Assembly (NCBI GenBank): GCA_964521295.1
Contig: CAZFRF010000001.1
Span: 398,146-462,145 of the forward strand
DNA length: 64,000 bases
Direction of reading: 5' to 3'
From: an uncultured Gammaproteobacteria bacterium
GTDB taxonomy: Bacteria > Patescibacteriota > Microgenomatia > Levybacterales > UBA12049
Shown: positions 1 to 64,000 of the stretch, piece after piece
How positions within the stretch are numbered: the stretch's first letter is position 1
Layout of the letters: every line of letters begins with the position of its first letter
Position numbers and translations under genes: made by a program
The notes under the pieces: model-generated
The model's database searches: none
What the model was told of the DNA's origin: nothing
What the model saw: only the letters and a program-made list of their open reading frames with translations

Positions 1-691
1 TGAAAAGGTTCCAAATGGCTTTGGCTCCATCTCTAAAAGTATTTAATTTCTTGCCTTCTTCATAACCCCTAGGAGTTACTTCAATAGGAACTTCTAGTAT
101 TTTAAAATTCTTCTTCATTAATTTAGCAGTTATCTCTGGTTCGAATTCAAATCCTCTTGCGTTCAATTTAATCCCATCTAGTGCGTGTGCAGGAAAAAGT
201 TTATAGCAAGTTTCCATGTCTGTTATCCATTGTCCATATAAAATACTTGTGCATAGGCTCAAAAATCTATTACCTAAGAAGTGTAATAAAAATCTAAAAG
301 TTTTTTCTTCCTTTTTTAGATTTGGCTTCCTTTTAAGCCTTGTGCCGTAAACAACCTCAGCTTTTTTAGCAATTATTGGCTCAAGTAAGCTATTAATAAA
401 CTTAGGATCATATTCCAAATCTGCATCTTGAATAATAATATAATCTCCAGTCGATTCTTTTATACCTCTTATAACAGCTGCTCCTTTACCTTGGTTTTTA
501 GGTTGGAAAAATATTTTCAAATCTTTAGTTTTGAATCCTTCTAACTTTTCTTTTGTAGAGTCTGTAGAACCATCATCAACCACAATTATCTCTTTAGTTA
601 CGTTATTAATTTTCTGATCAATAACTCTATCTAAAACCTGAGTAATTGTCTTTTCTTCATTAAAAACTGGAATGACTATTGATAACTTCAT
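1..691 (-). CDS. GT2 glycosyltransferase (GtrB/Dpm1-type polyprenyl-phosphate sugar synthase-like); C-terminus runs off the window start
   Basis: Minus-strand ATG at 689-691 overlaps the TGA of the downstream gene (ATGA). My own translation reads [31 protein letters not shown] ... [10 protein letters not shown], a typical GT2 N-terminus. It is absent from the ORF track because no stop lies inside the window. Confidence 0.6.
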
Positions 692-1611
692 TTTGAATAA
701 ATTCCTGTAACTTCCTTATCTGTTTTCGTAAACAGCTTAATATTATTATATCGATAATACAATACTTTTGGAATATTTAATATAGCCTTAATAAAACCTA
801 AATAGAATGCGTATTCACCCTTTAATAGGGTATTTAGAAAATGGTAAGGAAGCCAAATAAAATGTTTAATTATTAAATTTAAATCTGTTGCATTTGTCCA
901 AACAAAATAAAACATATTTCGATATACAATAGATTGAACATAAGACTTTTTAAATTGTTTTTTAATTACTCCTTTTTCATGTTCATGAAAAACGGTGCTC
1001 TTAGGTTCAAAAACTAATTTATAACCTGATTTCAGCGCTCTGTATGATAAATCAATATCTTCCCAATAAAAAGGGCTAAACAATGGATCCATTCCTCCCA
1101 ATTTATCCCAAATAGACCTTCTAAATGTCCCACTCCCACCGCTCACCCAAAGCGTATCTGTTAAATTAACTTCTCCTCTTGAATGAACCAAAAATCCCCT
1201 TTTCCAAGAACCTACCCCTCTACCTCTTAAAACATGGCCATCTTTTTCAATACTTCTATCCATACAGCCTACTGCAAAAACAGCTTCATCTTTAAAATTA
1301 GCAAGTAGCGGGTCAAGAAAACCTGCTTCTGGATATACATCTGTATTAAGTAACAATAATATTTCCCCATTGGCCTTAGAAACTCCGAAATTTACGGTTT
1401 TTGCAAAACCCATATTTTGCGGATTTTGAAACAAAGTTACTTCAGAAAGAGTCTGTAAGTACAAAACAGAGTTATCGGTTGAAAAATCATCAACAACAAT
1501 TATCTCTATCTTCCCTCTTTGGTACTTTTTTAATTCAGAAATAATTTTTGGAAGATTCTTTTTTAAAAGTTCTTCACCATTATAATTTGGAATAATTACA
1601 CTAATATTCAT
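688..1611 (-). CDS. GT2 glycosyltransferase
   Basis: N-terminus [12 protein letters not shown]...[12 protein letters not shown] is a GT2 DxD-fold signature. It is in an operon with neighbours through 4-nt overlaps. Confidence 0.75.
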
Positions 1612-1613
1612 TA

Positions 1614-3872
1614 TTAAAACAATGTATTATAAAAAACTAGCTTATGTTTTCCGGCTGGGATTATAACACCTCTAAAATTATAGTCTGTAAGATATATATT
1701 TGCATTATTACCATCTATTGACGCTTTCCAAGACGGATAGTAACTATCTGTTAAAATTAAAAATCCTTCTTTTTCATTATCGGTATTAATCTCAACTTTA
1801 TTTGCAGAATAGGATACAATTTTTACTGCTCCAACATTCCAAATTTTATCCCATTTCGAATCGCTCGATGCAACCACTGCTCTTTGACTTAAGGGAATAT
1901 TCTCATAGAGTTTATTAATTTCATCTTGCTTACTTACAGCATTAATTGTTCTCTGAACAAAAAAAGCTCTAGGCAAAGCACCATTGTTTTCGTAGATATG
2001 TGTTTTACCCTCAGTCAAAACTTTTACATATTTTGAGCCCTCAAGCTTATCTGCTGTTAAAATATATTTGACTCCTAAAAGATCAATTATTGGAGATTTA
2101 TAATTTTCAACCTTAATAATCCTATTGAACCCAAATGGAGAGTGAATATCCGGACTATTTCTGCCAACGCTAGCCATTAACTCTCCATACCTTTGTAAAT
2201 ATAGAGGGTCATAACCATCAATGCTTTGTAGCTTATACATAATTGCAAAATTAGGTGGAAAAATTTCACCATTTGTTTCCATTATTCTCGCAAGACCTGT
2301 ATTTTCTTGTAAGAAAGAAAGAGCTTTAGTGGTTGGATAAAGATATTCTTGTTTTGAAAACGTAAGGTATTTCCAACCCATTCTAAATAAATCAAATAAA
2401 TTTATTGCAATAAGTAAGATTATTAAATACTTAATATATTTTTGTTTATTTTTCAAAACAAAAAAATAATTAACAACTAGTAGAGATGCTAAAGATATGA
2501 AAATAACAGTTGGAAATACTAAATTTCTCTTAGTTACTAATAAATTTTCTGCTGAAATATTTCCCAAACCATTAAAAAATACAAACAACCAAAGGCTTGT
2601 AAATATTAATGCAAAAATTAATAGATTAATAAATATTTTTTTATCTTTCTTCTTTATGATAAATTCATGAATACCATAAGATGCTAAAACAATTAAACAG
2701 AAATCAATTACTGCTAAAAGCCGCGTTGGCTGAGAAGTGGAGATAAAAGGTATGTGTAAATAAAATGGAAGCTTAGAAATTAAATTGGGAAAAGCAAAAA
2801 CTAATGATAGTAATAAAGAAATAATGAAAAATATTTTTTCCTTGCTAACCTTAAACAATGAATAAATTGCAAAAAATAAAGCAATAACACCTATATATCC
2901 AATAAATTCTCCATAATTCCACTCTCCAAAATAATTCAGTGTTGTAGGATTTCCAAAAAAATCAGGAGCTATAAACTGAACTGCATTTTGCCAAGGAATA
3001 AACCAACCTTTTGCAAGCCAATCAATTTGATCTGAATTTCTAGCCGACAAATTGATAAACTGAAATACAAGATAAAGACTAGGCAATGCAATAACTACGA
3101 AAATAATATTTGCAATAAAAAAATATGGCACTACCTTAACTAAGCTTTTGTTAGATAAAAGTTTATAAATAAAATAAACTGTACTTAGTAATAGAATATA
3201 AAAAAAGATTTGCAAATGCCCTGCGAAAAATGAAAAAAGTAAAGCAATCGAATATAACCCTAACCAAATAAATAACTCCTTTCGCTTATTCAAATTATCG
3301 ACTAACTTATCAATCGCCAAAAACAACATGGGAAGCCAAAGATAAACGCTAACTATATTTCCCCATTCCATCCAGGAAATTGCAAATCCACAAAAAGCAA
3401 AAGCAAGTGATCCAAACATAGCCGCCTTTAGCTCTAATTTTAGATTTTTTAAAAAAAGAAACATAAATAAACCAGCTAAAATTGGTTGAGAAATAATTAA
3501 TAGACTCCAAGCGAGCTCAAAAGGCATTAGAAAAAATAAGAAATTCAAAGGATAAAAAGCTGCTGACTGGAAATTTGCTAACAATGGGCTACCCGAAAAG
3601 GAATATGGGTTCCAGAGGGGAAACTCAAATTTCTTTTCTGCTTCGATTACCAAATTCTTCCAAGGATACTGTTGTCTAACAGGATCAGTAGTTAAAAAAT
3701 TCTTAAATGGAATTCCATTTGGATATTCACTTGCATATCTATCTCTATATGGATGATATAGGCCAACAATTGTATCAGAAGGAATAGGCAATAAGCTTTT
3801 CAGAAATACATCTTTAAAGAAAATTGAAATTATCCCAATATAAATTACTAATAAAATTACTTTAAACTTCAT
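1614..3872 (-). CDS. YfhO-family polytopic membrane protein (GT-C fold glycosyltransferase)
   Basis: 752 aa with many TM helices. Motif WNPYSFSGSPLLANFQSAAFYPLN and C-terminal YYPSWKASIDGN domain are shared with two paralogs in this window. Confidence 0.7.
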   Translation of the reverse strand: MKFKVILLVIYIGIISIFFKDVFLKSLLPIPSDTIVGLYHPYRDRYASEYPNGIPFKNFLTTDPVRQQYPWKNLVIEAEKKFEFPLWNPYSFSGSPLLANFQSAAFYPLNFLFFLMPFELAWSLLIISQPILAGLFMFLFLKNLKLELKAAMFGSLAFAFCGFAISWMEWGNIVSVYLWLPMLFLAIDKLVDNLNKRKELFIWLGLYSIALLFSFFAGHLQIFFYILLLSTVYFIYKLLSNKSLVKVVPYFFIANIIFVVIALPSLYLVFQFINLSARNSDQIDWLAKGWFIPWQNAVQFIAPDFFGNPTTLNYFGEWNYGEFIGYIGVIALFFAIYSLFKVSKEKIFFIISLLLSLVFAFPNLISKLPFYLHIPFISTSQPTRLLAVIDFCLIVLASYGIHEFIIKKKDKKIFINLLIFALIFTSLWLFVFFNGLGNISAENLLVTKRNLVFPTVIFISLASLLVVNYFFVLKNKQKYIKYLIILLIAINLFDLFRMGWKYLTFSKQEYLYPTTKALSFLQENTGLARIMETNGEIFPPNFAIMYKLQSIDGYDPLYLQRYGELMASVGRNSPDIHSPFGFNRIIKVENYKSPIIDLLGVKYILTADKLEGSKYVKVLTEGKTHIYENNGALPRAFFVQRTINAVSKQDEINKLYENIPLSQRAVVASSDSKWDKIWNVGAVKIVSYSANKVEINTDNEKEGFLILTDSYYPSWKASIDGNNANIYLTDYNFRGVIIPAGKHKLVFYNTLF

Positions 3873-4946
3873 TTATTTAAATATTCCTCTAATCTTATCG
3901 CAGAAAATATCTGAAACAAAAGCACTAGATCTTTTAATTGCTGCTTTTGATATTTCATTTAATTTTTCTTCATCCTGTGTCAATAAAATTGTCTTTAGCA
4001 TTAATTCTTCTTCGTCTGACCACAAGAATCCATTTACTCCATCCTCTACAATCTCTGGTTGACCACCTGCATTAATAACAATTGGGACATCACCGTTGGC
4101 CATTGATTCAACTGTTGTTATACCAAAGTGCTCTGCTCGCTCTGGATTAATAATTAAATCCTCTCCGAAACCAGATGCATGCCAATAAATTTTTGCTAGT
4201 GCATACTCTTCCTGCAAGACTTGGTTGTCAACATTTTCTAATATTTTTATCGGGTAATTTTTTATAATTTTTTTTAATTCTTCTATATAAAGTTTATCTT
4301 TAGGAAAATAGCTTATAACCAAATGCAATTCCCAACCTTTAAAACCTTTATCTACCATTTTTTTAAACGTATCAATTAAAAATTCTTGTTTTTTAAAAGA
4401 GGTTTTATTTTCGAATCGCTCATACCTACCAATATTTAAAATAATATTTTTCTTTTTATTAAAATCTATTTTACGCTGATCCTTAGAAAAAAAAGTAGGA
4501 GGGTAAATAATATCGCTATTTATTTTAAATTCTTTGTCAATAAATTGCTTAGTAAAATTAGAATTGCAAATAATTCTATTTACTCTTTTTAACTTAATCT
4601 TATCTAATACTTCAAGTTTTTTATTTTTAACAGGAAATTGAAAATGTATAATTAAACTAGAACTTACCAAAGGCAAGCTTCCATCACTTAAGACAAAAAT
4701 ATAATCATATTTTTTTGTTAGAAGTAATCTATTAAATAAGGAGGTTTTATTATTAAAGATGTTTTTTACAATTCTTACTTTACTCAAATCTATTCCTAAT
4801 TTAGCTTCAGCCCTCTTGACAATCGAAGCATCATCCCAAAAGACCTCAACATCTGAAGAAATCGACAAACATGCTGCAGCGAGCAGCATATATTTTTCCC
4901 CTCCGCTTAGAGTGTCTAAATAGGGAGAGTAAATTCCAATCTTCAC
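3873..4946 (-). CDS. GT4 (GT-B fold) glycosyltransferase
   Basis: C-terminal EHFGITTVESMANGDVPIV...GGQPEIV matches the GT4 E-X7-E region. Confidence 0.75.
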   Translation of the reverse strand: MKIGIYSPYLDTLSGGEKYMLLAAACLSISSDVEVFWDDASIVKRAEAKLGIDLSKVRIVKNIFNNKTSLFNRLLLTKKYDYIFVLSDGSLPLVSSSLIIHFQFPVKNKKLEVLDKIKLKRVNRIICNSNFTKQFIDKEFKINSDIIYPPTFFSKDQRKIDFNKKKNIILNIGRYERFENKTSFKKQEFLIDTFKKMVDKGFKGWELHLVISYFPKDKLYIEELKKIIKNYPIKILENVDNQVLQEEYALAKIYWHASGFGEDLIINPERAEHFGITTVESMANGDVPIVINAGGQPEIVEDGVNGFLWSDEEELMLKTILLTQDEEKLNEISKAAIKRSSAFVSDIFCDKIRGIFK

Positions 4947-5010
4947 ATTCTTATTTTAGCAACTTTTAGACTGCATTGCATATTAAAATAATTAAGACTA
5001 TAATAATCTT

Positions 5011-5244
5011 ATGAATTTATTAGATATGAATCAATCTTCAGCACTACTTTTCTTTGGAGCATTCCTCTGGTCTATTTTTTGGAAAGGGCTTGCACTATGG
5101 AGATCTGCAAATCTAAAACAGAAAAATTGGTTTGTCGCTTTACTAATCCTCAATACAATTGGAATTGCAGAGATTGCATATCTTTTCTTTTTTGCAAAAA
5201 AGAAAATGGCTATATCAGAACTTAAATTTTGGGAAGCAAAATAA
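5011..5244 (+). CDS. small two-TM membrane protein, hypothetical
   Basis: 77 aa with two hydrophobic segments. It is a lone plus-strand ORF between minus-strand operons and may not be coding. Confidence 0.3.
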   Translation: MNLLDMNQSSALLFFGAFLWSIFWKGLALWRSANLKQKNWFVALLILNTIGIAEIAYLFFFAKKKMAISELKFWEAK

Positions 5245-7555
5245 CTTTTCCTCTTAAAATATATACTACAACCATCATTCCAAATCCAAATAATGCTAAT
5301 CCCACGCCACAGGCAAATGAAGTAGGTTGAAAAATTAATTGCAAATCATGTGCTCCCTTAGGCAAAATAATTCCTTGGAATGCAAAATTAGCTCTATATA
5401 TTTTAGTTTTTACACCATCAACATAGGCATTCCAACCAGGTGAATAAGGGTTAGAAATAAATAGCATTGACACTCCATCGGTATTTAATTTAAAACGCAT
5501 TGAATTTGCAGTTGACCTAACCAACTTAATTTCCGACTCAATAGCATCAAGTCGCACAGCCGGATCTTCTTCAAGATAAATAGTATCTTTTAAATTTTTA
5601 TCAGTAAAAACTTGCCTTAACTCTGTCTTTACATCTTTTATTACTGAGTAATTTATTACTGTAAAAAAACGTGGCATTGCATCCTTATTTTCAAATATTT
5701 GATATACATTATCATCATAAACTAATTTGTAAGTATCTGGATATTTCCAAAACGGATAAACCCATACGTTTCTACCATCAGCAATTTTATGAACAATATA
5801 TTTAACTCCTAATAAATCAAGCGTTTCTTTGGCAAATTTACCATTTTTAGGAAATAAAACTACAGACCTAAAAGCTTCATGTAAATTTCCCTCCTCTGCT
5901 GCTGAAATAAATTCACCATACCGTCTTAGATATACAGCATCATATCCTTCAATGGAAGGCAATTTATTAACTACTGTTTCTTCTGTACCTAAATTACCAA
6001 AAAATCTATCTACTCCAGAAAGCTTTTCATACTCTTTAACAATGGGAGTTTTGGGGTAAAATAATGATTTTGGTCCAAATTCTTGCCACTTACCCACAAA
6101 TCTCAACATCTCAAATGAAACCACCAAAATAAGAAGTAAAGATAAAACCTGCGCAAATCTTGGCTTATTGAATTTAATAAATAAATATTTAACTAGAACC
6201 CAAAAAATTAATAACGAAAAGATTAAAGAAGGCAAAATAAAATTTTGTTTTGCAATATAAATTTTATCAACTGGAATTAAAAACTTTAATAGAATACTAA
6301 TCCAAACTAAAGCAAATAAACCAACCAATCCACTTAACCATACTCCAATTTTACTTATTTTTTTTAAATCCTTATTTAGAAATTCAAAACCATACGCTCC
6401 CAATACAGCCAAACTAAAACTTGTAATAACAATAATTCTACTTAAGGCGCTTGTAGAGATTACTGGAATTTTAAAAGCTACGATTAAATCTAAAAACGGG
6501 GTGTTAATACAGAATGCTAGCGAAACCAAAACAGCAATAGCAAAAAAAAGTATCTTTTTAAATTTAAGATAAAAGAAACTAAATGAAGCCAATAATAAAA
6601 CTGAAGTTCCTACATATCCATTCCATTCGGCATAATGTCCAAACCAATCATTTCGGGTTACTGGATTTCCAAAAAAATCAGGAGCTAATATTGTAACTAA
6701 ATATCCAAAAGGAATAGCCTCATTTTTTTGAAAAATGGTACTTCGGAGAGATTGAGAATATATTTCTATTGAAGGAAGAAGTTGAGGCAGAGTTAAAAAT
6801 AATCCAAAAATAGCATAAAACAGGGTATACAAAAATTTTCTTTTTTCTTTTTCTTCCCATAACTTAAACAAAAGATATATAAAAGTAAAAATTAAAAAGT
6901 AAACACTAATTTGAAAATGTCCGCTAAAAAATGAAAGCGGAAATGTGAATGCTAAAAGAAATAGATATTTAAATTTTTGTGATAAATAGAATTTTTCTAT
7001 TGAAAAAAGGGCTAAGGGTAAAAATAAAATTGCGTATCCAAGAGTTGCGTAGTCCATCCACGTAGTTAAAAAACCGCAAAACATAAATGATATCGCTCCT
7101 AATACCGCAGATTCGTTTTGCAACTTTATGACTCTCAAAAAAAGCAACATAAATATTCCTGCTAATAGAGGTTGTAGTAAAACGAGAATACTCCAAGCAT
7201 CAACGAATTGAAAAATGAAAAATATTAAATTAAATGGACTTAAAACTGCTGATTGGTAATTTGCTAAATGATTTGTACCCGAAAAACTATATGGATTCCA
7301 AAACGGAACCTCTCCAGATTTAAATGTCTCAATTGTATGCATTTTCCAAGGAATTATTTGTGAAATAACGTCTGGCATAGCATTGTTCTTAACAGGGCCA
7401 ACATAGGTAGAATATGCGCTCCAAGGGGTAAAAAAATTAGTTAAATAAGTTGAAGAAAAAGGAACCTTGTTACCCGAAAAAACAGGTAATGCAAAAATAA
7501 ACCAAATTGCAATGATAAATAAATATGGCCAGATTTTACTTAATATTTTAGACAT
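5222..7555 (-). CDS. YfhO-family polytopic membrane protein (GT-C fold)
   Basis: Motifs WNPYSFSGTNHLANYQSAVLSPFN and SPGWNAYVDGVKTKIY. The ORF-track start at 7639 overlaps the upstream GT2 by 92 nt. The internal ATG at 7553-7555 (MSKILSKIWPY...) lies 2 nt after that gene's stop and is the likelier start. Confidence 0.7.
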   Translation of the reverse strand: MSKILSKIWPYLFIIAIWFIFALPVFSGNKVPFSSTYLTNFFTPWSAYSTYVGPVKNNAMPDVISQIIPWKMHTIETFKSGEVPFWNPYSFSGTNHLANYQSAVLSPFNLIFFIFQFVDAWSILVLLQPLLAGIFMLLFLRVIKLQNESAVLGAISFMFCGFLTTWMDYATLGYAILFLPLALFSIEKFYLSQKFKYLFLLAFTFPLSFFSGHFQISVYFLIFTFIYLLFKLWEEKEKRKFLYTLFYAIFGLFLTLPQLLPSIEIYSQSLRSTIFQKNEAIPFGYLVTILAPDFFGNPVTRNDWFGHYAEWNGYVGTSVLLLASFSFFYLKFKKILFFAIAVLVSLAFCINTPFLDLIVAFKIPVISTSALSRIIVITSFSLAVLGAYGFEFLNKDLKKISKIGVWLSGLVGLFALVWISILLKFLIPVDKIYIAKQNFILPSLIFSLLIFWVLVKYLFIKFNKPRFAQVLSLLLILVVSFEMLRFVGKWQEFGPKSLFYPKTPIVKEYEKLSGVDRFFGNLGTEETVVNKLPSIEGYDAVYLRRYGEFISAAEEGNLHEAFRSVVLFPKNGKFAKETLDLLGVKYIVHKIADGRNVWVYPFWKYPDTYKLVYDDNVYQIFENKDAMPRFFTVINYSVIKDVKTELRQVFTDKNLKDTIYLEEDPAVRLDAIESEIKLVRSTANSMRFKLNTDGVSMLFISNPYSPGWNAYVDGVKTKIYRANFAFQGIILPKGAHDLQLIFQPTSFACGVGLALFGFGMMVVVYILRGKVILLPKI

Positions 7556-8306
7556 TTTTTTTACTAATTTCTTTTTGCTGTAACTCCCAAAGCTTTGCAT
7601 AGGTAATAAAAATACTAAATGCTTGAAACATACTCTCAACTAGACCTGCTGTTCTTGCTTTGTATCCTTGTTGCTTAATATAAGAATCAAAAAATGCCAT
7701 TATCATTACTCTCGGAAACCTCCACCAAGTCATCTTAGGATGATTTTGGTTATATCTTAAAATTGCTTCAGTAGTTGACCATCTTAATGTCTTATTAATC
7801 ATTGATTCTAAATCCCGATGTGTAAAATGCAAAATAAAACCATCTAGTATTTTGCCCTCTCCTTTAACATCTGGTGTCTCATGCAGCTGCCCCTTCCACC
7901 CCTGTAAATCTTTTTTCCTAAATAACCTTTCCATTTTTTCAATACGAGGCCAAGGATTTTTACCCAAATAATAATTTTGACGTTTTAAATAATAAAAAGA
8001 AAAATTGTCTTCACTAGCTGCTTTAATAATTGAATTCTTTAATTCACTATCAATTCTTTCGTCTGCATCTAAATACAGGAGGTATTCATGACTTGCTTTT
8101 TGTAGTCCTAGATTTCTTAACTCAGAGAAATCATTTGTATCAATTGAAAAAACTTTAGCACCTTGCTTCTGTGCGATATCTTTAGTTTTATCGATAGAAG
8201 CATTATCGATAACTATTATTTCATCACAAAAAGATAGGCTTTCCAGACAATCCCCTAACATTTGCTCTTCATTTTTAGCAATAACAACTGCGGAAATTTT
8301 ATTCAT
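7548..8306 (-). CDS. GT2 glycosyltransferase
   Basis: ISAVVIAKNEE...IIVIDNASIDKT...LYLDADE (DxD) motifs. Confidence 0.75.
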   Translation of the reverse strand: MNKISAVVIAKNEEQMLGDCLESLSFCDEIIVIDNASIDKTKDIAQKQGAKVFSIDTNDFSELRNLGLQKASHEYLLYLDADERIDSELKNSIIKAASEDNFSFYYLKRQNYYLGKNPWPRIEKMERLFRKKDLQGWKGQLHETPDVKGEGKILDGFILHFTHRDLESMINKTLRWSTTEAILRYNQNHPKMTWWRFPRVMIMAFFDSYIKQQGYKARTAGLVESMFQAFSIFITYAKLWELQQKEISKKNV

Positions 8307-9217
8307 TATTTTTGATAAGAACCTTTACCGAATACATTTAAATAAAAATCTCTAATACCAATCTTTTGCCATTTTCTTCCTTTAAGCAAAATTAAAATAC
8401 TTTCTTTAACAAGCGCTGCCTTAACTCTTAAATTTACATATTTAAAACCAAATAACATTCTATTTCTGGAAATATAATAATCTTGCAAGCTTGATCCAGA
8501 ACCTCCAGTCGCTGCTGCATTTAAATGCCACAAAATAGCTCTTGGGTTAAATGTTATTTTATATCCCAATTTTTTAATTCTCATTCCTAAATCTGCATCC
8601 TCATAATATAGAAAAAATCTTTCATCAAAAAAACTAGATTTTTCTAAAACTTCCCTACTTAGCATCATGCAACAACCTGTTGGTATCTCTGTTTCATTTA
8701 TTTCTGAGAATTGACCTTTATCAACTTCATCAACTCCAATATGCTTGCCAATTACATTGGCCCAGTCCATAAAGCCTCCTGCATACCAGATAACCTTTCC
8801 TAGCTCTTGTTCCTTATATCTATCTTTATGATACTCATGACCCTTAGCAAAATATATTTTTGGGACAACAGCGCCAACCTTATCATCTGCAAACGGCTTA
8901 AGCAACTCCTCTACCAAATCTTTATCGAGTATCGTGTCATTATTTAAAATTAATACAAAATCTGCTCCATTACGAATAGAAAAATCTATCCCAGTATTTT
9001 GACCTCCAGAAAAACCAAGATTTTTTTCGTTTCTTAAAACAAATAACTCAAAATTATTATATTTATTTTCAGTTGCAAATTCTTTCTCGGAAGCATTATC
9101 TACTACAACTACTGATAATTTAAAATTATTTACTGAAAGTTTTTCAATACTATCTAAACAGTCTTGAGTCGACTGATTATCATTAAAAGTTAGAATAGAA
9201 ATAAAAACATGTTTCAT
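8306..9217 (-). CDS. GT2 glycosyltransferase
   Basis: ISILTFNDNQ...VVVVDNASEKE motifs. Confidence 0.7.
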   Translation of the reverse strand: MKHVFISILTFNDNQSTQDCLDSIEKLSVNNFKLSVVVVDNASEKEFATENKYNNFELFVLRNEKNLGFSGGQNTGIDFSIRNGADFVLILNNDTILDKDLVEELLKPFADDKVGAVVPKIYFAKGHEYHKDRYKEQELGKVIWYAGGFMDWANVIGKHIGVDEVDKGQFSEINETEIPTGCCMMLSREVLEKSSFFDERFFLYYEDADLGMRIKKLGYKITFNPRAILWHLNAAATGGSGSSLQDYYISRNRMLFGFKYVNLRVKAALVKESILILLKGRKWQKIGIRDFYLNVFGKGSYQK

Positions 9218-10131
9218 AAGGGTAACTTTGATGTTATTTTTACGAGTGTTTTTTTAATTGGATTTTTTACTTGTTCTAATTTTTCTTTTGCAATCCAAAA
9301 CACGATATCTTTTCCAGCCTTTTTAAACTCTTTTTCAGTTTCTTCAAGAAAATTATTATTATTGTATTCTTTAAACCCTTTTTTCTCCCAAATTAAAGTA
9401 AAAATGATAAAATGATAAAATCCCATAAGTAGAGACAAGATTAATCCATGGAATCCATCTTTATAGCCTTTTCTTGCAAAAAATCTACTTAAAAATTCTG
9501 CAACCGGAAACTTGATAGCATCAAAATAATTGAAATCATATCCTTTCTCTACAATATTTTCAGCTTCATTTTGTGCATAATTTAAGGTTTTAGTTGTAAA
9601 CTGAAAAATTGATTCATAATTATTATGTATTAAATGTTCTTTTAGCTTTGCTGTTTGACCTTCAATCTGAAGATGTTCATGAACATGTTTTGCGCCATAT
9701 TTTCCTTTACCTTTTCTAAATAATCTTAATTGATAATCAGGATACCAGCCAGTATTTTCAATCCATTTCCCAAAGATTATATTTTTTCTTGGAATCCAAA
9801 AACCATTAATATACTCTATTTGTGAAGGCGCACTTAAAATCTTTTTAATTTCCCCCGCTAACTCTTCTGAAACCATCTCATCAGCATCAATACTTAATAT
9901 AAAGTCGCATGTTGTTTTATCAAAACCAAAGTTTTTTTGGATATCAATATTTTGAGGATTATTTTTTTGAGTATATACTTTCTCTGTATATTTTTTAGCT
10001 ATTTCTTCTGTTTTATCATTAGAAGAATTATTGACTACTATTATCTCATCGCAAAAAGCTAAAGACTTTAGTGTTTTTTCAATATTTCTTTCTTCATTAT
10101 ATGCACTGATTACGGCAGAAATTTTGTACAT
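9214..10131 (-). CDS. GT2 glycosyltransferase
   Basis: ISAVISAYNEE...IIVVNNSSNDKT...LSIDADE motifs. Confidence 0.75.
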   Translation of the reverse strand: MYKISAVISAYNEERNIEKTLKSLAFCDEIIVVNNSSNDKTEEIAKKYTEKVYTQKNNPQNIDIQKNFGFDKTTCDFILSIDADEMVSEELAGEIKKILSAPSQIEYINGFWIPRKNIIFGKWIENTGWYPDYQLRLFRKGKGKYGAKHVHEHLQIEGQTAKLKEHLIHNNYESIFQFTTKTLNYAQNEAENIVEKGYDFNYFDAIKFPVAEFLSRFFARKGYKDGFHGLILSLLMGFYHFIIFTLIWEKKGFKEYNNNNFLEETEKEFKKAGKDIVFWIAKEKLEQVKNPIKKTLVKITSKLPL

Positions 10132-10134
10132 AAT

Positions 10135-11589
10135 TTATTTTCTCAAGCTTTGCTTAATAAGTAAAATATCAGCTTTAATTTGCTCACGGCCAATCAAGAA
10201 ACTAACTCCAAAATAAACAAATATACCAACCAGTATACACGCGAAAACCCCAAATAAGCTTCCGCCAAGAAATCCTGCTAAGACATAAAGAATTACTCCC
10301 ATAACAACCGTGCTGATTGTTGGATACAAAACTGAACTTAATACACTAAAATTTAGATATCTTTTTACAATCAAAACTACCAAAACTACCGACAATGAAA
10401 TTAGAGCAGAAGATATCGCAACGCCGTTAAATCCAAATGTAAAAATCATAAAAGGAGTCAACACCCATGTAGCAATTGTCCAAAAAACCATTAAATATAA
10501 GGTTATTTTAATTTTTCCAATCGCATTTAATGCATTCGTTAAAGGCGTAGATACTGAAGACAATGCTGAGCTAATAGCAAAAAACACTAAAGAAAGTAAT
10601 GCAGGCTCCCATTTAATATATTTGGGAATTAAATTCACAAAATATGGCCCTAGAAGCACTAAACCTACTAATGAAGGGAAGATTAAAAAACAGGCTGCAA
10701 AAATCGATTTCTCAATTGCTTTTACTAAGATATCTTTTTCATCCTGCAAGCGAGAGAAAGATGGAAATGTAATTCTTATCACATTATCCATAATTAGCCT
10801 AAGAGGCATGAGTGCCCACTTTTGCGCAAAGCCAATATAGCCTACTTGCGCAATAGGCAAAGCTTTTCCTAAATAAGCTATGAATAAATCATCCTTTACT
10901 AAGGCTAGAAAACTATTTAATTGGAAGGGAATTCCAAACGACAAAAGTTGTTTTGCTGAACTTTTGGAAAAACCCAAACTAATTCTCCAAGGCTTAATCA
11001 AGTAAATTGTAATAAGCCCCGAAACACCCCTAGCTAAAACAGCATAACTAAAGCTCGCAATTCCAAATCCATTGACAGCCAGAGCTACAACAATTACATT
11101 GAAAAAAATAGTCTCAACAATTTGAGGAATTACTAACTTATCAAAATTTAAATTTCTTTCTAAGATAATGGATGGGATGGTTTTTAATGAAGATAAGAAA
11201 AAAGAAATTGCTAAAGCTTGAAAAAGAAAAACCCCATCTGATCCTAGATTATAAAACTTACCTACAAAACCTGATAAAAGTAAAGCAATAATAACTATAC
11301 TTAAAACTAATATTTGCTGCAAAGTAAAGGTAGTTTTTAAATCTTCCTCTGTTAATTTATCTTTTTTTTGAATTAATGCAGCAGCGAGTCCGATATCAGA
11401 AAAGTATGACAAAAACGCAATTGCTGCAGATACAACAAAGAAGATTCCAAAGACAGAAGGCGATAAGAAAATAGTTAAGATAAAATTAGCTGAAAAACTA
11501 ACTAATTGAATAAAAAAAGTTCTGGAGGTTAACGCAAAAATTCCATGAATGGATTTTTTTGTTATCAGAGCTATATCAGTTTCTTCCAT
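10135..11589 (-). CDS. MOP-superfamily polysaccharide flippase (Wzx-like)
   Basis: 484 aa with about 12-14 TM helices, typical of polysaccharide biosynthesis protein architecture. Confidence 0.6.
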   Translation of the reverse strand: MEETDIALITKKSIHGIFALTSRTFFIQLVSFSANFILTIFLSPSVFGIFFVVSAAIAFLSYFSDIGLAAALIQKKDKLTEEDLKTTFTLQQILVLSIVIIALLLSGFVGKFYNLGSDGVFLFQALAISFFLSSLKTIPSIILERNLNFDKLVIPQIVETIFFNVIVVALAVNGFGIASFSYAVLARGVSGLITIYLIKPWRISLGFSKSSAKQLLSFGIPFQLNSFLALVKDDLFIAYLGKALPIAQVGYIGFAQKWALMPLRLIMDNVIRITFPSFSRLQDEKDILVKAIEKSIFAACFLIFPSLVGLVLLGPYFVNLIPKYIKWEPALLSLVFFAISSALSSVSTPLTNALNAIGKIKITLYLMVFWTIATWVLTPFMIFTFGFNGVAISSALISLSVVLVVLIVKRYLNFSVLSSVLYPTISTVVMGVILYVLAGFLGGSLFGVFACILVGIFVYFGVSFLIGREQIKADILLIKQSLRK

Positions 11590-12292
11590 ATTTTAGGTTG
11601 AGTTCTTTCCAGAGATATAAACTTTCCTTAACTGCTCTAAGTATTACCCTAATATTACCGCCACTTTGGTCGCCAAAAATTCTAGGGTAGTGATTAACCT
11701 CAACCTGACTAATTTTTAAATGGTTTTTTTTGAGCTTCGCAAGGATCTCTGTTGTTATCATTGCACCCTCAGATTTAAGGGGTAAAATTTTTTCAACTGC
11801 TTCTTTCTTAAAAAGCTTGAATCCACAATCAATATCTTTAAAGTAGAAATTAAAGAAAATCAGATCCCAAATTTTTAACATATTCATTAAAATATGCCTA
11901 AAAGGATTATCTAATCTCTTTTTTCTAAACCCAATTACAACATCTGAGTTATCAATTTTTTCCATAAAGCGATCTATTTCAGCAAAGTCAAACTGACCAT
12001 CTCCATCATTGAAAACGATATATTTATACTTTGCAGTCTCAAATCCGGTTTTTAACGCTGCCCCATAACCTCTATTTTTCTTATGTGAAACTGAAACCAA
12101 CCTTTTATCTTTTTTTGATAATTGTTGCATTTTTTCCAATGTGGAATCTGAGGAGCCATCATCAACCATTATTATCTCCCATTTATCAGCTATCTTACTA
12201 ATCACTGGAATAGCTTTCTCAACAGTAGCTACAACATTTTGCTCTTCATTCCAGAAAGGGAAAAATAAACTCAGTTCGTCAAATTTTTTCAT
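11576..12292 (-). CDS. GT2, Dpm1/GtrB-like polyprenyl-phosphate glycosyltransferase
   Basis: IIMVDDGSSDST...RGYGAALKTGF...FNDGDGQ motifs, typical of dolichol/undecaprenyl-phosphate sugar synthases. Confidence 0.7.
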   Translation of the reverse strand: MKKFDELSLFFPFWNEEQNVVATVEKAIPVISKIADKWEIIMVDDGSSDSTLEKMQQLSKKDKRLVSVSHKKNRGYGAALKTGFETAKYKYIVFNDGDGQFDFAEIDRFMEKIDNSDVVIGFRKKRLDNPFRHILMNMLKIWDLIFFNFYFKDIDCGFKLFKKEAVEKILPLKSEGAMITTEILAKLKKNHLKISQVEVNHYPRIFGDQSGGNIRVILRAVKESLYLWKELNLKYGRN

Positions 12293-13961
12293 CTTTAAAC
12301 CTAAAATAGATTATACCAACAATAAGTAGTATTAATCCAGATAGAGACATTATACTAGAAATTAATTCAATTTGCGTTTGTTTAAAATTAAAGACTATCT
12401 CATGATTACCTTTTTCTAAATTTAAGTCCATACCTCTTCTTGATTCACTAATACTCACTTCTTTGCCGTCTACATACGCTCTCCATGCAGGAAAATAGGC
12501 TATCGGAAATGTTACTCTTGCGTCTTTATCTACTACAACTTCAAGTCTAATATAACCGGTTTTCTTAGTAACAGAATTAGCTCTCAGGTTTTTTATGCTC
12601 CTAAGGTTTGCTATTTGATCAGAGGATGCTGGTAGTATAAATTTCTTTGGCATATATTCTTTCGATATTTTGGAAATTTCCCACTCAATATTTTTAATCG
12701 CAGTGTAATCCAAGGCTGTTTTATAATTAATGAATTGAGGCTGGAAAAATTTTAAATTTAATATTATTACCGCACCACAAATCAGAATTGAGATTAAATA
12801 ATAATTATTATTCTTTAAAAATTTTGAAATTAACCATAACAAAGAAGAAGAAATAAATGCTAAAAAGAAAGTTGTAATTATTAAAAATCTCCATGGATAT
12901 TGAAAGTATTCCATAGGCTTTAGTAAAGCCCAGAAAGAACTAGAAATTTCTAACATAAAAAACACGGAGGCTAAAGTAAATAAACTAAAGAGTAAAATTA
13001 TACTTATTTTCCCAAAATCTCTTATTCCATCCAACTTTCTTAATACCCCCAATACTAAAAGTAAAATTATACTTAATAATGGGAATATAATATGAAGCTT
13101 TCCAACCATATAAGAAATCCCATCGTAACAACCCTTGACAGATCCACCAAACCCCCAGTGACTTGACCAAAGTTGACTCAAGCAAACAAAATGATCCTTA
13201 TAATCTGCTCCACCACCAACCTGAGAAATTACGTTTGTATAATTAATTTCTATTAGTGCTGGTATAAAATAAAATGCTGAAATTAGGAGTCCAAAAGAAA
13301 AAGCTAAGATAAAATTTACAAGCGTTTGCTTCTTAATAATAATTAGATACAAAGAAAACAAAATCGCAAAAGGAAAAATCATTAGTGCAGTTAAATTATG
13401 TGAAAGCGTAACACCAGCCAATGCTAATGCTGGAATTAATACACTAGAGAATTTATTATCCAAATACAACTTATATAAACCATAAAAAAGTAAAGGAATA
13501 AATGCATACGCATAAAACTCCGTTACGTCTCCCCTAACATAAATATCAACGGCATGATATGGTGCATACAAATAAAGTATTGCAGCTAAAATTCCAGGAA
13601 ACTTACCAAAAACTTCTTTAGCAAACATATACATAAACACTCCTGATATCGATACGCCTAACATCATCATTAATTTAGTCGCCAACAAAGCATCTAACCC
13701 TAATAAACTAAATCCAGCTCCAACATAATAAGAAAGCGGAGCATAATAATTAAATATCGGATACCCAAAACCGAAACCCAAATCTTTTGTCCATCTAACT
13801 GGAAACTGTTGATCTTTTAATGCCTGTGTCATTTGAAATACTCTTGTAGGTTGAGTATCATCATGCATAGTAAAAAATCCTGTATTTAGTAAGGGTAGGA
13901 GTATTAAAATTGAAAACAGTAATATCAATAATAAAGGTGTAACTTTATTTAAAATTTTCAT
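12279..13961 (-). CDS. polytopic membrane protein, putative GT-C glycosyltransferase (YfhO-like C-terminal domain)
   Basis: N-terminal NTGFFTMHDD motif, more than 10 TM helices, C-terminal FPAWRAYVDGKEV similar to the YfhO C-terminus. It is a paralog of the next gene. Confidence 0.45.
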   Translation of the reverse strand: MKILNKVTPLLLILLFSILILLPLLNTGFFTMHDDTQPTRVFQMTQALKDQQFPVRWTKDLGFGFGYPIFNYYAPLSYYVGAGFSLLGLDALLATKLMMMLGVSISGVFMYMFAKEVFGKFPGILAAILYLYAPYHAVDIYVRGDVTEFYAYAFIPLLFYGLYKLYLDNKFSSVLIPALALAGVTLSHNLTALMIFPFAILFSLYLIIIKKQTLVNFILAFSFGLLISAFYFIPALIEINYTNVISQVGGGADYKDHFVCLSQLWSSHWGFGGSVKGCYDGISYMVGKLHIIFPLLSIILLLVLGVLRKLDGIRDFGKISIILLFSLFTLASVFFMLEISSSFWALLKPMEYFQYPWRFLIITTFFLAFISSSLLWLISKFLKNNNYYLISILICGAVIILNLKFFQPQFINYKTALDYTAIKNIEWEISKISKEYMPKKFILPASSDQIANLRSIKNLRANSVTKKTGYIRLEVVVDKDARVTFPIAYFPAWRAYVDGKEVSISESRRGMDLNLEKGNHEIVFNFKQTQIELISSIMSLSGLILLIVGIIYFRFKDEKI

Positions 13962-15514
13962 TTTATAAAATTATATCTTTTTATTATAAATAATAAATAA
14001 ACTAATAATAAACCTCCGCTTATAAAAGAGATTAAATTTGCAATAATCCTAAGCATTGTTTCCTTAAAACTAACGACAACATAATTTTCCCCAGGATCTA
14101 AATTTAAAATTATAAGTCCATTACCATCTAGATAACTTATTTCTGTATTCCTACCATTTATCACTGCTTCCCAACCAGGAAAATAAATTGTATTAACTCT
14201 AATTTTTGCTACTTTCTCGTTAATAATTTTAAAAATTATTTGATTGGGTTTATTCTTTAATATCTCTACTTGCTCTTTAGTGGAAATATTTTCAACTTTT
14301 TGTGGATTATAATTCCCTAAATTTCTTACCCATATTGGCATATACTCATTCTTAACAGTTGTCGTATCTTGATTTGTTGAATAAAACGAATCAGGATAGT
14401 TTTGATAAGTTGTTACGTTTATAAACGGAATTGCCGAAAGAATGAATATTCCAGAAATTAAAATAGCTAAAATAATCTGAATATTTTTCTTAAACTGGCT
14501 TACGATAAACGCTGCTAAAAACGCTATGGAAATAATTAAGATAGACAAAATCCTAAAGGGAAATTGAATAAACGAAACAGGAAGAAAACTCCACAGGAGA
14601 TTACTAACCGGCAGGGATATAAAAATTGCAATAATTGATAAACATATAAAAAATAATACTGATTTATTTCCTAAAATCTTAATTTTTCTTTTTACATATA
14701 ACAAAATTGCAGTAAATATTATTGCAATACTAAAAATGCCTATTAGATTAATGTCTGCAAAATAATTTCCATAATCAGAAATTTTAATGCTAGAAAAAAC
14801 AGTATATTGTAAATCAAAAACTGCAGGTATCCAGAAAAAACTAGATAGACCAAGTCCCAATACAGCACTAAAAATATATTTACTCAATACTTTATAAGAA
14901 TCTTTAACGCTAATATTTTCAATTAGCGTATAAGGAATGATGACAAGAAGAAATAGTATCGCTAATGTATTATGAGCTAAAATTAATAAACTAACTCCGA
15001 TTGAAATCCCTAGAATACTTTTTCTCTTTATTTGCCATAGCAAAAATGGAAACACTGCTAATGCTAAAACTTCCCCAACTGATCCTCTTTTGTAAACATC
15101 ATACATGTGGTAAGGAAAATAGATATAAACAATTGATCCCACCAAAGCAGAAATAGAATCAAAATATTTTTTTAACCAATAAAATGCAAATACACCCGAC
15201 AAAACTATACTCAAGATAAGAATAATTTTTATCGTTTCAACTAAGCCCACACCCATCAAATGAATGGGGCTTCCTAGATACATAAATAAAGGATATAAAA
15301 AATTAGCAACAGGATAGCCATAACCATTATTTAGTTGACCTAGAAATCTAACTGGAAATTCTCCAGCACTAAGAGCACTATAAAAAGCTGAAAACCTAAT
15401 AATCATCCAATTGCCGTCATCGGTTAGAGGAAAACCTGAATTTAGTAAATTAAATATTGCGGGTATACTACTTAAGATAATAAAAAGGATAATAAAAAAA
15501 TTTTTTTTAATCAT
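13958..15514 (-). CDS. polytopic membrane protein, putative GT-C glycosyltransferase (paralog of 12279-13961)
   Basis: NSGFPLTDDGNWMI motif, many TM helices, C-terminal FPGWEAVINGRNTEI. Confidence 0.45.
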   Translation of the reverse strand: MIKKNFFIILFIILSSIPAIFNLLNSGFPLTDDGNWMIIRFSAFYSALSAGEFPVRFLGQLNNGYGYPVANFLYPLFMYLGSPIHLMGVGLVETIKIILILSIVLSGVFAFYWLKKYFDSISALVGSIVYIYFPYHMYDVYKRGSVGEVLALAVFPFLLWQIKRKSILGISIGVSLLILAHNTLAILFLLVIIPYTLIENISVKDSYKVLSKYIFSAVLGLGLSSFFWIPAVFDLQYTVFSSIKISDYGNYFADINLIGIFSIAIIFTAILLYVKRKIKILGNKSVLFFICLSIIAIFISLPVSNLLWSFLPVSFIQFPFRILSILIISIAFLAAFIVSQFKKNIQIILAILISGIFILSAIPFINVTTYQNYPDSFYSTNQDTTTVKNEYMPIWVRNLGNYNPQKVENISTKEQVEILKNKPNQIIFKIINEKVAKIRVNTIYFPGWEAVINGRNTEISYLDGNGLIILNLDPGENYVVVSFKETMLRIIANLISFISGGLLLVYLLFIIKRYNFIK

Positions 15515-15620
15515 TAAAAATCAGAAGTTTAAGCATAGTTTACAGTAATAACTAAGTTTATTCAAATAAATAGTCTGATACTTTATTTTGGGGTTAATTT
15601 AATATACTATTAAGCTAATA

Positions 15621-17288
15621 ATGAATTTATTAAATTTTATTAAAGCTAATTTAGTTTTAATCTTAATCTTTATTGCCGCACTTTTTCTAAGAACATATCA
15701 GCTCGGAGATTTTCCAGTTGGACTGCATGGAGATGAAGCCAGTATTGGATATAACGCATACTCAATTTATCAAACTCATAAGGATCAAGATGGTAAAAAT
15801 TCTTTAGCAATTGATCAATTTGGAGATTTTAGACCAGCTGGATACCATTATATAGATGCTCCTTTTATTGGTCTAGGGGTAAATGAAACAGCAGTAAGGC
15901 TTCCGGCAGCACTATTTGGAACTTTAAATGTTCTGTTAGTTTACTTCTTGGTTAATCTTATTTTTAAAAGAAAACAAATCGCACTCTTAAGCGCAGGCTT
16001 ATTGGCTATACTTCCCTGGGATATTAATATTTCCAGGGCAACTTCAGAGAGTATAATTGCCGCATTTTTCGTAACCTTAGGCGTTATTCTACTTTTACTT
16101 GGAATTGAAAAGAAAGGGAAGAGTTTTATCTTGTTTTTGCTCAGCACCATTTTTGTTCTAACCAGTTTTCTCTTTTATCATGCCGCAAGATATTTTACAA
16201 TTTTAATTATTCCTTCGATAACACTAATAACTTTTTTAAATAATAGAAAAAAAGCAATTGCACCCTTAATAATTACCGTCTGTGTATTTATAGGTTTAGT
16301 CTTTTTCCTTAGCGTTGGCAAAGGAACGGGAAGAGTTTCGGAAGTAAGTTTACTTTCAATTCCTGGTGGAACTACAGCTTTAAAACACGCAATGGATCAA
16401 GAAGGAACGGCTAATCCACTGATCACACGTTTCTATAGTAATAAACTACTTTATTACGGAAGATTTTTCATTACTTTTTACTCTCAACATCTTTCCGGAG
16501 ATTTCTTATTTGTTAATACTGGTCTGCCAATCAGATATTTCATACCGCAAACCGGAAATCTTTACCTAGTACAGGCACCCTTTCTTATCTTAGGCCTAGC
16601 ATTTTTAATCTATGAAGGATTAAAAAATAAAAAATATAATTATTTAATTCCAATTATTTGGTTATTTTTAGCACCAATCCCAGCAGGGCTTACCTGGGAA
16701 GATTTACCAAATGTACAACGATCAATGTTTATGATTATCCCACTGGTTATTATTTCTGCATTTGGATTCTATGAATTAATTAACATGTTGAACAAAAAAA
16801 TTAAGTATCCAGTTATTATTTTCTGTGCTCTACTACTTACATATGGATTCTTAATTTTTTACCACAATTATTTTTGGAGAATGAAAATTGAAGAGCCATG
16901 GCACAGAGGCTATGCGGCCAAAGAACTGGTCGTAACAATTCAAATTATTACTGAACAAAATCCTAAAGCCAAATTTATTATGACAGCTCAAAATTACAAT
17001 AACTTCATATTTTATCTATTCTTCTCAAAATTTGATCCAAAAAGGTTTCAAGAATTAGGTTCACCAAAAGAACATGATGGCTTACAATTTGAAAACTTAA
17101 CATATCTAAATGATGGTTGTCCGTTAAAAGAGAACATGGGAGATACGCAAATGAAAGACCCCAATCTATACTTTGTTAATAAACCCGATTGCCCACTACC
17201 AAGTAGTGCTGAAATTTTGAATGTTATAAGAACTTCAGACGGAATACCTGCATTAAATGTAATTAAGATCCGACAAAATGAGAAGTAA
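15621..17288 (+). CDS. GT39/PMT_2 (ArnT-like) polyprenyl-phosphate-dependent glycosyltransferase
   Basis: N-terminal LRTYQLGDFPVGLHGDEASIGYNAYSI (DE motif in the first periplasmic loop) with a polytopic body. Confidence 0.65.
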   Translation: MNLLNFIKANLVLILIFIAALFLRTYQLGDFPVGLHGDEASIGYNAYSIYQTHKDQDGKNSLAIDQFGDFRPAGYHYIDAPFIGLGVNETAVRLPAALFGTLNVLLVYFLVNLIFKRKQIALLSAGLLAILPWDINISRATSESIIAAFFVTLGVILLLLGIEKKGKSFILFLLSTIFVLTSFLFYHAARYFTILIIPSITLITFLNNRKKAIAPLIITVCVFIGLVFFLSVGKGTGRVSEVSLLSIPGGTTALKHAMDQEGTANPLITRFYSNKLLYYGRFFITFYSQHLSGDFLFVNTGLPIRYFIPQTGNLYLVQAPFLILGLAFLIYEGLKNKKYNYLIPIIWLFLAPIPAGLTWEDLPNVQRSMFMIIPLVIISAFGFYELINMLNKKIKYPVIIFCALLLTYGFLIFYHNYFWRMKIEEPWHRGYAAKELVVTIQIITEQNPKAKFIMTAQNYNNFIFYLFFSKFDPKRFQELGSPKEHDGLQFENLTYLNDGCPLKENMGDTQMKDPNLYFVNKPDCPLPSSAEILNVIRTSDGIPALNVIKIRQNEK

Positions 17289-19626
17289 TTGGATAAAATC
17301 TCCACTTTTTATCTTTACAATAATTGTTTTATTATTCTTTTTTAAATTTTTTATCCTAGGCAAAATACCTCTAGCTGCTGATCTTTTAATCTCAGAATAT
17401 AATCCCTGGAAACAATATTCATTCTTAGGCTACAACCCCGGAACCTTCCCCTCTAAATTTCAATACGGAGATGTAATTCATCAACTATATCCTTGGAAAA
17501 CTTTTACAATTGAGTCTTTTAAAAATTTAACCACTCCCCTTTGGAATCCCTACAACTTTTCTGGACATCCATTCCTGGCAGATATTCAGTCAGCAGTATT
17601 TCAACCTCTGAATCTTTTATATTTAATCCTCTCTCAACCCTTCGCATGGGGACTAACAATTGCCCTACAGCCCTTCATAGCCTTAATGGGAACATATCTA
17701 TTTGGAAGAAAAATTGGCTTAAAAAAAGAAGCTGCGATTTTTTCCTCTATTGCCTACGCCTTTTCATTATATATGACGACTTTCCTTGAGTACAATACAA
17801 TGGGTCATGTAATCGCAATCTTACCACTCATTTTATATGGAATTGAATTAATACTTCTAAAAAATAAATTTATAGGAATTTTAATATTTTCTTTATCAAT
17901 TGTTTATGCAATTTTTGCTGGACATATTCAACTTGCGGGCTTTAATATTCTCTTTGCAATTATTTATGCTTTATTTAGATTAAGTACTACAAAAGATAAG
18001 CTTAAGCACAGTCTACTTCTTTTTATCTCATTTACTATTTCTTTACTAATTGCATCTATTCAGTTATTACCCACGCTAGAACTACTTAGCTTAGCTGCAA
18101 GAATGAATCAGAATTACCAATTCTTAATCGAAAAGTTATTACTACAACCTTTCCAATCAATATTGTTTTTCTCACCTGATTTTTTTGGAAATCCAGCAAC
18201 TGGCAACTATAGAATAGCTGATTCATATCCTGGAAATTCTATTTATATAGGCTTAGCTACTGTTATTCTTGCGATCAGTTCAATAATATTAATTAAAAAA
18301 AATAATTTTATTAAATTTTTTATATTTATGTCTTGCCTATTTATCCTTCTATTTTTTAGAAATCCACTATCAGAAATGTTTTTCAAAATTAATATACCTT
18401 TTTTCTCAACAGGTTCTCCAACTAATGCTATTTACCTTTTAAGTTTTTGCCTTTCCCTTTTGGCAGGATTTGGAATTGAAAATTTAAAAAACAAAAATAA
18501 ATTACTGCTCTTTCTCTCTTTAATTATTATTTGCTTTCTGGGTATAAATAGTTTTATTTTTAAAGATTTAGTTAACAGTAAAAACTTAATATTATCTTTA
18601 CTCTTGTCATTTGCAATATTAACAATTTTAATAGTAAATAATTTTAATAAAGTAAAACACACAATTATAATCACTATTTTTACAATAATTACAGTTATTG
18701 ATCTTTTCTTTTATTTCCAAAAATTTAACTCATTTGTCCCTAAAGAGATTATTTTCCCAGACACAAAAATATTCAGTTATATCCAACAGAATTCTGGAAT
18801 TAATAGGATTTGGGGGTATAAAGATGCAAATCTAGAGCCCAATTTTAATACTCAATATAAAATTTTTTCAGCTGAAGGAACAGATCCTCTTTATCCTAAA
18901 TCATATGGAGAGATTATTAAAGCTTCTTATAAGGGAGATGTTAATGTAGATTTTTCTAATCAAACAAGATCTGATGCAATAATTTCTCAACATAATTTTG
19001 GTTTTACAAATCCTTTCCGAAGTAAAATACTCCAACTTACAGGAACAAAATATATTCTGGATATAAAAAATAGCACACAAGATAATTTCCCAATAGATGA
19101 ATATAACATTATCTACGAAGAAGCTCTCTGGAGAGTGTTAAAAGATTCAAAAGCAGCAGAAAGAATTTTTTTTGCAAAAAAATTAAATTATTATTCTAAT
19201 TCAGAAGAGTTTGCTAATAAATTCTTCAACTCAAACTTTAATGTTCAACAAGATATATTAATTGAAAACAATTCATATCCTAAAAATTATTTAGATAAAA
19301 TTGACAATAATCCAAAATATAAATTGATCGAATATTCACCAAACCAAATTATTATCAATACTCAAAGTAAAACTAAACAAATCTTATTTATTTCTGATAC
19401 CTATTATCCAGGCTGGAAAGCTACAGTTGATAATCAGGAAACTAAAATCGTAAAAACCAATTTTGCATTTAGATCTGTTGCCATTCCCCAAGGACAGCAT
19501 ACCGTAAAAATGATTTATAATCCAAATTCATTTAGAAATGGGTTTTATCTAACAATACTAGGATTTGCAGGTCTAGTTATTTTATGTATACTTTACTTTA
19601 GGAATGAATATTTTAAAAAGGACTAA
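17278..19626 (+). CDS. YfhO-family polytopic membrane protein (GT-C fold)
   Basis: WNPYNFSGHPFLADIQSAVFQPLN and C-terminal YYPGWKATVDNQETKIV motifs. Confidence 0.7.
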   Translation: MRSNWIKSPLFIFTIIVLLFFFKFFILGKIPLAADLLISEYNPWKQYSFLGYNPGTFPSKFQYGDVIHQLYPWKTFTIESFKNLTTPLWNPYNFSGHPFLADIQSAVFQPLNLLYLILSQPFAWGLTIALQPFIALMGTYLFGRKIGLKKEAAIFSSIAYAFSLYMTTFLEYNTMGHVIAILPLILYGIELILLKNKFIGILIFSLSIVYAIFAGHIQLAGFNILFAIIYALFRLSTTKDKLKHSLLLFISFTISLLIASIQLLPTLELLSLAARMNQNYQFLIEKLLLQPFQSILFFSPDFFGNPATGNYRIADSYPGNSIYIGLATVILAISSIILIKKNNFIKFFIFMSCLFILLFFRNPLSEMFFKINIPFFSTGSPTNAIYLLSFCLSLLAGFGIENLKNKNKLLLFLSLIIICFLGINSFIFKDLVNSKNLILSLLLSFAILTILIVNNFNKVKHTIIITIFTIITVIDLFFYFQKFNSFVPKEIIFPDTKIFSYIQQNSGINRIWGYKDANLEPNFNTQYKIFSAEGTDPLYPKSYGEIIKASYKGDVNVDFSNQTRSDAIISQHNFGFTNPFRSKILQLTGTKYILDIKNSTQDNFPIDEYNIIYEEALWRVLKDSKAAERIFFAKKLNYYSNSEEFANKFFNSNFNVQQDILIENNSYPKNYLDKIDNNPKYKLIEYSPNQIIINTQSKTKQILFISDTYYPGWKATVDNQETKIVKTNFAFRSVAIPQGQHTVKMIYNPNSFRNGFYLTILGFAGLVILCILYFRNEYFKKD

Positions 19627-21310
19627 TTTAATCATTATTATTGCTTCAATAATTATCTTAGCAGTAGGATTATTTTTCAGAATTTATAAATTGGATTCAA
19701 TTCCACCCGGTCTTTATCAAGATGAAACAGCAATTGGCTACAACGCCTACTCAATACTTAAAACTGGGGCAGATGAATATGGTAAAAATCTACCTTTATA
19801 CTTTAAATCTTTTGGCGACTATAAACTTCCTGTTTATATCTATTCAACTATACCGTCGATTATAATCTTTGGACTAAATGCTTTTGCTGTCAGATTCCCT
19901 TCTGCCCTATTCGGCTTCTTAACCCTGCCTCTAGTGGGTCTTTTGATGCTTAGATTTACTAAGAATAAATATTTCGCTCTAGTCTCTATGGCTATCTTGT
20001 CGATACTACCTTGGCACCTACACTACAACCGCGCAACCTTTGAAGTAAGCATTTCGCTCTTTTTATTTACTCTAGGAATTTATTTCTTACATAAAGCTTT
20101 TATTGATCAAAAACCAAAAGGTCTATTTTTACTAGGAACTATTTCGTTTATATTGGGTCTTTACACATATAACTTAACCAGACTACTTGCTCCCCTTATC
20201 TATATCTTAGTTTTAGTGTTTTTTAGAAAAAAAATAAGCCAAATAAATAAAGCAGAAATTATTCTAACGTCTGTAACTGGTTTTGTTTTACTAATTCCTG
20301 TTTTACTTACATTTTTTCAAAACGGAGGATCATCATCTGCCTCTGGAACATTAATCTTTTCAAGCGCTGCTGTACAAGCTCCACTTCTTGAATTTAGATC
20401 TTTTTTAGTTAATTCAAATGTACCCTTTATTGGAATGCTTTTTAATAAACTATTCCTAACAAGTTGGCAGTATTTGAATAATATTACAACCTATTTCTCT
20501 GTAGATTTCTTTTTCCTAAAAGGCTCTTTACATGGCAATCACGGAATAGGAAATTTTGGAGAATTCTACATAATACAACTTCCTTTCCTTATCTATGGAA
20601 TAGTTACAATTATTAGAAAAAAACTTGAATGGGGATATTTACTTATTGCCTGGGCAATATTAACTATTTTAACAGCGGCATTAACCAGAGATGTACCACA
20701 TGCTACTAGAAGTTTTTTCCTAATTCTGCCCTGCGTTGGATTTATTACGCTCGGCGTCTTTGAAGCTTTTAATTATCTTAAAACTCAAAAGAAATCACTG
20801 CAGTACTTAGCACTTTTTATTATTATTACCTTATCAACATATAATATAATTTATTACTTTAGTTCTTACTATTTTAGATTTCCTGTTGTGTACGCTAAGG
20901 CTTGGAGTTATTCAGATAAAGAATTAGTTAATTACTTAAAGCCCTTGGTTAATAGCTATGATCAGATTATCATTGATCCTAGCGGCCCAAAATATACATC
21001 CCTACTGTTTTACCTGGAATACTCACCTAAAGATTTTCAAGAAAGCTCTATTAGAGCCCGAGATGATTCGGAAGGATTTAGCGAAGTTAAATCTTTTGGT
21101 AAATTTATTTTTAAAAATATCGACTGGAATAATGATCTAAATTCACTAAATACACTACTAATTGCTAGCGCAGATAAAGTCCCTGGAAATGCCAAGGTAA
21201 TCAAAACATTTACGCTACCACAAAGGCCCGTTGTTATCCCTAAAGGACAGGAAATACTTAGCTTTCCAACAACAGACACAAGCTACGCAATAGTGGAAAC
21301 CGCAAGATAA
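19604..21310 (+). CDS. GT39/PMT_2 (ArnT-like) glycosyltransferase, paralog of 15621-17288
   Basis: FRIYKLDSIPPGLYQDETAIGYNAYSI motif. Confidence 0.65.
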   Translation: MNILKRTNLIIIIASIIILAVGLFFRIYKLDSIPPGLYQDETAIGYNAYSILKTGADEYGKNLPLYFKSFGDYKLPVYIYSTIPSIIIFGLNAFAVRFPSALFGFLTLPLVGLLMLRFTKNKYFALVSMAILSILPWHLHYNRATFEVSISLFLFTLGIYFLHKAFIDQKPKGLFLLGTISFILGLYTYNLTRLLAPLIYILVLVFFRKKISQINKAEIILTSVTGFVLLIPVLLTFFQNGGSSSASGTLIFSSAAVQAPLLEFRSFLVNSNVPFIGMLFNKLFLTSWQYLNNITTYFSVDFFFLKGSLHGNHGIGNFGEFYIIQLPFLIYGIVTIIRKKLEWGYLLIAWAILTILTAALTRDVPHATRSFFLILPCVGFITLGVFEAFNYLKTQKKSLQYLALFIIITLSTYNIIYYFSSYYFRFPVVYAKAWSYSDKELVNYLKPLVNSYDQIIIDPSGPKYTSLLFYLEYSPKDFQESSIRARDDSEGFSEVKSFGKFIFKNIDWNNDLNSLNTLLIASADKVPGNAKVIKTFTLPQRPVVIPKGQEILSFPTTDTSYAIVETAR

Positions 21311-21313
21311 AAC

Positions 21314-22837
21314 TTATTGAGGAATAACTTTATAGAGTTGATAGTAAAAATCTGTATTCCCTTGCCTAACCTGAAAAACCAGTTTTAAAGGATATTTAGG
21401 AACGTTATCTCGATTTGCATCTTGATAAAAAACAAAATATGTTGGCATTTCTTTTGCTTTATCTAAAACTTCCTGAGGAAATTTATCTACAGGCCAATAG
21501 CCTTTAATAGCAATGTTTTTATTGTTCACGAGGTACATTTCAAGCCCGGCCGGCATTAAACCAAAAGTGCCTTCTGTTGCAACGAAAATTTTACCAGATA
21601 GCGCTTGATTCCTAAAATAATCTACGCTTTCTTTTAATCCCCAACCTGCGGCCCAACTATTAATGTATTGATTATTATCTGCCTTAGCTATTCTTGAATT
21701 TACTGGATCAATTGCGAACTGTAAGGAAACAAATCCTGAATAAATTACAAATATTAATACTAAAGAAATAGTTAAAATTACATCAGCTTTTTTAAACTTT
21801 ACTGTTTTTTCAATAAAATCTATTAAGTAATTTAAACCATAAGCGCAAAGTGGCAAAAGCATAACTGTCATAAAAAATATAAAACGAGGGAAAATTACTT
21901 TTCCAAAAAGAGCTAGTGCTAAAAAAGGAAGTAAAAAATAAACAGTTAAGATAATTTTTTCTTTAAAAAATTTAAAGATTGTTAAATAAGCTACTATCAA
22001 AAGCACTAAATAAGGAAGCTTTAAATACTGAACAAACCAACTAGCTAATCCATTGAAATTACCAATGAAAAAAGTAAATGGATGCATTAACCATTCTGAA
22101 AAAGGATAAACAAAAACGGCATTCTTTGCCTGTATCATTTGAAATAAAGGCGATAGTCTTAAAAGATTGTACATTCCATAAGCAATTATTACGGAAAACC
22201 CTAAATATAAAATTGTTTTAACTAATTTCTGAATAGAATTTTTTTCTTTATAATTAATTAAAATAAGAAGAACCGGTAAAAGATAAATATTAAAAAAATT
22301 AGTCGATTTAGTAAGCACTCCTGCTCCGATTAATAGGCCTAAGGTATATGCTAGGTCAAGTCTTAATTTTCTAACTAAAAGTACTGAAAAATACACAGAC
22401 CAGGTAAAAAATGCAGCAACTAAACTATCATACAAGGCCATTCTGTCTAAAACTTGGGCAAATGGGAAAAATACGTATAGAATTGATGATAAGAAAGCAA
22501 TTTTCTTACTCTTAAAAAGTTCAAAAGTCAGAAGCCATAAGCCTATGAGAGTAGCAAATCCCCCAAAAACAGAAACTAATCTCCCAGCTATTAAAGGGTC
22601 AGATACAACTTTTAGGAAAATCATCGCAAACCAAACATACATTGGCTGCTTTCCATCAGTTAAAGAAATAAATCTCCAGGAAGAATCTTGCAGAGCTATT
22701 TGCGACCATCTAATATAAATCGCCTCGTCAGTAAAAAGAGGCATACGATCTAGAAAAAGTAGCCTTAATAAAAAATAAATAATACCAATGCTAAAAAAGA
22801 GTCCTATTTCTTTTTTGTATTTTAAAATTAACTGCAT
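21314..22837 (-). CDS. GT39/PMT_2-like membrane glycosyltransferase
   Basis: MPLFTDEAIYIRWSQ... N-terminal DE motif, polytopic. Confidence 0.5.
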   Translation of the reverse strand: MQLILKYKKEIGLFFSIGIIYFLLRLLFLDRMPLFTDEAIYIRWSQIALQDSSWRFISLTDGKQPMYVWFAMIFLKVVSDPLIAGRLVSVFGGFATLIGLWLLTFELFKSKKIAFLSSILYVFFPFAQVLDRMALYDSLVAAFFTWSVYFSVLLVRKLRLDLAYTLGLLIGAGVLTKSTNFFNIYLLPVLLILINYKEKNSIQKLVKTILYLGFSVIIAYGMYNLLRLSPLFQMIQAKNAVFVYPFSEWLMHPFTFFIGNFNGLASWFVQYLKLPYLVLLIVAYLTIFKFFKEKIILTVYFLLPFLALALFGKVIFPRFIFFMTVMLLPLCAYGLNYLIDFIEKTVKFKKADVILTISLVLIFVIYSGFVSLQFAIDPVNSRIAKADNNQYINSWAAGWGLKESVDYFRNQALSGKIFVATEGTFGLMPAGLEMYLVNNKNIAIKGYWPVDKFPQEVLDKAKEMPTYFVFYQDANRDNVPKYPLKLVFQVRQGNTDFYYQLYKVIPQ

Positions 22838-22860
22838 AAAAAAATTATAGTAAAATCTAC

Positions 22861-24036
22861 CTACTTGATCAATCGTGTCTTTACAAAATATAAGAATGTT
22901 ATCGCTACTATTGCTACTAATCCATATAATTCAATTTTACTAATCAATTCTGGATAACCAATTGAATAATCAGTAAGTAACACATAAGATACATAAATAA
23001 TTGAACAAAATATCGAAGAGACAATTACTGGTATAAATACATAATATTTTCTAGAAACAAACGCAGCTAAGGAAAATGGAAACATTAAATACCATGGCTG
23101 AAATGTTGTCCTGTAACTTGCAAAAATTATTGCTAATAAACTAACTATTGTAGAAATTAAAAATACATATTCATAATTTATATTTTTCTTAAGTCTTTCA
23201 AATATAATAACTCCTATAAAAATAGGAACTAAAATTACAGACGCATATTTAATACCAATTGAAAAAATTAATGACAAAAATGAACCAAACTTTTTTTTCT
23301 TAAGAAAAAGATAAAAACCCAAGAGTGCAAAAAATATTAAAGGGAAGTCATTATGAACCGAAACTAAACCTTCAAACATTACTAAAGGGTTTAAAGCAAA
23401 AAACAATGTATTAAAAATTTTTTCTTTTGGAAAAATGATCTCAGAAATTTTATATATTAAATAACAACTTCCTAAAAATGTTAAAACAATTAATCCTTTA
23501 AACAAAAAGAAATTAACAAGGAATATATTAAAAGCCATATAAGAAAGCGGTAGGGTCAAGACTAGCCAACTTGGCCCATAGGGATAAAACCTATGAGTCC
23601 ATCTCATAAAATTAAGCATTGGATCTCCTGCAAAATCTATTGGCGCATGGAAATAGGGATTTTGCTGATAAAAAGTAACTATTTTTGCATCAAAAATATA
23701 ATTAAATAAATCGTAAGAAAAAGCATTATAAGATAATCCTAAAATTATAACTACCAACGGAATTAATAATTTTAAATGGAATGATTTAATAATTCCTTTT
23801 TTCGAAAGAAACAAAAATAATAAATAATAAATAAATAAAAGCGTAGCAATAATCCCAAAAATAGTCGCTGAAAGAGGTCTTTGGAAAAAGCCAATATGCT
23901 GCATGAATTTTTGTACTGTCTGAAAAATAGAACTTTGAGAAAAAGTTAGGCTTAAATCAACCTGAGTAAAAGTATAGAGAAACAAAGCAATAATTACTGC
24001 TATGTAGCTTAAAATAAGCAGTTTAATTTTTGTCAT
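22861..24036 (-). CDS. polytopic membrane protein, possibly GT-C/DUF2029-like glycosyltransferase
   Basis: 391 aa with about 10 TM helices, located in the glycosylation operon. Confidence 0.35.
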   Translation of the reverse strand: MTKIKLLILSYIAVIIALFLYTFTQVDLSLTFSQSSIFQTVQKFMQHIGFFQRPLSATIFGIIATLLFIYYLLFLFLSKKGIIKSFHLKLLIPLVVIILGLSYNAFSYDLFNYIFDAKIVTFYQQNPYFHAPIDFAGDPMLNFMRWTHRFYPYGPSWLVLTLPLSYMAFNIFLVNFFLFKGLIVLTFLGSCYLIYKISEIIFPKEKIFNTLFFALNPLVMFEGLVSVHNDFPLIFFALLGFYLFLKKKKFGSFLSLIFSIGIKYASVILVPIFIGVIIFERLKKNINYEYVFLISTIVSLLAIIFASYRTTFQPWYLMFPFSLAAFVSRKYYVFIPVIVSSIFCSIIYVSYVLLTDYSIGYPELISKIELYGLVAIVAITFLYFVKTRLIK

Positions 24037-24791
24037 AAATTCTTGTATTTTCCAGAGAGCTCGCTTACGCGAATTCTTATTAAATCTTCTAATGCTTCGA
24101 CCGAATCTTTTACAGGGCTCACTCTTCTAGTTTCAACGTATAACCAATTAACACCAACTTCTTTAATCTTATACCCTCTCTTAGCAGCTAAAAACAAAAG
24201 CTCAACATCAAAACCTGCTTTTACAGAAGAACCGGAAATTTGTTTATATCCATTATGGAATTTTTCTAGTTTTGAAAAAAGATCATAAGCTACTGCCTTT
24301 TTAAATAGCTTAAAACCACATTGAGTATCATTTAGCCCTGCAAGACCAACAATCACAGATCTTAACATTATCATTCCTTTTGCCATCAATGTCCTTGTCC
24401 AGGGTGCGCCTTTTCGAGTAGAACTCCTACTACCAATAACAATATCGTAACTTTTTGTAAATTCTAATAATTTCTCTACTTCCTCAATTGGAGTTGCCTG
24501 ATCCATATCCGTGAATAACACCCATTGCCCTTTTGATTCCAAAACTCCTTTCGTTACCGCCCCTGCTTTACCACTATGTGTTCCTCTAATTAATTTAAAA
24601 TTCTTATCTTCCTTAACGAACTTCTCAACAAATTCAAAGCTTCCATCATTAGATCCATCATCAACTACGATTACTTCATATGCATATTTTTGTTTGGATA
24701 AATAATGAGCAACTTTGTCTAAAACACCTTTTTGCAGGTTGCTCATCTCATTATAAGAGGGAATTACTACAGACAATAAAATTGTATCCAC
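24033..24791 (-). CDS. GT2, Dpm1/GtrB-like polyprenyl-phosphate glycosyltransferase
   Basis: LSVVIPSYNEMSNL...VIVVDDGSNDGS...FTDMDQATP motifs. Confidence 0.75.
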   Translation of the reverse strand: MDTILLSVVIPSYNEMSNLQKGVLDKVAHYLSKQKYAYEVIVVDDGSNDGSFEFVEKFVKEDKNFKLIRGTHSGKAGAVTKGVLESKGQWVLFTDMDQATPIEEVEKLLEFTKSYDIVIGSRSSTRKGAPWTRTLMAKGMIMLRSVIVGLAGLNDTQCGFKLFKKAVAYDLFSKLEKFHNGYKQISGSSVKAGFDVELLFLAAKRGYKIKEVGVNWLYVETRRVSPVKDSVEALEDLIRIRVSELSGKYKNL

Positions 24792-24831
24792 GAATAGATT
24801 ATAGCTGAAAAATGAAGGGTAAACAAATAAT

Positions 24832-24860
24832 TTGTCTATAACTTCATTTTAAGGTAAAAT
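24832..24860 (+). promoter_or_regulatory. sigma70-like promoter for the tRNA-Glu gene
   Basis: TTGTCT (24832-37), 17-nt spacer, TAAAAT (24855-60), placed about 9 nt upstream of the mature tRNA 5' end. Confidence 0.45.
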
Positions 24861-24869
24861 ATACACCAT

Positions 24870-24946
24870 GCCGCCATCGTCTAGTGGCCTAGGACGTCGG
24901 ATTCTCATTCCGAAAATCAGGGGTTCAACTCCCCTTGGCGGTACCA
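24870..24946 (+). tRNA. tRNA-Glu (anticodon CUC), CCA encoded
   Basis: Hand-folded cloverleaf: acceptor GCCGCCA/TGGCGGT (one G-U pair), D-arm GTCT..GGAC, anticodon stem TCGGA/TCCGA with loop TTCTCAT (anticodon CTC), T-arm AGGGG-TTCAACT-CCCCT, discriminator A, then CCA. Confidence 0.8.
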
Positions 24947-26463
24947 AACGAGATAGGGTGCTTGTCCATATATCGAATAGATTGATATATCGGGCTAATT
25001 CTATGGTTCAATGTTCCATTATAGTCCCAAGCTATTTCAAAGAGGAAGATTGAACCAAGAAGCACCCTGATCTGACTAATATTAGATCTTTTATAAGTTT
25101 CTCCTAAATCAGCTAGCAATGTTTTCATAAAAGTTGTTAATGCCTCTATATTATATTTATCCAATACCGAATCTTCTTTAACTATCTGCGCTCTCATTAT
25201 CTTATCTTCTATTATTGAATTTTGTTCTTTGAATATTTCATCAGAATAAATTCCTGATAGATTTTTTTCAATAAGTAATTCTCTAGTTGATTTCAATCTG
25301 ACAATTTCATCATCAGCACTTTCTTTAATTTTTTTCAGCCTAGAAAATCTCTCATTATAAGTTTTATACAAAAATTCCATAAATAGATCTAAACACTCTT
25401 TTGTTGGCGTTATCTCTTTTAATAATAGTATTAGTGCTTTTTCCAAATCTTTTACTTTTATTGAGGAATTAGGACAATTATTACTGCAACGATAGTACGC
25501 ATACATTGCACTTCTTCCCTTGCTCCAAGCTGCTGTTAATCCAGCGCTACATCTACCGCATTTTATTATTCGTCTTAGTGGAAACTCTGGATTTTCAAAG
25601 TTTCTCCTGGAAAGCGCAATTTTGTTAGGATTTCTACCATCTAGAATAGCCTGAACTTTATAAAACTTTTGCTCAGTAATCATCGGCACATGTTGGCCCC
25701 TTATCTCCTCCGGATATTTCTCAGAAGTCAAAACACCCATGTAAAATTTCAATCTAAAAATTCTATTAACAGTTTGTGGCCTTAGCTTATATTCTCTATT
25801 TTTTATTTTCGTCCTAATACCCCAGCTATTCATAATCTCTGCCATTTCAGATAAGCTTTTTGTTCCTGTCGCCATTAGATTCCAAGCATTGTTAATCAAA
25901 TCAAAAGTTTTTGGATCTTTTACGGCATATCCTGATTGAAATACATATCCAATTGGCGGTTTTGAGCTTATTAAGCCTGTCTTAAATCTTGCACGCATTC
26001 CATGCTTCGTTCTTTCACTTCTTATATCATTGTCCAACTGTGCAAATCCAGCAAGAATAGTTTCAACTAGCTTTTCAGTAGGACTATTACCTGTTGGTTC
26101 AGTGGCAGAAAGAATTACCACTCCGTTTTCAGCAAGTTTCTTTCTAATTGCTAAATAATCTCCAGTCTGCCGAGAAATTCTATCTAACCTATAAACAAAT
26201 AGTGCCTGAATTCTGTTTTTGTTTTTTCGAGAATATTCTAACAATTCAATAAGAGCAGGTCTTCCTGAAATATTCTTGGCTGATCTTCCTTCATCTTTAA
26301 ATATGTTAATGATTTCATATCCCCTTTTGACTGCCTCTTTTCGACAAATATCTTCCTGCGTCCTTAGGGAAAAGTTCTCAACCTGCTCCTCAGATGACAC
26401 ACGCAAGTATATAATTGCTTTTTTACCTGCTTCATAAACAATGGGATAACCGCTTGGCTTCAT
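24925..26463 (-). CDS. large serine recombinase (integrase)
   Basis: N-terminal resolvase domain AIIYLRVSSEEQ with the catalytic Ser, a central recombinase domain, a Cys-rich zinc ribbon (CGRCSAGL...YYRCSNNC) and a coiled coil. The 3' end overlaps the tRNA by 22 nt. Confidence 0.85.
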   Translation of the reverse strand: MKPSGYPIVYEAGKKAIIYLRVSSEEQVENFSLRTQEDICRKEAVKRGYEIINIFKDEGRSAKNISGRPALIELLEYSRKNKNRIQALFVYRLDRISRQTGDYLAIRKKLAENGVVILSATEPTGNSPTEKLVETILAGFAQLDNDIRSERTKHGMRARFKTGLISSKPPIGYVFQSGYAVKDPKTFDLINNAWNLMATGTKSLSEMAEIMNSWGIRTKIKNREYKLRPQTVNRIFRLKFYMGVLTSEKYPEEIRGQHVPMITEQKFYKVQAILDGRNPNKIALSRRNFENPEFPLRRIIKCGRCSAGLTAAWSKGRSAMYAYYRCSNNCPNSSIKVKDLEKALILLLKEITPTKECLDLFMEFLYKTYNERFSRLKKIKESADDEIVRLKSTRELLIEKNLSGIYSDEIFKEQNSIIEDKIMRAQIVKEDSVLDKYNIEALTTFMKTLLADLGETYKRSNISQIRVLLGSIFLFEIAWDYNGTLNHRISPIYQSIRYMDKHPISFGTAKGS

Positions 26464-26807
26464 TTCCCACCTCTTTCATGTAAAAATTCATTTAATGTTC
26501 TATTTCCCAGAATACTTCGCTCATAATCATCAAGCCAGCTTGCAATCAAATATTGAATTTCAGCAACAACCTCTTCTAATTGTTCTTTAGAGAATTCATT
26601 AGCTACTTTACCTAATATTTCCCTTGCTCTCTGGATCGATTTATCTTCATATTGCTGCTCAGGAAATAAAATATCCAAAGACTCTTTAATTGATCTTGAA
26701 GAATGTTTTATTCCTGGACGTGTAGGGCCTTCGCTATTTAAAACATTTATTAACGGTGTAGTAATTTTATCTTTACTTATTATTAACTGTTGTTCTGAAA
26801 CTTGCAT
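26460..26807 (-). CDS. small acidic hypothetical protein translationally coupled to the integrase (candidate regulator or recombination directionality factor)
   Basis: 115 aa. Its stop overlaps the integrase ATG (ATGA). No motif recognised. Confidence 0.4.
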   Translation of the reverse strand: MQVSEQQLIISKDKITTPLINVLNSEGPTRPGIKHSSRSIKESLDILFPEQQYEDKSIQRAREILGKVANEFSKEQLEEVVAEIQYLIASWLDDYERSILGNRTLNEFLHERGGK

Positions 26808-26820
26808 ATTTGAGCCTAAT

Positions 26821-26840
26821 ACTATCGATATATCGATAGT
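26821..26840. promoter_or_regulatory. perfect 20-bp palindrome ACTATCGATATATCGATAGT; candidate operator of the integrase operon
   Basis: It lies 14 bp upstream of the 26807 start. It overlaps a minus-strand promoter guess, -10 TATACT (26838-43) and -35 TTGACA (26862-67). Confidence 0.45.
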
Positions 26841-26907
26841 ATATATCTATATTTAGATAGTTGTCAAGGAGTATTTGTGCCTAAATTAACAATCTGTTTT
26901 ATAGATT

Positions 26908-26933
26908 TTCTTGTGTTATACTACGCACAAGAA
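26908..26933 (+). promoter_or_regulatory. inverted repeat TTCTTGTG-N10-CACAAGAA enclosing an extended -10 (TGtTATACT); candidate promoter and operator for the T4CP gene
   Basis: Seen directly in the sequence. It is divergent from the integrase operon. Confidence 0.35.
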
Positions 26934-26965
26934 ATCTACTATTACTGTCTACCTGCTCGAAGGAT

Positions 26966-29506
26966 ATGAATAACATTCAGCAGTTTGAAGCAAGTAACAT
27001 ACTTCATTTACTGTCCGCCAATCTATTAGGGAATCCTATTGCCAAAATCAGCTTTCCCCTCGTTCTATATGTCATAGTATTCTTAATAATTTGCTTGGCT
27101 ATATACGTTTTAAGAAAACTTATTGTTCTAAAAATGTTTTTAGACGAAAAACAAATAATATTAGAAATTACTCCTCCACAATTTATCGAAAAAGAAGCAT
27201 ATACAACAGAGCAACTCTTCTCTCTTATCCACGCTTTAGGAAAACAAAAAACATTTATGGATACGCTACTTGGAAGAAAAGTTCAGTTTTCTTTAGAAAT
27301 TGTTTCAACGAAAAATGAAGGCATTAGATATTTGATTAGGACAACACCCGAAAAAGCAAATACTTTAAGAAAGACATTAATTTCCTATCTTCCCCAGATA
27401 ATTATTAAAACAGTTGATGATTATCTTCCTAAAAATGATGAATTGAATACTAGTGAATATAAAATTGTTGAATATAAATTAACAAATCATTTTGCATATC
27501 CACTTAAGAAACAAAACTTACTAGATAAGCACGATCCCATTTCGTACATAACAGGAATGATGACAAAGCTAAATTCTAAAGAGCTTGTATCTCTTCAGAT
27601 AATACTTACTCCCGTAGCGTTAAAAGAAACAAAGAAAATTGCAAAATATATACTTAAAAATGCAGATACTCTTCATTACCTTAATTCAACAAAACTTCTA
27701 AGGCTTTTATCAATAGCTCCGAGTAAAACAATTGAGAGACAATCGTCATCTGAGAAAAAGATAATCGAATCAGTTGAAGAAAAAATAAAGCAACCACTTT
27801 TTAATACCTCTTTAAGGGTCTTCTTAATTTCAGATAGTAATAAGAATATTTCTGAAAGACTAAGTGGTATAAACTCTTCTTTTACTAGTTTTTCTGCTTC
27901 TAATTATCAATCAATAGCTTCCCGAAAATACTTAAACATTAAATTTATGAAAAATGTATTGTTATTTTCATTCAAAAAAAGACTTTCCCTACTAAACAAG
28001 TCTTTTCTTTCAATATCAGAAATTTCCTCAATATATCATTTTCCATTTGCGAACATAGTTAGCGCTGAAGATTTAGTTAAAACGCACAGCAAAACTTTAC
28101 CTGCTCCACTAAGCTTAAAACAATTAAATAAATATGAGGTTGTCTTTGGAAGTAACCATTATGGAGGCTCTATAACTGAAATTGGCTTAACTGAAGAGGA
28201 AAGGGCAACACATATGTATATTATTGGCCGAACCGGGTCAGGTAAAACCACGATGATGTTTTCAATGGCAAAACAGGACATTGAACAAGGCAGAGGTATG
28301 GCTTTTCTAGATCCCCATGGGGATGTTTCCGATGATCTTCTATCCATTATTCCGAAAGGGCGGCTGAATGATCTTGTTTATATAAATCCAATCGATTTAA
28401 AGTATCCAATCGGAATAAATATTCTAGAGCTAACCAAAGGACTTGACGCCGACGAAGCAGAGCTTGAAAAAGAAGTCGTTTGCGAAGGCGTTATTTCTTT
28501 ATTTCGAAAAGTATTCTCAAAAGAAGAGAATGTAAACGCTCATAGAATTGAATATATTCTCCGAAATGCTATTTATACAGCCTTTACAGTTGAGAATAGG
28601 ACTATCTTTACTGTATATGATCTTTTGAATAATCCTCCGTTCCAAAAACAGGTTATTTCAAAGCTAAAAGATGAGAACTTAAAAAACTTTTGGAAATTTG
28701 AATTTGGCAGAGCTGGAGATTATCAAGTGGTTAAAATGGTCGGTGGAGTTACAGCGAAGATTGGAAGATTTCTTTTTTCACCAACTGCTAAAAGAATTTT
28801 AGAACAGCCAATTTCAACAATTAATTTTGACCAGTTGCTAGATGAGAAAAAAATAATTATTTGTAATTTATCTCAAGGAAAACTTGGTGAGGATACCTCA
28901 AAACTTTTAGGAACAACTATAATGACCAAGATTCAACAGGCTGCTCTTAAGAGAGCCAATATTCCAGAAAACGAAAGAGTTCCGTTTTACCTATATGTTG
29001 ATGAGTTTCAAAACTTTGCAACCCACTCTTTTACTAAAATGTTATCAGAAGGCAGAAAATACAAACTGCGCGTAATACTTGCAGAGCAATCAACTTCTCA
29101 GCAGGATGATCGAAATATTGTGAATGTAATTCTTGCAAATGTAACAACTGTTGTAGTTTTTAGAAGTGCAAATTACATTGATGAAGAGTTGATGTTAAAT
29201 CAATTTGCTCCTTACATCGACAGAGGTGAGATATCAAATCTTCCAAAGTATAATTTCTATATTAAAATTTCAGCTCTTGTTCCGGAGGAACCATTCTCGG
29301 GAGTTACGATCTATACGCCACTTAAAAAAGACTATAAATTGATTGAAGAATTAATTAATGCTTCCAGAAAAAATAATGCGATAGTCTATCAAAAAGTAAA
29401 ACAACAAACTGTTGAAATTTCAACTAAAGACACCGAAGAAAAGAGTATGAATAGCAGAAATATTATTAATACTAAAGGTGGATTTCCTGTTAGTAGAGTT
29501 GCTTAA
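26966..29506 (+). CDS. type IV coupling protein (VirD4/TraG/TrwB family ATPase)
   Basis: N-terminal TM. IIGRTGSGKTTMMFSMAKQDIEQGRGMAFLDPHGD matches the TrwB/VirD4 Walker A region with its following DPxGD motif. Walker B is YLYVDEFQNF. Confidence 0.65.
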   Translation: MNNIQQFEASNILHLLSANLLGNPIAKISFPLVLYVIVFLIICLAIYVLRKLIVLKMFLDEKQIILEITPPQFIEKEAYTTEQLFSLIHALGKQKTFMDTLLGRKVQFSLEIVSTKNEGIRYLIRTTPEKANTLRKTLISYLPQIIIKTVDDYLPKNDELNTSEYKIVEYKLTNHFAYPLKKQNLLDKHDPISYITGMMTKLNSKELVSLQIILTPVALKETKKIAKYILKNADTLHYLNSTKLLRLLSIAPSKTIERQSSSEKKIIESVEEKIKQPLFNTSLRVFLISDSNKNISERLSGINSSFTSFSASNYQSIASRKYLNIKFMKNVLLFSFKKRLSLLNKSFLSISEISSIYHFPFANIVSAEDLVKTHSKTLPAPLSLKQLNKYEVVFGSNHYGGSITEIGLTEEERATHMYIIGRTGSGKTTMMFSMAKQDIEQGRGMAFLDPHGDVSDDLLSIIPKGRLNDLVYINPIDLKYPIGINILELTKGLDADEAELEKEVVCEGVISLFRKVFSKEENVNAHRIEYILRNAIYTAFTVENRTIFTVYDLLNNPPFQKQVISKLKDENLKNFWKFEFGRAGDYQVVKMVGGVTAKIGRFLFSPTAKRILEQPISTINFDQLLDEKKIIICNLSQGKLGEDTSKLLGTTIMTKIQQAALKRANIPENERVPFYLYVDEFQNFATHSFTKMLSEGRKYKLRVILAEQSTSQQDDRNIVNVILANVTTVVVFRSANYIDEELMLNQFAPYIDRGEISNLPKYNFYIKISALVPEEPFSGVTIYTPLKKDYKLIEELINASRKNNAIVYQKVKQQTVEISTKDTEEKSMNSRNIINTKGGFPVSRVA

Positions 29507-29510
29507 AAAA

Positions 29511-29530
29511 TGTACCTACGTGTAGGTACA
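29511..29530. promoter_or_regulatory. perfect 9-bp-arm inverted repeat TGTACCTAC-GT-GTAGGTACA flanked by A/T runs; candidate oriT or bidirectional terminator
   Basis: Lies between the coupling protein gene and the replication-relaxation gene. Confidence 0.35.
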
Positions 29531-29686
29531 AAAAATTAACAAAATTGAAGCTAAAAATGTGAAAAGCGCAGACTCTTTATACTTATATAAATATAAGGGG
29601 ATGTAAATGAATCTAAAACAAAGATTAAAAACCTGATATCTGTGTAACTCTTCTGCTCTCTGCTCTAATTTACTAATTAATTTAAA

Positions 29687-30448
29687 ATGAAACTTCAACC
29701 AATTACTAAAACACAAAAACTCATACTTCTACTCCTCTATAAATTTCGCTTCTTAACTGTAGCCCAATTGCAACAATATCTTAACCATAAAGACCCACAT
29801 AGAATTAAAGCTTGGCTTAATGATTTAAAAGATAAAAAATATATATCTGCGGTTGTAGATACGAAAGACGTTACGGTTCCTTTTATCTATTGTCTCGCAA
29901 CTGGATCAAGACAAATTTTTAAAGAAAAAAATTATGATGAAGATTTCTTGAATAGAATATATAAAGAAAAAAGTTTATCAAAGGAATTTAAGAATCATTG
30001 CCTTTTTATTTTAGATATATATTTGTTCTTTCGCTCTCAACAAGAAAAAGATTCCATGCTTAATTTTTGTACAAGACAAGATTTAGCGGGTTTTGATTAT
30101 TTACCCGATGAAATTGATGCTTTTATAGAAGTTGGCATTAAAGACGAAATAAATAGATATTTCTTAGAACTATTTGACGAATATAGAAAAACAGCTGGAG
30201 AATCAAGATACGCTATTAGAAAATATATTTCGTATTCTGAAGAAGGTAATTGGCAAGGAAATACCGGGAATGCTCCATTTCCATCAATTCTTTTTGTTCT
30301 TCCAGATGAAAGACGAAAAAAACATATTAAATTTTATGGACATGCAAAACTGTCAAAAACTTTTGAAGACATTTCTTTATTCATAACTACAAAAAATAAT
30401 ATTCAATTTGCCAAGAAAAATATTAATATCTGGCAAAAGATAAGTTAA
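29687..30448 (+). CDS. replication-relaxation family protein (PF13814-like)
   Basis: N-terminus KTQKLILLLLYKFRFLTVAQLQQYL matches the characteristic winged-helix start of replication-relaxation proteins of conjugative elements. Confidence 0.5.
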   Translation: MKLQPITKTQKLILLLLYKFRFLTVAQLQQYLNHKDPHRIKAWLNDLKDKKYISAVVDTKDVTVPFIYCLATGSRQIFKEKNYDEDFLNRIYKEKSLSKEFKNHCLFILDIYLFFRSQQEKDSMLNFCTRQDLAGFDYLPDEIDAFIEVGIKDEINRYFLELFDEYRKTAGESRYAIRKYISYSEEGNWQGNTGNAPFPSILFVLPDERRKKHIKFYGHAKLSKTFEDISLFITTKNNIQFAKKNINIWQKIS

Positions 30449-30493
30449 ATAGAAAAATAAAAGTATAAACATTAGGCTGTTATCAAATAAAAC

Positions 30494-31381
30494 TTACCCA
30501 GCCTTATCTCCTGGAGGACAATCCACAAGCTCTGTTTCTATAGTTGCGTGCTCAATCTGAAAATCATTTCTAAGTTTTTCTTTAATTACCTTTACTACCT
30601 CTATGCTTTCTTCCAATGTGCATTTTTCAATGGTAATATGACAACTAAGCGCAGCGTCGTGAGAAGAAATTGCCCAAGCATGTAAATCATCTGCATTCTT
30701 TACATTGGGAGTATCAAGTATTGAATGCTTTACCTTTTCTATATCTAATCCTTCAGGAGTACCCTCTAGCAGCACATGAACAGAAGCTCTTACAACACTC
30801 CAGCTTCCTCTAATGAGAAATATTCCAATAACGACACTAATCATTGAGTCAAAGATTGACATTCCGGTAATCATAATCAAAACACCCGCTACAAGTGCTC
30901 CAAAAGAAGCCAGGGCGTCAAAGATCATATTCATGTAGGCGCTTCTCATATTCAGATCTTTCTTTTCGCTTCTGAAAAGTAATGCAACACAAATATTTAC
31001 ACAAAGGCCTATAAACGCCACTATTGCCACAATTCCCCCCTCAACAGATTGCGGCGTTAAGAATCTTTGATAAGCTTCATAGAAAATATAAAGAGCGAGG
31101 AGGAATAATATCAAGCCGTTTATTAATGCTGCAAGAATTGTGGCTCTTCCGTATCCATAAGTATGTTCATCATTAGCTTTTCTCTTTGCAACCCTATTTG
31201 TTAAAAAAGAAATAAGTAAAGTTAAAGCATCAGTTAAATTATGTCCTGCATCTGAAATTAATGCGAGACTTCCAGACAGAATTCCTGCAATGAATTCAAT
31301 AATAGTGAATCCAACACTTAAGAATAGGCCTATTTTAAGTTTCTTATCAAGTCTTTCAGGGATATTATGATTTTCGCTCAT
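30494..31381 (-). CDS. cation diffusion facilitator (CDF) family metal efflux transporter
   Basis: Six TM helices, HNLTDAL, DALASFGAL and a His/Asp-rich cytoplasmic C-terminal domain. Confidence 0.75.
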   Translation of the reverse strand: MSENHNIPERLDKKLKIGLFLSVGFTIIEFIAGILSGSLALISDAGHNLTDALTLLISFLTNRVAKRKANDEHTYGYGRATILAALINGLILFLLALYIFYEAYQRFLTPQSVEGGIVAIVAFIGLCVNICVALLFRSEKKDLNMRSAYMNMIFDALASFGALVAGVLIMITGMSIFDSMISVVIGIFLIRGSWSVVRASVHVLLEGTPEGLDIEKVKHSILDTPNVKNADDLHAWAISSHDAALSCHITIEKCTLEESIEVVKVIKEKLRNDFQIEHATIETELVDCPPGDKAG

Positions 31382-31435
31382 GGCTTAATCTTAACATTTA
31401 GTTAAGTATAAAAATCACTTAGGCAAAATAAGGAA

Positions 31436-32620
31436 TTAATTAACATGAAGATAGTAGCTTTGTGTTCCATCATTATGTTCAATCCTAGAATAAAGTAATT
31501 GCCCACCACCGCATGCAATTCCTCCCTTATAAAGGGTGCCACCTTTTACAGCTTTTACTGATCTTGTAGATGTAGATGACATATCTATTCCAGTGTGAGG
31601 ACCGCCGCCATAATATACATTTGACCAAGCAGTTATACCATATCCTTGATTTATTGAAACAGGATCTGACAAAGGCCAAGTCCAAGAACCACTAAAGCTA
31701 AATTGTCCGTCAGGGCTATTATTCCATGTCACAGATTTATTACTTAAATAATTTCCTGGGTTATCTCTATTTCCGCCATTTTTCACTTCAAAATGCAAAT
31801 GTGTTCCTGAGGAACAAGTTGATGCTCCGCTTATCATACTTCCAATAGTATCACCTTCGTTAACAGGTCCCTGTGATATATCATCTCCACCTCCTGAGGT
31901 TATGCCAGCGATAGCTCTTTGTTCAGCAAGTGCTTTTTCAAGCCTATCCTGATAAATAGCTTCATCATTTTTTGTCAGTTCTAAAAGAGTATCTTTTTCT
32001 CGTTTTTCATTTGCTAGTTGAGTCGTATATCCTTCAAGATCTTTTTGTAATGATTGTATTTTCAGCTTTTTTCCTTCCAAAAGATTTTTTTGATTAGAAT
32101 AGTCATTTTTTGCTTGAACTGTGTCATAAATTAGTCTCTTATCACTCTGCTGAGCTATTTTTAGATAATTTGCTCTGACCATAAGATCAGAAATATTATT
32201 TGATGAAAGTAAAGTCTGAAAATTATTAGCTGATCCTGCTATATACGTTGCCCTTATTCTATTTATTAGAATTTCTGTTATGCCACTTAATGAGTTGTCC
32301 AATTTTTCTACTTTGTTATCAGCAATATCAATATCTAAAGTTATATCCGTTATCTGTTGTTTCGAAGATTCTATCTTTAAAGTTGTTAGTTCTATTTGAT
32401 TGTCCATCACTTGAATTTGAGATGATAGAGTCTTAGCTTGTCCCTGAAGTTCCGAAATTTTACTTTGATATTCATTAATCTGCTTTTGTAATTCGCTTGT
32501 TTTTGAAGCTTGCTCAGGAGAAACAGAAGGGGTAATAGACTGCGCATAAACAAAATTTAGTTCACTAAAAAATATAAGATTAATAGCAATGATTATTATT
32601 AATTTAAATTTGGACAGCAT
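31436..32620 (-). CDS. M23 family metallopeptidase with a long N-terminal coiled coil (EnvC-like)
   Basis: Signal peptide, Q/E/L-rich coiled coil, and C-terminal HTGIDM...HLHFEV M23 motifs. Confidence 0.7.
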   Translation of the reverse strand: MLSKFKLIIIIAINLIFFSELNFVYAQSITPSVSPEQASKTSELQKQINEYQSKISELQGQAKTLSSQIQVMDNQIELTTLKIESSKQQITDITLDIDIADNKVEKLDNSLSGITEILINRIRATYIAGSANNFQTLLSSNNISDLMVRANYLKIAQQSDKRLIYDTVQAKNDYSNQKNLLEGKKLKIQSLQKDLEGYTTQLANEKREKDTLLELTKNDEAIYQDRLEKALAEQRAIAGITSGGGDDISQGPVNEGDTIGSMISGASTCSSGTHLHFEVKNGGNRDNPGNYLSNKSVTWNNSPDGQFSFSGSWTWPLSDPVSINQGYGITAWSNVYYGGGPHTGIDMSSTSTRSVKAVKGGTLYKGGIACGGGQLLYSRIEHNDGTQSYYLHVN

Positions 32621-32640
32621 TGTGAATTACCTGATTTGAA

Positions 32641-32877
32641 TTATTTAGATTTTCTAGTGTTTAAATAGAAACCGATTGAAATTATAAACAAAGATATAAC
32701 TAAGAATCCTAATAAAACCATGTCATGGAATAATCTTGATTCAATCCCAAATACTGCCGGACAACCAATATTACCACAAAACGGAGTTCCCCCAAACTCA
32801 TCTCTAATTTTAAACTGAACTAAAGATAAAACTATAAGGATGGAAGAGATGGAAATTATTAATTTTTTTCTAGTCAT
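32641..32877 (-). CDS. small membrane protein with a CGNIGC Cys pair, hypothetical
   Basis: 78 aa, two TM helices. Its start overlaps the upstream DsbA stop. Confidence 0.3.
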   Translation of the reverse strand: MTRKKLIISISSILIVLSLVQFKIRDEFGGTPFCGNIGCPAVFGIESRLFHDMVLLGFLVISLFIISIGFYLNTRKSK

Positions 32878-33536
32878 AGCTCGGCGTCTATTTTGCCTTT
32901 AAACTCCTCGTAACTCATTACATTCCCTGCAAACATGCCATTGATATAGAATGTTGGAGTTCCATTAACACCTATCTCAATTCCTTCCTGCTTATCTCTA
33001 TTGGCTTTTTCATTATATTTGCCACTCTCAAGAACTGCTTTAAACTTTTCTATATCCAGATCCAACTCCTGTGCATATTTAATAAACAATTCTGTTTGAG
33101 GCTCTTTTTTTTCGCCCCAATCGAGCTGGTCCTCAAATAATTTGTCATGATATTCCCAATATTTTCCTTGTTCTCCTGCAGCCTCTACCGCATTAACTGC
33201 GAGAAGGGAATTATTATGATTTGGGAAATTTCTTACAACAAAATTTACTTTTCCTTCGTATTCTTTAAGAATCTGTTTAGAAACAGGGTGTACTGCCTTA
33301 CATGCTTCGCATTCATAATCAATAAACTCTACGATCGTTACTTTAGCATTCGGAACTATTATTTTTTGACTGTCTTCTCTAATAAGCTTTTTAGGATCAA
33401 TTTTTTGGGTCGCAAGCTGAGGGCTTTTTGATGATGGCACAGAATCTTTACTTAAAAAGAAAATTGCACCTCCTAGAATTACTAGCGTAATAAATCCTAA
33501 GCTCAATAATGCTTTTGCTTCACCACTTATGTTCAT
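32874..33536 (-). CDS. DsbA-like thiol:disulfide oxidoreductase
   Basis: TM anchor and a thioredoxin fold with the CEAC active site. Confidence 0.7.
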   Translation of the reverse strand: MNISGEAKALLSLGFITLVILGGAIFFLSKDSVPSSKSPQLATQKIDPKKLIREDSQKIIVPNAKVTIVEFIDYECEACKAVHPVSKQILKEYEGKVNFVVRNFPNHNNSLLAVNAVEAAGEQGKYWEYHDKLFEDQLDWGEKKEPQTELFIKYAQELDLDIEKFKAVLESGKYNEKANRDKQEGIEIGVNGTPTFYINGMFAGNVMSYEEFKGKIDAEL

Positions 33537-33961
33537 TCTTCTTGGACCTTTCTATAAATAAGCATACAAATAGTTATTACAGCAAAAGCTGTTAATGATA
33601 GGAATGGAATAGTAATAAATCCAAACCATGCAAAAAACTTCGTAGTGCATGAGATACCTAACTGACACGGTTTTATAGCTTCAGGAATTAAACCATAGTA
33701 AAGTAGGTTGTGATATCCTGAAATTACGAGTCCCGTTATGCTTAATGGCAGAACATACCTATAAATCCGTTTATTTTTTTCGAGAATTCCAACAGCAATA
33801 ATTACAACTAGCGGATACATTAATATCCGCTGATACCAACACAACACGCATGGAGTAAACTTCATTATTTCACTAAAGAAAAGGCTGCCTGACATTGCAA
33901 CTAGAGCCTGAATCCAGGCAATATATAATATATTTTTTTCTAAAAATTTTGTCATTTTCAT
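33533..33961 (-). CDS. DsbB-like disulfide bond formation protein
   Basis: Four TM helices, CVLCWYQR and a C-x-x-x-x-x-C pair in the second loop. Confidence 0.65.
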   Translation of the reverse strand: MKMTKFLEKNILYIAWIQALVAMSGSLFFSEIMKFTPCVLCWYQRILMYPLVVIIAVGILEKNKRIYRYVLPLSITGLVISGYHNLLYYGLIPEAIKPCQLGISCTTKFFAWFGFITIPFLSLTAFAVITICMLIYRKVQEE

Positions 33962-34227
33962 TCTCTTGCTAATTCTGCATCATAATTATCATCAATACCT
34001 CTAATAATAGTGACCAGTTTTTCAACTGATGTTACCTCAGGATCAAAAGTCACTTCAGTTACTTGCTTAGCATAGTTAGTTTTAGATTCTTTAACTCCTT
34101 CCGAATCTTCAAGCTCACCATCAATATTCATTGCACAACTTGTACAATGCATCCCAAAGATATTTAGCTTAATTTTGTTCATAATTATATTACATTTATT
34201 GTTCCACGAAACATTCCCATACTGCAC
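33958..34227 (-). CDS. heavy-metal-associated (HMA) domain protein (CopZ-like)
   Basis: GMHCTSCAMNI metal-binding motif. The true start is probably the internal MNKIKL at 34182, which would remove the overlap with the upstream gene. Confidence 0.65.
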   Translation of the reverse strand: MQYGNVSWNNKCNIIMNKIKLNIFGMHCTSCAMNIDGELEDSEGVKESKTNYAKQVTEVTFDPEVTSVEKLVTIIRGIDDNYDAELARE

Positions 34228-35222
34228 ATAAAAGCAAGTTGTGTTCCAGGTTCATTAGGAGCCGTAAAAGTGATTGTATCTGAATTACCCGTTGTTACGA
34301 TTTTCTGAATGTTAAATTTCGGTATCGTAAAAGCCTGAGCGCAACCTCCTCCACCATTATTTACCAAACGAAGCGTAACTTTTGATCCTGCTTTTACAGT
34401 TAAATTATCAGGGGTATATCCATTACCGTTTATCGTAATTGTTGCGTCAGTTACAGGATTTCCAGCTTTTAATCCTGAGGAATTAAAATCTTTATCACAA
34501 AAACTTATCGTGCAGTAAAAACTAGACCACGCATTTTCTAGAGTAAAATTGCTTCCAGTAAGAGCTAGGGCATTATTCATATTAAAAACTGCAAGAAGAA
34601 TAAGAGCATAAGCAGCCAACTTCATAAATCTTTTCTGCATAGCTTCTCCTAATCTTGTTGCCATATACCCTAAAATAAAAAATAGAGGTGAAGTACCTAA
34701 TACAAAAGCAAACATTATGGCTGCTCCTGAAAGCGGATTACCTGATGCGATTGCCAACGCCATCATAGCTTGAGTAGTTCCGCAGGGTATAAATACTGTA
34801 AATGCTCCAAGTATTGCAGGAGCAAATATACTTTTACTTTTTGATTCTTTTCTAACTAAACGGGTTAAAAAACGAGGAGGTTGAATAATAAAATATCTAA
34901 ATATCGGATGTACATTAAGTAACGCAAGTGCTGTACCTATCATAAAAATTGCCACAGCAATCTGAAGAAGAACATTTGTCGTAAGAGACATTTGGAAAAA
35001 AGATCCAAACCATCCAAGAAAAAACCCCAAAAATGTATATGCGACGAGTTTTGCAAGAACAAATGCAAGGATAGGAAGAGCATTACCTGTTTTTTTTGTT
35101 TTATCTTTTAACTTTTCTTCCTCTCGCTGCGCAATAGTAGTCGCAAGAAGTCCACCTTGTACTGCCAAACACGTAAGTGCTCCAGCAAAAAGTCCTGTTA
35201 AGAATATTGTTAATAAACTCAT
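34185..35222 (-). CDS. CcdA/DsbD-like (COG2836-type) membrane permease with a C-terminal cupredoxin-like domain
   Basis: Conserved Cys in TM1 (TCLAVQGG) and TM4 (IPCGTTQAM). The C-terminal soluble domain is beta-rich with Cys/Met (GGGGCAQAF...MCSMGMF). Confidence 0.4.
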   Translation of the reverse strand: MSLLTIFLTGLFAGALTCLAVQGGLLATTIAQREEEKLKDKTKKTGNALPILAFVLAKLVAYTFLGFFLGWFGSFFQMSLTTNVLLQIAVAIFMIGTALALLNVHPIFRYFIIQPPRFLTRLVRKESKSKSIFAPAILGAFTVFIPCGTTQAMMALAIASGNPLSGAAIMFAFVLGTSPLFFILGYMATRLGEAMQKRFMKLAAYALILLAVFNMNNALALTGSNFTLENAWSSFYCTISFCDKDFNSSGLKAGNPVTDATITINGNGYTPDNLTVKAGSKVTLRLVNNGGGGCAQAFTIPKFNIQKIVTTGNSDTITFTAPNEPGTQLAFMCSMGMFRGTINVI

Positions 35223-35225
35223 AAT

Positions 35226-36053
35226 TTATTTTAATTGTTTATCAATTTCAGTTTGAAATTCACTATAAGGCTGGGCTCCTATTATAGGTGTGCCAGTAAT
35301 GACTCCGTCAGAACTTGATTTTCCTATAAAAAACGATGGCGTACCAGTTGCTCCAACAGATGATGCATCAGCTAAATCTTTGTCTACTTCTTTCTTATAT
35401 TTCTCAGAATCCAAACATGCTTGCAATGCTGCTCCACTCAAACCAATATCATCTGCAATAACAGAAAGGTCTGTTAAAGCTATTCCGGCACCATTAGACG
35501 TGGTTCTCTTAAAAATCTCGTCATGATACTTGAAGTATGCGTCATCTCCACCTTGCTCTCTTGCGCACTCTGCTGCCTGTGCTTCCTTATGGGCATTTGC
35601 ATGAAAACTTAATGGCAAATCCCGAACAACATATTTTATTTTTCCTGTGTCTATATAGTTTTTCTTAATTTCAGAAAATGTTTCATCAAAATATCTCTTA
35701 CAGAATGGACATTCATAATCTGTAAAGTCTATCATGGTAACCTTAGCATCTTTATTACCTAGAATTGGATCATCATCTATCGATACTTTTTTAGGCGTAG
35801 TATCTTCAGGGGGATTTGCTTGAGAATCTCCAACTGCCTGCGGATCAGCTTGAATACTATTGCTTGATCCATTTGAATCTTCTAAGTAATTTACCTTTGT
35901 CCAAAGAGATCCTATTACAAAAGCTGCTAACACAAGCAATATCATTAAAATATACTGGATTTTGTTAGTTTTATTTATAGCAGGGGATAAACTCTTAGTA
36001 TCTTTATCGTCAACTAAACTATTTGTTTTAAATTTAGGTATTAGTCTTTTCAT
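35226..36053 (-). CDS. DsbA-like thioredoxin-fold oxidoreductase
   Basis: TM anchor, low-complexity linker, CPFC active site. Confidence 0.65.
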   Translation of the reverse strand: MKRLIPKFKTNSLVDDKDTKSLSPAINKTNKIQYILMILLVLAAFVIGSLWTKVNYLEDSNGSSNSIQADPQAVGDSQANPPEDTTPKKVSIDDDPILGNKDAKVTMIDFTDYECPFCKRYFDETFSEIKKNYIDTGKIKYVVRDLPLSFHANAHKEAQAAECAREQGGDDAYFKYHDEIFKRTTSNGAGIALTDLSVIADDIGLSGAALQACLDSEKYKKEVDKDLADASSVGATGTPSFFIGKSSSDGVITGTPIIGAQPYSEFQTEIDKQLK

Positions 36054-36123
36054 ATTCTTACTACGTATTGTAGTAGTAACTATTTTGCTTTGTCAAGAGC
36101 AATAATATTTAGATATTCTCTAT

Positions 36124-37140
36124 CTAATGCGCTGGGGTAAAAAGTTGCTCGGATTGTAAAGATTTATTATTTACTTCAGGTATTTCCGAATAAAATTTTT
36201 CTAAATTCTTTGGATCAGAACATGAATTTTTACAATTTCCATCAGCGCAAAGCATTATTACATCATGATTTTCATGATGTAATTCTCTTGCGTGAACAGG
36301 TAAAACAAAGACTGCAGTCAAAATTGCAAATGAAATCATGCTAAGTACTAGATTTTTAAAATTAAGCCTTCTTTTTTTATATGGTTTATTAAGTAATGAA
36401 AAAATTCTTGGTTCCAACGTATCATGATCTGCAATAGCAGCAACTACAACCATTTCAACAGTTGGAAAAGCGATAAGCTTCCTAAGTGCCGAAATAAGGA
36501 CATTCTGATCTCCTACTTTAGCGATAGAAAACTTATCCGCATCTATCTCTCTTTCAATTCTATATTTTTTTATCAAATCTCCTACAATTGGAAAAAATGG
36601 GAAGAGGGAGTATGCAACTGAGGCAACGGTCATTATAAAGGTATCATTTCTTTCAAGATGATACTGCTCATGCCTTAATACAGCTTCAAGCTCTCTCATT
36701 GTCAAGCCAGAAGAAAGACCTGTTGAGAAATAAATTTTAGGTTTTCTAAATCCCAAGCAAAACGCAAATCTTTTTTTTGATTTTATTAACACAGCTTTAT
36801 TTTGTAAACCCAAATTCGATAAGAAGATATTTGTATTTTTATCAGAGATTGCATCTTTTTTTAGCTTAATCCTAAGATCATGAACTTTAATGTTCAAAAC
36901 GAAAAATTTTAAAAATGAAATTACTAAAATTACTGAAAGAAACAAGAAGGGAATTATGCTTAGATAAAAAGGGATGGGAATCATCTTTGCATCAACCAAT
37001 AATGATTGACAGTAGTAAGTTACATGACCTATAAGCGGAAACAGCTTTTGAAATGTCAAAAATAGGACCATTCCTAATAAAATAAGAAGCCCTAAAAATG
37101 TAACTAAATTTCTATTTATTATTCTCATCATACTCATCAA
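36124..37140 (-). CDS. BlaR1/MecR1-like M56 family membrane zinc metalloprotease (signal transducer)
   Basis: Four TM helices, HEQYHLERND (HExxH with a downstream E). Translationally coupled (overlap) to a BlaI/CopY-family repressor gene. Confidence 0.65.
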   Translation of the reverse strand: MMSMMRIINRNLVTFLGLLILLGMVLFLTFQKLFPLIGHVTYYCQSLLVDAKMIPIPFYLSIIPFLFLSVILVISFLKFFVLNIKVHDLRIKLKKDAISDKNTNIFLSNLGLQNKAVLIKSKKRFAFCLGFRKPKIYFSTGLSSGLTMRELEAVLRHEQYHLERNDTFIMTVASVAYSLFPFFPIVGDLIKKYRIEREIDADKFSIAKVGDQNVLISALRKLIAFPTVEMVVVAAIADHDTLEPRIFSLLNKPYKKRRLNFKNLVLSMISFAILTAVFVLPVHARELHHENHDVIMLCADGNCKNSCSDPKNLEKFYSEIPEVNNKSLQSEQLFTPAH

Positions 37141-37495
37141 GAATTTTTAAAAAATATTTTCTTTTTTCGGCAGGTAATTCATCTATACTTTCCGCGAATG
37201 AAGCTACCGCTGTATCTCCATATGAATTAATAAAATTCTTTATAAATGATTTGGCAACATTTTTAGTATATTTTTCTTTTGAAACTTTAGGCGAATAAAT
37301 ATGTCCGGTGGCATTTTCTTTTCGAATGAGTAATCCTTTGTCGTAGAGTCTTTGAAGAATTGTTGCTACAGTTGTGTAAGCTAGCTTCTTGTCTTTCTCA
37401 AGCTCAATAAGTACATCTCGGACAGAGCAACTTTTACGCTCCCAAACAATGTCCATTATACGTTGCTCAAGTTCACCTAAAGAAGTCGATTTCAT
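37112..37495 (-). CDS. BlaI/MecI/CopY family transcriptional repressor
   Basis: Winged-helix N-terminus LEQRIMDIVWERKSCSVRDVLIEL...YTTVATILQRLYDKGLL. Confidence 0.75.
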   Translation of the reverse strand: MKSTSLGELEQRIMDIVWERKSCSVRDVLIELEKDKKLAYTTVATILQRLYDKGLLIRKENATGHIYSPKVSKEKYTKNVAKSFIKNFINSYGDTAVASFAESIDELPAEKRKYFLKILDEYDENNK

Positions 37496-37532
37496 AATAC
37501 TACATATTGTAGCAGGTTAGATAAAAAAATCA

Positions 37533-38453
37533 CTATTTTAAATATTTATCAAAAAAGTTGATCGTTCTTTCAGAAATCAAATCCCATCCCAAGTTTTGAA
37601 AGTTGTGATCTTGCCCTTTATATTCAAAGTATTCTATCTGCTTATTTTCTTTTTCTAAAGAGTTTAAAAGAGTGATGCTTGTTTTAGGATCAACTTCTGC
37701 ATCTAATAATCCTTGATGCAAACTAACTGGTAATAAAATATATTTAAGATTATCCATAAGATCAACATCTGAAGTATGACCACCACCGAGCGTTGGCGCC
37801 CAAAGGACTAATGCTTTTATTTTGTTTGTAGCTTCAACGGTTCGTAGAGACACCTCTCCACCCATGCTATGGCCCCACATGCCAACACGGGTTGGATCTG
37901 CTTTCTCTATATTCTCTACAGAAGCAATTAAATTGAGCACGTCTATTGCGTATTCTGGTTGATGACCTCCACCTTCTCCTTCAGATTCTCCATGCCCGCG
38001 ATAATCTGAAGCTAGAGTTATATAGCCATTATTTGCCAAAATTGTTGCCATTCCATTGGTCCCATCTCCAGTTTTAAATGTACGAATATTATAATAACCA
38101 TGATTGAGAAGAATTATGGGAAAGGGCCCATTTCCGTCTGGAATATTCATTGCAGCATAAATTTTGAGATTATCAGATGTGTATGAAATTATATATGGAG
38201 TAAAATTAGATTTTTTTGGAAGTTTTTTCTCAATTGTTATTTCTCCTTTGTTAAATTTGCGTAGACGCAGTTGTTCAATAAATGAATTTTCATCTTTAGT
38301 TGTAGCTTCTTGTAAGGTGCTATTTACTAATGAAGTGTTCTTATTGGTTGTTTTAAAGCCTTCCGTTGATAAATTTGTCTTTTTCCAATAAAAAAAGCCA
38401 CCAGCAATCATCACTACCAATATTACTAATAAAATATTTCGCAACTTCATCAT
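37533..38453 (-). CDS. secreted alpha/beta hydrolase (dienelactone hydrolase / S9-like)
   Basis: Signal anchor and a GHSMGG nucleophile elbow. Confidence 0.55.
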   Translation of the reverse strand: MMKLRNILLVILVVMIAGGFFYWKKTNLSTEGFKTTNKNTSLVNSTLQEATTKDENSFIEQLRLRKFNKGEITIEKKLPKKSNFTPYIISYTSDNLKIYAAMNIPDGNGPFPIILLNHGYYNIRTFKTGDGTNGMATILANNGYITLASDYRGHGESEGEGGGHQPEYAIDVLNLIASVENIEKADPTRVGMWGHSMGGEVSLRTVEATNKIKALVLWAPTLGGGHTSDVDLMDNLKYILLPVSLHQGLLDAEVDPKTSITLLNSLEKENKQIEYFEYKGQDHNFQNLGWDLISERTINFFDKYLK

Positions 38454-38459
38454 TATAAA

Positions 38460-39383
38460 TTATCGAACTTTGTTCCATGAAATCCCTTCATCTGTACTTT
38501 TATAAATACTGTTTTTATCTGTGAGCAGGTAAAGCATTTCAGGTTGTTTTTTGTTAAACGCTATATAAAGCGGCGTTTCTTGGGCAAAATTTACTTCAAT
38601 TTTTTCCCATGATTTCCCCCCATCTTTACTTTGCATAAGCTGTTGATCTTGGGAATAAATGAGTACCTGCTGAGGATTTTTGGGATGTATAGCAATTGCA
38701 GTTACGAGATCATCCAATAATTTATTCCAGGCATCACCTTTATTTGTACTTACCATTAGCCCCTGCTGACTTGCTGCATAAACAATGTTCTCATCATTTG
38801 GATCAGCTGCTAGACTTACAATAGGAAAAGTAGCACTCTTTACTATCTCCCAGTTTTTTCCTTCATCAGTAGTTCTTTGCAATTCTCCCATAAATGTACC
38901 ATAAATAAGATTTGGATTTGGGGGACTGACAGTCATTGTATGATAATCAACAGGTCCATTAATTCCATCTGATATTTTCTCCCAACTTAACCCACCGTCT
39001 TCACTTTTTTGAAATCCTAAATTTCCACCTGTTTGCGGATGTCCACTGCTAAAATATACTTTGGGATTAGTGGGATGTGCTGAAAAACCCATCAAATCGT
39101 CCTCAACGGTACCGATTCGAGAAAGTATTGAGTCATTTTGCAAGACCAATAATCCGTGATGGGTAGCAATATACAATTTACTTCCATCCACTACATCAAC
39201 GCTTAATCCATGTGCATGCGATATGGAATCAACAGGAGTAAGTTGATTTTCTGATATCAGCGTGTTGGATGATTGACTATTTGTACTTTGCTTATTCTTG
39301 TCTCTGGAACTTGCTACAACAATTCCAATCACTAACAGTAATGTTATTCCAACTACACCATAAATAATATATTTATTTTTCAT
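38460..39383 (-). CDS. BNR/Asp-box repeat beta-propeller protein (Ycf48-like)
   Basis: Repeated S/TxDGGxSW motifs: SEDGGLSWE, TDEGKNWE, KDGGKSWE, TDEGISWN. Confidence 0.55.
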   Translation of the reverse strand: MKNKYIIYGVVGITLLLVIGIVVASSRDKNKQSTNSQSSNTLISENQLTPVDSISHAHGLSVDVVDGSKLYIATHHGLLVLQNDSILSRIGTVEDDLMGFSAHPTNPKVYFSSGHPQTGGNLGFQKSEDGGLSWEKISDGINGPVDYHTMTVSPPNPNLIYGTFMGELQRTTDEGKNWEIVKSATFPIVSLAADPNDENIVYAASQQGLMVSTNKGDAWNKLLDDLVTAIAIHPKNPQQVLIYSQDQQLMQSKDGGKSWEKIEVNFAQETPLYIAFNKKQPEMLYLLTDKNSIYKSTDEGISWNKVR

Positions 39384-39385
39384 AA

Positions 39386-39583
39386 TTATATTTTGTACTC
39401 ATTCTTCATAGAAAATGATATGTTACCTCGCATAAAAAAACAAACGACAAATGATAATAAAAATATCAATATTGTAAAGCCAACATATGGTAGAAAATAG
39501 ATTAATCCAGAAACTAAGAAAAATCCTGTTGTAATAACCAACGAATTTATAAGTCTTCTGTGTAAAATAAAAAAGTTACTCAT
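39386..39583 (-). CDS. small hydrophobic protein, hypothetical
   Basis: 65 aa, two TM helices, sandwiched with 3-4 nt overlaps between copA and the propeller gene. Confidence 0.25.
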
Positions 39584-41892
39584 ATTTTAGATTTCTTTAA
39601 AAGAAGAGAATTTGTTATAACTGAAACGCTGCTAAATGCCATTGCAGCTCCTGCAATAGCAGGACTAAGCATAACTCCTGTAAATGGATACAAAATTCCA
39701 GCGGCAATTGGTATACCTATAATATTATAGAAAAATGCCCAGAAAAGATTTTGTTTTATTACACGCATAGTTGATCGAGATAGCCTTATAGCTTTGGGTA
39801 ATTTTGAGATATTACCACCAAGAAGGGTAATTCCCGCTGATTCAATTGCAACATCTGTCCCTGTACCCATCGCAACTCCAACATCAGCAGTAGCAAGCGC
39901 CGGAGCATCGTTAATACCATCCCCAACCATTGCCACCTTGTATCCTTCATCCTGTAACTTCTTAACCTCGTTTGCTTTATCTGCTGGGAGAACTTCAGCA
40001 ATTACTCGATCAATCCCTACTTGCTTTGCTATATGCTCTGCAGTACGACTGTTATCTCCAGTTAACATAGCTACTTTTATACCAAGGTCATGTAATGCTG
40101 ATACTGCTTCTTGTGCATCATCTTTTATCGTATCGGCAATAGCAATATACGCAAGAATTCCTTTTTTAGTTGCAAGAATTACTGGTGTTTTCCCCTGTGA
40201 AGTCATTTTCTTAATAAGATTAGCATCAACTTTTAATCCCAAATCTTCTACTAGCTTAAGATTTCCAGCAAAATATTGCACCCCAGCAATCGTCCCTTCG
40301 AGTCCTTTCCCTTCTAGTGCTTTAAAGTTTGAAACCGACAATAAGTCCACCTTGTCTTCATTTGCCTTTTCTACAACAGCTTGAGCCAATGGGTGTTCTG
40401 ATTGTTTTTCAAGAGATGCAAGAAGCTGCAGCACCTTTTTCTGCGCTATTTTTGCAGTTACATTAACATCAGTAACTGCAGGCTTACCATTGGTTATAGT
40501 TCCTGTTTTATCCATTACAACAAAGTTAATACTTTGGAATTTCTCAAGACTTTCTGCATTTTTAATCAAAATTCCATTCTGTGCTGCCTTTCCAACTCCA
40601 ACTATTACCGCTGTTGGGGTTGCAAGTCCCATTGCGCAAGGACAAGCAATGACAAGAATACCAACAAAACTAATCAAACCAAGTGAAAATGCCTGTGAAA
40701 TTGGCATAAATTGAGAACCAATAATAATCCATATAAGAAACATAACTACTGCAAAAACCAAAACAATAGGAACAAAAACACCAGATACTTGATCTGCAAT
40801 TCTTTCTATAGGAGCCTTTGATCCCTGTGCTGACTCAACCATTTTGATAATTTGCGATAACACCGTTTGCTCGCCTACTTGAGTCGCTTTCATCTGAAAT
40901 GCACCATATTTATTCATCGTTGCACCAATCACAGAATCTCCAGCAACTTTATCTACAGGAATTGGTTCACCGGTAATCATTGATTCATCAACTGAAGATT
41001 TGCCAGAAATAATCTCACCATCTATTGGAATTTTTTGGCCCGGTTTAACAATTAAAATATCACCGACTACGACTTGCCCTATTGGGACCTCTAACTCTTT
41101 TCCGTCACGGATTACTACAGCAATTTTTGCACTAAGACCTAACAATTTTTCAATTGCCGCACCAGTTTTTAGTTTTGATTTCGCTTCAAGATACTTTCCC
41201 AACGTAATAAATCCGATAACGACAATCGTAACATCATAATATAACCCTTCAGGCGCATTCAAAAAAATCTTTATTTCAGGGAAGAACAGCATTATGCTAC
41301 TGTAAAAATATGCAACAAGAGTACCGATACCTACTAATGTATCCATATTGGCAACTCTATATTTGATAAAACGAGTGACACCTTCTATAAATGGTTTCCC
41401 AATCCAAAACATCACAGGTGTTGCTAAAATAAATGAAGCAATGTTAAAAGCATCCATAGAAAGTGGAAAAGTAGGCAAAAAAGCGACACGCTGCGAAAGG
41501 ATTTCCCAGAGCATAAGAATAAATACGATTATTGCTATCGGCATGACAAATATGGTTTTTTGTCGCATTTCTTCCAACTCTTTAAGCTTCTCTTCTTTTG
41601 ATTGAGATGTTCCTAAATGCTCTGAATGATCCATACCAGCTTGCTGACTATGATCCATCGTTTTATGCTCTGCGTGATTTTCTGTATTTACGAATGAGTA
41701 CCCAAGTTTATTTATTTCGCGATTCATTGTATTTACTGAAACTTGAGATGGATCATATGCGACTGAGGCTTTTTCAGTTGCAAAATTAACTTCACAACTC
41801 GATATACCTGGGAGCTTTTTTAACTTTCTTGTAATAATTGCACTACAACTTGCGCAATGCATACCTTTTATCTGAAACGTATTTGTTTCCAT
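39580..41892 (-). CDS. copA: copper-translocating P1B-type ATPase
   Basis: N-terminal HMA domain [15 protein letters not shown] motif ([12 protein letters not shown]), DKTGTIT phosphorylation site, GDGINDAP hinge. Confidence 0.9.
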
Positions 41893-41895
41893 TTT

Positions 41896-43050
41896 TTAAG
41901 GTGTCCCTCCAGACTTATGTGACCATAAACTAATTCCATTTGGCATTCTACCTACTTTTATTTTTGTAATTTCTTTATCGGTTGCAGTACTAATAACTGA
42001 AACATCATCGCTCAAAAGATTAGAAACATATACTCTTTTTCCATCAGGAGAAACAACTACGCCATGGGGTGCAACTCCAGCTTTAATAGTCGAAGCGATT
42101 TGTCTTGCCTGTACATCAATCTTATATACAAAATCGCTTGTTGGCTTCTCAAAATAAAATCCTTGATCGGCTACATATAAATACTGGCCATCTGGCGTAG
42201 CGTATAATTGTATTGCGCCTTCAGCTCCAAATGGCAAATCTACATAGAAGACCTCCTCTGTAAGAGAATCGTAAAAAGCTATCTGTTTTGTGTCGTAAAC
42301 AGAGGCTGCAACATAGTTAGTATTAGGAATAACTGCTGTCTGTACTGCACTACCAGAAAGTGAAATTGTTTTTACTTCATTTGTTCTAGTGTTAACTAAT
42401 CCAATTCCTTTACCACCTATAAGAGCGACATATGCTCTCATATCGTCTCCTGAAAGCCTAAGACCATGCGGTTGTGTATCTTTAGCGAAAGCTATCGTTC
42501 TCTCTATATTATATGTCTCTCCATTGATTTTATAGACCAATCCTGATTCCTGGGCAGTTGCAAATATACTTTTCCCATCACGAGTTATTACTACATGAGC
42601 TAAATGTTGATCTATTCCTATGTCAATACGCTTGACTATCACATCTCTTTGAGGATCAATAATAATTATCTGATCTGGAAATGCCTTTTCTACTTCTTTC
42701 TCAGAATTATTGCTTTCCTCTCCATGCTCTTCAAGTCCCATGAAGTTTGCTGTTACCCATATACTCTTACCATCTGGGGCTACCTGAACATTGTGTGCAA
42801 TGTATTTCTTCTTCATATCTCCTCCTGAGTCAGTAATATCAATATTGCCAAGTAGCGAATTATCACTCGTATCAATTACAGCGACTGCTCCACCCTCTTC
42901 TAAAGCAACATATAGTTTTTCAGCAGCTTGATTTTGTTTTACGGACGAGCTGCTTGGGGATGCAATTTGATCCGAAATAAAAGCAAATCCTAGAACAATC
43001 ACAACAAAGATAAAGGAAATAATTACATATGTGTATTTTGATAATTGCAT
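41896..43050 (-). CDS. YVTN-family beta-propeller repeat protein
   Basis: Signal anchor and repeated about 40-aa units (YVALIGGKGIGLVN, YVSNLLSDDVSVIS) typical of YVTN/lactonase propellers. Confidence 0.5.
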   Translation of the reverse strand: MQLSKYTYVIISFIFVVIVLGFAFISDQIASPSSSSVKQNQAAEKLYVALEEGGAVAVIDTSDNSLLGNIDITDSGGDMKKKYIAHNVQVAPDGKSIWVTANFMGLEEHGEESNNSEKEVEKAFPDQIIIIDPQRDVIVKRIDIGIDQHLAHVVITRDGKSIFATAQESGLVYKINGETYNIERTIAFAKDTQPHGLRLSGDDMRAYVALIGGKGIGLVNTRTNEVKTISLSGSAVQTAVIPNTNYVAASVYDTKQIAFYDSLTEEVFYVDLPFGAEGAIQLYATPDGQYLYVADQGFYFEKPTSDFVYKIDVQARQIASTIKAGVAPHGVVVSPDGKRVYVSNLLSDDVSVISTATDKEITKIKVGRMPNGISLWSHKSGGTP

Positions 43051-43125
43051 ATAATTTATTTTTAAGTTTTAACTAGTTATCTCCTTGGAAGAAGTGCATT
43101 TCTTATTGCACCTCTCCTAAAAAGA

Positions 43126-43773
43126 TTACTGAGAATAACCCCAATCAGCATACCATTGCCTCATCTGGTCAATTTCATCTGTCTGAGCAGTTATTATGTC
43201 GTCTGCTAACTTCTTCATTTCAGGTCTTTGTGTCCCTCCTTTAAGCATACTTGCCATCATCACAGCCATTTGGTGATGTGGAATCATATCTTCTATGAAC
43301 GCTTTATCAAAGTCCTCTGTATTTTCAAGTCTTGTCATGTCAGTATCGTTACCCATCATTCCCATGTGCATACTGTTTCCCATTCTCATTCCGTGTTGAT
43401 TCATGACATTATTTCCTTCAGGAACATCTTTGCCAAACCAAGCTATGTACCAATCTTTCATTTGGTTAATTTCTGCTCCTTGAGAACTAATGATATTTTC
43501 TGCTAACTGTTTTATTTCAGGCCTCTGTGCTTTTTCCTGAGCAAGTTCTGCCATCGTTATTGCATCTTCGTGATGTGGAATCATTTGTTCTATAAAATGT
43601 GCGTCGATTGTATTAGAATCCTGCACTGTGCTTAGCTGATTTCCATTTTTATAACCCATCATTCCCATCACATTCGCATTATTTGAATTAACAATTATCA
43701 TAGTAGTAATCCATACAATTAACCCTCCAACAATTAACCCTCCAATTCCATACATTAGTTTATCGTTTTTCAT
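43126..43773 (-). CDS. DUF305 domain protein, internally duplicated (copper-associated family)
   Basis: Two repeats, FIEQMIPHHEDAITMA...INQMKDWY and FIEDMIPHHQMAVMMA...IDQMRQWY, plus a Met/His-rich linker. Confidence 0.6.
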   Translation of the reverse strand: MKNDKLMYGIGGLIVGGLIVWITTMIIVNSNNANVMGMMGYKNGNQLSTVQDSNTIDAHFIEQMIPHHEDAITMAELAQEKAQRPEIKQLAENIISSQGAEINQMKDWYIAWFGKDVPEGNNVMNQHGMRMGNSMHMGMMGNDTDMTRLENTEDFDKAFIEDMIPHHQMAVMMASMLKGGTQRPEMKKLADDIITAQTDEIDQMRQWYADWGYSQ

Positions 43774-43827
43774 ATTCTCACCCCCTTATCTTATTAAGAT
43801 TAAATACCCATATTCATATTTATGCAC

Positions 43828-44637
43828 CTATGATTCAACAACGCTTACGACACCTCCAAAGCCGGGATTTATATGATCATGAAATTCCCATTTACCCTTT
43901 TTGTCAAATACATATCTATAAATTGCACTTTTTTTGTAAGCTCTAAATTGATCAAATGTTGGTAATATGGTGTGTTGTGGATGAGACATAGACGCAACCC
44001 ACATATCTGTACTACTCTCATTTATAAATTCAACCGTACTACCAACTGGAACATCTACTTTATCCGGCACAAATCCTTTATCCGTATAACGAATTTTCGC
44101 CATAGTTTTTGCGCCTTTCATTGCATGAGTCATTCCAGCAGATTCTCCTTCAGTAATACTTGTTGGTAATGATTTACCTGATTTTACGTATCGGGCCGTC
44201 ATAAAACCGTTTTCATCAATTGCTGGCATGTCAAGATCGTTAAATGTACTGTCATTTGCATAATCCTCATAAATCATGACAATCAGCTCTTGATTTGCAA
44301 CTTTAGCATTTCCTAGTGGAATCTCTACATTTTTATGCATGCCTTTTTGTAATGGTCGACTCATTTCAATAACTTGACTCAACTTACCATCATTCATTTG
44401 TCGAACTACAAGAAAACCGTTCTTTTGTAATATTGCACTTGCAACATTTACCTTATCTTTAGGTTTTTGGGGAACAACCACAAGATTTTTTGTATTTTGA
44501 CTATTAACCTTTTCTCCTCTATCTTGAGACCGAAGTGTTTTTGTCGATGGCTTACTTTTATTCAGAAAAATAAAAACTACTGAAACCGTTACTGCTAGAA
44601 ACCCACAAAAAACGATAAAAAATTGTAGTGCTTTCAT
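43828..44637 (-). CDS. secreted hypothetical protein with His/Met-containing C-terminal beta domain (possible cupredoxin-like metal binder)
   Basis: Signal anchor. The C-terminus reads GSTVEFINESSTDMWVASMSHPQH...EFHDHINPGFGG. Confidence 0.3.
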   Translation of the reverse strand: MKALQFFIVFCGFLAVTVSVVFIFLNKSKPSTKTLRSQDRGEKVNSQNTKNLVVVPQKPKDKVNVASAILQKNGFLVVRQMNDGKLSQVIEMSRPLQKGMHKNVEIPLGNAKVANQELIVMIYEDYANDSTFNDLDMPAIDENGFMTARYVKSGKSLPTSITEGESAGMTHAMKGAKTMAKIRYTDKGFVPDKVDVPVGSTVEFINESSTDMWVASMSHPQHTILPTFDQFRAYKKSAIYRYVFDKKGKWEFHDHINPGFGGVVSVVES

Positions 44638-44909
44638 TATTGTCTTTTTTTAAAAACCTCCATTATTTCATTAATTGATTTATCAGCTTCTCCTTTTTTA
44701 ATCGCATCCGAAACGCAAGACTTAAGGTGATTTTCAAGAAGTAGGTTGCCCGTTTCTTTAAGTCCTGATTCAACTGCCTGAATTTGATGAATAACATCAA
44801 TGCAATAAGCATCTTCATCCATCATCTTAATGACTTTATCGAGGTGTCCTCGTGCAATCTTGAGACGGTGAGTAATTCTTTCGTGTGTGTCTTTTGGTCT
44901 GTATGCCAT
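44637..44909 (-). CDS. csoR: CsoR/RcnR family metal-sensing transcriptional repressor
   Basis: 90 aa all-helical. It carries the conserved C-H-C ligand set (YCIDVIHQ ... HLKSC). Confidence 0.8.
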   Translation of the reverse strand: MAYRPKDTHERITHRLKIARGHLDKVIKMMDEDAYCIDVIHQIQAVESGLKETGNLLLENHLKSCVSDAIKKGEADKSINEIMEVFKKRQ

Positions 44910-44932
44910 ATATCCCCCTATGAGGGATATAT
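44908..44932. promoter_or_regulatory. candidate CsoR operator: ATATATCCC-N7-GGGATATAT perfect 9-bp inverted repeat
   Basis: It resembles known CsoR operators (AT-rich arms with internal C/G tracts). It overlaps the csoR start codon and the -10 region. Confidence 0.55.
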
Positions 44933-44957
44933 TAAAGATTTACGAAATGAAAGTCAA
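44929..44957 (-). promoter_or_regulatory. sigma70-like promoter for the csoR/copper operon
   Basis: Read on the minus strand: -35 TTGACT (44952-57), 17-nt spacer, -10 TAATAT (44929-34). Confidence 0.45.
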
Positions 44958-44995
44958 GAGTTCTTAACAATAAATATTTTTATATCTTTTAACTA

Positions 44996-45025
44996 TTGAC
45001 ATATAAATCAACCTCTGATATAAAT
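44996..45025 (+). promoter_or_regulatory. sigma70-like promoter for the T4SS operon
   Basis: TTGACA (44996-45001), 17-nt spacer, TATAAAT (45019-25). Divergent from the csoR promoter. Confidence 0.5.
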
Positions 45026-45053
45026 TGATCCAATTAAATATTGTTTGTTCTAG

Positions 45054-45080
45054 AAACTGCTTGGGGGCAGTTTTTTGGTT
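45054..45080 (+). promoter_or_regulatory. leader stem-loop (AAACTGC-TTGGGG-GCAGTTT) followed by a T-run, between the promoter and the pilin RBS; terminator-like attenuator candidate
   Basis: 7-bp stem and 6-nt loop, then TTTTTTGGTTTT. It sits immediately upstream of the SD AGGAGG at 45086-91. Confidence 0.35.
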
Positions 45081-45098
45081 TTGAAAGGAGGTGAGAAT

Positions 45099-45443
45099 AT
45101 GAAAAAGTTAATCATAATTCAATCTGTTTTTATTACTTCATTAATAGTCGCTACTCCTGCGCTCGCTCAAACCACTGGAGGAGACGTTACAAGAATTCAA
45201 AATTTCATTCAAAGCATAATTGGTATTTTTGTAACTCTTTCTGGACTTATCGCAACTGGATTTTTTGTATATGGAGGAGTTCGCTATATAACAAGCTCAG
45301 GAAATCCTGAAGCACTAGATTCAGCAAAAAAAACTATTTTATATTCATCAATTGGTCTTGCTATAGTTCTAGGAGCGTTCGTTTTAAGTAATATAGTCAC
45401 ACAGGTTGCAACAACAGCTTTTGGTTCAAGTTCTGGTCTATAG
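45099..45443 (+). CDS. VirB2/TrbC-like conjugative pilin
   Basis: The signal peptide ends in PALAQ. Two hydrophobic helices separated by a short polar loop. SD AGGAGG lies 7 nt upstream of ATG 45099. The ORF-track start at 45075 is a TTG upstream of the SD and is unlikely. Confidence 0.6.
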   Translation: MKKLIIIQSVFITSLIVATPALAQTTGGDVTRIQNFIQSIIGIFVTLSGLIATGFFVYGGVRYITSSGNPEALDSAKKTILYSSIGLAIVLGAFVLSNIVTQVATTAFGSSSGL

Positions 45444-45460
45444 AAATTAGAAAGGAACTT

Positions 45461-46741
45461 ATGAAATTATTAAAAATTGCTGGCTTTTTAGCTACAATAT
45501 TTTTTATATCTGCCAATCCTGCATTCGCTGCAGGAGGAAACCTTGCGACTTTTACTTCTCAAACTCTGAATACATTAATAATCTTTGCCACTCTTGGAGC
45601 AACTTTCTTCTTAATAAAAGGTGGATATTCATACATCACTTCTGCTGGTAAGCCAGAAGCTTTAGAACACGCCAAGCTAACTATAAGAAATGCTGTAATA
45701 GGCTTAGTCTTAGTTTTAGGTGCATCTCTAATTACTTCTCTTTTAACCAATGCATTTAATACACCAACTGGTAATTTTACTTCGACTCAAATAGCGCTCT
45801 CCCCAATTGTGCCTGCTACTCCTTCAAACGGATTAACGCAGGTACTTTTAGACGCTATTGCAGGATTTTTACAAAACATAGTACAAAGCGCAACTAAGCC
45901 TCTTGTTGATGGAATAATTAGCTTTTTAACTACTACCCCCTCTTTAACTTCAAATTCAGTAATATTTAATTTTTGGCTTGTAATAGTAGGCATCACTGAT
46001 GCACTTTTTGCAATAGTTATTGCTCTTCTTGGACTTCATATTATGAGCGCTTCCACTTTTGGATTTGATGAGATTGAATTTAAACATCTTCTCCCTCGTA
46101 TTGGACTTGCATTTTTACTTGCTAATACTTCAATCTTTTTAGCAAATTGGGTTATTCAAGCTGCGAACGCATTAGTAAACGCACTAATAAATTCATTTGG
46201 AGGGATTGAAAGCGCTTGGATTTTAAACGCATTTAATCCGGCATCACTAATAGCTGGAACAACTTCTATAATTACTCTTATTTTTATGATTATTTTTGTA
46301 ATTCTTGCAGTAGTGCTTATTCTCTTCTACATATCTCGTCTTATTTTAATTTCGCTTGGAGCTGTTCTCTCTCCACTCATTTTTCTTCTTTGGATAATAC
46401 CAAGATTCTCTGATTTTGCTGAAATTACAATTAAAACATATATAATCACTGTCTTTTCTACTTTTGTTCACGTTGTAATAATTCTTTTAGCCTCTGCTTT
46501 TCTTACCATTCCAGGGCAAAGGGGAACGAATTCTCTGATTTCAATTCTCGTTGGGATTGGCTTACTTTTTACTCTTCTTAAAACTCCTGGAATTATGATG
46601 CAGATGGTTTTCTATAACTCAGGACGAGGTATGGTAAAAAAAGTTGGAAGTCAGATTATTAATGTGATTTCAACTCAAAAAGCATCCGAAGCAGTTACCG
46701 GAGAAATTGTAAAAACCCCAAGAAAGGTTATTGCAGCATGA
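45461..46741 (+). CDS. VirB6/TrbL-like polytopic T4SS membrane protein with an N-terminal pilin-like domain
   Basis: The N-terminal 100 aa are homologous to the preceding pilin (YSYITSAGKPEALEHAK vs VRYITSSGNPEALDSAK), followed by 6 or more TM helices. Confidence 0.5.
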   Translation: MKLLKIAGFLATIFFISANPAFAAGGNLATFTSQTLNTLIIFATLGATFFLIKGGYSYITSAGKPEALEHAKLTIRNAVIGLVLVLGASLITSLLTNAFNTPTGNFTSTQIALSPIVPATPSNGLTQVLLDAIAGFLQNIVQSATKPLVDGIISFLTTTPSLTSNSVIFNFWLVIVGITDALFAIVIALLGLHIMSASTFGFDEIEFKHLLPRIGLAFLLANTSIFLANWVIQAANALVNALINSFGGIESAWILNAFNPASLIAGTTSIITLIFMIIFVILAVVLILFYISRLILISLGAVLSPLIFLLWIIPRFSDFAEITIKTYIITVFSTFVHVVIILLASAFLTIPGQRGTNSLISILVGIGLLFTLLKTPGIMMQMVFYNSGRGMVKKVGSQIINVISTQKASEAVTGEIVKTPRKVIAA

Positions 46742-47250
46742 GAACTCGAATAATTCCAGCTCAAATTACTACAGTCGAGGACAAAATTGCTGGAAATCTT
46801 AGTTTAACTCAGCTTTTGCTTTTAGTTTTTCCTGCTTTTATTTCGGCTTTAGCATATATCGTTCTCCCTCCAATACTTTCCTTTTCAATTTATAAGCTAC
46901 CTATAATTTTTATCTCAATTTTCATTTGCTGTACTCTCGCTATACGAATCAAAGACAAATTAATCCTTAATTGGATTACTATATTTATTTCTTACAATGT
47001 CAGGCCAAAGTTTTATGTATTTAATAAAAATGATGCTTATCTAAGAGATATAGATTTACCATTAAATAAAAAATCACGACCAATTTTTAGAAAAAAAGTT
47101 ACGCGAAGTGCAAAAAAAGTAATCCCAACCATAAGTCCTAATGAACTTGTAAGACTTGATGATTTAATAAGTAATCCGAGATATAGATTTAGCATTAAAA
47201 ATAGCGGAAAAGGAGGTATGCATGTTGCTTTTGAACAAGAACAAAAATAA
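46738..47250 (+). CDS. VirB3-like (PrgI/TcpE-type) small membrane protein
   Basis: Two adjacent TM helices near the N-terminus. Position immediately upstream of VirB4. Confidence 0.4.
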   Translation: MRTRIIPAQITTVEDKIAGNLSLTQLLLLVFPAFISALAYIVLPPILSFSIYKLPIIFISIFICCTLAIRIKDKLILNWITIFISYNVRPKFYVFNKNDAYLRDIDLPLNKKSRPIFRKKVTRSAKKVIPTISPNELVRLDDLISNPRYRFSIKNSGKGGMHVAFEQEQK

Positions 47251-47833
47251 AACATCGTCAAGACAGCAAATTCAAATAAAAGAAGTGCGAGATGGAATTT
47301 TGATACTACCAAAGAGTGAATTTCGAGTAATTATCGAAACTTCTTCAATAAATTTTGAATTAAAAAGCGAAGAAGAACAAGATATATTAATTGATAGTTT
47401 TCAAAACTTTCTTAATTCCCTTCCGGGAAAGCTTCAGGTACTTGTTAGAGTAAGAGAAATTGATATTGAGAGTTATCTTGAACAAATAGGAAAAAGTAAG
47501 GAGATTGAAAAAGAAAAAATATATAAGATGCAAATTGACAATTACAGTTCTTTTATTAAAAACCTAGTAACGGGTAATAAGATATTATCCAGACGCTTTT
47601 ATATTGTTATTTCATATGAACACACTGATAAAAACAAGGAATATTCAATAATAAAAGAGCATATGTATCTGCAAAGAGATCTTGTTGGAAGAGGTCTTGA
47701 AAAACTTGGAATGAAAGCAAGAGTCTTAGACAGCCTTGAAGTATTAGATTTATTCTATAGCTTTTATAACCCAAATCAAATCAAAACACAGCAGCTAAAA
47801 GAGCAAACTATAGAAATGTTACTTAAGAATTAA
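47222..47833 (+). CDS. VirB4 N-terminal domain fragment (split or frameshifted virB4, part 1)
   Basis: KEVRDGILILPKSEFRVIIETSSINFELKSEEEQDILIDSFQNFLN resembles the VirB4/TraE N-terminal region. Its stop is 1 nt before the next ATG, in a different frame. Confidence 0.45.
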   Translation: MLLLNKNKNKTSSRQQIQIKEVRDGILILPKSEFRVIIETSSINFELKSEEEQDILIDSFQNFLNSLPGKLQVLVRVREIDIESYLEQIGKSKEIEKEKIYKMQIDNYSSFIKNLVTGNKILSRRFYIVISYEHTDKNKEYSIIKEHMYLQRDLVGRGLEKLGMKARVLDSLEVLDLFYSFYNPNQIKTQQLKEQTIEMLLKN

Positions 47834-47834
47834 T

Positions 47835-49655
47835 ATGCAAAACCTTAATAAACAATTTAATAAACTACCATCCAAGTATTCAATACCATATTTTGGAAAG
47901 AAAGGTAGAAAAGCGAAAAAAGCGCAACTGCTTAGAAAGTCTTTTGAGTATAACTTTGGTGAACAGGATCAAGTTGATTTAATCTCATACTCTGGTCTTG
48001 AAGAAAATGGTACCTATCTTAAAATAGGAGATAAATATGTTCGAACATTATTTATATCCGCCTTTCCCTATATAGCCTCTACTGGATGGCTAAATATGCT
48101 TATTAATTTTAATCATGATATTGATATCTCCTATCATATTGAACAAGTTGACCCGCTTGTTGCTTTACCTAAACTAAATAGAAAAATAACAGAGCTTGAA
48201 TCTACAAAAAGAGCCATGCAAAAAAATGGCAAAATAATTGGTTCTGAAATAACAGATCCATTAGAATCGGCAATTCTTTTGAAAGATAAAATTCAAAGAG
48301 GTCAAGAAAAACTTTTTCAAATATCAATCTACATGGGTTTAAGCGCCGACAGTCTAGAGCAACTAAACAAATTAACAACCATTCTCGAAACAGCAATGTC
48401 CACTCATCTTTTTTATATAAAGACAGCAGCTTTTCAACAACTTGAAGGCTTGCAATCTGTTCTTCCCCGTTCTGAAAACAAGCTTAATCAAAAAAGAAAT
48501 TTGGATTCCTCATCAGCTGCTCTAACCTTCCCTTTTGTTTCATCAGAACTCGTTCAAGAAACAGGAATATTATATGGAATTAACAAATCAAATAATTCAT
48601 TAGTTATCGTTGACAGATTTTTACTTAATAATGCAAATAGCATTATTTTTGCTCAATCTGGAAGCGGTAAAAGCTATGCTGCAAAAGTTGAAATACTTCG
48701 TCAACTTATGCAAGGAACACGCGCAATTATTATCGATCCTGAACGCGAATATAAACAGCTTGCAGAATCAGTTAATGGAACTTATATAAAACTTTCTGCA
48801 AAATCCCATGAAAAAATCAACCCATTTGATTTTTCTCTTACTTCAAACAATGATGGCGGTGATCTCGTTGAGCATATTCAAGATCTAACAGAAATTATTT
48901 CCCTTCTTGTTGGCTCTCTTACTACAGAAGAAAAAGCAATTGTAGACAAGGCAATAATTCAAACATACAAAGAGCATGGTTTTTCACTTAATGCCAAGAA
49001 TATTTCAAAAAAAGACAAAGAATTTCCACTTTTAAAAGATTTCTATAAGGTGTTAAAAGACATGAAGCAAAAAGATCTTAGCAATAGACTGGAACGCTTT
49101 GTAAAAGGCTCTTTGTCATCTGTTTTTGACCAACAGACCAATATTGAGATTAATAATAGACTAGTGGTTTTTGATATTAAAGATTTGAATGAATCACTTC
49201 GACAAATTATGATGATGGTAATTGCAAACTTTGTAAATTCCCAGGTTAAATCAAATCCTCAAAAAAGAATATTAGTAATTGATGAAGGATGGATGCTTCT
49301 TGAACATCCAGAAAGTGCAAGATTTATTTCAGGCCTAGTTAGACGAGCAAGAAAATATTATCTAGGCGTAACAATTATTACGCAGCAAGCAAATGATTTT
49401 CTCACCCAAGAATATGGAAGAGCAATTGCAAGCCAATCCTCCCTTAGAATTCTAATGCGCCAAGATACGACAACAATTAAAAAAGTCGCACAAGAATTTA
49501 AATTAAGTGAATATGAAGAACACTTTCTTTTAACTTGCGATCGTGGAGAGGGATTAATTATAGCCGATCAAAATCATGTAGCCTTAAAAGTTGTTGCATC
49601 AGAAAAAGAACATCCACTGCTTACGACAGATCCTAAGGAGATATATTTAATCTAG
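47835..49655 (+). CDS. VirB4-family conjugal transfer ATPase (part 2, ATPase domain)
   Basis: Walker A IIFAQSGSGKSY. The VirB4-type Walker B is LVIDEGWMLL (the DEAW box). Combined with the upstream fragment the length is about 809 aa. Confidence 0.75.
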   Translation: MQNLNKQFNKLPSKYSIPYFGKKGRKAKKAQLLRKSFEYNFGEQDQVDLISYSGLEENGTYLKIGDKYVRTLFISAFPYIASTGWLNMLINFNHDIDISYHIEQVDPLVALPKLNRKITELESTKRAMQKNGKIIGSEITDPLESAILLKDKIQRGQEKLFQISIYMGLSADSLEQLNKLTTILETAMSTHLFYIKTAAFQQLEGLQSVLPRSENKLNQKRNLDSSSAALTFPFVSSELVQETGILYGINKSNNSLVIVDRFLLNNANSIIFAQSGSGKSYAAKVEILRQLMQGTRAIIIDPEREYKQLAESVNGTYIKLSAKSHEKINPFDFSLTSNNDGGDLVEHIQDLTEIISLLVGSLTTEEKAIVDKAIIQTYKEHGFSLNAKNISKKDKEFPLLKDFYKVLKDMKQKDLSNRLERFVKGSLSSVFDQQTNIEINNRLVVFDIKDLNESLRQIMMMVIANFVNSQVKSNPQKRILVIDEGWMLLEHPESARFISGLVRRARKYYLGVTIITQQANDFLTQEYGRAIASQSSLRILMRQDTTTIKKVAQEFKLSEYEEHFLLTCDRGEGLIIADQNHVALKVVASEKEHPLLTTDPKEIYLI

Positions 49656-50278
49656 TGAGTCCACTTCTAATTTCTACTATCTGGTCTTTTAAAAAAGAAC
49701 TTATAATTGTTTCCTCAGCATTCCTAATAACTCTTTTAATTCCGGTCGTTGCTGTAATTCTTTTGACTAATTCAGGTATTGATATAATTTCCGACAGGCT
49801 TGCAACAAAAAACTTACAAACTCAGACAGTTACGATTCATGATCCAGCAACCGGAAAAATAATTAGCACTATAAATGTTAATACCTCTTGGCCTACAAAT
49901 GGCGTAGTTACATTAGAATTTGGAGAGCCAAATCTACCCTATCAACTTTTCCATTCTGGAATTGATATAGCCAGTCCAAACGGAAAAGTGGGAAATCCAG
50001 TCACAGCTCTCATGCCTGGAAAAGTCATTTATGCAGGAGAGATATCTTGGGGGTTTGGAAAACATATAATAATAGATCACGGAAACAACGTAACCTCAAT
50101 TTATGCCCATCTAGATAAAATTTACGTAGCTAAAGATCAAGAAATTAAAACTACAGATCAAGTAATAGGACTTGAAGGGGAAACCGGATGGGCAACTGGT
50201 CCACATCTCCACTTTCAGGTAAATGTTTTCGGAATACCCGTTAACCCAAGAACTTTTTTATCGGGAAACCCAAATTAA
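49655..50278 (+). CDS. M23 peptidase (T4SS-associated cell-wall hydrolase, VirB1 functional analog)
   Basis: N-terminal TM and HSGIDIA...HLHFQV M23 motifs. Confidence 0.65.
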   Translation: MSPLLISTIWSFKKELIIVSSAFLITLLIPVVAVILLTNSGIDIISDRLATKNLQTQTVTIHDPATGKIISTINVNTSWPTNGVVTLEFGEPNLPYQLFHSGIDIASPNGKVGNPVTALMPGKVIYAGEISWGFGKHIIIDHGNNVTSIYAHLDKIYVAKDQEIKTTDQVIGLEGETGWATGPHLHFQVNVFGIPVNPRTFLSGNPN

Positions 50279-50305
50279 TAAATACCTATGTTATAATATC
50301 GATAT

Positions 50306-50524
50306 ATGAATAATCCTAAATTCAGAAAAGAAGTAGGAGAAAGAATAAAAGCAGCTAGATTAAAAGCTAAACTCACTCAAGCAGAAGTGGCTAAAAAAGC
50401 CGGAATAAATACAAATTATTATTCTGTAATAGAACGTGGAGAAGTAAATACAACTCTTGAAAAATTACAAAAAATAAGTAAAGCTTTGGGGCTAGACGTT
50501 TCAGATATAACTAAGACTAAATAA
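50306..50524 (+). CDS. XRE-family helix-turn-helix transcriptional regulator
   Basis: 72 aa. LTQAEVAKKAGINTNYYSVIERGE HTH. Confidence 0.75.
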   Translation: MNNPKFRKEVGERIKAARLKAKLTQAEVAKKAGINTNYYSVIERGEVNTTLEKLQKISKALGLDVSDITKTK

Positions 50525-50960
50525 ATTTACCAAGCTTTAGGAAATTAAACATTTCCAAAGTAAATTCCTCACTTTCTATTCTTCTCATAATTTCTCTACT
50601 TTTTATTTGAGATAAAATATTAAGACTTCCTTCCCAGAGTATTTTTCGATCCAATATTGCCAACTTTCTGTGATGATTTCCAACACATATAAAGGTTTGT
50701 ACGCCCATAGTTTCAAATTCGACAATTGCCTGCTCTGATTGGCTTTGTAATGACTCAGAATGTTCCCTTGGATCACGTGTAACAACATAGATTTTTATCT
50801 TCTTTTCAATTAATTTTTCGAATATGGGCATTAAGAAGGACATGCGCTCTGAAGTGATATATGGACTTTCTACAATAACCTCGTTCTTACAATTCAGAAG
50901 ATCTCTAATAAAGATTTTATAAAAAGTCCTTTCATCAAATAAAGCAGAGGAAAACATCAC
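50517..50960 (-). CDS. phospholipase D-family (Nuc-like) nuclease, single HKD domain
   Basis: HKD motif HRKLAILDRKILWEGSLN (H-x-K-x4-D-x6-GSxN). Confidence 0.65.
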   Translation of the reverse strand: MMFSSALFDERTFYKIFIRDLLNCKNEVIVESPYITSERMSFLMPIFEKLIEKKIKIYVVTRDPREHSESLQSQSEQAIVEFETMGVQTFICVGNHHRKLAILDRKILWEGSLNILSQIKSREIMRRIESEEFTLEMFNFLKLGKFI

Positions 50961-51044
50961 TCATCCTCCTTTTTGGCTTGATAAGCCTCCATTAAGTTGT
51001 TAAAATGAGCCAAGAGCGGTTCAAAATAAGAGTCGTCAGGAGTA

Positions 51045-52268
51045 CTAAAAAATATTAAATAGAGGATAAATCTTCCACAAACTTGTTATATAAATACAAT
51101 TAAAAACTACTCCTACTGCAATAAATAATAAATCATTTTTGGATAATTTAGGTGAAAGCGAAGGGATGAGAATAAGTAATAAAAATGGTAAAAAATCCAA
51201 TACATATCTATATCCATATTGAGAAAACCCAATACTATAATAAATAAGTATAGGAATTAATAAGGCAATAACTGCAATTACCGCAGAGGACGTATAAATC
51301 CCCTTTTTAAAATTAAAAAGTAGCTTTAAAAGTAATGGGGTTGTAAACCAAATTGCCATTCCCCATGGACTGGCTGATAAGTAAGGAAATTTTAAAACAA
51401 ATCCGAATTGATCGTGTGTTAAGGGTTGAGGTGCCATAACAAGCATGCTATATAAATTTGCGGGAATATGAGACAGACTCATATAACCAAAATCTAAATT
51501 ATGCGAAAGTGGAAATGCGGCCAAACTAACACTGTGTTCATAGCCTGTATCAAAAAATGAATGGAAACGAATAAAATTGTAGATTGCGAAAATTAGTATA
51601 GAAACAAAAATTGGAATTAATATTTTAAATAAATCTTTAAGTGTAAGTCTTTTTTGCCAAAATTCAAAAATAAAGAACACCAAAGCCAAAATTAAATTTG
51701 GCCTTGTTAAAAAAGAAAGACCTAGTAATACACCTACAGCTAACATTCTTTTGCTTATTAGATATTCCCTTAATGCAAAAACTATCAGCACAACACCCAA
51801 GGCTTGAACTTGATATGCAGAAATATTAATTAATGATGCAGCGAATAACACAGTTGAAAAACAGAAAAACAAAGCAATAAACAAAGCGTCAATTTTTTTA
51901 AATTTGAAAAACTTTGCAATTGAATAAACTCCCCCAAAAGAACCAATTAATGCAAATAAACCGAGTACATATTGAGGGAAATTCTTACCGAAAAAAACCA
52001 CAAACGGCATAAGCGAGATTGAGGCAAAAGGCGCATAAAACAAATAGAATTTACCATTAAATTTAGAGATATCTCCTAATGGCATTTCTTTATTAAATTC
52101 ATAAGAAACATGACCTTTTACAAATTGACTTGCCATAAGAGACAGAGAGTAATCTTTATTGTGATTTTGACTATAAATAAAAATCAATGCTGCAGAAAAA
52201 ATAGCAAAGGAGAATAAGATTAAAAAAAGACTTTTTTTATAATCTTTCAGAAAAGATAAATACTTCAC
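51045..52268 (-). CDS. polytopic membrane protein, possibly GT-C/DUF2029-like (host backbone)
   Basis: 407 aa, about 11 TM helices. Composition and architecture resemble 22861-24036. Confidence 0.35.
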   Translation of the reverse strand: MKYLSFLKDYKKSLFLILFSFAIFSAALIFIYSQNHNKDYSLSLMASQFVKGHVSYEFNKEMPLGDISKFNGKFYLFYAPFASISLMPFVVFFGKNFPQYVLGLFALIGSFGGVYSIAKFFKFKKIDALFIALFFCFSTVLFAASLINISAYQVQALGVVLIVFALREYLISKRMLAVGVLLGLSFLTRPNLILALVFFIFEFWQKRLTLKDLFKILIPIFVSILIFAIYNFIRFHSFFDTGYEHSVSLAAFPLSHNLDFGYMSLSHIPANLYSMLVMAPQPLTHDQFGFVLKFPYLSASPWGMAIWFTTPLLLKLLFNFKKGIYTSSAVIAVIALLIPILIYYSIGFSQYGYRYVLDFLPFLLLILIPSLSPKLSKNDLLFIAVGVVFNCIYITSLWKIYPLFNIF

Positions 52269-52277
52269 AGGTTAATT

Positions 52278-52772
52278 TTAACTAGTAATACACCCCATGA
52301 CAAGCCTAAAGCTTGTTTGACCAACTTCTTGAATTGAAGGATTATATGAGGCATCATACATTTTCCCAGACTCTGAGAAACTAAATCCATTTTTCGTGAA
52401 ATTAACGCCTTTAATATTTTGCCCATCCAGCACTGATGCATCGATAAATTGAGCTGTATCTCTAACTCTTACATTCAGCTTCCCCTCTCCAGCTCCTTGA
52501 ACTGTTACTAAAGGATCTAGAGGAGCAACAAATAAATCAATACCACTCAAACCAACTGTTTCTCCATTTTCTAAACCTGTTGCAAATTCCACCCAACCAG
52601 AACCATTAGCGCAATCTAACATTGCTGGATTTCCCTTAACCTCATAAGGTCTTACTGACAAAGAATTTAAGAGTGGCAGTCCCATTGCTAAAGTTAATTC
52701 TGCAGCGAATAACCCACCTGCTATTCCTGTAGCTATAACTCTCGAGGTTTTTGACTCAACAATATTTCGCAT
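52278..52772 (-). CDS. hypothetical protein
   Basis: 164 aa, Gly/Ala-rich. No motif recognised. Confidence 0.3.
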   Translation of the reverse strand: MRNIVESKTSRVIATGIAGGLFAAELTLAMGLPLLNSLSVRPYEVKGNPAMLDCANGSGWVEFATGLENGETVGLSGIDLFVAPLDPLVTVQGAGEGKLNVRVRDTAQFIDASVLDGQNIKGVNFTKNGFSFSESGKMYDASYNPSIQEVGQTSFRLVMGCITS

Positions 52773-52808
52773 GGGGGTATTATAGTTTGTCTGAGGCCAA
52801 TGTCAATA

Positions 52809-53474
52809 TTATCCAAATAACTCCATTATTGGAGTATGGAAACGATCAGTAACTAGTCTCTCAACTTCAGCAATAGTTTCCTCAATTTGACCGTCTCGAT
52901 TTGTAACCTTAAAGGGAAATTTTTCTCCAAACTGTTCAGTTAAAATTTTATCTTGAACTCTTCTTGTTTCTAAATCGCCAATTCCGTGTCTTCTACCCTC
53001 ATACCATTTTCTTTGCGTCTCATCAGATTCAGGAGTAAAGAAAATACACATAGTGCGATCAATTATTCTTTGCGCTGTTTCTGGGTCATAAGCTCTTTTA
53101 AGATGCTCAGGTAAAGTTGCTGCGCCTGAGATTTCCATTGTAGAAACTAACGATTTGCCATTCAAAACTTGCTCTAATTCTTGTTTAGTCGTGCCGTATA
53201 ATCCACCAGGGTATGATACGTACTCAACAAACTCTCCTCTTTCAACCATGCCTTCAAAAGTTACTGGAGTGACAAAATGATAGTCAACTCCATCTACCTC
53301 AGGTTTACCATCTGTTTTTGCTTCTAATCTTGGAGGCCTAGAAGTAGTTGTCACAAGTGGTCTTAAATTTGGATATTTACTCAAAAGTCTTTCTCTTGTT
53401 TCAGATTTTCCCGAAGCAGTAGGGCCTGTAAGAACAAGCAATGCGCCTAATCTTGATTCTGGAGTTATACCCAT
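52809..53474 (-). CDS. gmk: guanylate kinase
   Basis: P-loop LVLTGPTASGKSE, TTTSRPPR...DGVDYHFV, YGTTK, FFTPES lid region. Confidence 0.7.
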   Translation of the reverse strand: MGITPESRLGALLVLTGPTASGKSETRERLLSKYPNLRPLVTTTSRPPRLEAKTDGKPEVDGVDYHFVTPVTFEGMVERGEFVEYVSYPGGLYGTTKQELEQVLNGKSLVSTMEISGAATLPEHLKRAYDPETAQRIIDRTMCIFFTPESDETQRKWYEGRRHGIGDLETRRVQDKILTEQFGEKFPFKVTNRDGQIEETIAEVERLVTDRFHTPIMELFG

Positions 53475-53504
53475 AGTATGAAGATTATAGCATAATTCTT
53501 ACAA

Positions 53505-54098
53505 TTAATTAAGCTTTTGCGCTTTATTTGCTAATGAATACCAAACACCTTCATCCATAATCACATTATCTCTTACTTTTACTGTATCAACTAGCTCTTC
53601 ACCAGTGGGAAGCTCTAATTTCAATATTCCAAATGTTTCCTGGGGTTTTTTTGCTTCATTTATAGCTTGTTTAATTCCAAATGAATCAAGTTTTTGTTGA
53701 TCTTCCAGAGCACACGCTACTGCATCAACCTGATCCATGTTATTTTCAATAATTGATCTTGCAGCTGATTCTGCACCATGAGCACCAATTCTTTCTGCAA
53801 TATGCACATCCCAGCTTGTACCCGATTCTCCAGTAGCATGAGGAGCTAAGGCTGCGATAGCATTGGGTGCTATTAAAGTTGTTAAACCTAAATGATCTTC
53901 TGTTGGAATAATATCAACGCTTTGCACCTGAGTACCTGTCTCTAAAGCAGCAACTACATGCTTTGCCTCGTGTCTTGCTGTTCCATTTACAGGTTTTCTT
54001 CTCTTCAGAACTGGAACTTCCAATGAAGCTCTTGCTCCCTCTAGTACAGCAAGCGGAGGAGCTTTTATATCAATATGTCTGGGTATTTCGGCTATCAT
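53505..54098 (-). CDS. hypothetical protein with HExxH motif (possible small zinc metallopeptidase)
   Basis: HEAKH motif at residues about 43-47. No other support. Confidence 0.25.
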   Translation of the reverse strand: MIAEIPRHIDIKAPPLAVLEGARASLEVPVLKRRKPVNGTARHEAKHVVAALETGTQVQSVDIIPTEDHLGLTTLIAPNAIAALAPHATGESGTSWDVHIAERIGAHGAESAARSIIENNMDQVDAVACALEDQQKLDSFGIKQAINEAKKPQETFGILKLELPTGEELVDTVKVRDNVIMDEGVWYSLANKAQKLN

Positions 54099-54142
54099 AG
54101 TAAATTACTATCTTTTTAAAAGAAGTTAATTCAAGCTCTATC

Positions 54143-56542
54143 TTAATCTGCTTTAAGTGGCTTAGGTGTTGCATGTAATTCTAAGTGTGAAGTTGTAAAC
54201 TCAGGCATATTTTTCCTAGGAAGTGGCTTTATAAACGCAGCATCTAGTACCTCGTCTAAATGAGTTACAAAAATAAACTTTAAGTCTTTAATTACTTCTT
54301 TTGGTACATCTTCTAAATCTTTTTTATTTTCTTTAGGCAAAATTACAGTTTTAAGACCAGCTCTATGAGCAGCTATTACCTTTTCTTTTACTCCACCAAT
54401 TTCTAAGGCTCTGCCTCTTAAAGTAATTTCTCCAGTCATACCCACAGTTCTATTGACTGGAATTTTGGTCAAAGCAGATGTAATTGCTGTAGCAATTGCA
54501 AGACCTGCTGATGGACCATCTTTTGGTACTGCGCCTTCTGGAACGTGAACATGTACGTCTACTTTTGAATAGAATTTTTCATCTAGCCCCAAAGCTCTTG
54601 CTCTTGCTCTAATATAGCTCATAGCAGCTTGACAAGATTCTTTCATAACCTCTCCAAGTTGACCAGTTAAAATAAGCTGGCCCTTACCTGGCATTAAAGC
54701 CACTTCAATAAATAATATATCTCCACCTGCTTCTGTCCAAGCAAGACCAGTTGACATACCAATCTCATCTTTTTTCTCAATTAAAGCAGAGCTTATCTTA
54801 ATTGGACCTAAAAGCTTAGGAACCATTTTTTCATCTACTATAATCTTGTCTTTTTTGCCCTCTGCTACTTTTTTAGCAATTTTTCTAAGAAGTGTAGCAA
54901 TTTGTCTTTCTAAGCTTCTAACACCAGCTTCTCTTGTGTAATGATCGATAACGAATCTAATAGCTTTATCTGTTACTTCTACGTTAGTTTCCTTAAGTCC
55001 ATGTGCTTCCATTTGTTTTTCCAAAAGAAAATCTTTAACAATTTTGAATTTCTCAAGTTGTGTATAACCAGCAAATTGGATAATTTCTAATCTATCTCTT
55101 AACGCAGGTGGAATGGTGTCTAAGACGTTGGCTGTTGTTACAAACATAACATCAGATAAATCAAATGGAACTTCTAAATAATGATCTGAGAAAGCAAAGT
55201 TTTGTTCTGGATCCAAGGCTTCAAGTAAGGCACTTGATGGATCGCCTCTAAAATCTGCACCTACTTTATCTATTTCATCAAGCATAAAGACTGGATTCTT
55301 AGTCTTTGCGTCTTTAATACCTTGAATAATTCTTCCCGGCATAGCTCCAACATAGGTTCTTCTATGTCCTCTAATTTCTGCCTCATCTCTAATACCTCCT
55401 AGGGAGACTTTAATAAATTCTCTACCTAAAGATTTAGCAATTGATTTACCAATAGATGTCTTACCAACACCAGGAGGTCCTACGAAACAAAGTATTGGTC
55501 CTTTCATCTTACCTGAGAGCTTATGAACAGCTAAATATTCTGTGATTCTTTCTTTAACTTTTTCTAAACCATAGTGATCTTTATTTAAAATCTTCTCTGC
55601 TTGCTTGATATTTACATTATTTTTACTTGTTTCATTCCAAGGCAAACTAAGCAACCAATCTAAATAGTTTCTAATATATCCTGATTCAGGATTGAATTGA
55701 TTCATTTGCGAAAGCTTTTTAATTTCTTTTTTAGCTTTCTCTTCTATCTCTTCGGGCATTTTTGCTGCTTTTAGTTTATTGTACAAATCCCTAATTTCAC
55801 TATCTTCGTCTGATTCGCCTAGTTCTTTTTCTATTGTCTTGAGTCTTTCTCTAAGCATTACTTCTCTTGCGCCCTTTTCAAATCTTTCTTGGGTTTTAGA
55901 AGCAATCTTTTTTTCTAGCTCCAATACCTTTATTTCCTTAGATAAAACTTCAATAACTTTTTCCAATCTTTCTTTAACATTGAGTTCTTCCAAGAACTCC
56001 TGCTTATCTGACGGCTTAAGATCTAATACTGAAGCAACTAAATCAGCCAACTGAGATGGCGAATTATCGCTCATAACATTCATAAATACTAAAAAGTCAA
56101 CAAATTTACCCAAATTTACTGCTCTTCTGAATTCATTTATTAAATGGTTACTTAAAGCCTTAACTTCAGCTGAATCTTCTATTGGGTCTTCTATCTCCTC
56201 AACTCTTGCCATTAGATATGGGGCGTCTTGAACGTATTCTAAGATTCTTATTCTTGAAATACCTTTAACTTGGGCATTAATTTCTCCATCGCTTTTGATC
56301 ATTCGCTCAATGTGAGAAAGTGTACCTATGGAATATAAATCAGTAGAAACCGGTTCGTTTAATTTTGCATTCTTTTGCAACACGAACCCAACAATTCTTT
56401 CCTGGCTAAATGAAGATTCTAAGGCTGCTAAACTCTTTGGTCTACCGAAGGTCAAGACCGAGTCAGTATATGGAAAAATAATTCCATCTCTAATAGGTAT
56501 AATTGGTATTATTTTGCTTACGCTCATTTCTTGTATTAGCAC
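54143..56542 (-). CDS. lon: ATP-dependent Lon protease
   Basis: Lon N-domain, AAA+ module GPPGVGKTS, and protease domain PKDGPSAG with catalytic Ser followed by the Lys region. Confidence 0.9.
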
Positions 56543-56636
56543 TCTATCATATTAGTTGCTAGATTGTCAACACTTAATTGCTGGCTTTTTTACAGGGTTG
56601 ACACGGCTCGCAATGCGAAACTACAATTAACCTATT

Positions 56637-57824
56637 ATGATATTTCTAAGCGATTTGCTTGGTAAAAACGTCTATTTCGACCGAAAAGTCTACGGAAAAA
56701 TGGTCGATTTTGCAGTACTCGAAAGCTCACCTAACCCATCAGTTTCAAAAATAGTAATTAAGAAAGGTAGTAAAAAATTTACTATTACTCCTAAGGCGCT
56801 AACCATTAAGCGCTTTGGAGGAATTCTTAATTCCAATAAAGTTCCTTTCCTTCCGTACGATGATACGGATTTTTATTTAAATGAGGACTTATTAGACAAA
56901 CAAGTCATCGATACTGACGAAAAAAAATTAGTTAGAGTTAATGATGTTGCCCTTGAAAACGAAGGGGAATTAAAAGTAGTAGGGATAGATATTGGCACTG
57001 CTGGAATACTTAGAAGACTTAGCCTAGGGAAAATAATTAAAATAGAGCCAAAAATTATCCCATGGCAAATGATCGAAGCTTTTGACTTTCATACGGGAAA
57101 CATCAAAATTAGCCTCACCCAAAATAAATTAAGCAAAATGCATCCAGGGGAACTTGCCGACATTTTAGAGGACTTGGGTAGCAAAGAAAGACTATCAGTT
57201 GTTCAAAGCTTGGACGCTAAATATGCTGCCAAGACAATTGAGGAGACCGACGAAAGAACTCAAGAAGCTATATTTGAAGAATTAAAAGGTACAGCTTTAG
57301 GCCAAATTGTTAGCGGAATGCATTCCTCTGCCTTAGCTGAAATATTCTCCAAATTAAATCCTTTAAGAATCAAGGAAATCTTAAAACTCCTAAGCAATGA
57401 GAAAGCTCAAAGAATAGAAAAGTTAATGGATTTTGGCACAGAAACAGCAGGCGGAATGATGCGGACCAGTTTTTGGAAATTTGATGGAAACCTAACGGTC
57501 AAACAAGCCTATAATGAATTATTTGAACAATCACCTAAGCCTGAGGTAATTGTAGTTACCAACGGCAATGAAAAACTAGTAGGAACAATTAATACTAAAG
57601 ACATGCTAGATAGCGACTCGCTTGCTATCTTAAAAGACATTGTGAGTGAAAGAAAATTTGTTTACCCAACAGTTGGAATTAATGAATTGATATTTTTATT
57701 TGCAAAATACAATCTTAGACTTATTCCCGTTGTTGATAAAGATAAAAAGCCAATCGGCGTTGTAAAAATTGACAGATTACTAGAAAAAATCGAAGAAAGG
57801 ATAAAAGAAGATGAATTTATTTAG
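56637..57824 (+). CDS. cytosolic PRC-barrel + MgtE N-domain + CBS-pair protein with no transmembrane domain
   Basis: MgtE_N-like ELADILEDLGSKERLSVVQSLDAKYAAKTIEE, then tandem CBS. There is no TM segment. Its stop overlaps the start of the next gene by 14 nt. Confidence 0.55.
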   Translation: MIFLSDLLGKNVYFDRKVYGKMVDFAVLESSPNPSVSKIVIKKGSKKFTITPKALTIKRFGGILNSNKVPFLPYDDTDFYLNEDLLDKQVIDTDEKKLVRVNDVALENEGELKVVGIDIGTAGILRRLSLGKIIKIEPKIIPWQMIEAFDFHTGNIKISLTQNKLSKMHPGELADILEDLGSKERLSVVQSLDAKYAAKTIEETDERTQEAIFEELKGTALGQIVSGMHSSALAEIFSKLNPLRIKEILKLLSNEKAQRIEKLMDFGTETAGGMMRTSFWKFDGNLTVKQAYNELFEQSPKPEVIVVTNGNEKLVGTINTKDMLDSDSLAILKDIVSERKFVYPTVGINELIFLFAKYNLRLIPVVDKDKKPIGVVKIDRLLEKIEERIKEDEFI

Positions 57825-59076
57825 TAGAATAAAAAACAAATTTATATTTTTAGTTCCAATCCTAGCAATCTTAGGCCCAGGGATAATTGCTGGAAACGCA
57901 GATAATGACGCCGGAGGAATTACGACCTACTCTGTGGCGGGAGCAAATTATGGATTATCCTTACTGTGGGTTTTACTACTTACTACTTTCGCCTTGGCAA
58001 TAACCCAAGAAATTGGAGCCAGGATGGGACTTGTTACTGGTAAAGGACTTGCTTCACTTATTCGTGAGAAATTCGGACTCAGATGGACAGCATTCATAAT
58101 GGTATGTTTATTTATTGCAAATATGGGTACTATTGCTGCAGAATTTGCAGGCATTGCCACAGCTATGAGTATCTTCAATATCCCAAGATTCGTATCTGTA
58201 CCAATCGCAGCAATCACCGTGTTTTTACTCGTAACTAAAGGTAATTTTAAGAAACTGGAAAGACTTTTTCTAATTCTTTCATCTTTTTATCTTTCATATA
58301 TTGTCTCTGCAATTCTTGCACGTCCAAATTTTGGAGAAGCGATTCATAGCCTAGTATCACCTGAAATCGGCACGCTCTCTCCTTCATATATTCTAATGAT
58401 CATGGCTTTGGTCGGAACAACTATCACCCCTTGGGGACAATTTTTCATTCAAGATTATGTAGTAGATAAAAAATTAACTAAGGAAGATTTAAAAATTGAA
58501 AGAGGGGATGTTTTCTTTGGAAGTTTCTTCACAAACTTTATCTCTTTCTTTATTATTGTTGCCTGCGCAACGACTCTTTTTGCAAAGGGAATACATATAA
58601 CTGACGCTAGCCAAGCAGCTCAGGCATTACAACCTCTGGCTGGAGAGTTTGCTAAGACACTCTTTGCTTTCGGATTCTTAAACGCATCAATCTTTGGAGC
58701 GGCCATCGTTCCAATTACTACCGCTTATGTTATTACTCAAGCTTTTGGGATGGAATCAGGCTTAAACTATTCATTTAAACAAGCACCAGAATTCTATGGA
58801 ATTTTTTTGATGCTACTTATCCTTGGAGGACTTATGGTAGTACTTCCTTTCCTACCTTTAATTACAATTTTAGTCGTCACTCAAGCAGTAAATGCAGTAC
58901 TGCTTATTCCAATCTTTATTTTTATCTACCTACTATCAAATGACAGAAAATTATTAGGTCAATATGCAAATAACAGGTTAATAAATATAATTGTAATCGT
59001 TACTTTAATAGGAATCTCAGTGGCATCAACTATCTACATGATTTCTCTTTTTGCTCCTAATCTTCTAACTTTTTAA
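57811..59076 (+). CDS. NRAMP-related divalent cation transporter with non-canonical metal site (NRMT-like, possibly Mg2+)
   Basis: NRAMP TM1 region GPGIIAGNADNDAGG (DPGN becomes DAGG) and TM6 GTTITPW (MPH becomes TPW). About 11 TM helices. Confidence 0.55.
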   Translation: MNLFSRIKNKFIFLVPILAILGPGIIAGNADNDAGGITTYSVAGANYGLSLLWVLLLTTFALAITQEIGARMGLVTGKGLASLIREKFGLRWTAFIMVCLFIANMGTIAAEFAGIATAMSIFNIPRFVSVPIAAITVFLLVTKGNFKKLERLFLILSSFYLSYIVSAILARPNFGEAIHSLVSPEIGTLSPSYILMIMALVGTTITPWGQFFIQDYVVDKKLTKEDLKIERGDVFFGSFFTNFISFFIIVACATTLFAKGIHITDASQAAQALQPLAGEFAKTLFAFGFLNASIFGAAIVPITTAYVITQAFGMESGLNYSFKQAPEFYGIFLMLLILGGLMVVLPFLPLITILVVTQAVNAVLLIPIFIFIYLLSNDRKLLGQYANNRLINIIVIVTLIGISVASTIYMISLFAPNLLTF

Positions 59077-59113
59077 TTTTGGTTTTTTAAATTTATATCA
59101 AAAATATTTGAAG

Positions 59114-59512
59114 CTATTTTTCTTCTTTAAAATTAAGCGCACAAGAGTTAATACAATATCTAAGACCAGTTGTTTCCTTGGGCCCATCACTAAACAAATG
59201 CCCCAAATGAGATCCGCAATTTCTACATACAACTTCTGTTCTATGCATTCCATATGAATTATCATCTTGTAGAATAATATTTTCTGTATTGACTGGATTA
59301 TCAAAGCTTGGCCAACCTGTACCAGAATCAAATTTAGTACTTGATGCAAAAAGCTTTTGGCCACAGGCTGCGCATTCATACATACCAGATTTATGATTAT
59401 CATAAAGGTGTCCTGAGAATGCTGGCTCAGTACCCTTTTCTCGCAATACTTTATATTGCTCGGGGGTTAGTTTTTTCTTCCAATCTGCATCTGTCATTTG
59501 TTTTGTATCCAT
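59114..59512 (-). CDS. msrB: peptide-methionine (R)-S-oxide reductase
   Basis: Two CxxC zinc motifs ([16 protein letters not shown]) and the SelR signature GWPSF...RTEVVC. Confidence 0.85.
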
Positions 59513-60552
59513 AATTTTATTTTATCAAAATTAAGAAAAGTAACTATTTTATTTAAAATAATAACCATAACTATACTTATGCTACTTATAATGGAAAATT
59601 GGATAAACGGGTTTTTTAAAAAAACATTATGTTTTGCCAAAACTAATACTAAATCCAACAGTATGTAGTGTATGAAAAATATTTGATAAGAATTATTACT
59701 TATAAAGAAATATATATTTTTAAGAAATTGCATCTGCCAAAATCTAAATCTGGCAATGAGCAAACTAAAGCAAGTCAAAGCTATGCCAAAAGTTAAATAA
59801 TAAAAATCAGTAGGATACTTATGGTCATAAAAATTCAAACTCTTAGCTAGATCTAAATTGTTATTATATAAACCTAAAAATAATACAAAAAATATTAGTC
59901 CAATTAAAAAGTATCTTTTATTCGTGTCACTTGCCTTTTCATCTTTATTTGCTTTATGCGAAATATACATTGCCAATAATAAAACAAGTGACCACGGAAT
60001 CCACATGACTAAACGATAATGATCATAAGGAAAACGCAAGAATGTAAATAAGAATGTTATAAACCCCGCACCAATTAAATAAACATATAAGATTTGTTTT
60101 TTATGTATCCAGTTTTTAAAAAATGGGAATAAAAATGTTAACTGCAAAAACAACAAAGGCAACCAATTATAATTTGTTCCTCCAACAAAAATTGCTGATT
60201 TTAGAATGTAACTCAAGTCCATTCTTAAACCTAGACCTTGAAAATAATTAGGAAAAATTATCCATAATAAATAATGAGCAATTAAATAAATCCAAAAAGG
60301 AATAATAAGCCTTATAAATCTTTTTTTATACCAAGAAATTGTTTTAAATGGATCTGTAAATCCATTTCTATAAATTGAGGACAAAACAAAACCTGAACAG
60401 AAGACAAAAGATACTACTACAAACTGAAAATTATTCCATAAAAACTTTGATAATGGATTTCCTAAATTATAAGTTAATATATGAACAATAATTACCCCAA
60501 TTATTCCAAACGCTCTTAATACATCAATCTCATCAAATCTTTTTCTTTCCAT
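59494..60552 (-). CDS. acyltransferase family 3 membrane protein (OatA-like)
   Basis: N-terminal [20 protein letters not shown] and about 10 TM helices. Confidence 0.55.
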
Positions 60553-61154
60553 TATTTAGATTCCTCAATCTCCCTATCTAATTCTTTTAAAAAATCTTCC
60601 ATCACTTTATGTCTTCTTAAGGCCATCTCATAACCAATTTTTGTGTAAAACATTTTAATCCAACGAGACTGGTACATTATTTGATGATAAATCGATCTTC
60701 TATCATTGGATGAAGGTTCTAATTTTAAATTTTCTTCAGTATATGCAGGCAACTTATACTTATGTGAAACTGCCCTAACAACGCCAATTGCTCCCATGCC
60801 GTCAATCTTATCTGCATCCTGCAAAATATTATCTAGCTTATTGAATGTCTCTATTTGACTATGTACTTCTATTGCATACAAGATTCTTTGCTTAGCTTCA
60901 TCTGAAAAATCTGTATATTTATCAAGCATTTCTTTGGCAATTGGTACTCCCAAAGGACCATGTCTTTCTGAGTCTTCAACAGCCCTACCAACATCATGCA
61001 AAAGACCAGCTACTTCAGCTTCTTTCTGATCATATCCTTCTTCTTTAGCTATTAATTTAGCAAAATAAGCAACTTTTTTTGCATGTAAGAAATCATGAGC
61101 AAGTACAAATTTATCAGCAAAATATTCTTCAACCTTTTTATACAATAGATCCAT
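60552..61154 (-). CDS. HD-domain phosphohydrolase
   Basis: HD motif LLHDVGR and downstream D residues. Confidence 0.6.
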   Translation of the reverse strand: MDLLYKKVEEYFADKFVLAHDFLHAKKVAYFAKLIAKEEGYDQKEAEVAGLLHDVGRAVEDSERHGPLGVPIAKEMLDKYTDFSDEAKQRILYAIEVHSQIETFNKLDNILQDADKIDGMGAIGVVRAVSHKYKLPAYTEENLKLEPSSNDRRSIYHQIMYQSRWIKMFYTKIGYEMALRRHKVMEDFLKELDREIEESK

Positions 61155-61186
61155 TCTTAAATTATAACATTAGAGGCTAAAAGTAA

Positions 61187-61684
61187 CTACAGCAAGAAGA
61201 TGAAACCAATTCCTAAAATCGCAATTGCAACACCTATGATACCAAAACTTAATAGGTTATTTGGTCCAGTTTCAGGAATACTTCCAGCTCCCTTAACATT
61301 AGTGCTTAGCGTTTGTGACCAAGGACCATAAGAGCAGTTGTTTACTGCTCTAACCTTAAAGAAATAATTGGTTTTAGGAAATAAATCATGAACAACATAC
61401 TTAACTGCTCCATCAAGTATACCCATATTTACAACAGTTGAATATGCGTCAGCTGAGCTAGTTAATCCGTAAGAAATTACATACCCTGTAAAAGTTGATT
61501 TAGGTTGAGCAAAATATAATGTCGCAGAAGTACTACTGTAATTTATTTGGTACAAATTTGGAGCATCAGTTGGAGTCTCATAGCTACAATTGTCATCTGC
61601 CAATACCACACGAGGAGTTAAACCTAGCAAGAAAATAAAAGCTAAGGTTACAAAACCTGCCACAAAAAGTTTAAAAGGTTTCAT
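61187..61684 (-). CDS. cell-surface protein with fibronectin type III-like domain and C-terminal PETG-type sorting/anchor signal
   Basis: Signal peptide, an Fn3-like beta domain, then SIPETGPNN followed by a TM helix and a short basic tail. Confidence 0.45.
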   Translation of the reverse strand: MKPFKLFVAGFVTLAFIFLLGLTPRVVLADDNCSYETPTDAPNLYQINYSSTSATLYFAQPKSTFTGYVISYGLTSSADAYSTVVNMGILDGAVKYVVHDLFPKTNYFFKVRAVNNCSYGPWSQTLSTNVKGAGSIPETGPNNLLSFGIIGVAIAILGIGFIFLL

Positions 61685-61787
61685 TCCTTATATATCTATA
61701 TTAGCACTTTTTGATCGTAACAATGCAATATGCAAATTAATATAGGATTTTAGATCTAATTGTAATTATTGTAAGATTTTAAGTTTT

Positions 61788-63974
61788 TTAGAAAAGAAAT
61801 ATTCTTAAAGTTCTTAATCTATCTTTGAGTGAAATTTTTGACAAAAAAAGCTTTGATACATACTCTCTTTTTCTATAAATTCTAAGGAGTGAATAAACAC
61901 TGATCACAAATAATAAAAAAATGAAATATGTTATTTCTCTTGTTTGACGAGCAACCCTAACAGTCTTATTAAGATTCATCGCCCCCAAAACACTTGGGGG
62001 TTCATTATTTGTTAATAGAGTATTTATAGGTACATCTAAAATATTAAATGAACTTTCTGCCTCTGCTGAAACACTATGATTATCTGGTCCCACATTCCCT
62101 TCAACTAAAGCAACTGCTAAATATTTACCGTCTACTGCATCTTTAGACAATACTAAACCTGTAGAAAGCTTTGCGGTCTTCCCCGATGGAATATCTCCAA
62201 TATCAAATATTCCTCCGCCCATTGATTTACCATCTTTAACTAAATAAAGTTTTAGTTTTGTACCATATACTTTTCCTGCGCCTGAATTTTTAACTTTTAC
62301 AAAAAAAGTTACTGTATCTCCAGGATAAACATATTGACCTACATTATTTGTTTGCTCAACGCTAAGCAATCCTCCCTCTTCTTGTTTTGCATTTTCTTCA
62401 CTTTTTCCACTATCGATCTCTGTCTGATTATTGTGCTCAGTAGGTGCTTTATTATCTAATGCATCAAACTCAGTTTTTCCACCAATATCTCCCGCCCAAT
62501 CACCAAAGATATTTAAAAAACCAAAAAAACCTACTGAATTTATAAAATTTGCATTCACAAAATTCACTAACGAAACAGCACTATATGCATTCCCAGTATT
62601 AATACTCCCTTTCCCATTGACTAAATTTTGCCCTGTATTTGCATAAGAGGAAATATTATTCTCTACGTACGCACTATTATAGATAGTTAAATCTCCAACG
62701 CATGAGGTACAATTACTTGAATCTTCAGGCAAAAGCCCACCTGATGAAAAAAATGAAAGATTTGATCCTCCCGATTCCTTTACAAATCCATTCCATCCGA
62801 TAAAGTCACCTAGCCAATTCCCGACTAAATTAATAAACAAACCATATACACTTGTATTTACATAATTTGCATTAATTAAATTTAAATTATTTACAATTGA
62901 AGCAGCGTTACCACTATCTATTGTCCCATTACCTTTGATAGTATTTTGCCCACTGTTTGCAGAGGAATCTATATTATTAACAACTGTTGCATTGTTTTCT
63001 GCTACTAGTGACATTCCGCATTCAACACAAGAACTGGTTTTTATATCTGGAAGAATTATATTGCCATTTAATTTTCCAAAAACATTTATCGAAACAACAT
63101 GAACCACTGAATTTACGATTGTAAAATTAACTTTATTTAAAAGCGATACAATTGAATAGGCATCGCCCGTATTAACAATTGCTTTAAGATCAGATTCTCC
63201 AGAATTTATAGAATTTTGCCCTGTATTTGCATAAGATATTGCATTATTTGAAACAAAAGCATAATTTTCTAAATTTGTAAAAGAAACATTTATTATTTGA
63301 TCATCAGGATGATCTTGAATCATTGATGATGCTACTTCAAAAGGATCAGAAAGGTTTAAATCTCCAGATTGATCAATAAATATATTAACTGTCTGATAAA
63401 CCACCTGAGAATTAACCGAATTTGTATTTACCGAATTATCAAGTATTGTTTCAGACAAAGCATTACCACTTTGAATCTCTCCTCCCTGAAACTCTTCTAC
63501 TGTACATGAATTATCATTTTCATTAGAAACAGGAACCATTGATGCTGCAACAGATGCAATGACATTCTGCCCAGTATTACTATCTGAATTAATGTTGTTA
63601 TTTATTTCTCCATTATTTACCAAGCTTACTGAACTAGACTCTGAATTATGAATACTCTCAAATGATGAAGACGTTGAATTTTCAGCATCTTCCTGATCAG
63701 TCTCTAAAGGTTGATCCACAGGTGTATCTTGCACTATTTCACTTGTTTGACTTAATGGATTCATTACTGCTTCTTCAACAGGAGAAGGTGTTGGCGTTAA
63801 ATCAATAATATTCTCTCCAGTATTGGAAACCGTTTGTGTATTAGTTTCTAATATTGCATTATTCTGCTCTGTTATTGTTGGCTCTAAATTCGGAGCCTCT
63901 GTTGCTACTTGAGGAACATCGGATTCTATTTCATCAGCAAATGCAATCCTTGGTACTAAGATATTATTTAGCAT
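61788..63974 (-). CDS. large cell-surface repeat protein (four NTGQN-containing repeats of about 65 aa) with C-terminal TM anchor
   Basis: Repeats begin SYANTGQN and continue with N/S/G-rich stretches with conserved spacing. A beta-rich domain follows, then a C-terminal hydrophobic anchor. Confidence 0.5.
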   Translation of the reverse strand: MLNNILVPRIAFADEIESDVPQVATEAPNLEPTITEQNNAILETNTQTVSNTGENIIDLTPTPSPVEEAVMNPLSQTSEIVQDTPVDQPLETDQEDAENSTSSSFESIHNSESSSVSLVNNGEINNNINSDSNTGQNVIASVAASMVPVSNENDNSCTVEEFQGGEIQSGNALSETILDNSVNTNSVNSQVVYQTVNIFIDQSGDLNLSDPFEVASSMIQDHPDDQIINVSFTNLENYAFVSNNAISYANTGQNSINSGESDLKAIVNTGDAYSIVSLLNKVNFTIVNSVVHVVSINVFGKLNGNIILPDIKTSSCVECGMSLVAENNATVVNNIDSSANSGQNTIKGNGTIDSGNAASIVNNLNLINANYVNTSVYGLFINLVGNWLGDFIGWNGFVKESGGSNLSFFSSGGLLPEDSSNCTSCVGDLTIYNSAYVENNISSYANTGQNLVNGKGSINTGNAYSAVSLVNFVNANFINSVGFFGFLNIFGDWAGDIGGKTEFDALDNKAPTEHNNQTEIDSGKSEENAKQEEGGLLSVEQTNNVGQYVYPGDTVTFFVKVKNSGAGKVYGTKLKLYLVKDGKSMGGGIFDIGDIPSGKTAKLSTGLVLSKDAVDGKYLAVALVEGNVGPDNHSVSAEAESSFNILDVPINTLLTNNEPPSVLGAMNLNKTVRVARQTREITYFIFLLFVISVYSLLRIYRKREYVSKLFLSKISLKDRLRTLRIFLF

Positions 63975-64000
63975 TAAAAATGCTATTAAAATAATTGATA

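Follow-up and report, generated by a model that had tools for sequence, protein, structure and literature searches.

A bicistronic operon of an MgtE-like fragment and an NRMT-type transporter in a Levybacteria-like genome

In the 64,000-nt stretch of DNA analysed here (the window), a gene for a protein resembling the cytoplasmic part of an MgtE Mg2+ channel runs directly into a gene for a relative of the NRAMP metal transporters, which raises the question of what a channel sensor that lacks its own pore does beside a transporter of unrelated fold. An earlier note on this DNA proposed a split, two-component Mg2+ uptake system and knew of no described example. That claim of novelty does not stand: Shin et al. 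2014 (PLoS Genet 10:e1004429; PMC4072509) describe exactly such a pairing, and the transporter family already has solved structures. What is new here is a tandem PRC-barrel module in the partner protein, its partial retention of Mg2+ and ATP ligands, and partner lineages that carry a decayed membrane domain.

The two open reading frames, ORF A and ORF B, lie where the earlier note had placed them, and their 14-nt overlap is correct (Table 1). ORF A terminates with TAG at 57822-57824, and the overlap implies co-transcription and makes translational coupling probable; the same arrangement is found in Levybacteria-like relatives (loci L001, L003-L005, L007-L009, L011, L081 and L082, for example). 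Upstream of ORF A, a consensus scan matched a putative sigma-70-like promoter at 11 of 12 consensus positions. As this site ends 9 nt before the ORF A start codon, the 5' leader would be very short or absent, leaving no room for a riboswitch. Using Rfam we detected neither an M-box (RF00380) nor any other family at gathering score in the whole window, and a search of 56200-57000 at E<=10 gave only chance-level matches upstream of ORF A. ORF A and ORF B form a self-contained bicistronic operon of the type 'MgtE-like fragment + NrmT/NRMT', in a Levybacteria-like genome of the candidate phyla radiation.

Table 1. Coordinates of the operon, its signals and the encoded domains and motifs in the window
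Feature	Coordinates	Strand	Description
Putative sigma-70-like promoter	56598..56627	+	TTGACA, 18 nt, TACAAT
ORF A	56637..57824	+	395 aa, ATG start; soluble partner protein
PRC-like barrel 1 (residues 1-72)	56637..56852	+	Six strands, pLDDT 80-91 (AlphaFold2)
PRC barrel 2 (residues 80-158)	56874..57110	+	Pfam PRC (PF05239) above gathering score
MgtE_N helical domain (residues 168-266)	57138..57434	+	Aligns with TtMgtE and E. faecalis MgtE N domains
CBS pair (about residues 270-390)	57444..57806	+	Pfam, MgtE alignments, AlphaFold model
Putative Shine-Dalgarno-like AGGA for ORF B	57798..57801	+	Inside ORF A, 9 nt 5' of the ATG at 57811; by sequence
ORF A/ORF B overlap	57811..57824	+	14 nt; ORF B ATG within ORF A
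ORF B	57811..59076	+	421 aa, ATG start; NRMT-clade NRAMP-related divalent cation transporter
TM1 metal-site motif D33-A-G-G36	57907-57918	+	Canonical D-P-G-N; EleNRMT D55...G58; translation checked
TM6 metal-site motif T203-T-I-T206-P-W208	58417-58434	+	Canonical A-x-x-M-P-H; translation checked

The transporter and its metal site

Pfam assigned ORF B to the Nramp family (PF01566, E 2e-92) over model positions 1-356 of 357, which is full length. Its best match among solved structures was EleNRMT (7qia), with an E value of 5.2e-99, 335 bits and 42% identity over about 386 residues, while canonical Mn/Fe NRAMPs gave E values of 1e-11 to 1e-28 (DraNramp about 5e-23) and no solved NRAMP other than EleNRMT scored above 101 bits. 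This match, together with the published NRMT signature DxxG-TxxA/T, which replaces DxxN and A/CxxM (PMC8806188), bears out the earlier description of ORF B as an NRMT-type NRAMP relative.

We aligned ORF B with DraNramp (PDB 8e5s/8e6i), in which D-P-G-N corresponds to D33-A-G-G36 and A-T-V-M-P-H to T203-T-I-T206-P-W208. The substitutions read earlier from the letters, Asn to Gly in TM1 and Met to Thr and His to Trp in TM6, are therefore real, and alignment does not restore the canonical ligands. T203 occupies the position of EleNRMT T224, T206 stands at the Met position, where EleNRMT has Ala, and W208 takes the place of the first proton-pathway His of TM6. The EleNRMT residues D55, G58, T224, Q379 and E133 are all kept, as D33, G36, T203, Q358 and E111. 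On the proton pathway, DraNramp H232, H237, D131 and E124 are replaced by W208, I213, I108 and F101, and only E134 is retained, as E111; like EleNRMT, ORF B has neither the two TM6 histidines nor the TM3 acidic residues of this pathway.

N32, D33 and G36 were invariant across 80 ORF B homologues, and the Met position held Thr in 47 and Ala in 33 members of this pattern-biased sample. Thr at this position is thus no special feature: it is the majority state in the sample, and TxxT falls within the published signature. Judged by its sequence, ORF B is an NRMT-clade member of NRAMP/SLC11, with the hard-ligand, enlarged-site signature DxxG/TxxT. T224 of EleNRMT is needed for Mg2+, its loss abolishing Mg2+ transport, and EleNRMT transport is H+-independent (PMC8806188). 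By homology to EleNRMT, ORF B would import largely hydrated Mg2+, and probably Mn2+ too, as an uncoupled, potential-driven carrier.

The partner protein and its ligand positions

The earlier note had taken the upstream gene for an MgtE cytoplasmic module without its pore, and domain searches agree, with PRC, MgtE_N and CBS present and no membrane domain. Pfam detected PRC at residues 80-158 (26.7 bits; cutoff 21.2), MgtE_N at 168-266 (E 8.9e-19) and CBS at 341-386 (E 2.7e-11), with no match in ORF A to the MgtE membrane domain PF01769. The NCBIfam model TIGR00400 (mgtE) reached 102 bits, below its cutoff of 232.75, and covered model positions 19-258 of 450 only; with PF01769 absent as well, ORF A is not an MgtE channel. 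The CBS domains do form the pair that had been proposed, since Pfam scores the second repeat only but the AlphaFold model and MgtE alignments show both. The protein ends five residues past CBS2 (KEDEFI), where the MgtE plug helix would start. When the whole AlphaFold2 model (mean pLDDT 78.8; pTM 0.42 and rmsd about 15 A, so that domain placement is unreliable) was searched with Foldseek, the top matches were MgtE cytosolic domains (E about 1e-15), and only the MgtE and CBS parts were recovered.

At the N-terminus, the PRC identity given in the earlier note holds, but its single barrel is in fact two in tandem, residues 1-72 and 80-158. Barrel 1 of the window protein alone has no Pfam match, while the homologous stretch of related partners is recognised as PRC (residues 1-74 of the L061 partner, for instance, at E 1.2e-11), and hhalign matched the barrel 1 and barrel 2 profiles with an E value of 1.4e-4 and a probability of 53%; G20 and D24 are conserved in barrel 1. 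Barrel 2 has the family signature LLDKQ(I/V)(I/V)D..G.K..RVND, then GxLRRLG, then I.W. Within its 79 residues, 14 columns are at least 90% conserved, the highest density in ORF A, and these include D87, Q89, D92, R100, V101, N102, D103, D118, R126, R127 and W143. Among 62 complete partners, MgtE_N and CBS were each present in 62 and PRC in 58, and the tandem PRC-barrel module of roughly 160 residues is N-terminal in nearly all. Full-text literature searches returned no paper of the searched library joining a PRC barrel with MgtE. Some JGI annotations call the partner a 'transcriptional regulator', a name we rejected as domain searches found no DNA-binding domain. These analyses show ORF A to be a soluble PRC-PRC-MgtE_N-CBS-CBS protein.

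We then compared ligand positions with those of Thermus thermophilus MgtE (TtMgtE), taking E59, D91, D95, D226, D247 and D250 as its Mg2+ ligands (PMC5882242). The corresponding ORF A residues are K199, S231, E235, N359, R380 and E383, respectively, leaving two of the six N/CBS positions acidic (E235 and E383), with the Mg4 and Mg7 ligands non-acidic. E235 stands at the position of the Mg6 ligand D95, where 58 of the 62 family members have Asp. Elsewhere in the family the E59 and D250 positions are acidic in 47/62 and 48/62 and Asp occurs at the D247 and D91 positions in 35/62 and 31/62, and the whole family has lost the Mg5 ligand D226 (Asp in 3/62). The ATP-binding CBS residues of TtMgtE are Y170, R187, D188, N203 and F227 (PMC5529423); in ORF A Y170 is deleted and the others correspond to K321, D322, S337 and L360. 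Across the family, the R187 position is Arg or Lys in 57/62, D188 is Asp or Glu in 50/62 and Y170 is Tyr in 48/62, N203 is variable, and the position of the ATP-stacking F227 is Leu in 45/62, ORF A included.

Linkage of the two genes and variant partners

A co-occurrence survey, which the earlier note had suggested, supports the pairing from both sides. Anchored on NRMT genes, it covered 77 informative loci of Patescibacteria, Chloroflexota, Actinomycetota, Syntrophales, Armatimonadota, Nitrospirota and Bacillota, and in 75 of them a partner gene precedes NRMT in the same orientation; in 73 the two genes are immediate neighbours, typically about 20 nt apart (median). Anchored on partner genes, found in a metagenome scan with an 8-sequence alignment, NRMT lay directly downstream in 69 of 76 informative loci. 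Same-strand adjacency is therefore 97% and 91%, respectively, and other neighbours are not conserved. Residues 1-385 of ORF A matched partners in Chloroflexota, Actinomycetota, Syntrophales and others by phmmer at E values of 1e-32 to 1e-54, and 266 clusters (50% identity) match ORF A at E<=1e-30. Across many phyla, the partner and NRMT genes are inherited together. With the metal-site alignment correct and synteny this wide, neither of the two outcomes that the earlier note named as telling against its reading was seen.

No partner-NRMT fusion proteins were present among the 150 best representatives, and proteins of roughly 600 aa that we considered as fusions are partners that carry an MgtE-type membrane domain. 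In L061 and L162-L165 the partner still has an MgtE membrane domain, but one that has decayed and lost both the GGN motif and the pore Asp, and NRMT is directly downstream. In L161 the MgtE bears PRC and its pore is intact, and there is no NRMT neighbour, and in L049 the partner, a full-length MgtE and NRMT follow in a row. Next to the closest EleNRMT relatives in the sample (59% identity; L061 and L163), the partner is not soluble but membrane-anchored and about 620-630 aa long.

Rfam placed an M-box (RF00380; 107-143 bits) just ahead of the partner gene in 5 of 18 loci, and of 160 related loci examined by profile search, 18 had one there. All ten M-box-controlled NRMTs in the genome sample have TxxT like ORF B, an association confounded by lineage.

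Role of the partner and comparison with known systems

We favour, with modest confidence, an operon of the known type in which an NRMT Mg2+ carrier is paired with ORF A as a cytoplasmic regulatory subunit and feedback brake. ORF A would dock on the transporter from the cytoplasmic side, with the strongly conserved PRC barrel 2 as its most plausible contact, and would lower transport when cytoplasmic divalent cation (Mg2+) suffices, much as built-in cytoplasmic domains do in the MgtE and CorA channels. A brake would be required on an uncoupled Mg2+ carrier, and ORF A would be the obvious candidate; in the window operon, which lacks an M-box, nothing else that would respond to Mg2+ is evident. 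In favour of this reading we count the reciprocal linkage, the M-box ahead of partner genes in relatives, the partner, MgtE and NRMT in a row in L049 and the part of the Mg2+-ligand set that the family keeps. Action at the membrane is suggested by the decayed-membrane partners beside NRMT, set against the intact-pore MgtE of L161 without one. Shin et al. likewise speculated that the MgtE-like fragment serves cytoplasmic feedback regulation or as a metal chaperone (PMC4072509). However, several observations weigh against a regulatory subunit: only two of six Mg2+-ligand positions are acidic in ORF A and the Mg5 ligand is missing from the family, about 9% of partner genes (7/76) stand without an NRMT neighbour, as 2 of 77 NRMT genes do without a nearby partner, the 150 best representatives included no fusion of the two, purified EleNRMT transports alone (PMC8806188), and C. 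acetobutylicum NrmT works without its partner, as co-expression of the A. capsulatum partner left rescue unaltered (PMC4072509).

The same operon could instead import Mn2+ or another transition metal, with the partner responding to that metal, which we consider rather unlikely. EleNRMT transports Mn2+ as well as Mg2+ (PMC8806188), and Shin et al. consider high-affinity Mg2+ transport likely for a subset of NrmT proteins only (PMC4072509). The A. capsulatum NrmT, which has a partner and is the only riboswitch-less family member tested there, behaved as a Mn2+ transporter, fully rescuing a Mn2+-uptake mutant and a Mg2+ mutant only weakly (PMC4072509), and the window operon also lacks an M-box. 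However, ORF B has Thr in place of the soft Met ligand and keeps T203, the counterpart of the Mg2+-essential T224, its TxxT is shared by all ten M-box-controlled NRMTs (with the lineage confounding noted above), and its partner descends from a Mg2+ channel. We also regard as unlikely that the partner regulates NRMT through an adenine nucleotide or other small ligand at the CBS pair, reporting energy state rather than free Mg2+. CBS pairs commonly bind adenosine ligands, the CBS domain of TtMgtE binds ATP (PMC5529423), Foldseek neighbours of ORF A include ATP-, AMP- and c-di-AMP-bound CBS proteins, and the good family-wide retention at R187, D188 and Y170 alongside an incomplete Mg2+-ligand set would fit. 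Against this, F227, mutation of which (F227A) lost ATP binding, is Leu in ORF A and most of the family, Y170 is deleted in ORF A and N203 is variable, and the M-box control that recurs among such operons points to Mg2+.

Less probable again is that the partner is no gate at all, and acts as a metallochaperone, as an assembly or stability factor, or as an adaptor linking NRMT to something else. PRC barrels are protein-interaction modules elsewhere, for example in RimM and the reaction-centre H subunit, and the most conserved surface of the partner is in PRC barrel 2 and not at the MgtE Mg2+ sites. 'Metal chaperone activity' is the alternative that Shin et al. put forward, and transporters of this clade function without the partner in heterologous hosts (PMC4072509). 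Retention of MgtE_N and CBS, the gating sensor of MgtE, in every one of the 62 partners over wide phylogenetic distances argues the other way, as do the acidic residues kept at the D95, E59 and D250 positions. That the genes are chance neighbours, or functionally unrelated genes sharing a promoter, we consider highly improbable: the few partner and NRMT genes found singly would fit, but reciprocal same-strand adjacency over many phyla amid unconserved neighbours, the conserved stop/start overlap, M-box control shared in relatives and synteny not confined to one clade all oppose it.

The regulatory-subunit reading can be extended, tentatively and with rather less than even confidence, to its origin. 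PRC-PRC-MgtE_N-CBS may be a detachable gating module that came from a PRC-bearing MgtE, its own pore swapped for the LeuT-fold NRMT, docking through PRC barrel 2 and giving Mg2+ feedback in trans, with the decayed-membrane partners (L061, L162-L165) as intermediates of the swap. One sensor domain would then have been re-used on transporters of two unrelated folds. The single experiment on partner function that we found in the literature is the 2014 co-expression of the A. capsulatum pair, in which the partner gave no added rescue and the transporter moved Mn2+ (PMC4072509). In vitro studies of NRMT only may lack a subunit; the conserved patch on PRC barrel 2 and the soluble versus anchored partners provide concrete handles on binding and gating. 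In a reduced genome of roughly 0.9 Mb, such an operon could rank among the main routes by which Mg2+ is supplied.

Of known systems, the nearest are the NrmT operons of Shin et al. (C. acetobutylicum CA_C0685/CA_C3329 and A. capsulatum ACP_2976/2977), who reported that most nrmT genes adjoin a gene for an MgtE cytoplasmic domain and named these 'mgtE-nramp operons' (Fig. S5; PMC4072509). Gene order and strand are as in the window, the transporters belong to the same clade and the partner is likewise a poreless MgtE_N + CBS protein. The window operon differs in its Levybacteria-like host and 14-nt overlap and, like that of A. capsulatum, has no M-box; the accessible text makes no mention of a tandem PRC-barrel module. 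EleNRMT of Eggerthella lenta (PDB 7QIA/7QIC/7QJI/7QJJ; Ramanadane et al. 2022, eLife 11:e74589) was studied alone, without a partner; like ORF B it has Trp for the first TM6 His, but it has Ala where ORF B has Thr at the Met position, both within the TxxA/T signature. The canonical NRAMP/MntH proteins DraNramp, ScaDMT and EcoDMT share PF01566, the LeuT fold and the metal-binding Asp of TM1 with ORF B, in which, however, DPGN has become DAGG, AxxMPH has become TxxTPW and the proton pathway is absent. Finally, T. thermophilus MgtE (PDB 2YVX/2ZY9; cytosolic domain 2YVY) has a homologous N domain and CBS pair (E 1e-13 to 1e-17). Unlike this channel, ORF A has two extra N-terminal PRC barrels and neither the five-helix membrane domain nor the plug helix, which transmits gating in MgtE and whose absence also weighs against a regulatory subunit; by analogy, ORF A would likely share with MgtE a role in sensing cytoplasmic Mg2+.

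Gene layout and protein identities

ORF A, which encodes a pore-less MgtE-like protein (the partner), and ORF B, which encodes a relative of the NRAMP-related Mg2+ transporters (NRMT, or NrmT), form an operon in which the ORF B ATG at 57811 lies within ORF A and the ORF A TAG occupies 57822-57824, giving the 14-nt overlap described in the earlier note, with an AGGA site 9 nt before the ORF B ATG. The -10 hexamer of a promoter-like site is 9 nt from the ORF A start codon, so the operon mRNA may be leaderless or nearly so. The GC content of the window is ~31-36%, and the nearest relatives are from Candidatus Levybacteria / Patescibacteria. Elsewhere in the window, a short motif (..S.ANTGQN.I..G.A.S..N..N..) recurs many times in a 728-aa ORF, whose product and the adjoining fibronectin-type-III protein may be cell-surface proteins.

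Positions of features in the window and in surveyed homologous loci
Feature	Position	Strand	Basis or remark
Four ORFs, three without Pfam match (407, 164, 197 aa)	51045-54098	-	
Guanylate-kinase-like protein	52809-53474	-	Fourth ORF of 51045-54098
Lon protease gene	54143..56542	-	Divergent neighbour of ORF A
Sigma-70-like promoter, TTGACA-18 nt-TACAAT	56598-56637 region		11/12 consensus matches, strong
ORF A, 395 aa	56637..57824	+	ORF call
PRC	ORF A residues 80-158		Pfam
MgtE_N	ORF A residues 168-266		Pfam
CBS	ORF A residues 341-386		Pfam
ORF B, 421 aa	57811..59076	+	ORF call
msrB	59114..59512	-	Convergent neighbour of ORF B
Small fibronectin-type-III protein	61187-61684	-	C-terminal anchor
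728-aa repeat ORF	61788-63974	-	No Pfam match; C-terminal hydrophobic stretch
M-box	L016:420-588; L027:1930-2134; L029:2461-2631; L034:2477-2653; L076:2197-2357		Rfam
M-box, partner, two tandem NRAMP-family genes	L033:1416-5236		
Partner, full-length MgtE, NRMT	L049:1226-5260		Consecutive on one strand
Partner as two overlapping ORFs	L058:2672-3914		Actinomycetes; behind M-box
Partner relative P0271	L161:3001-4863		GGNTGxQ motif and pore Asp intact; no NRMT neighbour
Partner relative P0173	L166:2615-4429		Motifs lost, PF01769 still detected; no NRMT neighbour
Partner relative P0152	L162:611-2410		Motifs lost, PF01769 weak; NRMT directly downstream
P0186, P0263 and L061 partner (membrane-domain variants)	L061:2021-3916; L163:792-2657; L164:3001-4809; L165:1347-3155		Pore domain unrecognisable; NRMT 8-24 nt downstream

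ORF B gave a full-length Pfam Nramp match (E 2e-92), and its best solved-structure match by far was EleNRMT from Eggerthella lenta (7QIA; E 5.2e-99, 42% identity), compared with E 1e-11 to 1e-28 for solved canonical Mn/Fe NRAMPs. Using the alignments to these proteins of solved structure, with coordinates confirmed by translation, we matched D33-A-G-G36 in TM1 to canonical D-P-G-N and T203-T-I-T206-P-W208 in TM6 to A-x-x-M-P-H, which is an exact fit to the published NRMT signature DxxG-TxxA/T (Ramanadane et al. 2022, PMC8806188) and bears out the altered, NRMT-like metal site that the earlier note had proposed. Thr at the Met position is an ordinary variant, with Thr in 47 and Ala in 33 of 80 NRMT homologues, a sample biased by the search pattern. 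The equivalents of EleNRMT D55, G58, T224, Q379 and E133 are D33, G36, T203, Q358 and E111, and both TM6b His and the TM3 acidic residues that form the proton path in DraNramp, a canonical NRAMP, are replaced in ORF B (W208, I213, I108, F101). Judged by homology, ORF B should carry hydrated Mg2+ without proton coupling, and probably Mn2+ as well.

For ORF A, the mgtE equivalog model matched with its cytoplasmic half only, and phmmer returned the cytosolic domains of the E. faecalis (E 1e-17) and T. thermophilus (2e-13) MgtE proteins. The AlphaFold2 model built from an alignment of 55 sequences (mean pLDDT 78.8, pTM 0.42) comprises two small beta-barrels at residues 1-72 and 80-158, a helical domain at 162-263 and a CBS pair at ~270-390, and in a Foldseek search of the PDB the MgtE cytosolic domains ranked top (E ~1e-15). 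Neither a plug helix nor a membrane domain is present in ORF A, where the C-terminal KEDEFI directly follows CBS2. The upstream gene is thus the MgtE cytoplasmic module without its pore, as had been read from the sequence, and we regard the family assignment of both proteins as very nearly certain.

Reciprocal synteny and M-box riboswitches

The co-occurrence of MgtE_N-CBS genes with NRAMP-family genes, for which the earlier note had suggested a survey, is reciprocal. On the transporter side we took one genome per species, giving 80 NRMT loci from many phyla, and left out three without upstream DNA; a partner homologue lay upstream on the same strand in 75 of the 77 informative loci, with none in L021 and L080, and was directly adjacent in 73 (median gap ~20 nt), and the -14 overlap recurred in Levybacteria-like loci. 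A second NRAMP-family gene separates partner and NRMT in L033. Starting from the partner, a search of metagenomes yielded 80 loci, 76 of them informative, with NRMT directly downstream in 69 and absent downstream in seven (L085, L093, L103, L120, L150, L152 and L156). In place of NRMT, a malate/lactate dehydrogenase gene in convergent orientation lies in the related loci L120, L150 and L152, and a histidine kinase in L085. The partner family forms 266 clusters (50% identity, E<=1e-30), and among 62 complete members MgtE_N and CBS were found in all and Pfam PRC in 58.

Some relatives of the operon are under control of the M-box, the Mg2+ riboswitch RF00380. In 5/18 loci tested, Rfam placed M-box aptamers (107-143 bits) directly before the partner gene, and a profile built from these aptamers extended the count to 18/160 (13 beyond the Rfam five), in each case adjoining the partner gene and not the transporter gene. 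These loci are mostly from Actinomycetota, with at least one from Bacillota (L076), and all ten in the genome set have the TxxT transporter variant seen in the window, an association confounded by lineage because the ten are mostly Actinomycetota. No M-box was detected in the Patescibacteria loci tested or in the window, and Rfam scans of the promoter/ORF A upstream region and of the whole window matched one tRNA as the sole family. The two-ORF partner of L058, which could reflect a frameshift or a genuine split, resembles the C. acetobutylicum partner, reported as split by Shin et al.

Ligand residues and membrane-anchored relatives

We aligned 62 partner-family members to TtMgtE, the Thermus thermophilus channel, and counted conservation of its published ligands.

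Conservation of TtMgtE Mg2+ ligands (Maruyama et al. 2018, PMC5882242) and ATP ligands (Tomita et al. 2017, PMC5529423)
TtMgtE	Site	Family	ORF A
D95	Mg6	Asp 58/62	E235
E59	Mg7	Acidic 47/62	K199
D250	Mg5	Acidic 48/62	E383
D247	Mg4	Asp 35/62	R380
D91	Mg4	Asp 31/62	S231
D226	Mg5	Asp 3/62	N359
R187	ATP	Arg/Lys 57/62	K321
D188	ATP	Asp/Glu 50/62	D322
Y170	ATP	Tyr 48/62	Deleted
F227	ATP stacking	Leu 45/62	L360

This pattern makes Mg2+ sensing plausible for the family, with a weaker case for ORF A, and ATP sensing doubtful. Levybacteria-type partners end in an acidic tail (E391, D392 and E393 within ORF A residues 391-395, 57807-57821), which phmmer pairs with E258/D259, ligands in the plug helix of MgtE; partners from most other phyla have a longer tail, with Lys or Arg at the aligned positions.

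Some partner relatives, ~600-630 aa long, retain at the C-terminus a membrane domain with homology to the pore of MgtE; P0152 aligns with TtMgtE along 422 residues at 37% identity (E 2e-79). These relatives form a series. In those that have lost the pore motifs (GGNTGxQ and the Asp that aligns with D432 of TtMgtE), NRMT usually lies directly downstream, L166 being the exception. The NRMTs closest to EleNRMT in the set, those of L061 and L163 (59% identity), both accompany the membrane-anchored partner type. We infer that the ancestor of the family was an MgtE with PRC barrels, and that its own pore first decayed and later disappeared where NRMT took over conduction; such descent would place the partner at the membrane beside the transporter.

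Possible regulation and the published gene pair

The partner is more than a bare MgtE cytoplasmic domain, as a tandem PRC-like barrel module of ~160 residues precedes the MgtE part in essentially all members, which adds to the 2014 description of the pair; no paper found in our literature search treats PRC barrels and MgtE together. Similarity between the two barrels is weak (hhalign E 1.4e-4), and conservation within ORF A is densest in barrel 2, where 14 columns in 79 residues reach >=90%, mostly polar (D87, Q89, D92, R100, N102, D103, D118, R126, R127, W143).

We propose that the partner would bind NRMT, probably via PRC barrel 2, and would throttle the otherwise uncoupled carrier once cytoplasmic Mg2+ is sufficient, a mechanism to which we give an even chance. 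The true substrate may instead be Mn2+, given that the A. capsulatum NrmT acted as a Mn2+ importer (Shin et al. 2014, PMC4072509), and the signal sensed may be a nucleotide. The partner may also be a chaperone or adaptor. Shin et al. speculated that it provides 'cytoplasmic feedback regulation of transport' or acts as a chaperone, and the single co-expression test they describe, with the A. capsulatum pair, gave no additional rescue. The partner is not addressed in the later NRMT literature that we searched.

Throttling of NRMT by the partner is close to one of the roles suggested by Shin et al., who named the NrmT group and had already published the pair, and the earlier note was therefore right on identification and wrong in knowing of no described example. 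The window operon is a further case, of modest interest, of this published gene pair.
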